Source: Chlorokybus atmophyticus (Eukaryota > Plantae > Mesostigma and Chlorokybus algae). From it: 55,769 bases of DNA. The stretch spans positions 221,299 through 277,067 of the forward strand of contig RHPI01001010.1 in the NCBI GenBank assembly GCA_009103225.1. The letters run 5' to 3'. The translations under genes and the position numbers were made by a program. Shown here piece after piece: positions 1 through 55,769 of the stretch. The notes below the pieces were generated by a model that ran no database searches, was not told where the DNA came from, and saw nothing but the letters and a program-made list of their open reading frames with translations. The first letter of the stretch is position 1. Each line of letters begins with the position of its first letter.

Positions 1-205
1 GCCTGGCCTGGCCTGTTAGAAGGGCGGGTTGCGCTGTTGCACTTAACAACGCCATCATGCACATGCAACTCAACTACTCTGTGTACACACATATACACAA
101 ACTCACCACCGTGCCGCCGCCGCCGCCGCACAACTATCTTTGTAAATGAAGCCGTTAAGCGTTTGAAACGCTGCTGCGTTTCGAACGCTCGACGTCTTCA
201 AGTTC

Positions 206-325
206 AATGGCACAATAGTACCACTAAAATGGTACGACAGCACCGTTGTACTATTGAATGATGAGTACCGTACAAGGTACTTTGATGGGATTGTTGTACC
301 ATCGCAATGGTACTATTGTTCCATT
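206..325. repeat. Small MITE-like inverted repeat (18-bp arms)
   Basis: aatggcacaatagtacca (206-223) is the reverse complement of tggtactattgttccatt (308-325) with 1 mismatch. No clear TSD. Confidence 0.55.
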
Positions 326-798
326 ACGTGTGCCGAGTATAATTAACCGGACTGACAGGTACTCGCCGCCAGTGCTCGTCCCTCTTAGGAGATTTAGTTA
401 AGATTGAGTGGTCACTTGCTTGCCAATGTAGGTTAGTCGCCGCTGCGGCTTATGTACGGCCGACGGCCGGCCGCGGGTCAACTCCGACTCACCGGTGTCG
501 ACCGCCGCCATTAGGGGCCTGAATATACACTTAATTGCCATTACAGGTAGGTCGCCGTTACGGAAGCAGTATGACCGGCGGTCGGCCGTCAAAATATGTT
601 GATGTCACGTCATCACCGGTATGCAACAGTCCATTGTACTATACGATCGGCGGTTGGCAATTGATTATTGTCCACAATACGCACCGGCAGTTTATTCAGT
701 CCCTTTGTAGCCCAAGTCGTTAGGTCCGTTAAGGTCATATAGGGTCAGGCATCCAATAGTCCCTCAGTCTCTCGTCAGTCACCGTGTAAAATTTGCGA

Positions 799-2605
799 CG
801 CTTCCACAAGTACCATATTGCGCAACGCCCATTCCCTTCTTTCGAGTCGCGACAATCTTGGTAGGCATGTGTAGCACCGTGCTTGCATACAATGCTTAAT
901 TGATAATGCATCCAGGTATGGTGAGCTACTGTTTCCTGGTGAGAGGACTGGAAAGGCTATCAGTTACAGACATCAATATTTGAACTCCTGTGAAACATTC
1001 ACAAAATGTGGCGTCGTCACCGGCCGCGCCAAAGTACATGCCCCGTGCAAAGAAGCGAGTCAGCAAGCTATGAATGCCGGGTGAGTTTGCACTATTTTGT
1101 GTTATTATCTTGATGTGCACAGCTTAGCACTTGGTTTACAGGGCACTTTAATAAATCCTATGTGACACAGCTTCATGTGGGTACTTGTGCTGTAATAGCA
1201 GGTTATGGGCATCAGAGTCACGAACATAAGCATGTGCTGGCCCGGTCACGGTTTCCCTTACCCGACAACATCCGTAAGTGCATCTTCCCGAAGCTTGAGG
1301 AGCATCTTGCCTTTGTCATTCAGGTACGTGTTGTTGGATTTTTTAACATATAACTTGCTCATTCTGAGAGGTATTTGCTTCGCAATATGAGGTCAAGTGT
1401 TGCACTGTATTGATGTCGGCACACGCTTTACACATGCCTGCAGCGCTGCTTCGATGGTCCCGACGAGGTGCGAGACTATGCTGCATACAAGCATCTTCTC
1501 ATGTTGGACTATCTGCGAGATGTCATTGGACAGGTAAGCATGCGTATATCCTTGTTAACAAGTGCAGTCCGTGAGTCTTGTGTATTGCTTATCAGGACGT
1601 CGCCATCATGCGCAACGAGGTCGTTCAACTGCGCGGCAGTACCACTTACGGTTGCACGGATCTATCAGTTTGTAACCACGATCTGTTCAACACGCCACAG
1701 TTCAATGCGTGGGCCAACACCGTCGTCGCCACTCATGACCAGTCCATGCAAGAAGCAACTCCACAATATGAAGATTTGCCAGACCGGGTATGTATGACAC
1801 ACACTGGCATTGGCAGCTGCTTCATTGACTTGATGTTGTACAATGTTCGTTTGTCCCTTTAATGGTTCTTAAGGTCTATGTTGTGGATGCACAGCTAGTG
1901 CACATCATGCGCGGCAACTACGCATTGATGACCGTGACCAAAGATCGCATTGTAGACGTCGCCTGTAAGCTTCATCATGTCATAACAGCTATCGACGCTG
2001 GCTTTGCAGCGACAAAGGCAGAAGTGAAGATTGTGGCTGACTTGGTGCGAAAGCTTGGAGCCGGCATGGGGGTGTCTTTGCCTGCAAATGTCGCATCAAC
2101 AGCTGCTCGTGAAGAGGCACCGTCTGCACCATCACCATTACGCAAACGCGCACGTGCCAATGATCCCAGTCGTGCTCCTGATCCATCATCAGCGGCAGGC
2201 GACAACGTTATTCGGCAATCACCTTCGATCGCCGCTACCTCTGTACCTACCAAGTATAGAATGAAGATTGACTTACCAACCGTGGTGGAGGTGTGGCAAG
2301 AATACACGACGGGCATAGATGGTGGGCCCGCAATTCGCGACTTGGACGACAAGTTCAAGTGCACTTGGCGTTGCGGCAATGAGCGCATGCGCAAGCAATA
2401 CGGGAAGCGCAATGTCCTGTCTAAAGCTATAAAGGAGTTGGCGGCATCACGGAACATCAGCGAAGACATGGCAGCACAACAGTTGGATCAGCAGCGGCAG
2501 GAGCAGCAAAAGCCAACCGCAAACGGCAAAGGCACCAGACTTTTGACTGTAGCAGAGCTGACTGAAGTGCTGCGCCCCAAGAACAGGAAACATGTTGGCG
2601 AATAG
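799..2605 (+). pseudogene. Crypton-like (Ndc10 domain II tyrosine recombinase + GCR1_C) transposon gene, 5'-truncated and degenerate, intron-containing
   Basis: Spliced translation gives RFHKYHIAQRPFPSFESRQSW|YGELLFPGERTGKAISYRHQY...KVHAPCK, then W-x8-Y (TWFTGHFNKSY), LARSRFPLPDNIRKCIFP, DYLRDVIGQ|DVAIM...HDLFNTPQF and C-terminal YRMKIDLPTVVEVWQEYTTGIDGGPAIRDLDDKFKCTWR (GCR1_C/Hot1-like). GT-AG introns at 861-915, ~1324-1443, ~1534-1594 and ~1789-1874. The 1081-1122 junction is out of frame. Confidence 0.8.
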
Positions 2606-2689
2606 CTTAGTTGATCCGGTGCAATAAGTTGATAATTTGTGCAGTCACTTGTTTCAGTAGCTTGCACATGGGTAATTTTGGCTCTGTTG

Positions 2690-2935
2690 CCACACACACA
2701 CGCGCGCACGCGCTCGCACACGCACACAAATGCATACATGTATACGTATACGCGCACACACACACGCACGCACACCATGTATATATGTATATATACAAGT
2801 ATGTATGTATATATACATGTATGTATGTATATATATATACATGTATGTATGTATATGTATATACATATATATGTGTATATATACATGTGCGCACATGTGT
2901 GTGCGCGTGTGTGTAAATATATATACACATGTATG

Positions 2936-3033
<98 letters not shown>

Positions 3034-3034
3034 N

Positions 3035-3110
<76 letters not shown>

Positions 3111-3198
3111 ATAAGTATATATGTATATATGTATGTGTGTGTATATATATATGTCTCTCTTCCCATATAAATATTAATATATATATATATGTGTGTGC

Positions 3199-3243
<45 letters not shown>

Positions 3244-4010
3244 CATATATATGTATACATGCATATATACACATATACATATATACATATATATACATGT
3301 GTATATATATACATATATATACATATATATACATATATATACACATGTATATACCTATACATATATACACATATATATACATATATGCGTGTGTATATAT
3401 ATATACATATATATGTATACATGCATATATACATATATACAGTATACATGTGTATATATATATATGTATACATGTGTATGCCTATACATATATATACATA
3501 CATATATACATGTGTATATATATACATGTATATATATATACATGTATAATCCATACATGTATACATATATCGCAATAACAGTTGTGACCAATTCGTTAAC
3601 AGTGCGTCTTTACTCCTGAACGCAATTGAGGACTCGACAATAACATTATAATGCATTCAGGTTGCATGCTAAAGCTGTACACATCATCATTAAAATTGCG
3701 ACCGGTTCCATCAACGATACGAGACTTCATACTCAACAACTCGGANATATACACATGTATGTATATACATATATACATGTATATTCAGTACATATGTATT
3801 TATACATATGTTACCACCTAGCAGCACTCACACATATATACATGTATATACATATATATACATGTATATACCTATACATATGTATATTTACATACATACA
3901 TACATGTATGTTCTATACATGTATACATATATACACATGTATGTATATATATATATTTAAATGTATATTCAATACTTGTATAAATATATACATATGTTAC
4001 CACCTAGCAG
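2690..4010. repeat. Compound microsatellite block: (CA)n, (GA)n, (TG)n and degenerate TATACATG/TA arrays
   Basis: Directly visible: (GA)n ~2940-3001, (CA)n ~3005-3105, TA/TG-rich arrays to ~4000, with a unique spacer at ~3570-3745. Single Ns at 3034 and 3746. Confidence 0.95.
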
Positions 4011-4310
4011 CACTTAGCAAATGACGACGCTGGCGCGGACGGGCGTCGACCGTCGGCCCGGGGTGAGCGCCGAGGGCGGCCGCTCGGCCGTTGCGGCGCC
4101 GGCCTTTCCCGCCGGTCGGGCCCGCGGGGGCCACGCGGACGGTGCGGGCTTCCGACTCCGCTGGGACGGACCGTCCATGGTCCTTTCGGGGCTGCGATAT
4201 GTGGCGCAGTCTCGCACCAGCCACGGTGAGCGTCCGGACCATGCCTGATCCGACTATCAAGTTCGTACGGAGCATGCGTGGTTCGTACGCACATTACGGT
4301 CAATGCAGGG

Positions 4311-4787
4311 CAGTCTACCCTCGCTAAGAGCATACTGTTTGTCCCCAGCAATCGCATGCTCTTGGCGAGGTTATGCTCTTGGCGATTAGGAGAATAACAT
4401 GCTCTTGGATGTCAAGAGCATAAATATGCTTTAAGCGCGGTTTTATCACGCCCATCACGCCCATTACGTCAAGCGTATAATACCACGCCCGTCGCGCCAT
4501 CACGCTCGTCACATTCGTTGCGCGTCACACCTAAACCATCACGCCATTTTCATAACGCGCGTCACGCGTTATGCCACACCCGTCACGCACTACTCCCCCG
4601 ACCTTGGAATATCGCTCACTAAAACTTGCAAGAATTACATGACATAAAAATATGCTCTTTGCGGTTAAGCATATTCTCTTAAGCACCAACATGTGCCTGT
4701 AGAACGTTTGGTAATCTTATATTATATATTTCATGCTATTAGCGGGGTTACTCTTTTGAAAGGAAGTCTCTTAGCGGGGGTATACTG
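4311..4787. mobile_element. pogo/Tigger-family MITE (non-autonomous)
   Basis: TIRs cagtctaccctcgctaagag (4311-4330) and ctcttagcgggggtatactg (4768-4787) match at 18/20. TA follows the right end; the left TA is missing. The TIR core matches the pogo element at 16480-19787. Internal atgctctt/aagagcat and catcacgc motif arrays. Confidence 0.75.
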
Positions 4788-7760
4788 TACAGCTTTGCAC
4801 CGACGCCGTCAGCAGAGTTCAAGCTCTACGGCACGACGGGCAGTGCAACGCAGGACTGGCGTTGCTTGGCGCTGAAGCGGCGGCGGCGGCGGCGGCAGCG
4901 GCGGCGGCGGCAGGGTGTTGTTGTCTCTTTGCTACTGCCATCACCAGCAGTTCTAAATGTAAGAGCTGCTGTTGTGTTGTGCACGCACAGCAGCCGCTCT
5001 TACTGCAGCACTGCACGTGATTGTGCGTGCATACCACGACAGCGTTTTTTTCTTGTTACTTCTCGTTGTTGTTGCTTTCAAGGCTTCGGCTTGCTGCCAG
5101 CTGTTGCTCACGTTTTACAGCGTAGGCGACTGCTATTGTTCGAAAGAAAAGTCACTAGCTTGCTATTCGTCCCTCCCTTTTGTGTGCAGGGCACAGGACA
5201 ATGTGGTCTGCCGCGTAAAATGAAAGGCAGCGGCGTCAACACTTTGCCTTTCAGTTTGTTCAATCATGCATGTACTCATTGGGCAAGCATAGATATCATC
5301 AAGCCATTCAACATGCACATCATGTGTGCTAGTACGCTGACAACTTTTCCTTAAAGCTTATAACACCGCAGGCACCCAAAGATGTTGAGTTCCGCCGACG
5401 GCGCCAGCACGTCACGATGGAATGGCGCATAAACATAGCAGCAGGCATAAGGCTGCTTTGCTCCAGCCGTACGTCAACAAATGAGCAACAGGCAAGCTTG
5501 ATGTGTGAAGGCGCTGCGTTAAGCATTCACCTGCTGCGAAGGTGGTGGGAGTGGTGGGGGGTGGCGGGGGTCTCATTAGATGCTTACGTTTTGATTAGCC
5601 AGCGATTGCTCATCCTCAGGTGTCGTATAGTCCTCTGTTACAATTGCAGGCATCATATAATCCTGTCTTGATTTGAACCAATAATGGCGCTATTACATTG
5701 TGAAGGTATTCGCTTAACTTCACTCGTGTATGGCTGCTAAAGTTTTGAAAGGGGACTTGGGCAGCAAGGAACATTGCACATTACATACACATGAAGATGT
5801 ACAGTCCCACTTCCATCCACCCTCGTGCTCCCTCTCACCCATCAGGCCCTTCCTTTGTCATGCCTAGTGCCCACACATACCAGCCATCATCGGGCATGCC
5901 TACATCGAAACCATCGCCTGGCCTACCAGCATACCAACGCAGGCGCGTCCCTAACCAGTAGCTAGGTAATGACTTCAGAGTAGCTCACCACCATAGCCTA
6001 CATAGGCACCGCGCGTAGCTGTTTAGTTGTAAGTTCAGTTGCAAGTTGTGTTCTATATCGAGTGGCAATTGCTGTGGAAATAGCCTTAATATAACCATTA
6101 GCTTATGTTCTGAACTATCATGATTTGACTTATATAAGTAGTCACAGTGTTCACCGGATCAGCTGGTGACACTGTGAGTGAGAAAGCTAAGAGCTTGTGA
6201 AACGACTTGAACTGCGAACACGCCATCCCGGTTACCAAGAACCCCCTCACTGTGTGAGAGCTTGTACATGCTCGTGTGTGCATCATGCTTGTCATCGCTA
6301 TGAGCTTGGTGTGCCTGGTTGCAATGTGTCTGTTGGCATCAGTCAGGGCATAGCATCCACATGTTGCTTGCTCATTCACCTCACTTAACAGTGTAACATA
6401 TTTTCCGCTCATGCAAAGAACTGTGTAAACCGCACTACCTACAGTAGTGGCTTGTTGACTCACAGTGTCACCCTCTTTGCTCAAGAGTGCATTGCATTCT
6501 GCATCAGATAGTGCAGTATGTATCTGGGGACACATCCATGTGCACTCGTTATCACTGTCATTACATAGTGCGCACACAAGCACTAGTGTGGTGAGTGGTA
6601 GCGGCAGTGAGACAGGCAGTAGAGCGCAAACACTCTACCACATGGCGCCTGCAGTGCGTGCCATTCACGGCACAAGCAGTCAACTTCTTCGTCGCAAACG
6701 GCACAACCAGGCTATGCCGTCGGGACTTCCTGGTAGAAAACGCCGTCCGCGGTCGGTACGCAGACTGCAGTCTTGTGCCGACGTCGGCACCTTTGCTGCC
6801 TTGTGCCATTTACGGCACACACACAAGACAGTCGAAGTTGAAGTCAGCACCACAAAGCTGGTGCCGTGATTGGTACAAGGTTCCACTTCCCGATCACGGC
6901 ACGAGACCAGCGATCCATTGACTGTTCGCGACTCATTGTGCCACTACCGATGCAAAAAAACATTGCCGAGAGCGGCATAGCAGACTTGTACCGTAGCAAA
7001 GCAGCAGCCTTCTCTCCTCCTGCGCTTCGACCGGCAGCGGATTACAGCAGTGGCTTGTGCCGAGAACGGCACAACACACTCGTACCGACCAGCAGCCTTG
7101 AAGCTGAGCTGAGCTGGGCCGGAGCTCGAGCTGAGCTGCAAGCTTGGAGGAAGAGAAGGATGCGGCGGCGTGCTGCTGGGATACTTGGAGAAGGCAGTGG
7201 CGTGAGCTGGTGCTGCTGCTGCTGCTGCTCCTGAGCTGTTTATGAGAAGAAGCTGCCTTTGCCAAGAAGCAGAAGCTGGCAGAAAACACACAGCAGCTGG
7301 AGCTGGAGCTGCGGCAGGTTGGATAAAGCTGTGTCTGAGTTCTTGGGTTCTTGGGGACAGTCGCTAAGCTGATGGTGTTGTTGAACAGAGCTGCTGCTGC
7401 TGTCGAACAATGCTGCTGTTGCGAAGCGGAATCGCTGCTGCTGCAAAGCGGAAGTGCTGCTGCTGCGAAGCGGAAGTGCTGCTGCTGCGGAGCGGAGCTG
7501 CTGACAAGCTGTTGGGGAGAAGGAGCTACTTCTGCTGACGAGCTCTTGCTGGTAAGGCTTATGCTAGCTTGTTATTGTTGCTTGACCTGCTCTGTCAGTG
7601 ACGCTTGGTCGAGAGTGTCTGCCTTACAGTCTAGTAGCTTGCTGCTGGGCGTCTTGCATGCAGTGACCGCTGCTGCCAACTATTAGCCCCCAAGTTGTCC
7701 CTCGTATGCTGTCACTGCTGGCAGTATTCAAGTCCAACTTACACGCAATCATCTGCAGCC

Positions 7761-10393
7761 ATGGCAAGACGCATTGTTCAACAGTCTGCTGTTCTGCGCG
7801 AGCGTGAGCAGCTTAATGAAATGCTTGCACTGATCAAGCATGCTGGTGGGAAGCCACGCAAAGCCAGTGTACGTGCTAAACGGTCACTGCTTAAAGAGAT
7901 GAGGGCCGCCTAGAAAGCGCGTTCAACAAACATCAGCCCGCACCTCACTGGAGGAGCAGGTGATTTGCAGCTGCCTCCACCTGCGTCTGCCTTGGAGCCC
8001 GAGCCTGCGCCTGAAGATGCCGTGGAGGCTGAGCCTACGCCTGAAGATCAACCACACCTGTCCAACCAGCAGACAGCAGAACAATCTTCTCCAGAGATGC
8101 CGGACTTTGGAGCCGCCGAGCAATCTGATCATTTTGGCAACCAAGAGCCTAAGCCTGAGCAGCCTCCAACCTTCAGTCGCGACCTTTGCCTCTGCTCCAA
8201 GTGCAAAGGCTTGGTCAGTTGCTTCGCTTGGCCTGCGCTGATGAACAAGTGACCATGCATGCACGTTGCGTACACACCCTTACTGTATCGCAGATCATGT
8301 AGCCGCGCTTGGTTATCGATGCGCACTTAGCCAAAGACGAGGCGGCCAAACGGCTGAGGAGCATTCCCACTGTGCAACCCACTTTGAACAGCTTTGATGC
8401 AGACAAGATGCCTGATCTGCAGCAGACGTCTACGACTTACCTGGACAAGATAATTGAGATCTCATCCAGCATAGACGAAGCTGGAGTCTCGCAGGACTGC
8501 TTCAACAAACTGCTCCATGTCCTCTTAAAAGGCGAAAGCTCCTTGATGGCTTTGGCTGGGAGGGATGTTCGATGAGAAGTGCGAAGGCTTCAAGCTGCCT
8601 ACTACTTGCAAGTGCCTTATTGGCATGTATGAGCGCATGGGGATGTCTTCAACACTGCATTATTCTGTCTGTGCCTGCGGCTACCTGTTCGACAAGCCCC
8701 ATCCGAATGCTGAGCTCGTTGTGCAAGACGAAGACTCCGTGCGCTCCTACTACCGGCAGCGCGAGAAGGAGCGCAAGGCCATGGCAAGGACGAGACACAC
8801 TTGAAAATACAGGAGGACAACCGCAAGCTTCAAAGGGCGCTGTGGGCCAGGTTCCCCGACCACTGTGTTGGCAGGAGCTTCAATCGGGCCGGCCCAGCTT
8901 ATGACATGAGGGAGGAGGTGGTGGCGTGTGTAATGCACAATTACGCTCCGCTGAAGATCAATGGACAGATATTGCGTTGGTCTGCAAGTAAGTAGTCTGC
9001 GTCTGCGTATGTGCATGTGCGTGTATATACCAGCTGCCACTTGCCAGATGTCTTGTGCTTCTTGCAGGATGGCTGCTCACTGCCTCTTGTTTGCAAAATG
9101 GATTTGTGAGCAAATTCGCCGGTTTGTGGACAATGCAAGACGGGGCCATCCATTAACTCCAGGCGAAACGGTAGGCTTGACCCGTGAGCAGCGCAAGGAA
9201 AAGATGCGCGCTGCACGCGCTGAGAAGCGCGCTAACGCAGAGGAGCCAGCTCCACGCCGCTCGCGCACAGACCACGGGCTTGGCACAAATTTCACCGCTG
9301 CAGACTTTCCCTCCATCCAAAATGCTGTGCTGCTTGCCTTGTTGACTGCTGAGCCACTCTCTCAAGCGTAGCTGCGTAAGGAATGGGTGGCTTTCAGGTA
9401 CGCCAGTTATCCTCTTGCACAAGGCTTAGTTTGCACTCGCACTCGTAAGGAATTCACATGCGGCTGGTGCTGCAGACCCGCAGGAGATGCTGCAAGCACC
9501 AGCGGCAGCAGCAGCCGCAGGGTTGTGGCTGTTGGGCGCGGTCAAGTACTGGAGGCGCTTGAGCAAGAGACTCCTTGGCGCAGCTACAAAGTGAAGGTGC
9601 TGGAGTGGTACAACGCCAAGGGTATCGGTAATCAACGCGTCTACATGCCAGTACGTGACACGGATGGGTATGCTGGCCAGCTGTCCGGGGACGAGCACTT
9701 GTGCAGCAATATCTTGGTGAGTGTAGTAGATCGTGTGCTGCGGCACAGCACACTGCAAGCGTAACTGCACGGAAGACTATATGCGTGACATGCAGTAATG
9801 CGGCTGCTTGAGTGATGCAGGGACGCAGTTGTGCTTGGCCTGCATCCTTGGTAGCCCCGTCTGCAGTCTGCACTTGCTCAGACTGCTCTCCAGGCTGAAT
9901 TGCAGAAGTCACCCCAAGATGCGTTCGCGCGCTCGTGGTTGACAAGCGCGTGCAGCCAGAAGACCAGCATGACATCAATCAGAGGGTAAGAACGTTGCTA
10001 TGGGTTGTAATGTGTGCAGTATGCTTGCATGATGCACACTTGTAACAATTCTTGCTTGCAGGTCAATTGTTGCTCTGACCGCCTCATGCACTTGGCTGGC
10101 ATCTGCTGCAATACCTTGTGCGCCAATGTTCCCCACCGCGAGAGCTTGCTGGAGGTGTACACTTCCTGGAGGGGGACATACGGGACGCAGATTGGGAGGC
10201 TGCTGAAGGAGGACCATCTGCTTGCAAAGTTCACTGATTCGCAGATCGGTCTCATACTTATACATTTACAGTCAACAAGCGCTGGCTGGTACAGGATGAC
10301 TCCGGAGAAGCACGCTATGGCTGGCACTGGAATAGTCAAGCCAAGCGACAACCCGGTCCATAATAGAGTACCCAGCTGGAGACCTTCGCTCAT
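7761..10393 (+). pseudogene. Decayed EnSpm/Tnp2-like transposase remnants lacking the DDE core
   Basis: N-terminal-like SQDCFNKLLHVLL...LPTTCKCLIGMYERMGMSSTLHYSVCACGYLF and C-terminal-like VGRGQVLEALEQETPWRSYKVKVLEWYN. Many stops and frameshifts; a GT-AG intron at ~8988-9068. The family call is from recalled motif patterns only. Confidence 0.5.
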
Positions 10394-10751
10394 CTTTCTT
10401 ACAGCAACCAGTCTAGCTTCCTGCTAAAAGTTTACCTTCTTGCTAGCAGTTTAGCTTGCTACCAACAGTTTAGCTTACTGGTAGCAGTTAGCTTCTTGAA
10501 AACAATTGGAGCCTATTTTAGTAATAGTCAAGAGTACATGGTACAACGTAAACTCCAAATGAGGTCAAGATTTCTCTACCAGGAAAAATGTTTGCAATTT
10601 ACCTGCATATGCCTGCTATATTGTGCTCCTAGTTGTGGAATAGAGATGGCTGGGCCGCTATCGGCACGACTGCTGCTGCGCCAAAGTCGGCACAATCATT
10701 CCTGTGCCGCCAACGGCATAATTGTTGCTGCTGCTGTGCCGAAGTCGGCAG

Positions 10752-11220
10752 TGTTGAGATTCGGACACTACTGACCATGCATGGAGTTGGTACAAGCACA
10801 AGTACACACACTCTACCAGAGCATACACACAAGGCTGATCCAAAAGGCTTTCTAAGGATTAAAACAAAGTCATACCGCGGGCTTTTATACCCGCCAGTTC
10901 TGCACCTGTCTACTCTAGAAGCCACCACGACTTCTACACTCAACCGATTCCTGCGCTCTAAGTTGCACCACGTAGGTACTTTCAAGAGCTTTCCAACAAG
11001 CTATAACACGCGCCATACAATGACGTAACCACCGAGCTACAACGTTTCTTCTACAGCGCCTGGAAGTCTCCAGACTCCGGACTCGACTCCGCGCCTGGGA
11101 CCTTCTCGACTGAAGTCCTCGCGTGGACCTTTCTCGACTGGAACCTTCTCGCACCTGAAGATTCTCGCGGCTATTCTTATCTACAGGGCAAGCTGACCGG
11201 ATACAAGAATATCCTCAACA
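10752..11220. mobile_element. Solo LTR (469 bp), probably Copia-type
   Basis: TGTTGAG...CTCAACA termini with a 5-bp TSD GGCAG (10747-10751 and 11221-11225). Absent at the equivalent site in copies B and C. Confidence 0.9.
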
Positions 11221-11225
11221 GGCAG

Positions 11226-11345
11226 AAGTGCTACTGTGCCGAAGACGGCAGAAGCACTGCTGTGCCGAAGTCGGCAGAAGTGCTATTGTGCCGAAAACGG
11301 CAGAAGCGCTGCTGTGCCGAAGACGGTAGGGTCGCAGCTGTGCCG
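11226..11345. repeat. 26-bp subterminal tandem repeat of the CMC element (ctgtgccgaag(t/a)cggcagaag...)
   Basis: Units contain tgccg-N4-cggca inverted pairs. Also at ~14700-14820 (4 units) and ~27095-27240 (5 units). Confidence 0.85.
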
Positions 11346-11567
11346 AAGATGTTAGAAGTACTGCTGTGCCGAGGTCGGCCCAATGCAGTTTGCGGCAGTA
11401 ATCAGCTTGTGCCGGCTGACAGATGGTGACTTACGATCCTCTGCCGGCACAAAGCGACTTGTGCCGTCTTTGGAGCAGAACTGCTCGCAAAACTCGAAGG
11501 CAGGTGCCACTGACGGCACAACTGGCTTGTGCCGAGAACGGATTCTGCTGCAGGCGTCGTGTGCAAG

Positions 11568-13017
11568 CACTATAGAAGGTACTCTATGTTTACAAGGTGA
11601 GTCACAAGCATTGTTAGCTCCTCTAGGTCTGTTGTTTGTCAACCTTCCAGTTGCGCGGTGTGTTGTCCGTAGTAGACTACTGTTGCCCCCCTACACGCTG
11701 CGCTCGTCCCTTGTTTGTTAGTGCGCCTGATCGCGCAGTTGAAAACAATAGCCTGGTAGCAACCAACCAAAGCTTGCCACACTTTATAAAGTGTTAAGCT
11801 CTTGTTAGAACTTGGTGACATGCTACGCGCATCAAGTGCATGGCACGTTGTTAGTTAGTTCAAGTGTTGCTGGCCATAGCCTGGCAGCAACTTCTTTGCG
11901 CTCTGGCCATAGCCTGGCAGGGTAACCACGTGCCCCTTTTTTGTCCGTGCGCTGAACTGCGCAGTCGCTGGCCATAGCCTGGCAGCAACTCTTGCCATAC
12001 AATGGCAAGAGTTGCTGCCAGGCTATACAGTATATGGATGCCGTGTGTCCCTTTGCTTGTTGATGCGTAGATGCCGACCATAGCTATGGTCGTTAGTAAG
12101 TTATAGCTTATTAACAACGCTGTAGTGCACTATAGCGTGTGGTTGTAAGTTTGCGAGATATTGCCATGCGCATTGAGTGTACTACCCTTCGGTACTCTTA
12201 TCAACGCTGTCAGTGGCCATAGCCTAGCAGCAACTTCTTTGCAATCCAACCATAGCCTGGCAGAGCTTGTCACACATCTCCGCGCATCAATGCGCAATGT
12301 TGAGCATGCAATCATTTAAAGTGATCCCTTAGGTCCTATAGTTGGAAAGCGTATGTGCGCACTGCGCATGGTCACATGTGGTTACCACGCAATTGGTTTT
12401 GTGTAGCTATAATGGCCGCCATTGTTTCTTGTCAAATGCGGCATTTTAAGACACTGTGGCATGCGTCACGCGTCAGTGACTCGGCAGCTCTGCTTGTAGC
12501 CTACAGGCAGCTGAGCTTGCTACGGTTGCTCAACATTGCGCGTATGCATGTTGATTGTAACTCGCGCTTCAGCTAGCTTATATGGCCACGCAATTATGCG
12601 CTGAGCGGTTGTGTCTCTTGCTGTTGCGCAAGGTCACACGTACAAGATGTTTACCGCTGACGATTGTTGACATGGTAGCTTGCTGAGTTCCCATGTGCTT
12701 TGATATCCGCATTGGCCTTGCTGATACGATGCACGACAGCATTTGTGAAATGCCAATTGAACGCGACCGTACGAGTGCTGCACTCAGCAGCATCGTGATG
12801 GCTTACTCACTATGGTAGCTTATGTGTGACGATAATACATACAAGCTTTAAAAGTGTGTCACGTGATTGCTTTTAAGTCACAGTCACACGGTGATGAGTC
12901 TGCACCGCGACGCTTGCTAGAACATGATTATAATGCTTATGGACAAGCATGTGCAAGGTTGCATCTGATTTCACATGGCTTAACATCTGTGCGCTGACAT
13001 GTGCATAACGGTTGCAT
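11568..13017. mobile_element. CACTA-ended MITE pair, copy A (right end truncated by a rearrangement junction)
   Basis: Starts cactatagaagg. Internal end-to-end junction cgctgtagtg|cactatagcg at 12127/12128. ggccatagcctggcagcaact subterminal repeats. Confidence 0.65.
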
Positions 13018-13051
13018 TTGGAGTCCGGCGATTGCAGGTTGACATGTTCAT

Positions 13052-15033
13052 TGCCTCTTGTTTGCAAAATGGATTCGTGAGCAAATTCGCCGGTTTGTGG
13101 ACAATGCAAGACGGGGCCATCCATTAACGCCAAACGAAACGGTAGGCTTGACCCGTGAGCAGCGCAAGGAGAAGATGCGCGCTGCACGCGTTGAGAAGCG
13201 CGCTAACGCAGAGGAGCCAGCTCCACGCCGCTCGCGCACAGACCACGGGCTTGGCACAAATTTCACCGCTGCAGACTTTCCCTCCATCCAAAATGCTGTG
13301 CTGCTTGCCGTGTTGACTGCTGAGCCACTCTCACAAGCGCAGCTGCGTAAGGAATGGGTGGCTTTCAGGTACGCCAGTTATCCTCTTGCACAAGGCTTAG
13401 TTTGCACTCGCACTTGTAAGGAATTCACATGCGGCTGGTGCTGCAGACCCGCAGGAGATGCTGCAAGCACCAGCGGCAGCAGCAGCCGCAGGGTTGTGGC
13501 TGTTGGGCGTGGTCAAGTACTGGAGGCGCTTGAGCAAGAGACTTCTTGGCGCAGCTACAAAGTGAAGGTGCTGAAGTGGTACAACGCCAAGGGTATCGGT
13601 GATCAACGCGTCTACATGCCAGTACGTGACACGGATGGGTATGCTGGCCAGCTGTCCGGGGACGAGCACTTGTGCAGCAATATCTTGGTGAGTGTAGTAG
13701 ATCGTGTGCTGCGGCACAGCACACTGCAAGCGTAACTGCGCGGAAGACTATATGCGTGACATGCAGCAATGCGGCTGCTTGAGTGATGCAGGGACGCAGT
13801 TGTGCTTGGCCTGCATCCTTTGTAGCCCCGTCTGCAGTCTGCACTTGCTCAGACTGCTCTCCGGGCTGCATTGCAGAAGTCACCCCAAGATGCGTTCGCG
13901 CGCTCGTGGTTGACAAGCGCGTGCAGCCAGAAGACCAGCATGACATCAATCAGAGGGTAAGAACGTTGCTGTGGGTTGTAATGTGTGCAGCATGCTTGCA
14001 TGATGCACACTTGTAACAATTCTTGCTTGCAGATCAGTTGTTGCTCTGACCACCTCATGCACTTGGCTGGCATCTGCTGCAATACCTTGTGCGCCAATGT
14101 TCCCAACCGCGAGAGCTTGCTGGAGATGTACACTTCCTGGAGGGGGACATACGGGACGCGGATTGGGAGGCTGCCGAAGGAGGACCATCTGCTTGCAAAG
14201 TTCACTGACTCGCAGATCGGTCTCATGCTTATACATTTGCAGTCAACAAGCGCTGGCTGGTACAGGATGACTCCGGAGAAGCACGCTATGGCTGGCACTG
14301 GAATAGTCAAGCCAAGCGACAACCCGGTCCATAACAGAGTACCCAGCTGGAGACCTTCGCTCATCTTTTTTGCAGCAACCAGTCTAGCTTCCTGCTAAAA
14401 GTTTACCTTCTTGCTAGCAGTTTAGCTTGCTACCAACAGTTTAGCTTACTGGTAGCAGTTAGCTTCTTGCAAACAATTGGAGCCTATTTAGTAATAGTCA
14501 AGAGTACATAGTACAATGTAAACTCCAAATGAGGTTAAGATTTTCCTACCAGGAAAAATGTTTGCAATTTACCTGCATATGCCTGCTATCTTGTGCTGGT
14601 AGTTGTGGAACAGAGATGGCTGGGCCGCTATCGGCACGACTGCTACTGCGCCGAAGTCGGCACAGTCATTCCTGTGCCGCCAACGGCATAATTGCTGCTG
14701 CTGCTGTGCCGAAGACGGCAGAAGCACTGCTGTGCCGAAGTCGGCGGAAGTGCTATTGTGCCGAAAACGGCAGAAGCGCTGCTGTGCCGAAGATGGTAGG
14801 GTCGCAGCTGTGCCGAAGACGTTAGAAGTACTGCTGTGCCGAGGTCGACCCAATGCAGTTTGCGGCAGTAATCAGCTTGTGCCGGCTGACAGATGGTGGC
14901 TTACGATCCTCTGCCGGCACAAAGCGACTTGTGCCGTCTTTGGAGCAGAACTGCTCGCAGAACTCGAAGGCAGGTGCCACTGACGGCACAACTGGCTTGT
15001 GCCGAGAACGAATTCTGCTGCAGGCGTCGTGTG
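13052..15033 (+). mobile_element. CMC/EnSpm-like element copy B (3' part only)
   Basis: Near-identical to 9081-11563 without the solo LTR. Ends at the same right TIR (...ggcgtcgtgtg). Confidence 0.8.
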
Positions 15034-15037
15034 CAAG

Positions 15038-16471
15038 CACTATAGAAGGTACTCTATGTTTACAAGGTGAGTCACAAGCATTGTTAGCTCCTCTAGGTCT
15101 ATTGTTTGTCAACCTTCCAGTTGCGCGGTGTGTTGTCCGTAATAGCCTACTGTTGCCCCCCTACACGCTGCGCTCGTCCCTTGTTTGTTAGTGCGCCTGA
15201 TCGCGCAGTTGAAAACAATAGCCTGGCAGCAGCTAACCAAAGCTTGCCACACTTTATAAAGTGTTAAGCTCTTGTTAGAACTTGGTGACATGCTACGCGC
15301 ATCAAGTGCATGGCACCTTGTTAGTTAGTTCAAGTGTTGCTGGCCATAGCCTAGCAGCAACTTCTTTGCGCTCTGGCCATAGCCTGGCAGGGTAACCACG
15401 TGCCCCTTTTTTGTCCGTGCGCTGAACTGCGCAGTCGCTGGCCATAGCCTGGCAGCAACTCTTGCCATACAATGGCACAGTATATGGATGCCGTGTGTCC
15501 CTTTGCTTGTTGATGCGTAGCTGCCGACCATAGCTATGGTCGTTAGTAAGCTATAGCTTATTAACAACGCTGTAGTGCACTACAGCGTGTGGTTGTAAGT
15601 TTGCGAGATATTGCCATGCGCATTGAGTGTACTACTCTTCGATACTCTTATCAACGCTGTTAGTGGCCAAAGCCTGGCAGCAACTTCTTTGTAATCCAAC
15701 CATAGCCTGGCAAAGCTTGTCAAACATCTTCGCGCATCAATGCGCAATGTTGAGCATGCGATCATTTAAAGTGATCCCTTAGGTCCTATAGTTGGAAAGC
15801 GTATGTGCGCATTGCGCATGGTCACATGTGGTTACCACGCAATTGGTTTTGTGTAGCTATAATGGCCGCCATTGTTTCTTGTCAAATGCGGCATTTTAAG
15901 ACACTGTGGCATGCGTCACGCGTCAGTGACTCGGCAGCTCTGCTTGTAGCCTACAGGCAGCTGAGCTTGCTACGGTTGCTCAACATTGCGCGTATGCATG
16001 TTAATTGTAACTCGCGCTTCAACTAGCTTATATGGCCACGCAATTATGCGCTGAGCGGTTGTGTCTCTTGCTGTTGCGCAAGGTCACACGTACAAGATGT
16101 TTACCGCTGACGATTGTTGACATGGTAGCTTGCTGAGTTCCCATGTGCTTTGATATCCGCATTGGCCTTGCTGATACGATGCACGACAGCATTTGTGAAA
16201 TGCCAATTGAACGCGACCGTACGAGTGCTGCACTCAGCAGCATCGTGATGGCTTACTCAATATGGTAGCTTATGTGTGACGATGATACATACAAGCTTTA
16301 AAAGTGTGTCACGTGATTGCTTTTAAGTCACAGTCACACGGTGATGAGTCTGCACCGAGACGCTTGCTAGAACATGATTATAATGCTTATGGACAAGCAT
16401 GTGCAAGGTTGCATGTGATTTCACATGGCTTGACATCTGTGCTGACATGTGCATAACGGTTGCATGTAGTG
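15038..16471. mobile_element. CACTA-ended MITE pair, copy B (complete)
   Basis: cactatag...ctgtagtg|cactacag...atgtagtg with the junction at 15577/15578. AG dinucleotide on both outer flanks. Confidence 0.7.
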
Positions 16472-16479
16472 AGCTACTA

Positions 16480-19400
16480 CAGTCTACCCCCGCTATAAGA
16501 ATACAGTCTGTCATCGAGGTTTCTAGTCTTATGGCGGGGGTATTCCATTGCTCGTTATAAGACTGCTTAGTTTTACAACGCATATTGGCATAAATATGAT
16601 TATGTCGAAGGTATCGAGCAAATAACACTGCGTTTTACAAGATGAGCGATATAATAAAACACACACACACGTGCATGACACACCACATTGCATTCTATGT
16701 ACATACACATATGTATGCAATTGTACTTGCATGTGCATGCGGAGCATCACATACACACATGCGGACACTTGCACGCACGCACTCGCGCACACGCAGCCTT
16801 GCATGCATACACTTTGCGCACACGCACATATACATCATCATCATCAGTAACAACAACATCCAATCAATCTCTATTGAGTCTGCACCTGTTACACTTGTAG
16901 AAGCGTCTGCAACATCAACACCACGCGCGAAAAACTCAGACAACCGTGTCTGCACCGACGCACCGAAGATTTGATGATGCAACACCGCATTGCGAACATG
17001 GCGCAATCCTAATTGCATTTCTGCTGAAATCATACATTCACTACCCGCAATGAAAGCCTCTACTTTGCTAAGATGATCCAAGCATTGCATGACGGTCACT
17101 TGCGGGGGCGGTATGTCGTCATCCTCCTCCTCCTCATCTGCATCTGTGTTGCCATCATCCTCCACAGGTAGTGCTCCAATGGTGCGTAAGATGTCCTTGT
17201 CGCTGTCCCCTGCCTCCGTGGGTATATGATCATCTATTCCAGCAAACTCTTCAGCTGTAAGCGCGTCCGCAGCAGGGATGGGAAGGCGCTGCAGCATGAC
17301 GTCTATCTCGTTGAGAACTGTTGCCGCAAGGTTCGCTGCTTCAGAGCTGCCAGATGATGCCGCGAACCACTCAACTGGAGCAATGCCACTTTTGCGCCAG
17401 CAGTTCCGTACCGTGTCTTCGCTGATCTCATCCCATGCTTCACGACTCCACAGCACCGCATCGCGAATGTTTACTTTGACCTTTCTATAATCCGTGGTGT
17501 TGTCAAGTTTGAACTGCTGCAGCATATGCGCCACAAGCTTGCGCTTGTATCTGCGTGCAACACAACAACAACAACAACATCAGCTTGCATACTTCCACAC
17601 GCTCACTAAATAAGGCATGCACGTGCATGCAAACAGCAGTTAACTAGGCTACTAGGTACCTTTGTTTGAATGCTGCAATAATGCCCGCATCCAATGGTTG
17701 TACAACGGACGTGGTGTTGGCTGGCAAGAAGACACATAAGATGTGGCCAAGCTTCAAAGCCTTAAAGCTTCCTTCTTTTGTGCTTTCCGCATACGAGCAC
17801 GCATGAGTAGCAGAGTTGTCCATCAACAACAACACCTCCCTATCTTCCATCCTCATTGCCATCTCAAACTGATAGAGCCAGCGACTGAAGACCTGCCAAT
17901 ATGATTGCTTAGTCTTTGCAGCTGAGTATGCATCAAAGCATGACGCAACTTACTTGTGAAGTCATCCATGCAGTAGGATTGTTCTCATACTCCACCCCTA
18001 CAGCGATCGGGTGCCATGCCCTACCAAAACACTTAGGGCGCTTGGCGGTGCCTATCAGCAGCAAAGGGCGCTTCTCGGTGCCATCAGCATTTACACATAA
18101 AGCTAGAGTGACACGCGCCTTCTCTTTCTTAAAGCCCCGAACGTGCTCGCCTAGTGCAGCTAAGGTGCGATTGGGGCGAGCTCGAAAGAAGAGACCACTC
18201 TCGTCCATGTTGAACACGTTGCGACGCTGATAGCGGCGCAAGATCGCTGGCAGCTCCGTCCTTGCAAGCTCAATACCTTCCACATCCGCATCACCGGACT
18301 CGCCATGTGTAGTGACAGCCCCATACCCATGCCGATGTCTGAAGCGATGCAGCTAGCCAGCTGACGCACTAAACGACTCTGGCACTTTCAGTGCCGTTGC
18401 ATATTGCTTGGCCTTTTCAAGCAAAAGCGCATCAGTCATAACTAGAGTACGAGCTCTTGCTTGCGTAAACCACAATGACAAGGCTTTCTCCAACTCTGGA
18501 TATGCAGCTGAGCGCAGCTTCTTTGTGTTGGCCATTAAGTCCCCCCCAGCAGCAACAACCTCCAACACCTTCTCCTTCTGCTTGAGCAACTGAGACAATG
18601 CAGACTGCTTGATGTCCAAGTTGAGCTCTGACTGCACCTTCGCTATGAAGTCCGCTTGCTTGAGAGCTGGGTGAGCAGCATGTAGGTCTAGAATGCGCTT
18701 CTTGTCCTTCAAGGACTTGGCATCGCGCTTCATAGGCTCACCCACTGCCATGGTACTTGTGCACAGTACCTGCCACGATGGGATGCGTTGAGGCAGCTGG
18801 AGCCCAACATGTGTGTGCAGAATCTACATGCAATTGCTGGCAGCGTTGCACATGCTGCATGCACCAAGCAGTGTTTAAAGTCTGCAACTGATGACAGTGT
18901 TGTGCAATAAGCTGCACATGAGACAGCAGCCTTGAGACTGCTGGTAAAGCTCTTACCTCAGTGCACTTTTGTTCAGCTCGCGAGCAACAGGCCGCAGCTC
19001 TTAGAACTTCGTAGTGCGCAACTTGCAGAGCGATACGAAACAGTCAGTTGCATACAGTCACGGCCATAGCAGCTCTTGCAGCATGATGGCACAGGAAAGG
19101 TGTACAGCAAGCATTAGCATACAACAGATGAGTGCACGCAACATTACCGTAATGTTGCGTGCACTCATCTGCTAATTTAGTGACTAAGTTAGCATATAGC
19201 AGATTAGCATGACAGGACACAACAGTAGTAGCACACAGCAGGACGTTCTTGCCACACACTTGACTTTGTGGCAGCAAGATGCATGTTGCCGACAAGCAGG
19301 TGGCAGGAAGAGGGGCGGCTCGCCTGAGCCGCCCCTCTTCCTGCCTCCATCTGCAGAACCTTCAGCCGCCGCCGCCGCCGCGCTTGCACACGCACTTACT

Positions 19401-19787
19401 GTGCGTCAAACTACTGGCCGCTGACCCGCTTCTATGGCTTCCCCTCCAGCTGCTCCCCTTCACCACCTTCCCTTCGCCGCCGCCCTGCAGCTTGTAGCAC
19501 GACGCCGCCGCACTGCCTGTGAACAACGCCGCCGCGACCCGCGGACGAGCAGCGGATCAGCTAAGCCGTGGCTCAGCCTGTTCAGTGAGCAGGCTGAGCC
19601 ACGGCAGGTTCCCCCCGTTGTGGGCATATGCAACGCGGGAATTGGCATAAGTTATGGTATTCCCTATGCGGCTAAGACTATTCTTATGCCCGTAGCTAAA
19701 TAGCAGGGCGGGCATCGGTCACCGGAGATTGTAGTCTTATGGCGGGGTTATTCCATCGGCGAATATGATAATAGCGGGGGTAGATTG
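16480..19787 (-). mobile_element. pogo/Tigger (Tc1-mariner superfamily) DNA transposon, full length
   Basis: TIRs cagtctacccccgctat / atagcgggggtagattg (16/17). TA TSD at 16478-16479 and 19788-19789. Empty site gagctac-TA-gctcatgg at 28917-28918 in the sister duplicate. Confidence 0.95.
16695..18751 (-). pseudogene. pogo transposase (CENP-B HTH + DDE_1), inactivated by a nonsense codon
   Basis: YPELEKALSLWF...SASAG*LHRFR (TAG for W at 18353-18355), [36 protein letters not shown]. Introns 17893-17953 and 17551-17659 (GT-AG on the minus strand). Confidence 0.9.
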
Positions 19788-20651
19788 TAGCTCATGGTAG
19801 TACCATGTCGTGCCATTGCCGCTTAACTACAGCGCACGGGCTGCTCGCGGTCCGCCACTGCATACTGTATGCAGTGCGGTCCCGTTGATGATGCATAATT
19901 CTACAGGCGAAGTTGTGATGCACTTCGGACGTTGTCACTAAGGTATGCGACAAGCATATAGTTGCACTCTTTACGTGTTGTCAGGCGTGCACCACTGCCA
20001 ATGATGCACATTGTAGTATTGGTGAAGTGTTGCCAGTGCTCATGTCCTCAACACTCCGAGAGCATCGATTCGCATCTGATACGCTAGTGCGCAGCTGCAC
20101 ATAAGCGCACGCTTTCTTTGCCTTACGTAAGGCATGTTTGGTATACAAACAATGATGTCCTCAAGTTCATACTGCAAAAGATTTGAAGTAAATGACGAAC
20201 TTCAAGTGCTTTCGCTTGTTCGAGCTTATTATACTCATATGTACACTTATCATGTGTACACCGCACATGGCATGCGTACATGTGTATACACATTTAGCCT
20301 GCGAGGCTAAAGCAGGACTCGAATCTACACTATGGGTATCATGGCCAGTATCATGGCATCATACCGATACCCACGTATAGTGCGTTACGCTAGTAGTATA
20401 TAGTTAGTACATTATATATATTATATATGGTTGTACATTATACTAACCATGCGGTGTGCCATCGTATCTGAGTACATTGCGGTTACACAAGCATGATATA
20501 CTATGCTTATGCCAAACGTTGTTCGGCCTCCGCACGCAGTATGCTTGCCGATGCCATCCCAAGCACCATTGATGATAGATTGGGAGAGCTAAATACTAGC
20601 TAACACTATGTTCCTACCAATATGTATGATTTATGTTGGGTGGGTAGGGTA

Positions 20652-21663
20652 AAGTAGTCAATACATATACACAGAAAGACAAGTCAACGACTATTCTCTT
20701 ACCTATAGAGGAACAGATCTAACGCTAGCTAGTTGCTCTCGCAACTTGGACATTAGAGCAGACGTTTTTTATGTTTCAGCTTAAAACGTTACAAACAAGA
20801 AATGTGAGTATCCTCACATCTCATTAGTCTCATATACTAGCAAGTACTCGAGCGGGCAGCTGATTGGCTGGCCGCTCGTGTGTCCTCCGGCGACTGCAAG
20901 ATGATTTTATAACATGAATACAAAAAATGATAGTAAGCCGCTTATTAACTGCGGCCTTAGTAAAGCCGCAGCGCCTTCGCCGCTTACTTACTTAAGCGGC
21001 AACGCTGAGACGCAGTGTGTGACCGCTAGTAGAAGTAGTTGTTGTTGATGTGATAATGAGCGGCGGCGCCAAAGTTTTTTCTCCCCCCCACCCAACCCAT
21101 ACTATCGTTGATGACGTTGAGCCAGATGTACCACAGCTGCGCTGTGCTGCATTCGACGCGCCGCTCAACCATGCTCACATGTACATTGTGTACGCGTGAT
21201 ATTGTGTGTAGCTATCAACCTATAGTTTGATGGCAAATAGCTTGCAATGCGGTGGTCAACTTACGCCAAATGCCCTTGCCGCTGTGTTTGATCCCGTGAG
21301 TGCACGTGCCGTAGTCGTACGGCGTGATTGCATTCGTATCTTTGATGCATATGCTTTTGCGAATAGCCATTGTGGCGTGGCATGTGTCGTTGCCATCGGT
21401 CTCTCAGCCGCGTGCGCGCGCTTGCGTTTAGATTCTGCTGCAGCGAGTTGCGCCGTTGGTACATCCAAAGTAGTCAATACATATACACAGAACGACAAGT
21501 CATATACACAAGACGACTATGCTCCTACCTATATAGGAAAAAATCCAAGGCTAGCTAGTTGCTCTCCCAACTTAGACATTAAAGTAGACGTTTCAGATGT
21601 TTCAGCTAAAAACGTTACAAACAAGGAATGTGAGTATCCTCACATCTCATTAGTCTCATATAC
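20652..21663. repeat. ~190-bp dispersed direct repeat (20652-20837 and 21468-21663; again at ~29795 and ~30607)
   Basis: aagtagtcaatacatatacacaga...cacatctcattagtctcatatac occurs twice per duplicated unit. Confidence 0.85.
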
Positions 21664-21928
21664 AGCCAAATGGCTTTTTACAGTACTAGTGCGTACCGAG
21701 TTTTTCTTGACTACTACAGTGTACCTGTGAAAAACTCGCTAAGCGGATATTTACTAGCTTTAAGCAGAGCTGCTACGATTGCGACACAGCATGAATTATT
21801 TTAAATGCAGCGACCGAGTGGTGTTGTCGACCAGAACATGTTTCATGATATAACAATGGTCCTCCCCCGGGTCAGGGCCCCTGGCCCTTAGGGGGAGAAT
21901 GAATAGCCTTAGGCGAATGACAGCCTTG

Positions 21929-21967
21929 GGCTACTATTCTCCCCGTAGTACGGGGAGAATAGTAGCC
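21929..21967. repeat. Perfect palindrome, 19-bp arms with a 1-nt loop (sister copy at 31070-31108)
   Basis: ggctactattctccccgta-g-tacggggagaatagtagcc. Confidence 0.95.
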
Positions 21968-22893
21968 GAAGGCCGCGCAGCTTTACGGTATATAGCCTAT
22001 ACTGCACTATGGTTTAGCCGCACTAAGTGCCACAAACTATTCGACGAATGTTTACAATAGTAGAGATTCGATCGCCCGCTGGGTTTTATGCGGATTGAAG
22101 TGCGGACAGACAACACTAGCAGCAAGGTACCACACACTTTATCCTCTTAAACTTTCTCTTACGACCAAATGCAGTCAGTGAATGCTTCTGTAACACAAGT
22201 AATACTCGAGTAGTTTGTAGCAGTACGGTAGATGTACCAGGGAACAGGCATCTTTAAAACGTCAAAACATTACATGTCAAACGTCTTTTGGCTGTCGCCA
22301 GAGGCGACGAGACGCCGGGGGACTCACTTCACCTAGCAAGTGCCGATACTTGCTAGCAAAGGTATCGCGCAGCGGGCCGTGCCGCCGTATGGCTGGGGCC
22401 AAGCAGGCCAATATACGTGCATGCTGCGTACAACAGAATTACTTACCGGTAATGCATGCAACATGCACCAAGCAGGTCTATATAGAACTGTACATAGACC
22501 TGTTTGGTGCCTGTTGTATACATCAAGCATGTAATAGATCGTCTATACATGCTGCATACGACACGTATGCTTGATGCTGCATGTATGCAATCGCCTGAAG
22601 GCTTGAGTTAAGTTGATGCTCGAGTAGTAAACGGTATATAACGCCATCTTGATGCATTGGCGTCAAGATGCTGATGCTGCACCTAAATGGGCGCAAGCAG
22701 CGCGTGGGATGCTTCTAGAGGCACATCAGCATTGCTGATGCTGGGGTGACCCCAGTCTGTGTCGGCAATGCGTCGACTCAGCATCACTTAGACTTAAACA
22801 TGCTGCATCGCAGGATGCTGATACATAGAGGGACGCGTAACAGCGTGCATCCACTCTTTGCAACGCAGCATGTAGCGTCACACATCGCCTAGA

Positions 22894-22993
22894 GGACGCG
22901 TAACAGCGTGCATCCACTCCCTGCGACGCAGCATCTAGCGTCACAGATCTAGATGCTGCGTCGCAGGGAGTGGATGCACGCTGTTACGCGTCC
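22894..22993. repeat. Perfect 45-bp stem, 10-nt loop hairpin (degenerate sister copy at ~32035-32134)
   Basis: ggacgcgtaacagcgtgcatccactccctgcgacgcagcatctag (22894-22938) and its exact reverse complement (22949-22993). A direct copy of the arm lies at ~22830. Confidence 0.95.
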
Positions 22994-23352
22994 CTGATAG
23001 GATAATGAGAGACCGGCCGACAGAGAAATAATATTATTTCTCTTATGACGTTCCAAGGAGTGAGGATGCTGTCTGCAAATGCGCAAAGGAGTCTCTTGCG
23101 CGCTGTCAAAGCAGCGCGGCAAAAGGTAGGCAGGAATCAGCAGGCGAGGGTATCGAGGATGAAGGCGCGCTTGCGACGACATTTTTGTGCGTTGTTGGCA
23201 TGCGCAATGGCTAGGAAGGGGACGGGGTAGCAGGAGGAGAACACACAACGTACAAAGGCTGCACGGCAACACCGGTTTCAGTCGCAGTCGCAGCCATAAG
23301 TGACTGCAGCTTCAGCCCGCCTGTTCTCGCATACTTGCCCTCTTCCCACCTG

Positions 23353-23608
23353 ATGGCGTCCACGGGCTCCAAGCTCCTCTCCTGCGCAAGCCTGCTGCTG
23401 CTGCTCCTTGTGGCCACAGCGTTGCCTGCACAAGGTATGTGGCGACAAGAGTAAACGGCTTTCAGTGCGGATGTGTGCATCAGCATGCGTTTGCGCAGCG
23501 CTATTGTATACGAATGGCGCATGTAATACTAGGTGTGGTGATGTGCTTGCACGCCCCCTGCCCTCCCCGGCCCTCTCTTTTCCTCACACACACACACGCA
23601 CGGTCTCT
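23353..23608 (+). pseudogene. Orphan duplicate of exon 1 (signal peptide) of the lectin gene, truncated in intron 1
   Basis: MASTGSKLLSCASLLLLLLVATALPAQ|gtatgt (23353-23434) is paralogous to 32497-32578. Homology stops at 23608. Confidence 0.85.
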
Positions 23609-23623
23609 TGCTGTGCCTCTGCC

Positions 23624-26600
23624 AAGCTGCCTCTGCCAAGAAGCAGAAGCTGGCAGAAAACACACAGCAGCTGGAGCTGGAGCTGAGCTGCGGCAGGGTG
23701 GATAAAGCTGTGTCTGAGTTCTTGGGTTCTTGGGGACAGTGGCTAAGCTGCTGCTGTTGTTGAACAGAGCTGCTGTTGCTGTCGAATAATGCTGCTGCTG
23801 CTGCGAAGCGGAAGTGCTGCTGCTGCGGAGCGGAGCTGCTGACAAGCTGTTGGGGAGAAGGAGCTACTTTTGCTAACGAGCTCTTGCTGGTAAGGCTTAT
23901 GCTAGCTTGTTATTGTTGCTTGACCTGCTCTGTCAGTGACGCTTGGTCGAGAGTGTCTGCCTTACAGTCTAGTAGCTTGCTGCTGGGCGTCTTGCATGCA
24001 GTGACCGCTGCTGCCAACTATTAGCCCCCAAGTTGTCCCTCGTATGCTGTCACTGCTGGCAGTATTCAAGTCCAACTTACACGCAATCATCTGCAGCCAT
24101 GGCAAGACGCATTGTTCAACAGTCTGCTGTTCTGCGCGAGCGTGAGCAGCTTAATGAAATGCTTGCACTGATCAAGCATGCTGGTGGGAAGCCACGCAAA
24201 GCCAGTGTACGTGCTAAACGGTCACTGCTTAAAGAGATGAGGGCCGCCTAGAAAGCGCGTTCAACAAACATCAGCCCGCACCTCACTGGAGGAGCAGGTG
24301 ATTTGCAGCTGCCTCCACCTGCGTCTGCCTTGGAGCCCGAGCCTGCGCTTGAAGATGCCGTGGAGGCTGAGCCTACGCCTGAAGATCAACCACACCTGTC
24401 CAACCAGCAGACAGCAGAACAATCTTCTCCAGAGATGCCGGACTTTGGAGCCGCCGAGCAATCTGATCATTTTGGCAACCAAGAGCCTAAGCCTGAGCAG
24501 CCTCCAACCTTCAGTCGCGACCTTTGCCTCTGCTCCAAGTGCAAAGGCTTGGTCAGTTGCTTCGCTTGGCCTGCGCTGATGAACAAGTGACCATGCATGC
24601 ACGTTGCGTACACACCCTTACTGTATCGCAGATCATGTAGCCGCGCTTGGTTATCGATGCGCACTTAGCCAAAGACGAGGCGGCCAAACGGCTGAGGAGC
24701 ATTCCCACTGTGCAACCCACTTTGAACAGCTTTGATGCAGACAAGATGCCTGATCTGCAGCAGACGTCTACGACTTACCTGGACAAGATAATTGAGATCT
24801 CATCCAGCATAGACGAAGCTGGAGTCTCGCAGGACTGCTTCAACAAACTGCTCCATGTCCTCTTAAAAGGCGAAAGCTCCTTGATGGCTTTGGCTGGGAG
24901 GGATGTTCGATGAGAAGTGTGAAGGCTTCAAGCTGCCTACTACTTGCAAGTGCCTGATTGGCATGTTTGAGCGCATGGGGATGTCTTCAACACTGCATTA
25001 TTCTGTCTGTGCCTGCGGCCACCTGTTCGGCAAGCCCCATCCGAATGCTGAGCTCGTTGTGCAAGACGAAGACTCCGTGCGCTCCTACTACCGGCAGCGC
25101 GAGAAGGAGCGCAAGGCCATGGCAAGGACGAGACACACTTGAGAATACAGGAGGACAACCGCAAGCTTCAAAGGGCGCTGTGGGCCAGGTTCCCAGACCG
25201 CTGTGTTGGCAGGAGCTTCAATCGGGCCGGCCCAGATTATGACATGAGGGAGGAGGTGGTGGCGGATGTAATGCACAATTACGCTCCGCTGGGGATCAAT
25301 GGACAGATATTGCGTTGGCCTGCAAGTAAGTAGTCTGCGTCTGCGTATGTGCATGTGCGTGTATATACCAGCTGCCACTTGCCAGATGTCTTGTGCTTCT
25401 TGCAGGATGGCTGCTCACTGCCTCTTGTTTGCAAAATGGATTCGTGAGCAAATTCGCCGGTTTGTGGACAATGCAAGACGGGGCCATCCATTAACGCCAG
25501 GCGAAACGGTAGGCTTGACCCGTGAGCAGCGCAAGGAAAAGATGCGCGCTGCACGCGCTGAGAAGCGCGCTAAAGCAGAGGAGCCAGCTCCACGCCGCTC
25601 GCGCACAGACCACGGGCTTGGCACAAATTTCACCGCTGCAGACTTTCCCTCCATCCAAAATGCTGTGCTGCTTGCCTTGTTGACTGCTGAGCCACTCTCT
25701 TAAGCGCAGCTGCGTAAGGAATGGGTGGCTTTCAGGTACGTCAGTTATCCTCTTGCACAAGGCTTAGTTTGCACTCGCACTCGTAAGGAATTCACATGCG
25801 GCTGGTGCTGCAGACCCGCAGGAGATGCTGCAAGCACCAGCGGCAACAGCAGCCGCAGGGTTGTGGCTGTTGGGCGTGGTCAAGTACTGGAGGCGCTTGA
25901 GCAAGAGACTCCTTGGCGCAGCTACAAAGTGAAGGTGCTGAAGTGGTACAACGCCAAGGGTATCGGTGATCAACGCGTCTACATGCCAGTACGTGACACG
26001 GATGGGTATGCTGGCCAGCTGTCCGGGGACGAGCACTTGTGCAGCAATATCTTGGTGAGTGTAGTAGATCGTGTGCTGCGGCACAGCACACTGCAAGCGT
26101 AACTGCACAGAAGACTATATGCATGACATGCAGTAATGCGGCTGCTTGAATGATGCAGGGACGCAGTTGTGCTTGGCCTGCATCCTTGGTAGCCCCGTCT
26201 GCAGTCTGCACTTGCTCAGACTGCTCTCCGGGCTGCATTGCAGAAGTCACCCCAAGATGCGTTCGCGCGCTCGTGGTTGACAAGCGCGTGCAGCCAGAAG
26301 ACCAGCATGACATCAATTAGAGGGTAAGAACGTTGCTGTGGGTTGTAATGTGTGCAGCATGCTTGCATGATGCACACTTGTAACAATTCTTGCTTGCAGA
26401 TCAGTTGTTGCTCTGACCACCTCATGCACTTGGCTGGCATCTGCTGCAATACCTTGTGCGCCAATGTTCTTAACCGCGAGAGCTTGCTGGAGATGTACAC
26501 GTCCTGGAGGGGGACATACGGGACGCAGATTGGGAGGCTGCTGAAGGAGGACCATCTGCTTGCAAAGTTCACTGACTCGCAGATCGGTCTCATGCTTATA

Positions 26601-29600
26601 CATTTGCAGTCAACAAGCGCTGGCTGGTACAGGATGACTCCGGAGAAGCACGCTATGGCTGGCACTGGAATAGTCAAGCCAAGCGACAACGCGGTCCATT
26701 ATAGAGTACCCAACTGGAGACCTTCGCTCATCTTTCTTGCAGCAACCAGTCTAGCTTCCATGCAGCCGCCAGTCTAGCTTCCTGCTAAAAGTTTACCTTC
26801 TGGCTAGCAGTTTAGCTTGCTACCAACAGTTTAGCTTACTGGTAGCAGTTAGCTTCTTGCAAACAATTGGAGCCTATTTTAGTAATAGTCAAGAGCACAT
26901 AGTACAATGTAAACTCCAAATGAGGTCAAGATTTCTCTACCAGAAAAAATGTTTGCAATTTACCTGCATATGCCTGCTATATTGTGCTGCTAGTTGTGGA
27001 ACAGAGATGGCGGGGCCGTTATCGGCACGACTGCTGCTGCGCCGAAGTCGGCACAGTCATTCCTATGCCGCCAACGGCATAATTGCTGCTGCTGCTGTGC
27101 CGAAGTCGGCAAAAGTGCTACTGTGCCGAAGATGGCAGAAGCACTGCTGTGCCGAAGTCGGCAGAAGTGCTATTGTGCCGAAAACGGCAGAAGCGCTGCT
27201 GTGCCGAAGATGGTAGGGTCGCAGCTGTGCCGAAGACGTTAGAAGTACTGCTGTGCCGAGGTCGGCCCAATGCAGTTTGCGGCAGTAATCAGCTTGTGCC
27301 GGCTGACCGATGGTGGCTTACGATTCTTTGCCGGCACAAAGCGACTTGTGCCGTCTTTGGAGCAGAACTGCTCGCAGAACTCGAAGGCAGATGCCCTTGA
27401 CGGCACAACTGGCTTGTGCCGAGAACGAATTCTGCTGCAGGCGTCGTGTGCAAGCACTATAGAAGGTACTCTATGTTTACAAGGTGAGTCACAAGCATTG
27501 TTAGCTCCTCTAGGTCTGTTGTTTGTCAACCTTCCAGTTGCGCGGTGTGTTGTCCGTAATAGCCTACTGTTGCCCCCCTACACGCTGCGCTCGTCCCTTG
27601 TTTGTTAGTGCGCCTGATCGCGCAGTTGAAAACAATAGCCTGGCAGCAACCAACCAAAGCTTGCCACACTTTATAAAGTGTTAAGCTCTTGTTAGAACTT
27701 GGTGACATGCTACGCGCATTAAGTGCATGGCACGTTGTTAGTTAGTTCAAGTGTTGCTGGCCATAGCCTGGCAGCAACTTCTTTGCGCTCTGGCCATAGC
27801 CTGGCAGGGTAACCACGTGCCCCTTTTTTGTCCGTGCGCTGAACTGCGTAGTCGCTGGCCATAGCCTGGCAGCAACTCTTGCCATACAATGGCAAGAGTT
27901 GCTGCCAGGCTATACAGTATATGGATGCCGTGTGTCCCTTTGCTTGTTGATGCGTAGATGCCGACCATAGCTATGATCGTTAGTAAGCTATAGCTGATTA
28001 ACAACGCTGTAGTGCACTACAGCGTGTGGTTGTAAGTTTGCGAGATATTGCCATGCGCATTGAGTGTACTACTCTTCGATACTCTTATCAACGCTGTCAG
28101 TGGCCAAAGCCTGGCAGCAACTTCTTTGTAATCCAACCATAGCCTGGCAAAGCTTGTCAAACATCTTCGCGCATCAATGCGCAATGTTGAGCATGCGATC
28201 ATTTAAAGTGATCCCTTAGGTCTTATAGTTGGAAAGCGTATGTGCGCACTGCGCATGGTCACATGTGGTTACCACGCAATTGGTTTTGTGTAGCTATAAT
28301 GGCCGCCATTGTTTCTTGTCAAATGTGGCATTTTAAGACACTGTGGCATGCGTCACGCGTCAGTGACTCGGCAGCTCTGCTTGTAGCCTACAGGCAGCTG
28401 AGCTTGCTACGGTTGCTCAACACTGCGCGTATGCATGTTGATTGTAACTCGCGCTTCAGCTAGCTTATATGGCCACGCAATTATGCGCTGAGCGGTTGTG
28501 TCTCTTGCTGTGGCGCAAGGTCACACGTACAAGATGTTTACCGCTGACGATTGTTGACATGGTAGCTTGCTGAGTTCCCATGTGCTTTGATATCCGCATT
28601 AGCCTTGCTGATACGATGCACGACAGCATTTGTGAAATGCCAACTGAACGCGACCATACGAGTGCTGCACTCAGCAGCATCGTGATGGCTTACTCACTAT
28701 GGTAGCTTATGTGTGACGATGATACATACAAGCTTTAAAAGTGTGTCACATGATTGCTTTTAAGTCACAGTCACACGGTGATAAGTCTGCACCGCGACGC
28801 TTGCTAGAACATGATTATAATGCTTATGGACAAGCATGTGCAAGGTTGCATCTGATTTCACATGGCTTAACATCTGTGCGCTGACATGTGCATAACGGTT
28901 GCATGTAGTGAGCTACTAGCTCATGGTAGTACCATGTCGTGCCATTGCCGCTTAACTACAGCGCACGGGCTGCTTGCGGTCCGCCACTGCATACTGTATG
29001 CAGTGCGGTCCCGTTGATGATGCATAATTTTACAGGCGAAGTTGTGAGGCACTTCGAACGTTGTTACTAAGGTATGCGACAAGCATATAGTTGCACTCTT
29101 TACGTGTTGTCAGGCGTGCACCACTGCCAATGATGCACATTGTAGTATTGGTGAAGTGTTGCCAGTGCTCATGTCCTCAACACTCCGAGAGCATCGATTC
29201 GCATCTGATACGCTAGTGCGCAGCTGCACATAAGCGCACGCTTTCTTTGCCTTACGTAAGGCATGTTTGGTATACAAAAAATGATGTCCTCAAGTTCATA
29301 CTGCAAAAGATTTGAAGTAAATGATGAACTTCAAGTGCTTTCGCTTGTTCGAGCTTATTATACTCTTATGTACACTTATCATGTGTACATAAGACCGCAC
29401 ATGGCATGCACACCGCACATGGCATGCGTACATGTGTATACACATTTAGCCTGCGAGGCTAAAGCAGGACTCGAATCTACACTATAGGTATCATGGCCAG
29501 TATCATGGCATCATACCGATACCCACGTATAGTGCGTTACGCTAGTTGTATATAGTTAGTACATTATATATATTATATACGGTTGTACATTATATCAACC

Positions 29601-32600
29601 ATGCGGTGTGCCATCGTATCTGAGTACATTGCGGTTACACTAGCATGATATACTATGCTTATGCCAAACGTTGTTCGGCCTTCGCACGCAGTATGCTTGC
29701 CGATGCCATCGCAAGCACCATTGATGATGGATTGGGAGAGCTAACACTATGTTCCTACCAATATATATGATTTATATTGGGTGGGTAGGGTAAAGTAGTC
29801 AATACATATACACAGAAAGACAAGTCAACGACTATTCTCTTACCTATAGAGGAACAGATCTAACGCTAGCTAGTTGCTCTCGCAACTTGGACATTAGAGT
29901 AGACGTTTCTTATGTTTCAGCTTAAAACGTTACAAACAAGAAATGTGAGTATCCTCACATCTCATTGGTCTCATATACTAGCAAGTACTCGAGCGGGCAG
30001 CTGATTGGCTAGCCGCTCGTGTGTCCTCCGGCGACTGCAAGATGATTTTATAACATGAATACAAAAAATGATAGTAAGCCGCTTACTAACTGCGGCCTTA
30101 GTAAAGCCGCAGCGCCTTCGCCGCTTACTTACTTAAGCGGCAACGCTGAGACGCAGTGTGTGACCGCTAGTAGTAGTTGTTGTTGATGTGATAATGAGCG
30201 GCGGCGGCATAGTTTTTTCTCCCCCCCACCCAACCCATACTATCGTTGATGACGTTGAGCCAGATGTACTACAGCTGCGCTGTGCTGCATTCGACGCGCC
30301 GCTCAACCATGCTCACATGTACATTGTGTACGCGTGACATTGTGTGTAGCTATCAACCTATAGTTTGATGGCAAATAGCTTGCAATGCGGTGGTCAACTT
30401 ACGCCAAATGCCCTTGCCGTTGTGTTTGATCTCGTGAGTGCACGTGCCGTAGTCGTACGGCGTGATTGCATTCGTTTCTTTCATGCATATGCTTTTACGA
30501 ATAGCCATTGTGACGTGGCGTGTGTCATTGCCATCAGTCTCTCAGTCGCGTGCGCGCGCTTGCGTTTAGATTCTGCTGCAGCGAGTTGCGCCGCTGGTAC
30601 ATCCCAAGTAGTCAATACATATACACAGAACGACAAGTCATATACACAAGACGACTATGCTCCTACCTATAGAGGAAAAAATCCAAGGCTAGCTAGTTGC
30701 TCTCCCAACTTAAACATTAAAGTAGACGTTTCAGATGTTTCAGCTAAAAACGTTACAAACAAGGAATGTGAGTATCCTCACATCTCATTAGTCTCATATA
30801 CAGCCAAATGGCTTCTTACAGTACTAGTGCGTACCGAGGTTTTCTTTCTTGACTACTATAGTGTACCTGTGAAAAACTCGCTAAGCGGATATTTACTAGC
30901 TTTAAGCAGAGCTGCTACAATTGCGACACAGCATGAATTATTTCAAATGCAGCGACCGGTGGTGTTGTCGACCAGAACATGTTTCATGATATAACAATGG
31001 TCCTCCCCCGGGTCAGGGCCCCTGGCCCTTAGGGGGAGAATGAATAGCCTTAGGCGAATGACAGCCTTGGGCTACTATTCTCCCCGTAGTACGGGGAGAA
31101 TAGTAGCCGAAGGCCGCGCAGCTTTACGGTATATAGCCTATACTGCACTATGGTTTAGCCGCACTAAGTGCCACAAACTATTCGACGAATGTTTACAATA
31201 GTAGAGATTCGATCGCCCGCTGGGTTTTATGCGGATTGAAGTGCGGACAGACAACACTAGCAGCAAGGTACCACACACTTTATCCTCTTAAACTTTCTCT
31301 TACGACCAAATGCAGTCAGTGAATGCTTCTGTAACACAAGTAATACTCGAGTAGTTTGTAGCAGTACGGTAGATGTACCAGGGAACAGGCATCTTTAAAA
31401 CGTCAAAACATTACATGTCAAACGTCCTTTGGCTGTCGCCAGAGGCGACGAGACGCCGGGGGACTCACTTCACCTAGCAAGTGCCGATACTTGCTAGCAA
31501 AGGTATCGCGCAGCGGGCCGTGCCGCCGTATGGCTGGGGCCAAGCAGGCCAATATACGTGCATGCTGCGTACAACAGAATTACTTACCGGTAATGCATGC
31601 AACATGCACCAAGCAGGTCTATATAGAACTGTACATAGACCTGTTTGGTGCCTGTTGTATACATCAAGCATGTAATAGATCGTCTATACATGCTGCATAC
31701 GACACGTATGCTTGATGCTGCATGTATGCAATCGCCTGAAGGCTTGAGTTAAGTTGATGCTCGAGTAGTAAACGGTATATAACGCCATCTTGATGCATTG
31801 GCGTCAAGATGCTGATGCTGCACCTGAATGGGCGCAAGCAGCGCATGGGGTGCCCCTGGAGGCACATCAGCATCGCTGATGCTGGGGTGACCCAAGTCTG
31901 TGTCGGCAATGCGTCGACTCAGCATCACTTAGACTTAAACATGCTGCATCGCAGGATGCTGATACATAGAGGGACGCGTACCAGCGTGCATCCACTCCAT
32001 GCAACGCAGCATGTAGCGCCACACATCGCCTAGAGGACGCGTAACAGCGTGCATCCACTCCCTGCGAAGCAGCATTTAGCGTCACAGATCTAGATGCTGC
32101 GTCGTAGGAAGTGGATGCACGCGGTTACGCGTCCCTGATAGGATAATGGGAGACCGGCCGACAGAGAAACAATGTTGTTTCTCTTATGACGTTCCAAGGA
32201 GTGAGGATGCTGTCTGCAAGCGCGCAAAGAAGTCTCTTGCCCGCTGTCAAAGCAGCGCGGCAAAAAGCAGGCAGGAACCAGCAGGCGAGGGTATCGAGGA
32301 TGAAGGCGCGCTTGCGACGACATTTTTGTGCGCTGTTGGCATGCGCAATGGCTAGGAAGGGGACGGGGTAGCAGGAGGAGAACACACAACGTACAAAGGC
32401 TGCACGGCAACACCGGTTTTAGTCGCAGTCGCAGCCACATTAAGTGGGTGCAGCTTCAGCTCGCCTGTTCTCGCATATTCGCCCTCTTCCCACCTGATGG
32501 CGTCCACGGGCTCCAAGCTCCTCTCATGCGCGAGCTTGCTGCTGCTGCTCCTTGTGGCCACAGCGTTGCCTGCACAAGGTATGTGGCGACAAGAGTAAAC

Positions 32601-32752
32601 GGCTTTCAGTGCGGATGTGTGCATCAGCATGCGTTTGCGCAGCGCTATTGTATACGAATGGCGCATGTCATGCTGGGTGTGGTGATGTGCTTGCACGCCC
32701 CCTGCCCTCCCCGGCCCTCTCTCTTTCTCACACACACACACGCACGGTCTCT
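23624..32752 (+). repeat. ~9.1-kb segmental duplicate (copy C) of 7250-13017 and 13052-23608
   Basis: Colinear with 7250 onward (CMC body, MITE pair) and with 19790-23608 (offset ~9.13 kb). Lacks the solo LTR and the pogo. Includes the CMC right end at 27450 and the MITE pair at 27455-28910. Confidence 0.95.
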
Positions 32753-35700
32753 CCCCAGGCACCTGCCCCTCCAGGGCCAACGACGGCAGCCACTGCGAGC
32801 CTGCGGACCCCAGCGATTCCAGCTCGCCGTGCTACTGCTTCCCCTTCATCAATGGCAGAACGTAGGCTACCCCAGTCTCTTCCACCTCCCCCACCGCTTT
32901 TGTTTCTGCTTGCTGTACATGTTAATACCACACATGCCGACTGTGGGGACTGTGCGCAGTGGGGAGTACGACCTCAGCCAGAAGTACACTTGGAATGCTG
33001 GCCAGGTGAAGTGCAAGAGTATAGGGGAAACTTGGCACAGATCTTCAGTGAAGCTGAGCGCGACACCATCTTCAACAGAAGCAAGCCCGCCATCAATGTG
33101 TGGATCGGCCTATCACGCAACACGAAGGTTACCAGACTCGAGTGGGACCACCTCCACTGCCCTAATCCCCGCCAAGCACAGTGTCCGGCTCGCGTGAACC
33201 TCTTCAAGTGGGGTGGACACGTATTTGGCACATATTCGATTATACATGCCTCTCGCTCTCCCCCTGTTCTTCCCGGCTCTACCTTGTGCGCGCATGTGTG
33301 CGTGAGCCGCTGACCGGGCATCGCTGCACTGGCAAGATTGTGCAGACGTATCAGGACTGGTGGGTTAACGATCGCGGCATCCATGAGCCAGACAACCAAT
33401 ATTTCAAAGGCAACGAGTACTGCGTCGTCATGCTTGGTGGTGGCAACTGGATCGATCACCACCCCCCGCAGCCCGGCACATGGAACGACGACCGCTATGA
33501 CACGAAATACCTGGTTGTCTGCCAAGGTACTTTGTGCGTGAATGTGCTGCGCTACCTACAACATCAGAGACTTACTCGCTCTGGCCCGCAGCGTGGAAAG
33601 TCGCCACCACCTCATCCCCCACCGAGTCCGCCACCATCTCCCCCACCAAGCCCCCCGCTACCTCCCCCACCGAGCCCTCCACCACCTCCCCCACCGAGTC
33701 CGCCACCTCCCCACCCGAGTCCCCCACCNNNNNNNNNNNNNNNNNNNNNNNNNNNNNNNNNNNNNNNNNNNNNNNNNNNNNNNNNNNNNNNNNNNNNNNN
33801 NNNNNNNNNNNNNNNNNNNNNNNNNNNNNNNNNNNNNNNNNNNNNNNNNNNNNNNNNNNNNNNNNNNNNNNNNNNNNNNNNNNNNNNNNNNNNNNNNNNN
33901 NNNNNNNNNNNNNNNNNNNNNNNNNNNNNNNNNNNNNNNNNNNNNNNNNNNNNNNNNNNNNNNNNNNNNNNNNNNNNNNNNNNNNNNNNNNNNNNNNNNN
34001 NNNNNNNNNNNNNNNNNNNNNNNNNNNNNNNNNNNNNNNNNNNNNNNNNNNNNNNNNNNNNNNNNNNNNNNNNNNNNNNNNNNNNNNNNNNNNNNNNNNN
34101 NNNNNNNNNNNNNNNNNNNNNNNNNNNNNNNNNNNNNNNNNNNNNNNNNNNNNNNNNNNNNNNNNNNNNNNNNNNNNNNNNNNNNNNNNNNNNNNNNNNN
34201 NNNNNNNNNNNNNNNNNNNNNNNNNNNNNNNNNNNNNNNNNNNNNNNNNNNNNNNNNNNNNNNNNNNNNNNNNNNNNNNNNNNNNNNNNNNNNNNNNNNN
34301 NNNNNNNNNNNNNNNNNNNNNNNNNNNNNNNNNNNNNNNNNNNNNNNNNNNNNNNNNNNNNNNNNNNNNNNNNNNNNNNNNNNNNNNNNNNNNNNNNNNN
34401 NNNNNNNNNNNNNNNNNNNNNNNNNNNNNNNNNNNNNNNNNNNNNNNNNNNNNNNNNNNNNNNNNNNNNNNNNNNNNNNNNNNNNNNNNNNNNNNNNNNN
34501 NNNNNNNNNNNNNNNNNNNNNNNNNNNNNNNNNNNNNNNNNNNNNNNNNNNNNNNNNNNNNNNNNNNNNNNNNNNNNNNNNNNNNNNNNNNNNNNNNNNN
34601 NNNNNNNNNNNNNNNNNNNNNNNNNNNNNNNNNNNNNNNNNNNNNNNNNNNNCCCCCCCCACCCAGTCCGCCACCTTCTCCCCCACCTCCTGCTGAACGC
34701 TTCATCTCTAGGGACATTGGTGCCACACAACCAGGATCCACCACGTACGTCAAGAAAACCGGCCTTTACACCATCGCCAACCGCGGAAGTAAGCTTCGTG
34801 TGTTGCATGGGGTCTGAGACAATGGACTCTCGTCTGAAGTGCAGCATTGACTAATAGTCATTACCAATGTTGCAGTGATAGCGACGATTGCTCTCTTTCG
34901 TTGCGCATTTTTTAACTTCCATCTGTTGAACAATTGGATGCGTGGCATTGAGTTCATCACAAATTAATGGTTGATTTTGCCGGGGATATCTATGGCACAA
35001 CAGACTCGTTCCACTACGTGTACGCGCAACGGGTGCGCACCGGCGACTTCACCTTCATCGTGCATGTGGTGGATACAGCCTCTTTCGATTTTCCCAACAT
35101 GAAGTCGGGCATTATAGTTTGCGCTGGCCTTGCTCTTGGTGAGTTTGAAAAGCTGCAAGCATAGTCAAGTGCATCATTCATGCTGTCGGCAATGCTGATG
35201 CGGGGTTTGCGTAGGGTCGCCGGCGTTTGAGCTCCTTATTGGAAAAACTTTTGTGTCACCGTCCACGGTCTTCATTCAGGTATACCGATGTATTGCATGC
35301 CTAGTAAATGTGATGATCGATGTTGTTGTAGGCACGGGTACCCACATCGTAGTAAATCAGCAATCAGACGTTCAATGTAACAAAACTTACGTGCAGATTC
35401 GTGAAACGCTTGGGGGACAAACAATTACAGAGCCGTTTCATGGTGCACCATACAGGCGTGTCGCTTTGCCAATCTTCCTCAAGCTGTCGCGCACAGGGGA
35501 CGTTATCACCGCATCGGGTAAGCTCTTTGCAGCCACCGCCAAACGCAGCAGCTATTCCGGTTGTGCAATTGACCACCCCTCACTCCATCTCACTGCCTTT
35601 CTCCCTCTCTTCTCTACGTCTGTGTGCTTTATTCTTCAGCTTCCAGGAACGGAGTCAAGTATACCACAATATACAGCTACACAGCCTCGGGTCCTCTCGC

Positions 35701-35797
35701 CGGAAGTGTCTATGTTGGTATGGCGATCAGCTTTGTGACATATGGCACTGAAGGACTACTTGCGGCAGCCAAGTTCGACAAGGTTTCTCTGGTGTAA
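32497..35797 (+). pseudogene. Secreted C-type lectin / Ser-Pro(n) stalk / ConA-like (DUF1349-like) protein gene; frameshifted, probably a recent pseudogene or an assembly error
   Basis: Signal peptide exon 32497-32578. CTLD motifs YTWNAGQVKC, NLAQIFSEAE, VWIGL, EPDN, EYCVVM, WNDDRYDTKYLVVC. SPPPP repeats run into the N gap. After the gap: FISRDIG...GLYTI...DIYGTTDSFHYVY...LKLSRTGDVITAS...VYVGMAIS...AKFDKVSLV*. Frameshift at 33024-33027. Confidence 0.8.
33729..34652. other. Assembly gap (924 N) inside the proline-rich repeat
   Basis: Run of N flanked by CCN-rich sequence. Confidence 1.
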
Positions 35798-36269
35798 ATT
35801 TGTTAAGGTGGTCCCAGCGCCACGTGGCGGGAACTGGGAACACTTACATGTGCACATGTAAGTGTTCCGTATCCGTTACTTTGGGAAAGTAGGAGAATCA
35901 AACGCTTGCACACATGCAAGGTTGTATGTGATACGTACTGTTGTATGTAAGTGTTTTGGTTGGTTGTGAACCATTGGTTGTGTACAACTGTTTGGAGTAA
36001 CAATGCAGCCTTTTCTTTGTTCTATTGCTTTGAAAAAGTTGAAATAGGAGAATACAACACTTGCACACGCTGCAAGGCTGTATGTGACACGTATTGTTGT
36101 ATAAGTGTTTTGGTGGTTGTGAACTATGGGTTGTGTACATTCATTTGCAGCAAGAAAACGCAGCCTTGTATTTTGGCAAACTCATCTAGACATATAAAGC
36201 TCAATCTATATTATCTGCAATGTGTACACTTATTGATACTAAGTCATCACTTAAAGCTACCAAAAGTTG

Positions 36270-38935
36270 CACGTGACTGCGTGAGCATGGGGTCATGTTG
36301 CACGACTACGCTTGTGCAAGCGAAGCGAGTCCGGTACTGAGAGTGCGAAGCCTGGATATCTAATGCAAACAACCTGGCGTATTCGAGGGACCTGTAGCAG
36401 CAACCTCACACATGTCACATCTGTCCATTGCGAAGTGACTCGGGTAGAAGGCTCTATGGGTGTACCTACCAGAGCTTGAGGTCGTCACTGTCGCAGGGGA
36501 GGGGAAGCCGCAGCAAATGTGAGAAACTGCTGCTGCTGTTGCGAGCGGCAATTTTAAGCACACGCTTGCCAGCATGACTACTGCCGAGGCAGCCTTTGTG
36601 TGAGTCTTCGCTGACGCTCGCTGCTGCTCAAGCATATAGCTCACGATACAGCCGCACACGACAAAACAACAGCACAAACACTATTAGCACGCAATGAATT
36701 CATCGACAGGTGGGGGGGCCAGAGCAGAGCAAAACTTGACTTCAGAACCCTACTCTAAGACTTCTAAGACTCTAGGACTCACGGGCCAAAAGCCCGCACT
36801 ACAAGACCCTTAAGCAGCAGCAGTGGCAGCACGCACCGGGGGGGGGCTTAAAACGTTACAAACAAGAAATGTGAGTATCCTCACATCTCATTGGTCTCAT
36901 ATACTAGCAAGTACTCGAGCGGGCAGCTGATTGGCTNGGTTAGGGTAGCTCCAGGCAGCTCATATGCTTGAGCAGCTGTGACGGACGACGCTATCGCGAT
37001 ATGCATGTCAATGGTACTGTAAGAGGCTCTGTACAACCTTTCAGTCAGGCTGCAGCTGTCCGTGCATGTGCGCACTTTCAGGGTGCTCCTATCAGTTGCA
37101 CAGCTGCATCCTGAGCAGTTGCGTGAATATGCATGTAAACCGAACGTGTTGTCCTTGGCGAAAGTAGTTCAAGACGTATGTGTGCCGTTCCGCCTAGTGC
37201 TGCATAGGCTAGAAAGAACAAGTTTGGCAGCATGTCTAGCTGGTCGTGCAGGCGTTGAGCAATATTGCTTCTACCATAAAATCACTGACCTCTAGAAGCT
37301 GACGGGGATGTTGGGGAAGGAGCAGTAGCCGCGCGCGCGAACGTTGCGTGTTAGAGAAAGGTGATGTCGTCGGTGAAGACAATGCGGACAGGGAGGGAGG
37401 TGGGGAGGGAGGGAAAGCTGTTTGTGCGGCATTCTGAGCAGCCTGCCTCACCTGGCAGGCTGCTCACGATGTCGTTTGCCACCTCCATGTCAAAGTACAA
37501 CGCGCGTCGTTGCGCACGCAGCCTGCGAACTCGGAGTTTGTCGATGCGCAACAACAAGCGCAGGGGCGCGGTTACTGCAAACCTTGGCCGAATTATTGTT
37601 GCGGACGATGAAGGGCTTGGGGTTGTTGTGAGCGCATGCGGGGGCGGCCGCAGCTGCAGCCAGCAGCATCAGCAAGAGGAGCGGGGGGGAAAGTATGTGC
37701 GCACTTGGTCACCATGGTGGTAAAGGCTGCGCTGCACTCACAGGCGGCACATGGTGTCGGCAACGGCAGTGCACCACGTGGTAGCTTGGTGCCCCTCCGC
37801 GGGGAGGGTGGTGTTTGGGGGGGGGGGGGGNGAGAGCATGCACGCACCTCCGAGGCGCGTAGGCTAGCACGGATATGCCCCCACACCGCCACCGCGCGAG
37901 CAGAGCGCGAGAAACCAGCTCGCACACGAAACTCTCTCTTGCTATTTGTATCCTATCACACTCCCTGTCGCTCTGAGTGAGCGCCATTTTGCAGGCTCTA
38001 TCTGCTCGCTTTTGCAGAATTCTTCAGTGAGATTTGCGGGCGCAGCTGCCACGTGACAGGTGCCCCTGGCAAAATTATTGACATGAGACTAGCACTAATG
38101 TTAAAGCTTGAATTGTGTTGCAGCTCCTCGGCAGCTATTGTAACAAGGTGTTGCAATTAAGTTGGTTCATATCATACCAAGGTAAGCCGTCCGCAGTGTG
38201 TGCCAGTAGCTACTAGCACTACAATTTCTTATGGCACACACTGTGGACGCACTCCTCTTACGTACATGATTACTTGACACGCACAATAGTCTGGGGCAAC
38301 GAGCTTCTCCCAAGCGTGAAACTTCAACGGCGGGAAGGTACCAATGCACGTAGCATAACGCCGCTCACACGCCACTCATCTCAGGTCAAGAGGCTCCGAA
38401 GCCCCTTGACCTGTTTGCGGCGCACGACAATCAGCTGACCAACTTTGCTATTACGTATGCGGCTTATACGCATACGCACGCAACTGCTCAGGCTGCAGCT
38501 GTGGGACTGCTGCCACTGGTGCTGAGAACTGACAGTGCGCACATGCACGGACAGTCAGGTTGCGCAGAGAGTACCAGCGAAAGACGACAATCGCGATTCG
38601 CTTGAGCAGCTGCGAGCATTACTGAAAGATCATGCAGGCTGTTCTGGCGGCAGTTGTGCTGGCAAGCGTGCCCTTAAATTGCCGCTTGGAAAGCAGCAGC
38701 AGAGTTTCTCACTTCTGCTACGGCTTGCCATCCCTTGCAACAGTGACAACGACCTCAATATCTGGTGGGTACACCCACCAGAGCCTTCTGCCCGAGTCAC
38801 ATCACATGATGACTAGCAGTGATGTGACATGCGCAAGGTTGCTCCATAAGCCAGGTTGCCCGCACTCTCAGCAGTGGACTTGCGCTTAAGCTCGGGACGT
38901 CAGTGCAGCATGACCCCATGCTCACCCGGTCATGT
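36270..38935. repeat. Diverged inverted duplication (~36270-37280 versus ~38420-38935) of an unidentified gene-like segment
   Basis: gtgagcatggggtcatg (36281) is the reverse complement of catgaccccatgctcac (38909). gtccgtgcatgtgcgcact (~37058) is the reverse complement of agtgcgcacatgcacggac (~38534). Moderate overall identity. Confidence 0.75.
37351..37715 (-). pseudogene. Possible secreted-protein gene start (signal peptide), frameshifted at a G7 run
   Basis: MVTKCAHTFP(shift)LLLLMLLAAAAAAPACAHNNPKPF. A downstream exon-like YFDMEVANDIVSSLP|gtgagg. Function not recognised. Confidence 0.35.
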
Positions 38936-39247
38936 GCATGCCCAGGGGTCAGGTGATAATCCACCACCGGGGTCAGGGGGGTGTTGTGTTTTCCCGGCGC
39001 ACGAAGCCGCAGCGGTAACGGCTGCGGTGGGCGGGGAGGGTGTGTCTCGTCTGTGCTGATGCCGTCACAATTACCGCCCAAGCAGCATGCGGCAACGGCG
39101 ACTCGCGCCGTTTTGCTTCCCGTGACTCACGGGCCGTGAGCGCAGCTTTGCCCGCCCCATTTCTGTAACACAAATGAAAGGTATTTATATAAATATATAT
39201 GATATCAAAGGTGAAATATGTATGCGTATATATATATAATATCATTG

Positions 39248-39442
39248 CCGTTTCAAGCGACCGTTCCGGTTTGCAATCCGCGCGATTGCAAGTTTGCAAT
39301 CCCGCGGACTGCGGTCGACGGTCGCATGCACAGTGCGGACGCCGCCCGATCTTCGCGCGCGGGCATTTGTAACCAAACCCAGGGTTTGCTAGTTAGCAAA
39401 CCCTGGGTTTACGCGGAAAAGAGAATAGTCGCCTGGAAACGG
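39248..39442. mobile_element. Tc1/mariner-type MITE (~195 bp) with an internal perfect hairpin
   Basis: ccgtttcaagcgac versus the reverse complement of gtcgcctggaaacgg. TA after the right end, TG before the left. Hairpin aaacccagggtttgcta-gt-tagcaaaccctgggttt at 39375-39410. Confidence 0.6.
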
Positions 39443-40838
39443 TATTAAAGAATGCCGTCGCGCTAAGTCGCTTGGTGGTACGGCGTTCGCGCCCGCTGCT
39501 GCACCAGAGGCCTCACTTAGCCTGGCATACATGGGAACTACGACTGGTTGTATGAGCCGCAGCCATGCTATCAGCCTGAGCCTGCCGGCGGGGGTGGGGC
39601 TGGCCGGGTGTGTGTGGGCGATGGGGTGGGGCGAGAGGCAGTGAGGCTGCGGTGGCCCCATCTCTCTCTTTCCCAAGCTTAACGCGCGCGCCGCCGTGCG
39701 GGAGCTGTTAGCGGGAGCTGGCTCAGGATGAGCAAGTGTTGAGCTGCCGTTGCAGATTTCAAGGTCAGCTGCACGCTAAGTCAGCCGTGGCAAGACGTTT
39801 GTGTGTGATTTTTCGTGTGTGCGTGTACGTGAGGCGTTAGGCTATGCACAGTCGGCTGCAGCTAAACTATCCTGCCCCAGCGGCGGCCGGCGCATGATTC
39901 AGTCTGGCAAGCTGTGTGGTTGCGGAACTGTTCAGACTGCATGTTTTACATATATACGTCTGAAATGCGAGATCCTTGCTGCTGCTTGAGGCCGCGAGCA
40001 AGCTCTTTTGCTTTTGCTCGCTACTTAAGCAGCCGTGCAAAGGCGTGCTGCATGGCTTCTTTGCGATTGCACGCATGAATATATTAAGTAGCGTAGTAGT
40101 AGTAAAAGGTCAATTTTTATTGATTGAAAAGAGGAATATCGGGTTTGCAAGCAGCATTCGCTGAATGCCGGCGAATACCGTCTGATATCAGCACACCTGT
40201 ACTGTCTGGCATGCGCACATAGTTATTCTTCGGCCACCATGTGCAAGCTGCCTACGTGTCAATTCAGGCGATCCAACACATGTATACAGCCGTCACTGTC
40301 ATTATTTGTGCAGTCAAGGTGTGTTGCAATGCAAAATCCGCTTTCAAACACAATGCGTATTGCTCAGGCAATGTCCACTGCAGCGTCAACCAGCATGGTA
40401 GAGTGACGGGCATCTATCGGCAGAGATATGCTCGTTGCAACAAATGCATTATATAAGGTAACATCAGCATGCTGATGGTATAACATATAGTCTACCATCA
40501 GCATGTTATATTACAACACGTGCATGCAGCACTGCGGCATGACATTGCTTACCACTGCCCTATTTTGGCAAGTCATTCGTGCTTAGCACACGAGTATGTA
40601 TAGATGGCCACATTTGAAGCTTTACTATATTACTATATTGGGTACGACAGTGGTATTGATGATGAGCTATGTATGTGCTGGTCACAAGGATTGTCCGTCT
40701 GCAACTGTGCACGCAGGTCGCTAAACGCTGCTTGTGCTTTGCGTGGCCTTGGTGGCGCCGCTGCTTGCTGCACACGCTTCTTTTCACCTGCTGCAAGTCT
40801 AAAGCAGCCGTAGAGGAACACAGGCAGCCACAGCAAGA

Positions 40839-41081
40839 GGTAAGGCTAACCAGCTGAGGCCCGGCGACGTCATCCAGTGCCGAGAGTGCGGCTACCGCAT
40901 CCTGTACAAGAAACGCACGAAGCGAGGTGTGTGTGTTAAGCATGCGAACGAGATTTTGTAGATGCGGTTGCATGCACTACAACCGTGCATACCTACCGAG
41001 CTTTTGCACGCATGCGAGGTTGACACTTTGGCTTCTCTTTGTGTGCGCTCTTTGGCAGTCATTCAGTATGAGGCTCGCTGA
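40839..41081 (+). CDS. RPB12: RNA polymerase I/II/III common subunit RPABC4 (RPB12); only the C-terminal two exons are recognisable
   Basis: [29 protein letters not shown]|VIQYEAR* with an intron at 40927-41058. The first CxxC exon was not found with certainty. Confidence 0.85.
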
Positions 41082-41405
41082 GCAGTAGGCGAAGGTGTCG
41101 GCCGGATTACGCAGAGAACGGCGCCGTCATGTAAGCCTGTGCACTGAGAAGTGAAGCACTTCTACTGTACTGCAGTACTTTGCAACTATCTGTACCGGTT
41201 CATGTACATACACTTATCAGTGGCCTGCATGCTAGCACAGTGGTCTTTCAGAAATGCACTATGTTGGCACCACCATGAAGTATGTGTATAGGCTTGTGCT
41301 TTTATTGAGTTTAGCTCACTACTGTATGGCTCAACTGAAGCTGCGATTAGCTTTGCAGTGTTTGCATAGCCTGGTGCATAGTGCACCAGCTATGCCTGCG
41401 ACCCA

Positions 41406-42645
41406 ATGTATACTTACAGGTTAACAGGAGGTAGCGAGGAGGTGCTGGACTTAGCTGTGGAGCTTGTTCTTGGTGACGACCTGCTGCCGTACATCTTGCG
41501 CTGTCTGTCCGCGCAAGAGCTCTGCAGTGTAGCGTGCGTGTCGCCCCGCTGGAACGAGCTTTCGAAAGAAAGCGGCTTGTGGCACACGCACTTCAAGCAT
41601 GCGCATCCGCAGCTTGGAAGACAGTTGCAGCCTTCCGGCCGCGCAGATTGGAAGCGACTTTATAGGGCTATAGGTGCGACTGCATTGATGCGTGTTGTGT
41701 TCTTGCCTGAGGCATGCAGAGCTTGATGCTTGTTTGCAGATAATGTACATAAGAGGCTGTCAGCGGCAGACTTTCTCCCTATGGATGGAATAGATTCATC
41801 TTCACACAAGTTGGATATGACAGTCGGACACACTTGTCATACGTTCGCTGGGATTTGGTAAGTATGCTGATAATGCTGGCGTGTTTTTGGAGTGGTCTGC
41901 ACTTTTGTCATCGTCCCCGGCTAACTCAGTTCTTTGTGCGTGTAGGAGCAGTGCTCCTTCGCCAAACCCAGATGGCAGTGAGTGGCTGAGGTATCATCTC
42001 AAAAATGGGCCTGCAATCATCCAGTCCGTTGCATTGCTGCCATTCGCCTCAGGACGGTAACTGAGTAGACTCTTGGTGTTGTGCATGCTTGGCATACAGA
42101 TAGCTGGTCATTATTTCGCCTTGCAGTTTACGCACTACACTCTTCACTCATACAGGTGTTATGCGCCAAGGGAAATACAGCTCTTCGCTGGCATGTCCCT
42201 AGACAGTTGTGACTATGCAGGCTTTCCAGACTACCAACCAGTCAGAAATGAGTCAAGTGAGTATGTGGGCACGTTCGCTCCCGTTACCTCATGCTGTGGC
42301 TGCGGCAGACATGTGTCTTGTGCAACATACATCATGTGGAGTGCATGCAGTTGCTTGTGTGCAGCAGCAGTGAGAGTCCTGAGTTTTGAGCCATGCAGTC
42401 TTGCCTCAAACTGATTTGTATTTGGACAATTTAGCACTTGTGGTCTTGGCTTGGCATCATAGTGAGGCTGAGCTTGCACTGCAGGCATGCAAGGGTTTGC
42501 TATGCCTGATCTGGTTTTTGGAGAGTATGTGAAGCTGGACCTGTTCGGCTACTACGAAACGCATTTTATGCAGGGGCAAGAAGAAGACTACTACCAGTGC
42601 CTGCACCGTGTTGTGCTCCGTGGCGTCTCCTGCTCCTCCGGTTAG
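41406..42645 (+). CDS. F-box protein, At4g00755-like family (5 exons; the true start may lie upstream)
   Basis: F-box DDLLPYILRCLSAQELCSVACVSPRWNELSKESGLW. Phase-consistent exons 41406-41673, 41740-41857, 41946-42056, 42156-42256 and 42485-42645 give WSSAPSPNPDGSEWLRYHL, CYAPREIQ and FAMPDLVFGEYVKLDLFG...YYQCLHRVVLRG. Confidence 0.8.
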
Positions 42646-43202
42646 TTGTGCATTCGATTTGCATGACAGTCTCGCTTATGCGCTGTGAATCCTCTCCATA
42701 GTCTTGGTGGTTTGGCAGATGACATCCAGGATGATTACCTGAGGGAGGTTCTGATGTCCTGCGCCAGCAATGCACAGTGAGTGTGACCCAGCGGAGTGCA
42801 AACGCTGTAGTCCTGCTTGTGTCATCCTCCTTGCCACCGCTTCAGCGGCTGAAGTGGTGGCAAGGATTTAGCCTGGTGATTTGCCATCTCGTCATGAGGT
42901 AGCGGTCCGCACAAGGATAGTGGCTGGCAGACGCCATCAACCTAGCAAACTCACATCCTTAAGTATGATTTCACCCTTATATGCTATTGCCTTCATCTGT
43001 AATTCACATGCGTGTTACTTGCATGTCAGCATCTGCTGTAGTTACTTGAGCAGGGGTCCTGTATTGGACAGACTATGCATATGTTGTGCCATGAGTGCCC
43101 GTTGGTTTGCGTACTCAATTTTGTAGAATTCTGTACATGTGCGCTTCTTGTTTCAGTACTCATAGAGATGATGATGTTTGGTGTGCTCTTGTTGCAATAC
43201 AG

Positions 43203-43482
43203 GTTACAGGAGGTTGCAGAACCCAGCGACCCACTGCAGAAACTGACTACAGAAACCAAACCACCAGCCGCAGCAAATGACGCAGCTGAGGAGGTTCATG
43301 CTGCCAATGTGCCTGCTCCCCAAATGGATGAGCGCTCGGAACAAAGGGGGGAAACGGAGGCACAACCGGTTGTTGCAGAACTCGGTGACCCACCGCAGAG
43401 ACTTGCTACACAAACCAGCCCACCAGCCACAGTAGCTAAAGAAGCACCTGAGGAGGCAAGTCCTGCTGTTGATGTATACTGA
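43203..43482 (+). CDS. Acidic Pro/Glu/Ala-rich terminal exon of an unidentified gene
   Basis: Open frame LQEVAEPSDPLQK...EEASPAVDVY* after a cag acceptor. No recognisable domain. Confidence 0.35.
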
Positions 43483-44089
43483 CAATGATACACGTGCTAA
43501 GATCAACTTCTTGATGAGTCGAAGCATCAAGGTAGAACAAAAAGTGTTGCAGGTTGACATGTTCATTGCAAGCAGGGATCACATAAACTGCAGCTTAGCT
43601 TAACACACGTCGGCGCACCAATGATACCACTGTGTCTGTGAACGTTAGCGAATAGTCAGCCCAAGCTGTAGGTGCTTGCCATGTGTTCCTTTACCGAAGC
43701 ACAAACAACACAGCACACAACTTGTTGCACGTGTACACATGCATGTTGCATGCTTTGCCATCCGCATGCGCAGGTACTTACATTGCCGACATTCTGTCAG
43801 GAATCCGAAGGGATAACCAGTTCAAGGCCATCTTCTGCCCATGGCCATGTCAACAGCAGCTTATCAACACCCAAAGGTCATGACCACCAAGACCGACAGG
43901 TACCCGGACAAGGTCACAGTAGCACAGCATGACGATTGGTTGGCAATTTCTCGCAAGCCGCTAGGTGCCTACTGACGGACCTGGAGGGAAACAAATCAAT
44001 GTCAGTTCAACATGGTGAACTGATATTCATACGGTTCACCATGGTACAATTGAACCTGATTTCCATAATGTCTGCAGGACTCATCTTCA

Positions 44090-47000
44090 ATGGACAGAAG
44101 CTGGAAAACAGTGTCTTATGGAGCACAACGACTACTGGCTGTATTAGTAACATACGCTCTACTATACATGCTGGTAGGGCCTTTTATGCAGTGGTCTAGC
44201 CCGTCATTGAATTGGGGGATCCGGAATACAGACCAAGAGCCCAGAACACGGGTGCGTTGTCGCTGCTGCAGCTGATAAGGCATGCACACATGAGCTGGGA
44301 TAAGTGCAGTTCATCACTCTCGCATGCTGAGCTCAGGAGTGCGGCACACATTGAGTTCGTTTTGTCACACTGGCTTCAGACATTGCTTGTCGCAGTTATT
44401 GTCCAGTGAAAAGGAATCCAAGGAGTTGGTCGAGTATGTGGTAGACTTGCGCCACCGGCTGGATGGAAGCCTGGTCAACTCCACACTCGTTGATCAAAGC
44501 AAGGTGCGCTTGAGTTTATATGTACGATACCTCAGTCCATGTAGGAGCTGGGATGACCCTCGTAGTTTTCATTGCAAGCTTGCTCCTTGTGCTGCGTATG
44601 CGTTACTGGCCAGGGAGACGATGCTGGGTTTGTTGTTGTACAGGACAAGGTTAACTGGGACGTCTTCATCAGCCACAGGGGTCCAGACGTCAAGCACGAC
44701 TTCGCAACAATGCTGTGGTGGCATCTTAAACGCTTTAGTACATTCCTTGATTACAGGAGCTTGAGACTTGGTGGCAATGGCTTGGCTAATATAGCTCGCG
44801 CTCTGCGTATGGCGAATGTCACAATAGTCATCTTGACCCCTGGCTTTTTTAAGAGCAAGTACTGCATTGCCGAGCTTGAGGCGGCATTGCGCTACAGCTC
44901 AGAGGGCAGCCCAACGTTGCTGCCTGTGTTTCTTGGACAGGACGTAAACGAGTTGACTGATGAGGTCAGGGACAACCTCAATTGCAAGCCTCAGGAGCTT
45001 ACCCTCTGTGAGGCCTGCGTTCTGCTGGACAAAATCACAGCAGTGACAGGAATAGTTGTCCAAGGTCCTTGGGATGAAGCCATAAGAAGCATTGAGGTCA
45101 GGGTGGATGAGCTGCTTAAGGTATGTTCGTTGCATTATGCATGCACTCGTTGTTTGTTTACCGCCTTAGTGCATCACGTGCTCTTGCAGTCAAAGTCTGC
45201 AACACATGGATTGCTTACCAAATGGAGGCATACAATCCATGAGGAGCATTCAGCGCTGGAGTCCCGCACTGACGTTGCACTGGAGCATTTGTCTGGGTTA
45301 CGGTGCAGATTGAAAGATATGAATGCAAGCCTTCAGTGTTTGGTTGAGAGCGCTTATGAGCGGGCTTCAGCTGCAGTGGTAACTGAAGCTGACATGCACA
45401 AGGACAAGTTTACCAAAGGTGAGTTGCAAGCTGCTTCTTAAGCTTGCCGCAGGAGGCTAATAGCTTTGATACGTTCCACCACAGGAAACGAAGCCCTTGG
45501 GCAATTCCTGCTGCTTGTGCGCGAAGCACGCTTCTGTGTGTTGTGGACGCATTGGTGTTGCGTCACCAGTAGCGCTTTGGCATTGCTTGTGCCCGGTTTG
45601 CACGAGTATCAATGGCGTTACGATGAAGACTATAGTGGATTGAAGGCCATTAAGCTTGCAGCGTTACTTGGAGAGAAAATGACAGTCTACAGCGCTGACA
45701 CATGCGATGAAGTCAAAGTCGCTGACATGGTCCGGGACGTCATGATGAGCCCGCGGCATACCAATGCCCGTGCTGCTAAGGAATTCACCAGTGAGTTGTT
45801 GAGTCAGTTTTCTGTGCAGCACTGATCCGTCATGAAGTTGCTGTGAGAGTCACATGACAATGGGCAGGTGGTGCGGTTTGTTCAGAAACTCTGTGATTAT
45901 GTCACTGGCACAACGGTTGGCACCTACGCCCTTGTCCAGTGCACATACAGCCTGTTTCTTTGTGTTGCAACTGCCCTGCGCAGGTGTTATCAGAAGCACC
46001 AAAGGGTATCTGGACGATGTTTGCAGCACCATCCTTCAAATGAACATACGGCTTAAACAAGATAGTGCAAGCACTTGTACAAGCATATGGAAAGAGCGGC
46101 CCGCATCATGCCCCCTGAATGCCACCTTCTTGGACGATGCTGAACAGCGGATGAAATTGGAGTTCACCAGACTGGCCACGCTGTTGCATGCTGGTCTCAA
46201 CTCTGAAGATTGCAGCATTGGGCTACAGCTTTGGCACTTGGCCTTAACAACCGGCACCAACGCTGGTGACCGTTGGTGCGTGGAGGACTTTCTTAAGAAC
46301 GATTTCCCGCGCTGGTGGCTAGACAACCGGCCTACGCATGCTGCAGGCCTTCCTATTTTGAAATCGGATAGTGGTGGTAGTGACACGAGCGCCTCTGGTC
46401 TGCGCTGTGATATTGAACAACCCAGCCCTTTGCAGAAGGCTTTTGTTGCTATGCAAGGAGCTCACGCCTATGAGAAAGTGGAACATGCCATTGGGCGCAT
46501 TGTATTTTTTCTGGATGTGAACACGTCTGATCAGGAACGGGGGGAGTTACTGAAGTACGTTGCAGACACTGTGCGGCAGTCACCAGGAGTGTTTGGGCAG
46601 CTGAAGGATGCTGATGTGCAAAAGCATTCCGTCTTGCTATTCCTTGAAGTCCTTGCGTTGCCTGCCGATCTTGACAGCTTGCAGGCATCAGCCATTGAGT
46701 GTTGGAAGAATGCCATGCTTCATGCAATGGGTCGGCAGCATTTCCCTTTCACCATTCAGCTGGGCAGCTACCGATTTGTAGTGGTCTTCGAAGGTTCGTA
46801 CCTTCTCGGTTGCCAGCAAATAGCAGTTGCTGTAGTTGGTGCTAACCTGCATCTGTGCTCTCGCAGAATCTGTGCTGCGCAATACCTTAACAAATCAGGA
46901 TGTGCCGGCAATAGCGAGCCTCAACGCAATGCAAGGTAGCTCATGGTTGCATGCGTTAGCATATATGTATGGTATATCGTATATATGCATGGTGATGCAG

Positions 47001-49308
47001 TGGACCCAAATCCAGCTGCAGCTGTAGGGAGTCCTTCCAGCCCATCACAACAGACTATATGTCGTGCAGGCCCGGACGGTTATTACAACATGTCTGGGCA
47101 CGTTCGAGACATGACAACCTGGTTTTTACGAAAGCCACAAGGCCAAGGACTTGAAATGTTGGTCGAAATGGCGAACGCCAGCGTTTTGAGAGAAAGGGGA
47201 GAGAAGGTGACTACTCGTCGGTGTCCCGCTGTCCGCATTGTTGAGGTTTACTTTGCTGATGCATTGTGCTGTCTGTAAAGCTGCGGAAGTATCTTCTGCC
47301 TGTTGTCTGGGTGAGTACCACGCAGCCTGTGTACCTGGAAGTTACAAGAGGGGGCCTTTGGGGAAGCCCTATTGACATTCAGGTGCGTGATCACGTCAGT
47401 CTCAATTCCTCAACGCATAAGGAAGCTTGCAGTCAATGTGGTGATGTCTGCCAGCATACTGTATGGTGTGCACGCCATGTTGTATGGCTGGCAGTCATTA
47501 GCAGTCATGTGACTGCTGTGTAATGACGGCTATTCAACACCTCAGTTGCTTCTTGTATTGTACAGGCTGTATCAAGTGTCTATCAAGTGCAGCAATGCAT
47601 CAACTGCAGCACCAACCACTAACACGGCTAGCACAGCTCAGTTACACTAGGATTTTCTATACACTTCATGTCATGTGACTCAATTAGTACCTTACTGCAA
47701 TGTGCACCTCAGACTACTGCATGAGTATACGTGATTTCAGACAGTAGTCTTTATGGTTCTGCGTGTCTTTGCACGCAAATGTCACAGCTGCAGGCAATGC
47801 CTGTATCTGCCTTGCCATCTGAGGCGTTCATCGCTTCAACTCCTTCGCAGAGCATAATACGGAGAGATGTGGGTTTCAAACCCCCTGTTGACATTCACCC
47901 TCCTCCTAGCCTTCTACACTGGTTGCTCGAGCGACTTGGCAATATGCAGGAGACGGTGACAACAAGAGCACGTGTTTCTCTCTCCTATGTCAACACGCTC
48001 GGCAAACACATCTGGGTCTTTCTTCCCGCCTCAGCGTTGTCAATGGTTACCTTCGTGTTGGATGCAACCAAAGGTACCTGTGTTTAATCTCGCAAGCTCG
48101 CATGTCATTGAGTGTCAAGTGAGCAGAGTGCAAGTCGCTTCCCAGCTTGGAAACTCTGGCTATAACTTGCATCTAACCCCAGGGCTGAACAACAGTCGAA
48201 TGCATATGTACAGCGCACGTACACGTACAGTCCCAACATTTGCACTACTACTTGACACTACAAGCACTGGCATGACCTCCCTCTTATTGCATAACAGCCT
48301 CAGGAGTGTTGCTACGCTCAGTTGCCAGGCCGTTCACCGATTTATTTATTGATCCACCTTATTTATTGATCCTGGTTGTGGTGTTGGCGTTCGTCATCGC
48401 CGCGATCACTCGTTGGCAAATTCATCAGCGCACAGCATTATCTACGGCTCAGAATCGAACAGTAAGTGCATGGGTCACTGCCTTGGTCATGTGCTAGTGC
48501 ACAAAGTCTATTATGCATGGGGCTTACGGTGTCCAAAGTGTCATGGTTTTGCACGAAGTTGGCATTCATATTTGTTAAGCCGTTGCATATTATCTCAGCA
48601 GCGACTACTCTGGTCCACATTCCCCAAGCGGAACACTGTAGTATTATTAGCTAGTATGCTCTGCGGCTTATGAGCCATGCAACGCGTGGTTTTGAACAGT
48701 TGACATTGCATCGGCAACCAACTCACAGCCTATTGCACGCCAGTATGAAAGCATGTTGAGGGCAGCATTGTCGTAACCATGGTTATGCATGATACTGTGC
48801 CCAGGTGCAAACCGACGAGGTGCTCGTCTTGTCCAGTCACTCCATTTCTATGCCGCCAATAGAGAGCTTAAGACAGTTTTGCGACCCTGCAAGCGCCCAC
48901 AAGGTGGAAGTGATCAGAATCCGGTCAGGTCAGTGGGTTGACGGCATTTGTGTGACGTACAGAGACGCACAGAACCAAAGGTTGGAGGGAACTCAGCATG
49001 GTGGCGAGGGGGGTGACCTACACATACTTGAACTAGCGGAGGACGAATACATTGTGAAGGTTTCTGGCCGCAATGCTGCTGTATATGGTGGCGTTGTCCT
49101 TCATGACTTGAGATTTCAGACGTCAGCTCGAAAAATGTGGCCAGAAAAGGGGGGATTTGGTGGCATGTCATCCGGTTGGGGCCCACCGCTCGACGAGTTT
49201 GTACTGCACAACAACGATCAGCCTCTGCTGCGGTTTTGCGGGAGTGAATGGAAACCAGATGGCAGTTGGTACCTTAGTTGTCTTGGTGCTTACTTTCAGA
49301 GTCCATAA
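44090..49308 (+). CDS. Membrane protein with an N-terminal TM, a TIR domain, a long unknown middle, TM segment(s) and a C-terminal jacalin-like lectin (11 exons, ~1092 aa)
   Basis: Exons 44090-44251, 44396-44503, 44644-45120, 45190-45418, 45485-45790, 45984-46793, 47070-47206, 47281-47382, 47788-48073, 48304-48461 and 48805-49308. All introns are GT-AG and phase-consistent; total 3279 nt with no internal stop. TIR: WDVFISHRGPDVK...SKYCIAEL...LLPVF. Jacalin: IRSGQWVDGI, HGGEGG, EDEYIVKVSGR, LRFQTS, LGAYF. Confidence 0.8.
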
Positions 49309-50093
49309 CAATGCCAAGCACTCAAAATGCAAGAAGCCCAGCGTAGTTTCTCTGTCTCTCTGTGTCAGCAATGAATGATCTCTTTCTCTTCCTTAGTGAT
49401 TGCATGTCCTGGTTGTGGATGACCTAGGTGTATGCAATCATGATCATAGTTTTGTGACAAGAACGGTACTCGTCATGACGATATCCATAATGATATATCC
49501 ACAAATGGACACGTGTGTCACTTGCAAAGATAATGTGTCTGTTGCATGTGTACAAGGCAACTCAATTCAAAACATCTCATCCCTTCGTTTTTGTTGCATA
49601 GCATCCTTGTAACAGTCAAGGCCAAATTTTGTGATTTTCATGGCCGTTTTAGGCCTTATTTGTAAGGTACATGGTTTTAATGACTTGTGGCGGATATCGG
49701 CGAGTTATGAGTCTGCCGCGGATATCGACCGGGGCCCCAAGACCAGTCCGAAAGTTGCCAGAAAACGGAGGGCCAGTCGAGAAGGGCTCGACCAGATTTC
49801 TGGAAGGGCCTGGCGCCAAGTAGTATAACTTGACCATATGAGCAGCAAATCAGGAGATCTTTGGTGCGTTGGAAAGGTCTAGAAGTGTACTACAATATTC
49901 TGCAATTATATCTTAGCTTCTAGTTCCGTCTAGCGCTAGAGTCGTCTAGACAGTAGCATGTGCAGACTGGTAGGTATAAAAGTGACATTCTACAATTTGC
50001 AATACAACCTTTAGCTCCCTAGTTTCTTGTGTGCAAGCTTGGTGGTGGCTAGAAGAGGTTGCTAGCGTGTGTCCACTGGTGTGTGCTTGCTTG

Positions 50094-50279
50094 TGTGACG
50101 ATCCAAGGCGCTACACAAGTTGGTGTGTAGCTTCGAGCGCATGCGCGTGCGTACGCGAGTGGCGGGGCGCGCGTGTGTGCTTGGCAGAGGGGGCAAGGTT
50201 CCGGTGTGAATACCGTGTCTTGGTGAGAGGGTTGTGGATTGGACCAACTCACAGGTGACAAGGCACGAGCACCGTCACA
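50094..50279 (+). mobile_element. 5' LTR of the Ty3/Gypsy element (186 bp)
   Basis: TGTGACG...CGTCACA termini immediately upstream of the PBS. Confidence 0.7.
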
Positions 50280-50281
50280 AC

Positions 50282-50293
50282 TGGTATCGGAGC
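50282..50293 (+). promoter_or_regulatory. Primer-binding site complementary to the tRNA-iMet 3' end
   Basis: TGGTATCGGAGC, one mismatch from the canonical TGGTATCAGAGC, 2 nt after the LTR end. Confidence 0.8.
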
Positions 50294-50352
50294 ACGGTTT
50301 ACGAAGGTGAGAGAGGAAGTGTGTGGGCGTTTACACTTTTCATTCGGAAGCG

Positions 50353-51403
50353 GAGTGTAGTGTGTTAGTGGAGATGGAGGATGCTCGCATGGAAGAGCTT
50401 CAAGCTGCCATCTTGGCACTGAGGGAAGAGCTTCATCACACTCAAGCGGCGGCACAAGCACAACGCGAGGCGTATGAGCATGCGATGGCGCGTGTACAAA
50501 TTCCCATGGCATCAAGCTCGCGCGTGCATGTGAAGGTGCCAAAGCCCAAGCCATTCAAGGGTCAACGTGATGGAGATGCAGTGGATGAATGGATTTTTCA
50601 AGTATCGTCTTGGTTGAAGCTCACGGAGGTGCCCACGCATCTGCACGTGGAGGTTGCAGCGACATTGCTTGAAGGTGCAGCACTTGTGTGGTGGAGGCAT
50701 CGATGTACGCGTGTTGCAAACGGGTTGGCGCTACCATTGACCACCATGGAAGAGTTGGCACTGGAGGTCAGGCATCAATTTGTTCCCGTTGAGAACGTGA
50801 AGGCCGCACGCGACAAACTTGCAGCCCTTGTGCAACTGGGGTCGGTGATGGCGTACACGGCCGTGTTTCAACGATTGGAGATGTCCATACCCAATATGAT
50901 CGACGAGGAGCAGGTGGACAGGTATACACGTGGGTTAAAACCTTTGGGGCGTAAAGAAGTGGAGCTACAGGACCCGAAGACACTCGCGGAGGCTATACGC
51001 ATCGCGGAGCGTCTCGACGCGTTGTACTTGAAGTCCACTACAAGAAACACTGACTGGAGGCAAAGGCATGGTGATTAGCCCCGGGGAGGCTTTCAACATG
51101 CATGGCGACGAGGAGAACGAAGTTTAGCACTTGCCAATGGAGGTGGAGCTGACTCTGGGCCTGCACCAATGGAGGTGAGTGCCATACACACGCATGGAAT
51201 GTGACGCGAAGCACGGCGGACGTGGTGAAAGAGGTAAAGGTGTGCGCAAGTGTTATGCGTGTGGGTCGACGGAGCATTTGGCGTACGGATGCCCCAAACG
51301 AAGCACGCAAAGGCCAACACCGGATGGCAACCCTCGCCGTGATCGTCGCGTCAACACCATGGAGCAAAATGGCGTGGAGCAGGAAAACGACTTCCCCCAG
51401 TAG
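50353..51403 (+). pseudogene. gag: Ty3/Gypsy gag, degenerate
   Basis: PKPKPFKG...VDEWIFQV...LEGAALVWW, GPAPMEVSAI and the CCHC knuckle CYACGSTEHLAYGC. Premature TAG at 51076-51078 plus a further stop and shift before the knuckle. Confidence 0.9.
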
Positions 51404-53264
51404 GTGAGGAGGCTACTGCTGGGGATAGGAAGGAGCCTCATGCACGGACGGATGCTGTGACATTTCCATTAAAGAAGCAAGAGGAGATGGCTTTGAACGC
51501 GCCAATGGTGGTGAGTTATGCAAACGAGGAGACAACAAAGTACTTTGGGCTTCGAGCACACATTTGCGATGACCAAGGACGATGGAGAGAGTGTAAGCTC
51601 ATGATTGATAGCGGTGCCAACAGCAACTTCATGAGTATTGATATCGCGCGGCGTTACGGTTGGCTTTCGTCATTACGAGGAGGTGAAGTGAAGCTCGCTG
51701 ATGGAGAGCCACCCTCTGGAGGTGATGGCGCTGCGTTTATGACCAAAGAGTTGTGCGTTCGCATTGGGAAGATGAAGGAGAACATGCGATTTTGCTGCAT
51801 CACCCTACGGAACGGGTTTGACAGGATATTGGGACTACCGTGGCTATGGCAACATAATCCATCCATCAATGGGAGAAAGCGCGCGCTCACCATCGAACGA
51901 AATGGTGGAGAATCCATTCAAGCTGCGTCGGACGTCATCGAGGCGCGGCACGCACAATCAGGTGGTACGACAATTGCCCAGATCTGTTATGTGCAATTGA
52001 GGAAGTTATTGTCTCCACGGAAGGCAAAGGCTGCATGGTTGTGCGTGGTGCGCGAAATTACTGCAAAGTCAGCACCAGAGCTGAGTGACGATGTTAAGAC
52101 GGCTACGATGGACCCCGAGGTGTGTAAACTTGTTTTAAAATACCAAGATATCATGGTGGACGGACTTCCATCTGGACTACCACCTCCACGAAGCGTAGAC
52201 CACCGTGTGGAGCTGATTGGGGGCGTGCACAAGCCACCGTATCGACCCGTATATAAGTTGTCACCTTTCGAGCTGGAAGAGGCCGAGAGGCAGGTGGCGG
52301 ACTTGCTGAAAAGAGGCTACATCAGGCCTAGTAAGTTCCCCTATGGTGCACCTATTTTGTTTGTACGAAAGAAGAACGGGAGCTTGCGCATGTGCGTCGA
52401 CTACCGAGCTCTCAACAACATCACGAAGAGGAATTGCTTTCCACTCCCACGTATCGACGAGTTGCTGGAGCAATTGCAAGGTGCGCAATACTTGACAACA
52501 CTTGATCTTGCTCGAGGTTATCACCAAATCCGCATCGCGCCCAAGGATGTGGAGAAAACAGCTTTAAACACACGTTATGGGCACTACAAGTGGTTGGTCA
52601 TGTCCTTTGGACTTACGAACGCACCGGCAACATTTCAAACGCTTATGAACAGCGTTTTTGCTGACTTGATTTGTAAGGGAATCCTCGTGTACCTCGACGA
52701 CATTTTGGTGTACGCGAAAACAAAGGAGGAGCACGTGGCACTTTTACGGCGCGTGTTGCAGCGTTTGCGCGAACACAAGTTGTACGCCCAGCTACAAAAG
52801 TGCAAATTCTTGCTTCGAGAGGTGGAGTACCTAGGCCACATCGTGTCGCATGAAGGCATCAAGCCGGACCCCAACAAAGTGCAGGCGGTGCGCGAGTGGG
52901 TTCCCCAACCAACGTGAAGGAGGTGATGTCCTTTTTAGGCCTTGCGGGGTATTATCGCAAGTTTATCATAGGGATTTCGCACATAGCTGCTCCCTTAGCT
53001 GCCCTACTCAAGAAGGGAAAGCCTTGGAGCTGGTCAGCAACAGAGGAACATGCATTTGCTGCGTTGAAGAAGGCGCTGACGGAGGCACCAGTCCTGGCTC
53101 ACCCCGACATGAAAAAGACATTTATTTTGGCTTGCGACGCGTCCGACACAGCCGTAGGAGCTGTTTTGCAGCAAGACCATGGCAACGGCCTTCAACTAAT
53201 AGCATTCTTTAGCAAGAAAATGAGTTGTGCGGAGCTGAATTACCCCGTGCACGAGAAGGAACTT
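51382..53264 (+). pseudogene. pol: Ty3/Gypsy pol (protease, RT, partial RNase H); frameshifted and 3'-truncated, no integrase or 3' LTR
   Basis: MIDSGANSNF, LRMCVDYRALN, YLDDILVY, FLGLAGYYRKF, LACDASDTAVGAVLQQ, NYPVHEKEL. One-base frameshift near 52905. Homology stops at ~53264. Confidence 0.95.
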
Positions 53265-53953
53265 CACCGGTAATTATGAGACCCCCGAATTTTTGAAAAT
53301 TCATGGCAAACGCACTGAATATTCGTTGGATTTACCGTTTCAGCTTTTTATCGAGTGAATATTCAAGTGTTTTTGTACATTTTGTGCAATCCCTGCCAAA
53401 ACGAAATCGCGACGTTTACCTATAAATCGCGTGAATATCCACACGATAAATCAATGCCACCTTTCAAAACCCATATACCTCGTATATTCAGTTTAAATCG
53501 ATTGAATGTTCAAGGGCATGCAATTGTGAATGGACACAGCATGTGCTCTGCTAAATATTCAGCTATACATTGCCTGAACATTCATGAAGGGGCATAAGCT
53601 TGTGGCTATAACAGACAGCTTAAACTCACCAAGTCCCAGCTGCCCGTGAATAATCAATTGATCAGCTTGTCACACATGTATACTCATAACCTTCATCAGT
53701 TTCATGCCACAGATGTGAGTGAACATTCAACACCAATCTGAAACTACGCAATACGATTCACACCAAGTCCTAGCTTTGAATGAATTTTCAACACCATTCC
53801 AAAACCAAGCAATACATTTTGCACTAACTCCTAGCTGTGAGTGAATATTCAACCCCACACGAACAAACATATATCCTCATTTTGGCCAAGTCCCGAATGT
53901 GATTGAAAACCAAGTAGATTGCAATCTACTTGGTTTTCAATCACATTCGGGAC
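53265..53953. repeat. Subtelomeric array of ~60-65-bp degenerate repeats (gaatattc / ccaagtcc motifs) ending in a perfect 64-bp palindrome
   Basis: ccaagtcc-type units at 53629, 53763, ~53824 and 53886. Palindrome at 53890-53953. Confidence 0.8.
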
Positions 53954-54779
53954 TGCTAATTCTAATATACAGTCTAATATATGTCAAAGCCAGAGTTGCT
54001 CAGCAATTCTACACAGCTGGTTTGAGTTGATGGTGGGGGACAGCTCTGATATGGACTACAGCATTGCTATGCTACACACCACCTGCTACTACTAGCTCAA
54101 CTCATGTCTTTGCTGTGCTAACATACTGTCCATGAGTGTTCGCAATCGTCTTCTCAACCTGTCTGCCACTTGAGGATGAAACCAACTCCTTTGCATTTGC
54201 ACACAACCACACAGCAATAACATGTGGTTACTAAGCACGTGTCGGCCTACACGACAGTGCCATTGAAGCACCTTCCACTTGTAAACATTGCAGTGCACAT
54301 GCATGAACTGTCATCATCATCCCTTGCCTCCTGATGCGCCTCTTCCTGCTCGCACTATCATTAACTCGGGCACCTATGGCGCTGCTGGCCTGCGCGTTGT
54401 GATCGAGTGCGACAACAATATTGCTGCACGCTGGAGTGTGTTTACTGGCTCCGAAGTCCCTGCACCTAGTGCAACACCCGGTACCAGTCTCACACCAACT
54501 TGTAATGGAATTTTCCCCACTCGCGACCCTCCTAGTGAACCTAGTGACTCTAGTGACTTGTCGCAATGACCATTGCTCTACACACACTTTGTTGGCCCTT
54601 TACACTCTGGTTACCGCTGAGCTGCTCTGCTGGTAATTCTCCAAGTGTGGCTGTTGCATGTGCAATTACTGGTAACAGTGGGGTGTGTGCCTTTGTGCAA
54701 CTTGGAGATCTAGCAGCAGATCAGCTCAGGCACAACCGCCACAATTGTGTTCACAACAACATAGTGACTAGCAGATTAG

Positions 54780-54893
54780 TTACAATACAACTATACTACA
54801 CAACAACTACCAAACTACCACCAAACTATAAAACTACACAACAACAACAACTACACAACAACTATACAACTACCAAACTACCACCAAACTATA
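54780..54893. repeat. ACA/CTA-rich low-complexity tract with a duplicated caactaccaaactaccaccaaactata unit
   Basis: The unit occurs at ~54805 and ~54867. Confidence 0.8.
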
Positions 54894-55693
54894 GGCCTTG
54901 TGCAAGGATGACGCAAAGATTTGACCTTGTACTTTGTATTACCTCATGGCCGTAGCACAGCCTGCAAGGTAAAGCGGGTTGCGCTCAAAACTGTTGGACA
55001 CAAATCAGGCATGCAAGCGCCTAACACTGGCAGTAGAATTGCCCAAACATGCTGTTGGAAAAACCCCTCACAACTGCACTCACATATGCACAAATACAAG
55101 GTATGTTTGCGCAGCAGAAGAAGTGAACACGGACTTTTGCGACACACGCGCGCATACACACACATGAGGGCTTACAATCAACTGCCCCAGCTGACTGGAC
55201 ACCATACACACACATGCACATTCATGTGATACGCATGCAAGGATGCATTTATCTGTCCCTGTCGTCGCTGAAGCTCTTGCCAACTTCTTGGGCACCGTGA
55301 CTGGCGGTGTCCTACAAACATGCTGCGGGCAATGCTCAACCTGTTGATAGCAGCTGTAAGAATGCCAAGACACTCAAAACACAGAGCCAAATACTCTGAC
55401 CTGAGTCTCATCCACAAGCACACCATGCCTGGCATGCGAACTTTGGTTTACCTGTTGTCTTGGAAGCAGCCGGCTGGATCATCATACCCTCTGTTGAATG
55501 CAAGCATTTGAGTCAAGACCAAACACCTACCTCATGTTCGACGAGATCAACTACACTGGACCTAAAGCGACCGGCCATCGCTGAATGGTAGCTGATTACC
55601 TGTGGATCACACACCGTAGTTAACCAACAGTAGAGTCAGAAATAGAGCAGGGAAATAACTTTTGAGAGACACAATGCTAGCGCTCCACCAGGA

Positions 55694-55769
55694 TTAGGGT
55701 TAGGGTTAGGGTTAGGGTTAGGGTTAGGGTTAGGGTTAGGGTTAGGGTTAGGGTTAGGGTTAGGGTTAG
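55694..55769 (+). repeat. Telomeric repeat (TTAGGG)n, chromosome end
   Basis: 12 perfect TTAGGG units plus TTAG to the window end, G-rich strand oriented outward. Confidence 0.98.

Follow-up and report, generated by a model that had tools for sequence, protein, structure and literature searches.

A candidate membrane-tethered protein combining F-box, TIR, and jacalin-like lectin domains in the green alga Chlorokybus atmophyticus

The combination of an F-box, a TIR domain, membrane helices, and a jacalin-like lectin domain in one gene, found here in Chlorokybus atmophyticus, is without counterpart in the sequences searched. We tentatively read the locus as one expressed, lineage-specific gene on the forward strand, comprising 20 exons from the ATG at 41406 to the stop codon ending at 49308 and encoding a membrane-tethered TIR "chimerolectin" of 1488 aa. 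All positions refer to the window, i.e., the whole stretch of 55,769 nt of contig RHPI01001010.1 that was analyzed. The 20 exons yield a single open reading frame, and every intron is of the GT-AG type apart from a single GC-AG intron. The domains follow each other in the order F-box and galactose-binding-like domain, disordered acidic linker of ~120 aa, hydrophobic helix 1, TIR, orphan region of ~600 aa, weak hydrophobic stretch, strong helix, and jacalin. An intact protein with TIR, membrane helices, and jacalin had been proposed in the first-pass annotation, and the intact reading frame and RNA-supported expression agree with that proposal. The same TIR-membrane-jacalin architecture was sought among 5.8e9 proteins, and only the model of the locus itself was returned. 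No second example of the architecture was present in 1.8–5.8 billion sequences.

Two RNA contigs, X1 (3813 nt, study P1) and X2 (4915 nt, study P2), each joined all splice junctions from 43896/44075 to 48461/48805. Because each contig is one molecule with all of the junctions, a single transcript encodes TIR and jacalin. The first-pass annotation had placed them in one gene and had suggested an RNA check across the junctions; every exon of its range was joined by X1 and X2, from two independent studies, and neither contig indicated polyadenylation between 45.8 and 48.8 kb. The gene is not silent, a possibility that had also been raised: expression was seen in three runs from two studies, and the word depth of X1 was high. 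Chlorokybus is an early-branching green alga.

The exon that contains ATG 44090 (Met393 of the full model) and helix 1 (44078–44251, RNA joints) is followed by a short exon of 36 aa between helix 1 and the TIR domain (44396–44503; joints 44250/44395 and 44501/44642) and by the TIR exon (44644–45120). The orphan region is distributed over seven exons between 45190 and 48073 (45190–45418, 45485–45790, 45984–46793, 46867–46935, 47070–47206, 47281–47382, and 47851–48073), all of them connected by RNA joints. The strong transmembrane helix is encoded at 48298–48461 (joints 48071/48296 and 48461/48805), and the last exon (48805–49354) comprises the jacalin-like lectin domain, the stop codon (49306–49308), and a short 3′ UTR, with the RNA contigs stopping at 49340–49354. 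The canonical GT-AG introns described previously for this range were confirmed, whereas the counts of 11 exons, 10 introns, and ~1092 aa had to be corrected to 12 exons and 11 introns (44078–49354) and 1096 aa from ATG 44090. An alternative in-frame donor at 45096/45097, used in a further contig, X3 (joint 45094/45188), removes 8 aa of the TIR exon. The gene is followed, at a distance of 1 kb, by a Ty3-type retroelement.

The gene does not start at 44090, as had been assumed; both the transcript and the open frame extend in the 5′ direction via two linker exons (43801–43899 and 43203–43455) and beyond. Upstream of 44075, X1 reaches ~470 nt and X2 1563 nt further, although RNA contigs may cross gene borders and X2 probably also runs into the 3′ end of the RPABC4 gene. 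The frame 5′ of 44090 is open over 121 codons and coding-like. The Ser/Thr/His-rich linker exon 43801–43899 has an open frame with a codon score of +0.23 and is in frame with the following exon, to which it is connected by the GT..AG joint 43896/44075 in X1, X2, and X3. In X1 and X2, the 30 loose letters preceding 43799 are identical to 43424–43453. Since AGG is common to both ends, GC..AG is the sole possible cut for intron 43456–43800, which provides the acidic, proline-rich linker exon 43203–43455 with a GC donor. The joining frame of this exon, which contains an internal repeat, scored +0.35 per codon with no stops, compared to −0.03 and −0.22 for the other frames, and the DNA 5′ of the acceptor at 43203 scored as non-coding in all three frames. 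Every exon of the model, both linkers included, displays coding-type codon usage. We regard the domain identities, the expression, and the exon arrangement 3′ of 43.8 kb as established. The coordinates of the first-pass annotation span just the 3′ three quarters of the gene.

Further upstream, words of the segment 42650–43200 had a share of 0.10 in either RNA run, indicating neither contiguous read-through nor a separate 3′ UTR of an F-box gene. Four observations, namely a frame that stays open and coding-like, the lengths of the contigs, the absent intergenic words, and the public gene model, lead us to infer that the TIR-jacalin exons are spliced to the F-box exons, junctions 42640/42719 and 42776/43203 included. 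By this splice chain, the F-box would reside in the same polypeptide as TIR and jacalin, preceding Met393 with 392 further residues that also contain the galactose-binding-like domain. The public model P0001 (Chlat1 4736) links F-box and TIR in the same way as the 20-exon model. It wrongly fuses the neighbouring RPABC4 gene as well and is demonstrably chimeric there.

Exon 1 (41406–41673) begins with ATG 41406, closely preceded by an in-frame stop, and encodes the F-box at residues ~20–65. Exons 2–6 (41740–41857, 41946–42056, 42156–42256, 42485–42640, and 42719–42776) encode the galactose-binding-like domain characteristic of the At4g00755-like F-box family, and their boundaries, all with GT-AG sites, recover residues 63–328 of P0001. 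Residues 79–120 of P0001 matched the Pfam families F-box-like (E 4.5e-08) and F-box (E 6.1e-07), both past the cut-offs, and the F-box could be aligned to that of SKP2. In an Atlas feature search, the module scored 0.96 against "F-box protein At4g00755-like" clusters of Streptophyta; a word-based sequence search with the F-box part returned no relative, and the family membership is thus one of language-model features. Like members of this family, residues 1–270 of the Chlorokybus protein appear to consist of an F-box followed by a galactose-binding-like β-sandwich. The members are, however, stand-alone proteins of 320–375 aa and unknown function, whereas the Chlorokybus protein splices past the stop into 1200 more residues. 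With such stand-alone relatives, the link to the F-box might reflect read-through that is minor or recent.

The TIR domain spans residues 483–641. Its exon matched Pfam TIR_2 (E 9.6e-16) and TIR (E 2.4e-13), both past the curated cut-offs, and the best solved relatives are of plant origin, with L6 (6e-12), AtTIR (1e-11), and RPV1 among the top matches. The earlier assignment as a plant-type TIR agrees with these matches. PADLOC matches were ThsB and PDC-S66, and the closest TIRs share 33–40% identity across the domain. Position by position, the segment SKYCIAEL is matched to SKWCLMEL of L6 and to SSWCLDEL of AtTIR, so that the Glu of this (S)xWCxxEL-form motif (codon 44872–44874) is kept. This residue, established as the catalytic one of TIR enzymes, suggests that the domain is of the plant/bacterial NADase type, with activity predicted from the sequence.

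The unrecognized middle part noted in the first-pass annotation proved to be ~600 aa without a match in Pfam, PDB, NCBIfam, and PADLOC. A HMMER search with its core exon against 1.84e9 representatives retrieved nothing but the model of the locus itself, and AlphaFold2 without alignment gave a pLDDT of 34. Atlas provided two leads, namely the Rab3GAP catalytic subunit for exon 45984–46793 (0.87, low recognition) and a TRADD-N-like domain for the whole orphan region (0.56). We rejected the Rab3GAP assignment (PF13890), as there was no Pfam match up to E 10 and the Atlas signal was gone with the whole-region query. The orphan region makes up ~40% of the protein.

For the C-terminal domain, the segment 48805–49305 matched Pfam Jacalin (PF01419) over profile positions 17–136 of 136, with E 2.1e-15 and a score of 57.8 bits where the cut-off is 22. 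The best solved match was banana lectin (BanLec; E 3.5e-10). The jacalin domain reported previously is confirmed, though not as a complete β-prism, with profile positions 1–16 unmatched and one of two banana-lectin-type GXXXD sites kept. Like the mannose-specific jacalin-related lectins BanLec and Heltuba, the domain belongs by Pfam to the β-prism I family; GQWVD (48928–48942) aligns with the GXXXD motif G34–D38 of BanLec, and HGGEGG with the GGSGG/G60 loop, both of site II. In contrast to these lectins, the unmatched N-terminal profile positions include the GG loop, and the C-terminal GXXXD of site I is, as judged by eye, replaced by S-W-Y-L-S. With one GXXXD site apparently lost and the N-terminal GG loop unmatched, at most one sugar site is likely to be functional. 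The structure model of the domain had a pLDDT of 36 and did not confirm the β-prism fold.

Hydropathy peaks were found at all three places named in the first-pass annotation. Helix 1 (44132–44188, residues 407–425) has a Kyte-Doolittle value of 2.12 and the strong helix (48360–48410, residues 1288–1304) one of 2.56; a weak hydrophobic stretch lies at 48010–48060. Hessa sums, which are position-independent, were +0.32 kcal/mol for helix 1 and −1.15 for the strong helix, and the candidates ranked next had +2.1 and +4.6. The hydrophobic nature of helix 1 was thus recognized correctly, but the helix is not N-terminal, because the transcript and frame extend 5′ of 44090. Helix 1 carries three Lys/Arg in its N flank and one in its C flank and has disordered sequence on both sides. 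In a 19-aa window, the strong helix has two Lys/Arg in each 15-aa flank. If it is read as 17 residues ending with T1304, R1305 joins the C flank, giving three Lys/Arg and no acidic residue there, compared to two Lys/Arg and two acidic residues on the N side. The positive-inside rule hence argues for a cytosolic C flank of the strong helix and a cytosolic jacalin domain. Plant jacalin-related lectins are normally cytosolic. Simple topology rules would place both F-box and jacalin in the cytosol, so that a lectin ectodomain as in a Toll-like receptor is disfavoured.

The position of the TIR domain depends on helix 1. If helix 1 is not inserted and the weak stretch forms a hairpin with the strong helix as the anchor, the TIR would be cytosolic, an arrangement for which the case is a serious one, though short of probable. 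That both helix 1 and the strong helix span the membrane, which would render the TIR extracytosolic, is quite possible too. More doubtful is the fuller version, in which a catalytically competent TIR and the 600-aa orphan module would be lumenal or extracellular, with F-box and jacalin in the cytosol. If true, this would make it the first eukaryotic TIR outside the cytosol, processing NAD+ in the lumen or at the cell exterior in the manner of CD38, with ubiquitin and glycans exerting control from the cytosolic side. In such a two-pass protein, helix 1 would be a signal anchor of N-in orientation and the strong helix a stop-transfer sequence, leaving the F-box/galactose-binding-like part and jacalin in the cytosol and TIR and orphan region (~860 aa between the helices) in the lumen or exterior. 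Just these two segments are hydrophobic enough for insertion (+0.32 and −1.15), although by a scale applied without position weighting; the positive-inside rule is obeyed at both; and the disordered polar flanks of helix 1 are typical of a true membrane helix. A folded N-terminal part of 406 aa is not translocatable, so an N-in orientation is expected for signal-anchor insertion. On the other hand, the NAD+ substrate is cytosolic, we know of no eukaryotic TIR that acts outside the cytosol, and the loop from helix 1 to the weak stretch is not enriched in sequons or cysteine, with 7 NxS/T and 17 Cys in 820 aa. We consider this two-pass explanation, together with its functional extension to a NAD+ processor laid out like the type II ecto-NADase CD38 with turnover set from the cytosol by SCF and lectin, somewhat unlikely.

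Two further explanations concern the gene itself. An internal promoter might produce a separate protein of 1096 aa from ATG 44090, in which helix 1 would serve as an N-terminal anchor and the TIR would be cytosolic and the jacalin exoplasmic, resulting in a lectin-gated Toll-like receptor. Met 44090 is indeed followed by 13 residues and then by a 19-aa hydrophobic helix resembling a signal anchor, a strong transmembrane helix separates TIR and jacalin, and RNA contigs lose rare or alternative 5′ ends. However, X1 and X2 both run 5′ through spliced exons, unbroken at 44078, the preceding 121 codons are open and coding-like, and 44090 sits 1.2 kb downstream of ATG 41406 on the observed mRNA. Moreover, the charges around helix 1 favour N-in with the TIR outside, those around the strong helix a cytosolic jacalin, and neither signal peptide nor LRR was found; we consider this receptor model improbable. 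We give equally little credit to a conjoined or young transcript without selected function, i.e., an F-box read-through spliced to a lineage-specific TIR-jacalin gene or an expressed neutral product of exon shuffling. Neither the orphan region nor the architecture has a homologue, and this complete lack of homologues leaves selection without evidence. The distance to the closest TIRs, the stand-alone F-box relatives, the low-complexity linker exon with its internal repeat, and the nearby retroelement also fit this explanation. It is countered by the intact frame of 1488 codons with coding-type usage in all exons, the conserved catalytic Glu and one sugar-site motif, the expression in three runs from two studies with high X1 depth, and the lack of a detectable separate F-box 3′ UTR.

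For the single membrane-tethered protein that we prefer, a mode of action may be proposed from the domain families. F-box and jacalin would face the cytosol, and the protein would be clustered by multivalent glycans that attach to the lectin and/or the galactose-binding-like domain. TIR self-association is an established trigger of NAD+-cleaving or signal-nucleotide activity; clustering could thus bring the TIR domains together and elicit such activity, whereas the F-box in the same chain might couple the protein or a bound glycoprotein to SCF ubiquitylation. Were helix 1 to cross the membrane, the TIR would lie outside the cytosol, and this scheme would need NAD+ there. A membrane-tethered cytosolic sensor, the second option of the first-pass annotation, is viable. 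Its first option, a Toll-like glycan receptor, stands as regards the combination of TIR, transmembrane helix, and jacalin, but is weakened by the N-terminal F-box and galactose-binding-like module in place of a signal peptide and an N-terminal ectodomain, the inverted order, the charge rule for jacalin, and the absence of LRR and any further hallmark of Toll-like receptors.

The likeness to animal Toll-like receptors is weak. As in these receptors, a transmembrane helix separates the TIR from the ligand-binding domain. Toll-like receptors possess a signal peptide, an N-terminal LRR ectodomain, a single transmembrane helix, and, at their cytosolic C-terminus, a TIR functioning as an adaptor scaffold. 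Pfam detected no LRR in the whole public model; the protein begins with an F-box module, lacks a signal peptide, and has no hydrophobic segment ahead of residue 407. The order in Chlorokybus is inverted, with an enzyme-type TIR downstream of helix 1 and upstream of the strong helix, and a C-terminal lectin that is cytosolic by charge rules.

TIR-lectin and F-box-lectin chimeras are known in plants, the former including AtPP2-A5 (TIR and Nictaba/PP2 lectin) and the Myrtaceae TNJ class (TIR-NBS-jacalin) (PMC12355970; bioRxiv 10.64898/2026.07.23.740426). Like these, the Chlorokybus protein unites a plant-type TIR with catalytic Glu and a carbohydrate-binding domain, a jacalin in the case of TNJ, in one polypeptide. 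Both are, however, soluble, and TNJ combines an NB-ARC with several repeats of jacalin, whereas the Chlorokybus protein bears just one jacalin in addition to its membrane helices, 600-aa orphan region, and N-terminal F-box; NB-ARC, the NLR hallmark of TNL and TNJ, was absent from Pfam scans of the whole protein and of pieces. With F-box lectins, i.e., plant F-box-Nictaba and mammalian FBXO2, FBXO6, and FBXO27, it shares an N-terminal F-box and a glycan-binding module whose expected location is cytosolic. F-box-Nictaba and the FBXO proteins tie glycan recognition to SCF ubiquitylation, and they are small, soluble, and without TIR. The Chlorokybus lectin, in contrast, is jacalin-type and lies 1300 residues from the F-box, beyond the membrane helices, and SKP1 binding is putative.

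The locus is represented in three Chlorokybus RNA runs, which come from two studies, and their contigs were aligned to positions 43760-49720. Every junction was present in one contig of run X1 (study P1; 3813 nt) and in one contig of run X2 (study P2; 4915 nt). Introns were absent from these contigs, and the records are thus derived from RNA. On the forward strand, the contigs define 12 exons, at 44078-44251, 44396-44503, 44644-45120, 45190-45418, 45485-45790, 45984-46793, 46867-46935, 47070-47206, 47281-47382, 47851-48073, 48298-48461, and 48805-49354. All 11 introns within 44078-49354 are of the GT-AG type, and the reading frame from the ATG at 44090 comprises 1096 codons. The spliced in-phase reading frame with GT-AG introns described in the first-pass annotation was therefore borne out, but its counts of 11 exons and ~1092 aa have to be replaced by 12 and 1096. 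Acceptors placed by eye at 47001 and 47788/47794 were rejected, as the RNA joints lie at 47070 and 47851. Since X1 and X2 each carry all junctions on a single contig, TIR and jacalin reside on one mRNA, as had been proposed; polyadenylation between 45.8 and 48.8 kb is contradicted by the same junctions.

Run X3 revealed a minor alternative in-frame 5' splice site at 45096/45097. Its use shortens the TIR exon at its 3' end by 45097-45120, or eight residues (VRVDELLK), and the word depth of this junction (3.0) comes near the 3.6 of the canonical one in the same run. Within the 468-nt intron 47383-47850, a separate RNA contig of 230 nt covers 47490-47719 at low depth (4.7 versus 123.9); it could stem from precursor RNA that has not been spliced, from an exon used alternatively, or from a small transcript in its own right. 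Two substitutions relative to the genome, which probably reflect different strains or alleles, occur in the runs of study P1: 46039 A>G is synonymous (Gln), and 49105 G>A replaces an Asp of the jacalin domain by Asn. X2 agrees with the genome.

The initial description was thus largely correct, but its start at 44090 truncates the gene, because both the RNA contigs and the open frame continue upstream. X1 and X2 extend 5' of 44078 via a spliced exon at 43801-43899, and the 30 letters next upstream map to 43424-43453. According to the RNA contigs, the intervening intron, 43456-43800, is GC-AG with the donor GCAAGT, as the AGG common to both ends permits only one canonical cut. In the frame of ATG 44090, exons 43203-43455 and 43801-43899 are free of stops and score +0.35 and +0.23 per codon, respectively, with core exons ranging from +0.11 to +0.53. 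Coding-type codon usage was found in these two exons in this frame only, and the sequence just 5' of acceptor 43203 scored as non-coding in all three frames. A contiguous 5' exon starting at 43075-43171 was rejected, since 43039-43202 scored as non-coding in all frames and, of the words of 42650-43200, a share of just 0.10 occurs in the two RNA runs. This share is the one expected from a single 58-nt exon in that interval, and it excludes contiguous read-through as well as a 3' UTR belonging to a separate F-box transcript.

When the GC donor indicated by the RNA is used, a model of 20 exons from ATG 41406 to the stop at 49308 yields one unbroken frame of 1488 aa. The same exons are joined in P0001 (jgi Chlat1 4736), the public 1535-aa Chlorokybus atmophyticus model of the locus, back to six exons for an F-box (Pfam, 4.5e-08) and its adjoining domain. 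It is likely that the F-box exons are fused by splicing to the TIR-jacalin gene via inferred junctions at 42640/42719 and 42776/43203, because X1 and X2 reach ~125 nt and ~1210 nt, respectively, beyond the linker exon 43203-43455, which are fitting lengths, because the word share of 0.10 for 42650-43200 agrees with it, and because P0001 makes the same link. The remaining ~400 nt or so of X2 probably reflect overlapping transcripts of the neighboring RNA polymerase subunit gene RPABC4.

The 5' end of P0001 is certainly wrong, as RPABC4 has been merged into it. P0001 uses another frame (41075-41131) and merges RPABC4 with the F-box/TIR/jacalin gene. We rejected this link, since an alternative acceptor gives RPABC4 the C-terminus ...KRTKRVIQYEAR, followed by a stop, which we take to be the family-typical end. 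RPABC4 is a stand-alone gene at 40803-41082 (+), with its zinc-ribbon exon ending at 40928/40929 and a second exon starting at ~41059. Moreover, for intron 43456-43800 P0001 takes a GT donor that lies 24 nt further 5' and so lacks eight residues (VAKEAPEE). It also lacks a Cys-Arg pair (6 nt, 45304-45309) that the genome encodes and that both RNA contigs, ungapped there, contain. In total, the public model has merged three units: RPABC4, the F-box gene, and the TIR-jacalin part. The RNA data support a link between the last two only.

In the numbering of the 1488-aa protein, the F-box (residues ~20-65) is followed by a galactose-binding-like domain that extends to ~270 and resembles that of the At4g00755-like F-box family. 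A language-model feature search (Atlas) related the F-box part to this family, whose streptophyte members stand alone and measure 320-375 aa, with a score of 0.96; a word-based search returned no relatives of it. A linker that is acidic, rich in Pro and Ser, and internally repeated (272-392) leads to hydrophobic helix 1 (407-425). Within the linker exon, two ~24-aa units, EVAEPSDPLQKLTTETKPPAA and VVAELGDPPQRLATQTSPPAT, are similar as judged by eye, which suggests an in-frame internal duplication. The TIR (483-641) and jacalin (1322-1488) domains named in the first-pass annotation were both recognized by Pfam, the former in exon 44644-45120 (TIR_2, 9.6e-16; TIR, 2.4e-13) and the latter, a jacalin-like lectin, at 48805-49305 (2.1e-15; profile positions 17-136 of 136). 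Among solved structures, those of the plant TIRs L6 and AtTIR come closest to the TIR, and its SKYCIAEL aligns with their WCxxEL motif, so that a catalytic-type glutamate is present. Banana lectin is nearest to the jacalin domain: GQWVD and HGGEGG align with its second sugar site, and the first sugar site and first strand region are, by eye, not conserved. AlphaFold2 without alignment gave a jacalin model with a pLDDT of 36, too poor for a fold search.

The region between TIR and membrane segments (642-1245) had no sequence match in Pfam, NCBIfam, PADLOC, or the PDB, and none of the exons between TIR and jacalin matched Pfam. For its largest exon, an exhaustive HMMER search of 1.84 billion representatives found no homologue beyond P0001. 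The AlphaFold2 model without alignment (pLDDT 34) was too poor for a fold search. A resemblance to the Rab3GAP catalytic subunit (Atlas, 0.87) is at most a tentative lead, having no Pfam match at E up to 10 and no Atlas match on the whole region, and the same holds for a TRADD-N-like Atlas match (0.56), which was not reproduced by profiles. The region makes up about 40% of the protein.

Hydropathy peaks at the same three places as originally noted, that is, at helix 1, a weak stretch (1246-1262), and a strong transmembrane helix (1288-1304). Membrane insertion was estimated by a simple biological-hydrophobicity sum, unweighted by position. By this sum, only helix 1 (+0.32) and the strong helix (-1.15) are predicted to be insertion-competent; the next best segments scored +2.1 and +4.6. 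Helix 1 is flanked by three Lys/Arg on its N-terminal and one on its C-terminal side. For the strong helix, a 19-aa window leaves two Lys/Arg in each 15-aa flank. If the helix is ended at T1304, R1305 falls into the C-terminal flank, which then, as read from the sequence, holds three Lys/Arg and no acidic residues, and the two Lys/Arg of the N-terminal flank are offset by two acidic residues.

Two models are consistent with the charge rule. Either the weak and strong helices pair as a hairpin and the whole protein is cytosolic, or the membrane is crossed twice, by helix 1 and by the strong helix, which would place the TIR and the region of 642-1245 outside the cytosol. Under both, the F-box and jacalin would be cytosolic, the location known from the biology of these families. 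A Toll-like arrangement, in which the lectin would face the exterior and the TIR the cytosol, ranks lowest, because it breaks the charge rule at the strong helix and because, given the F-box extension, helix 1 is left without a means of orientation. The analogy to Toll-like receptors drawn initially is weak.

Residues 438-1535 of P0001 matched only P0001 itself among 5.8 billion proteins in a word-indexed search. A query of TIR plus helix 1 retrieved only three proteins, which are short, TIR-only, and 33-40% identical, and tblastn detected no paralogues within the window. We regard this architecture as real and expressed; so far, it is the only one of its kind. Our literature search found no work combining TIR, jacalin, and streptophyte algae, and surveys of plant and algal TIR architectures list neither F-box or lectin fusions nor membrane-anchored or F-box-linked TIRs (PMC9806590). 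Known are F-box-lectins and TIR-lectin chimeras, namely AtPP2-A5 and the TIR-NBS-jacalin "TNJ" class of Myrtaceae (PMC12355970; bioRxiv 10.64898/2026.07.23.740426). These TIR-lectin chimeras are soluble, whereas membrane helices are predicted for the Chlorokybus protein. The gene is a variant of both chimera types, TIR-lectin and F-box-lectin, and the alga that carries it is of phylogenetic interest.

From family knowledge, the protein may be a membrane-tethered TIR chimerolectin, in which glycan-driven clustering would activate the TIR and the F-box on the same chain would direct either the protein itself or the ligand it binds to ubiquitylation by SCF. TIR domains are an enzymatic core common to the immunity of bacteria, plants, and animals, and Chlorokybus stands at the base of the streptophytes. 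The expressed gene combines a TIR, whose active site is predicted to be intact, with membrane attachment, a lectin, and, probably, an adaptor of a ubiquitin ligase, and so bears on how TIRs came to be coupled to sensors at a time when NLRs and EDS1 did not yet exist. It offers a testable case that could reveal whether glycan sensing or ubiquitylation gates a TIR without an NLR. An extracytosolic TIR, if true, would be unprecedented; otherwise, the protein would be a lineage-specific chimera that widens the known TIR-lectin and F-box-lectin classes.

About 1 kb 3' of the gene, ORFs of a Ty3-type LTR retrotransposon occupy 50323-52917 (+), with matches to gag/capsid (E 1.5e-10) and reverse transcriptase (E 5.7e-39). 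An assembly gap of 924 N lies at 33729-34652 and gives rise to spurious long ORFs that span it.
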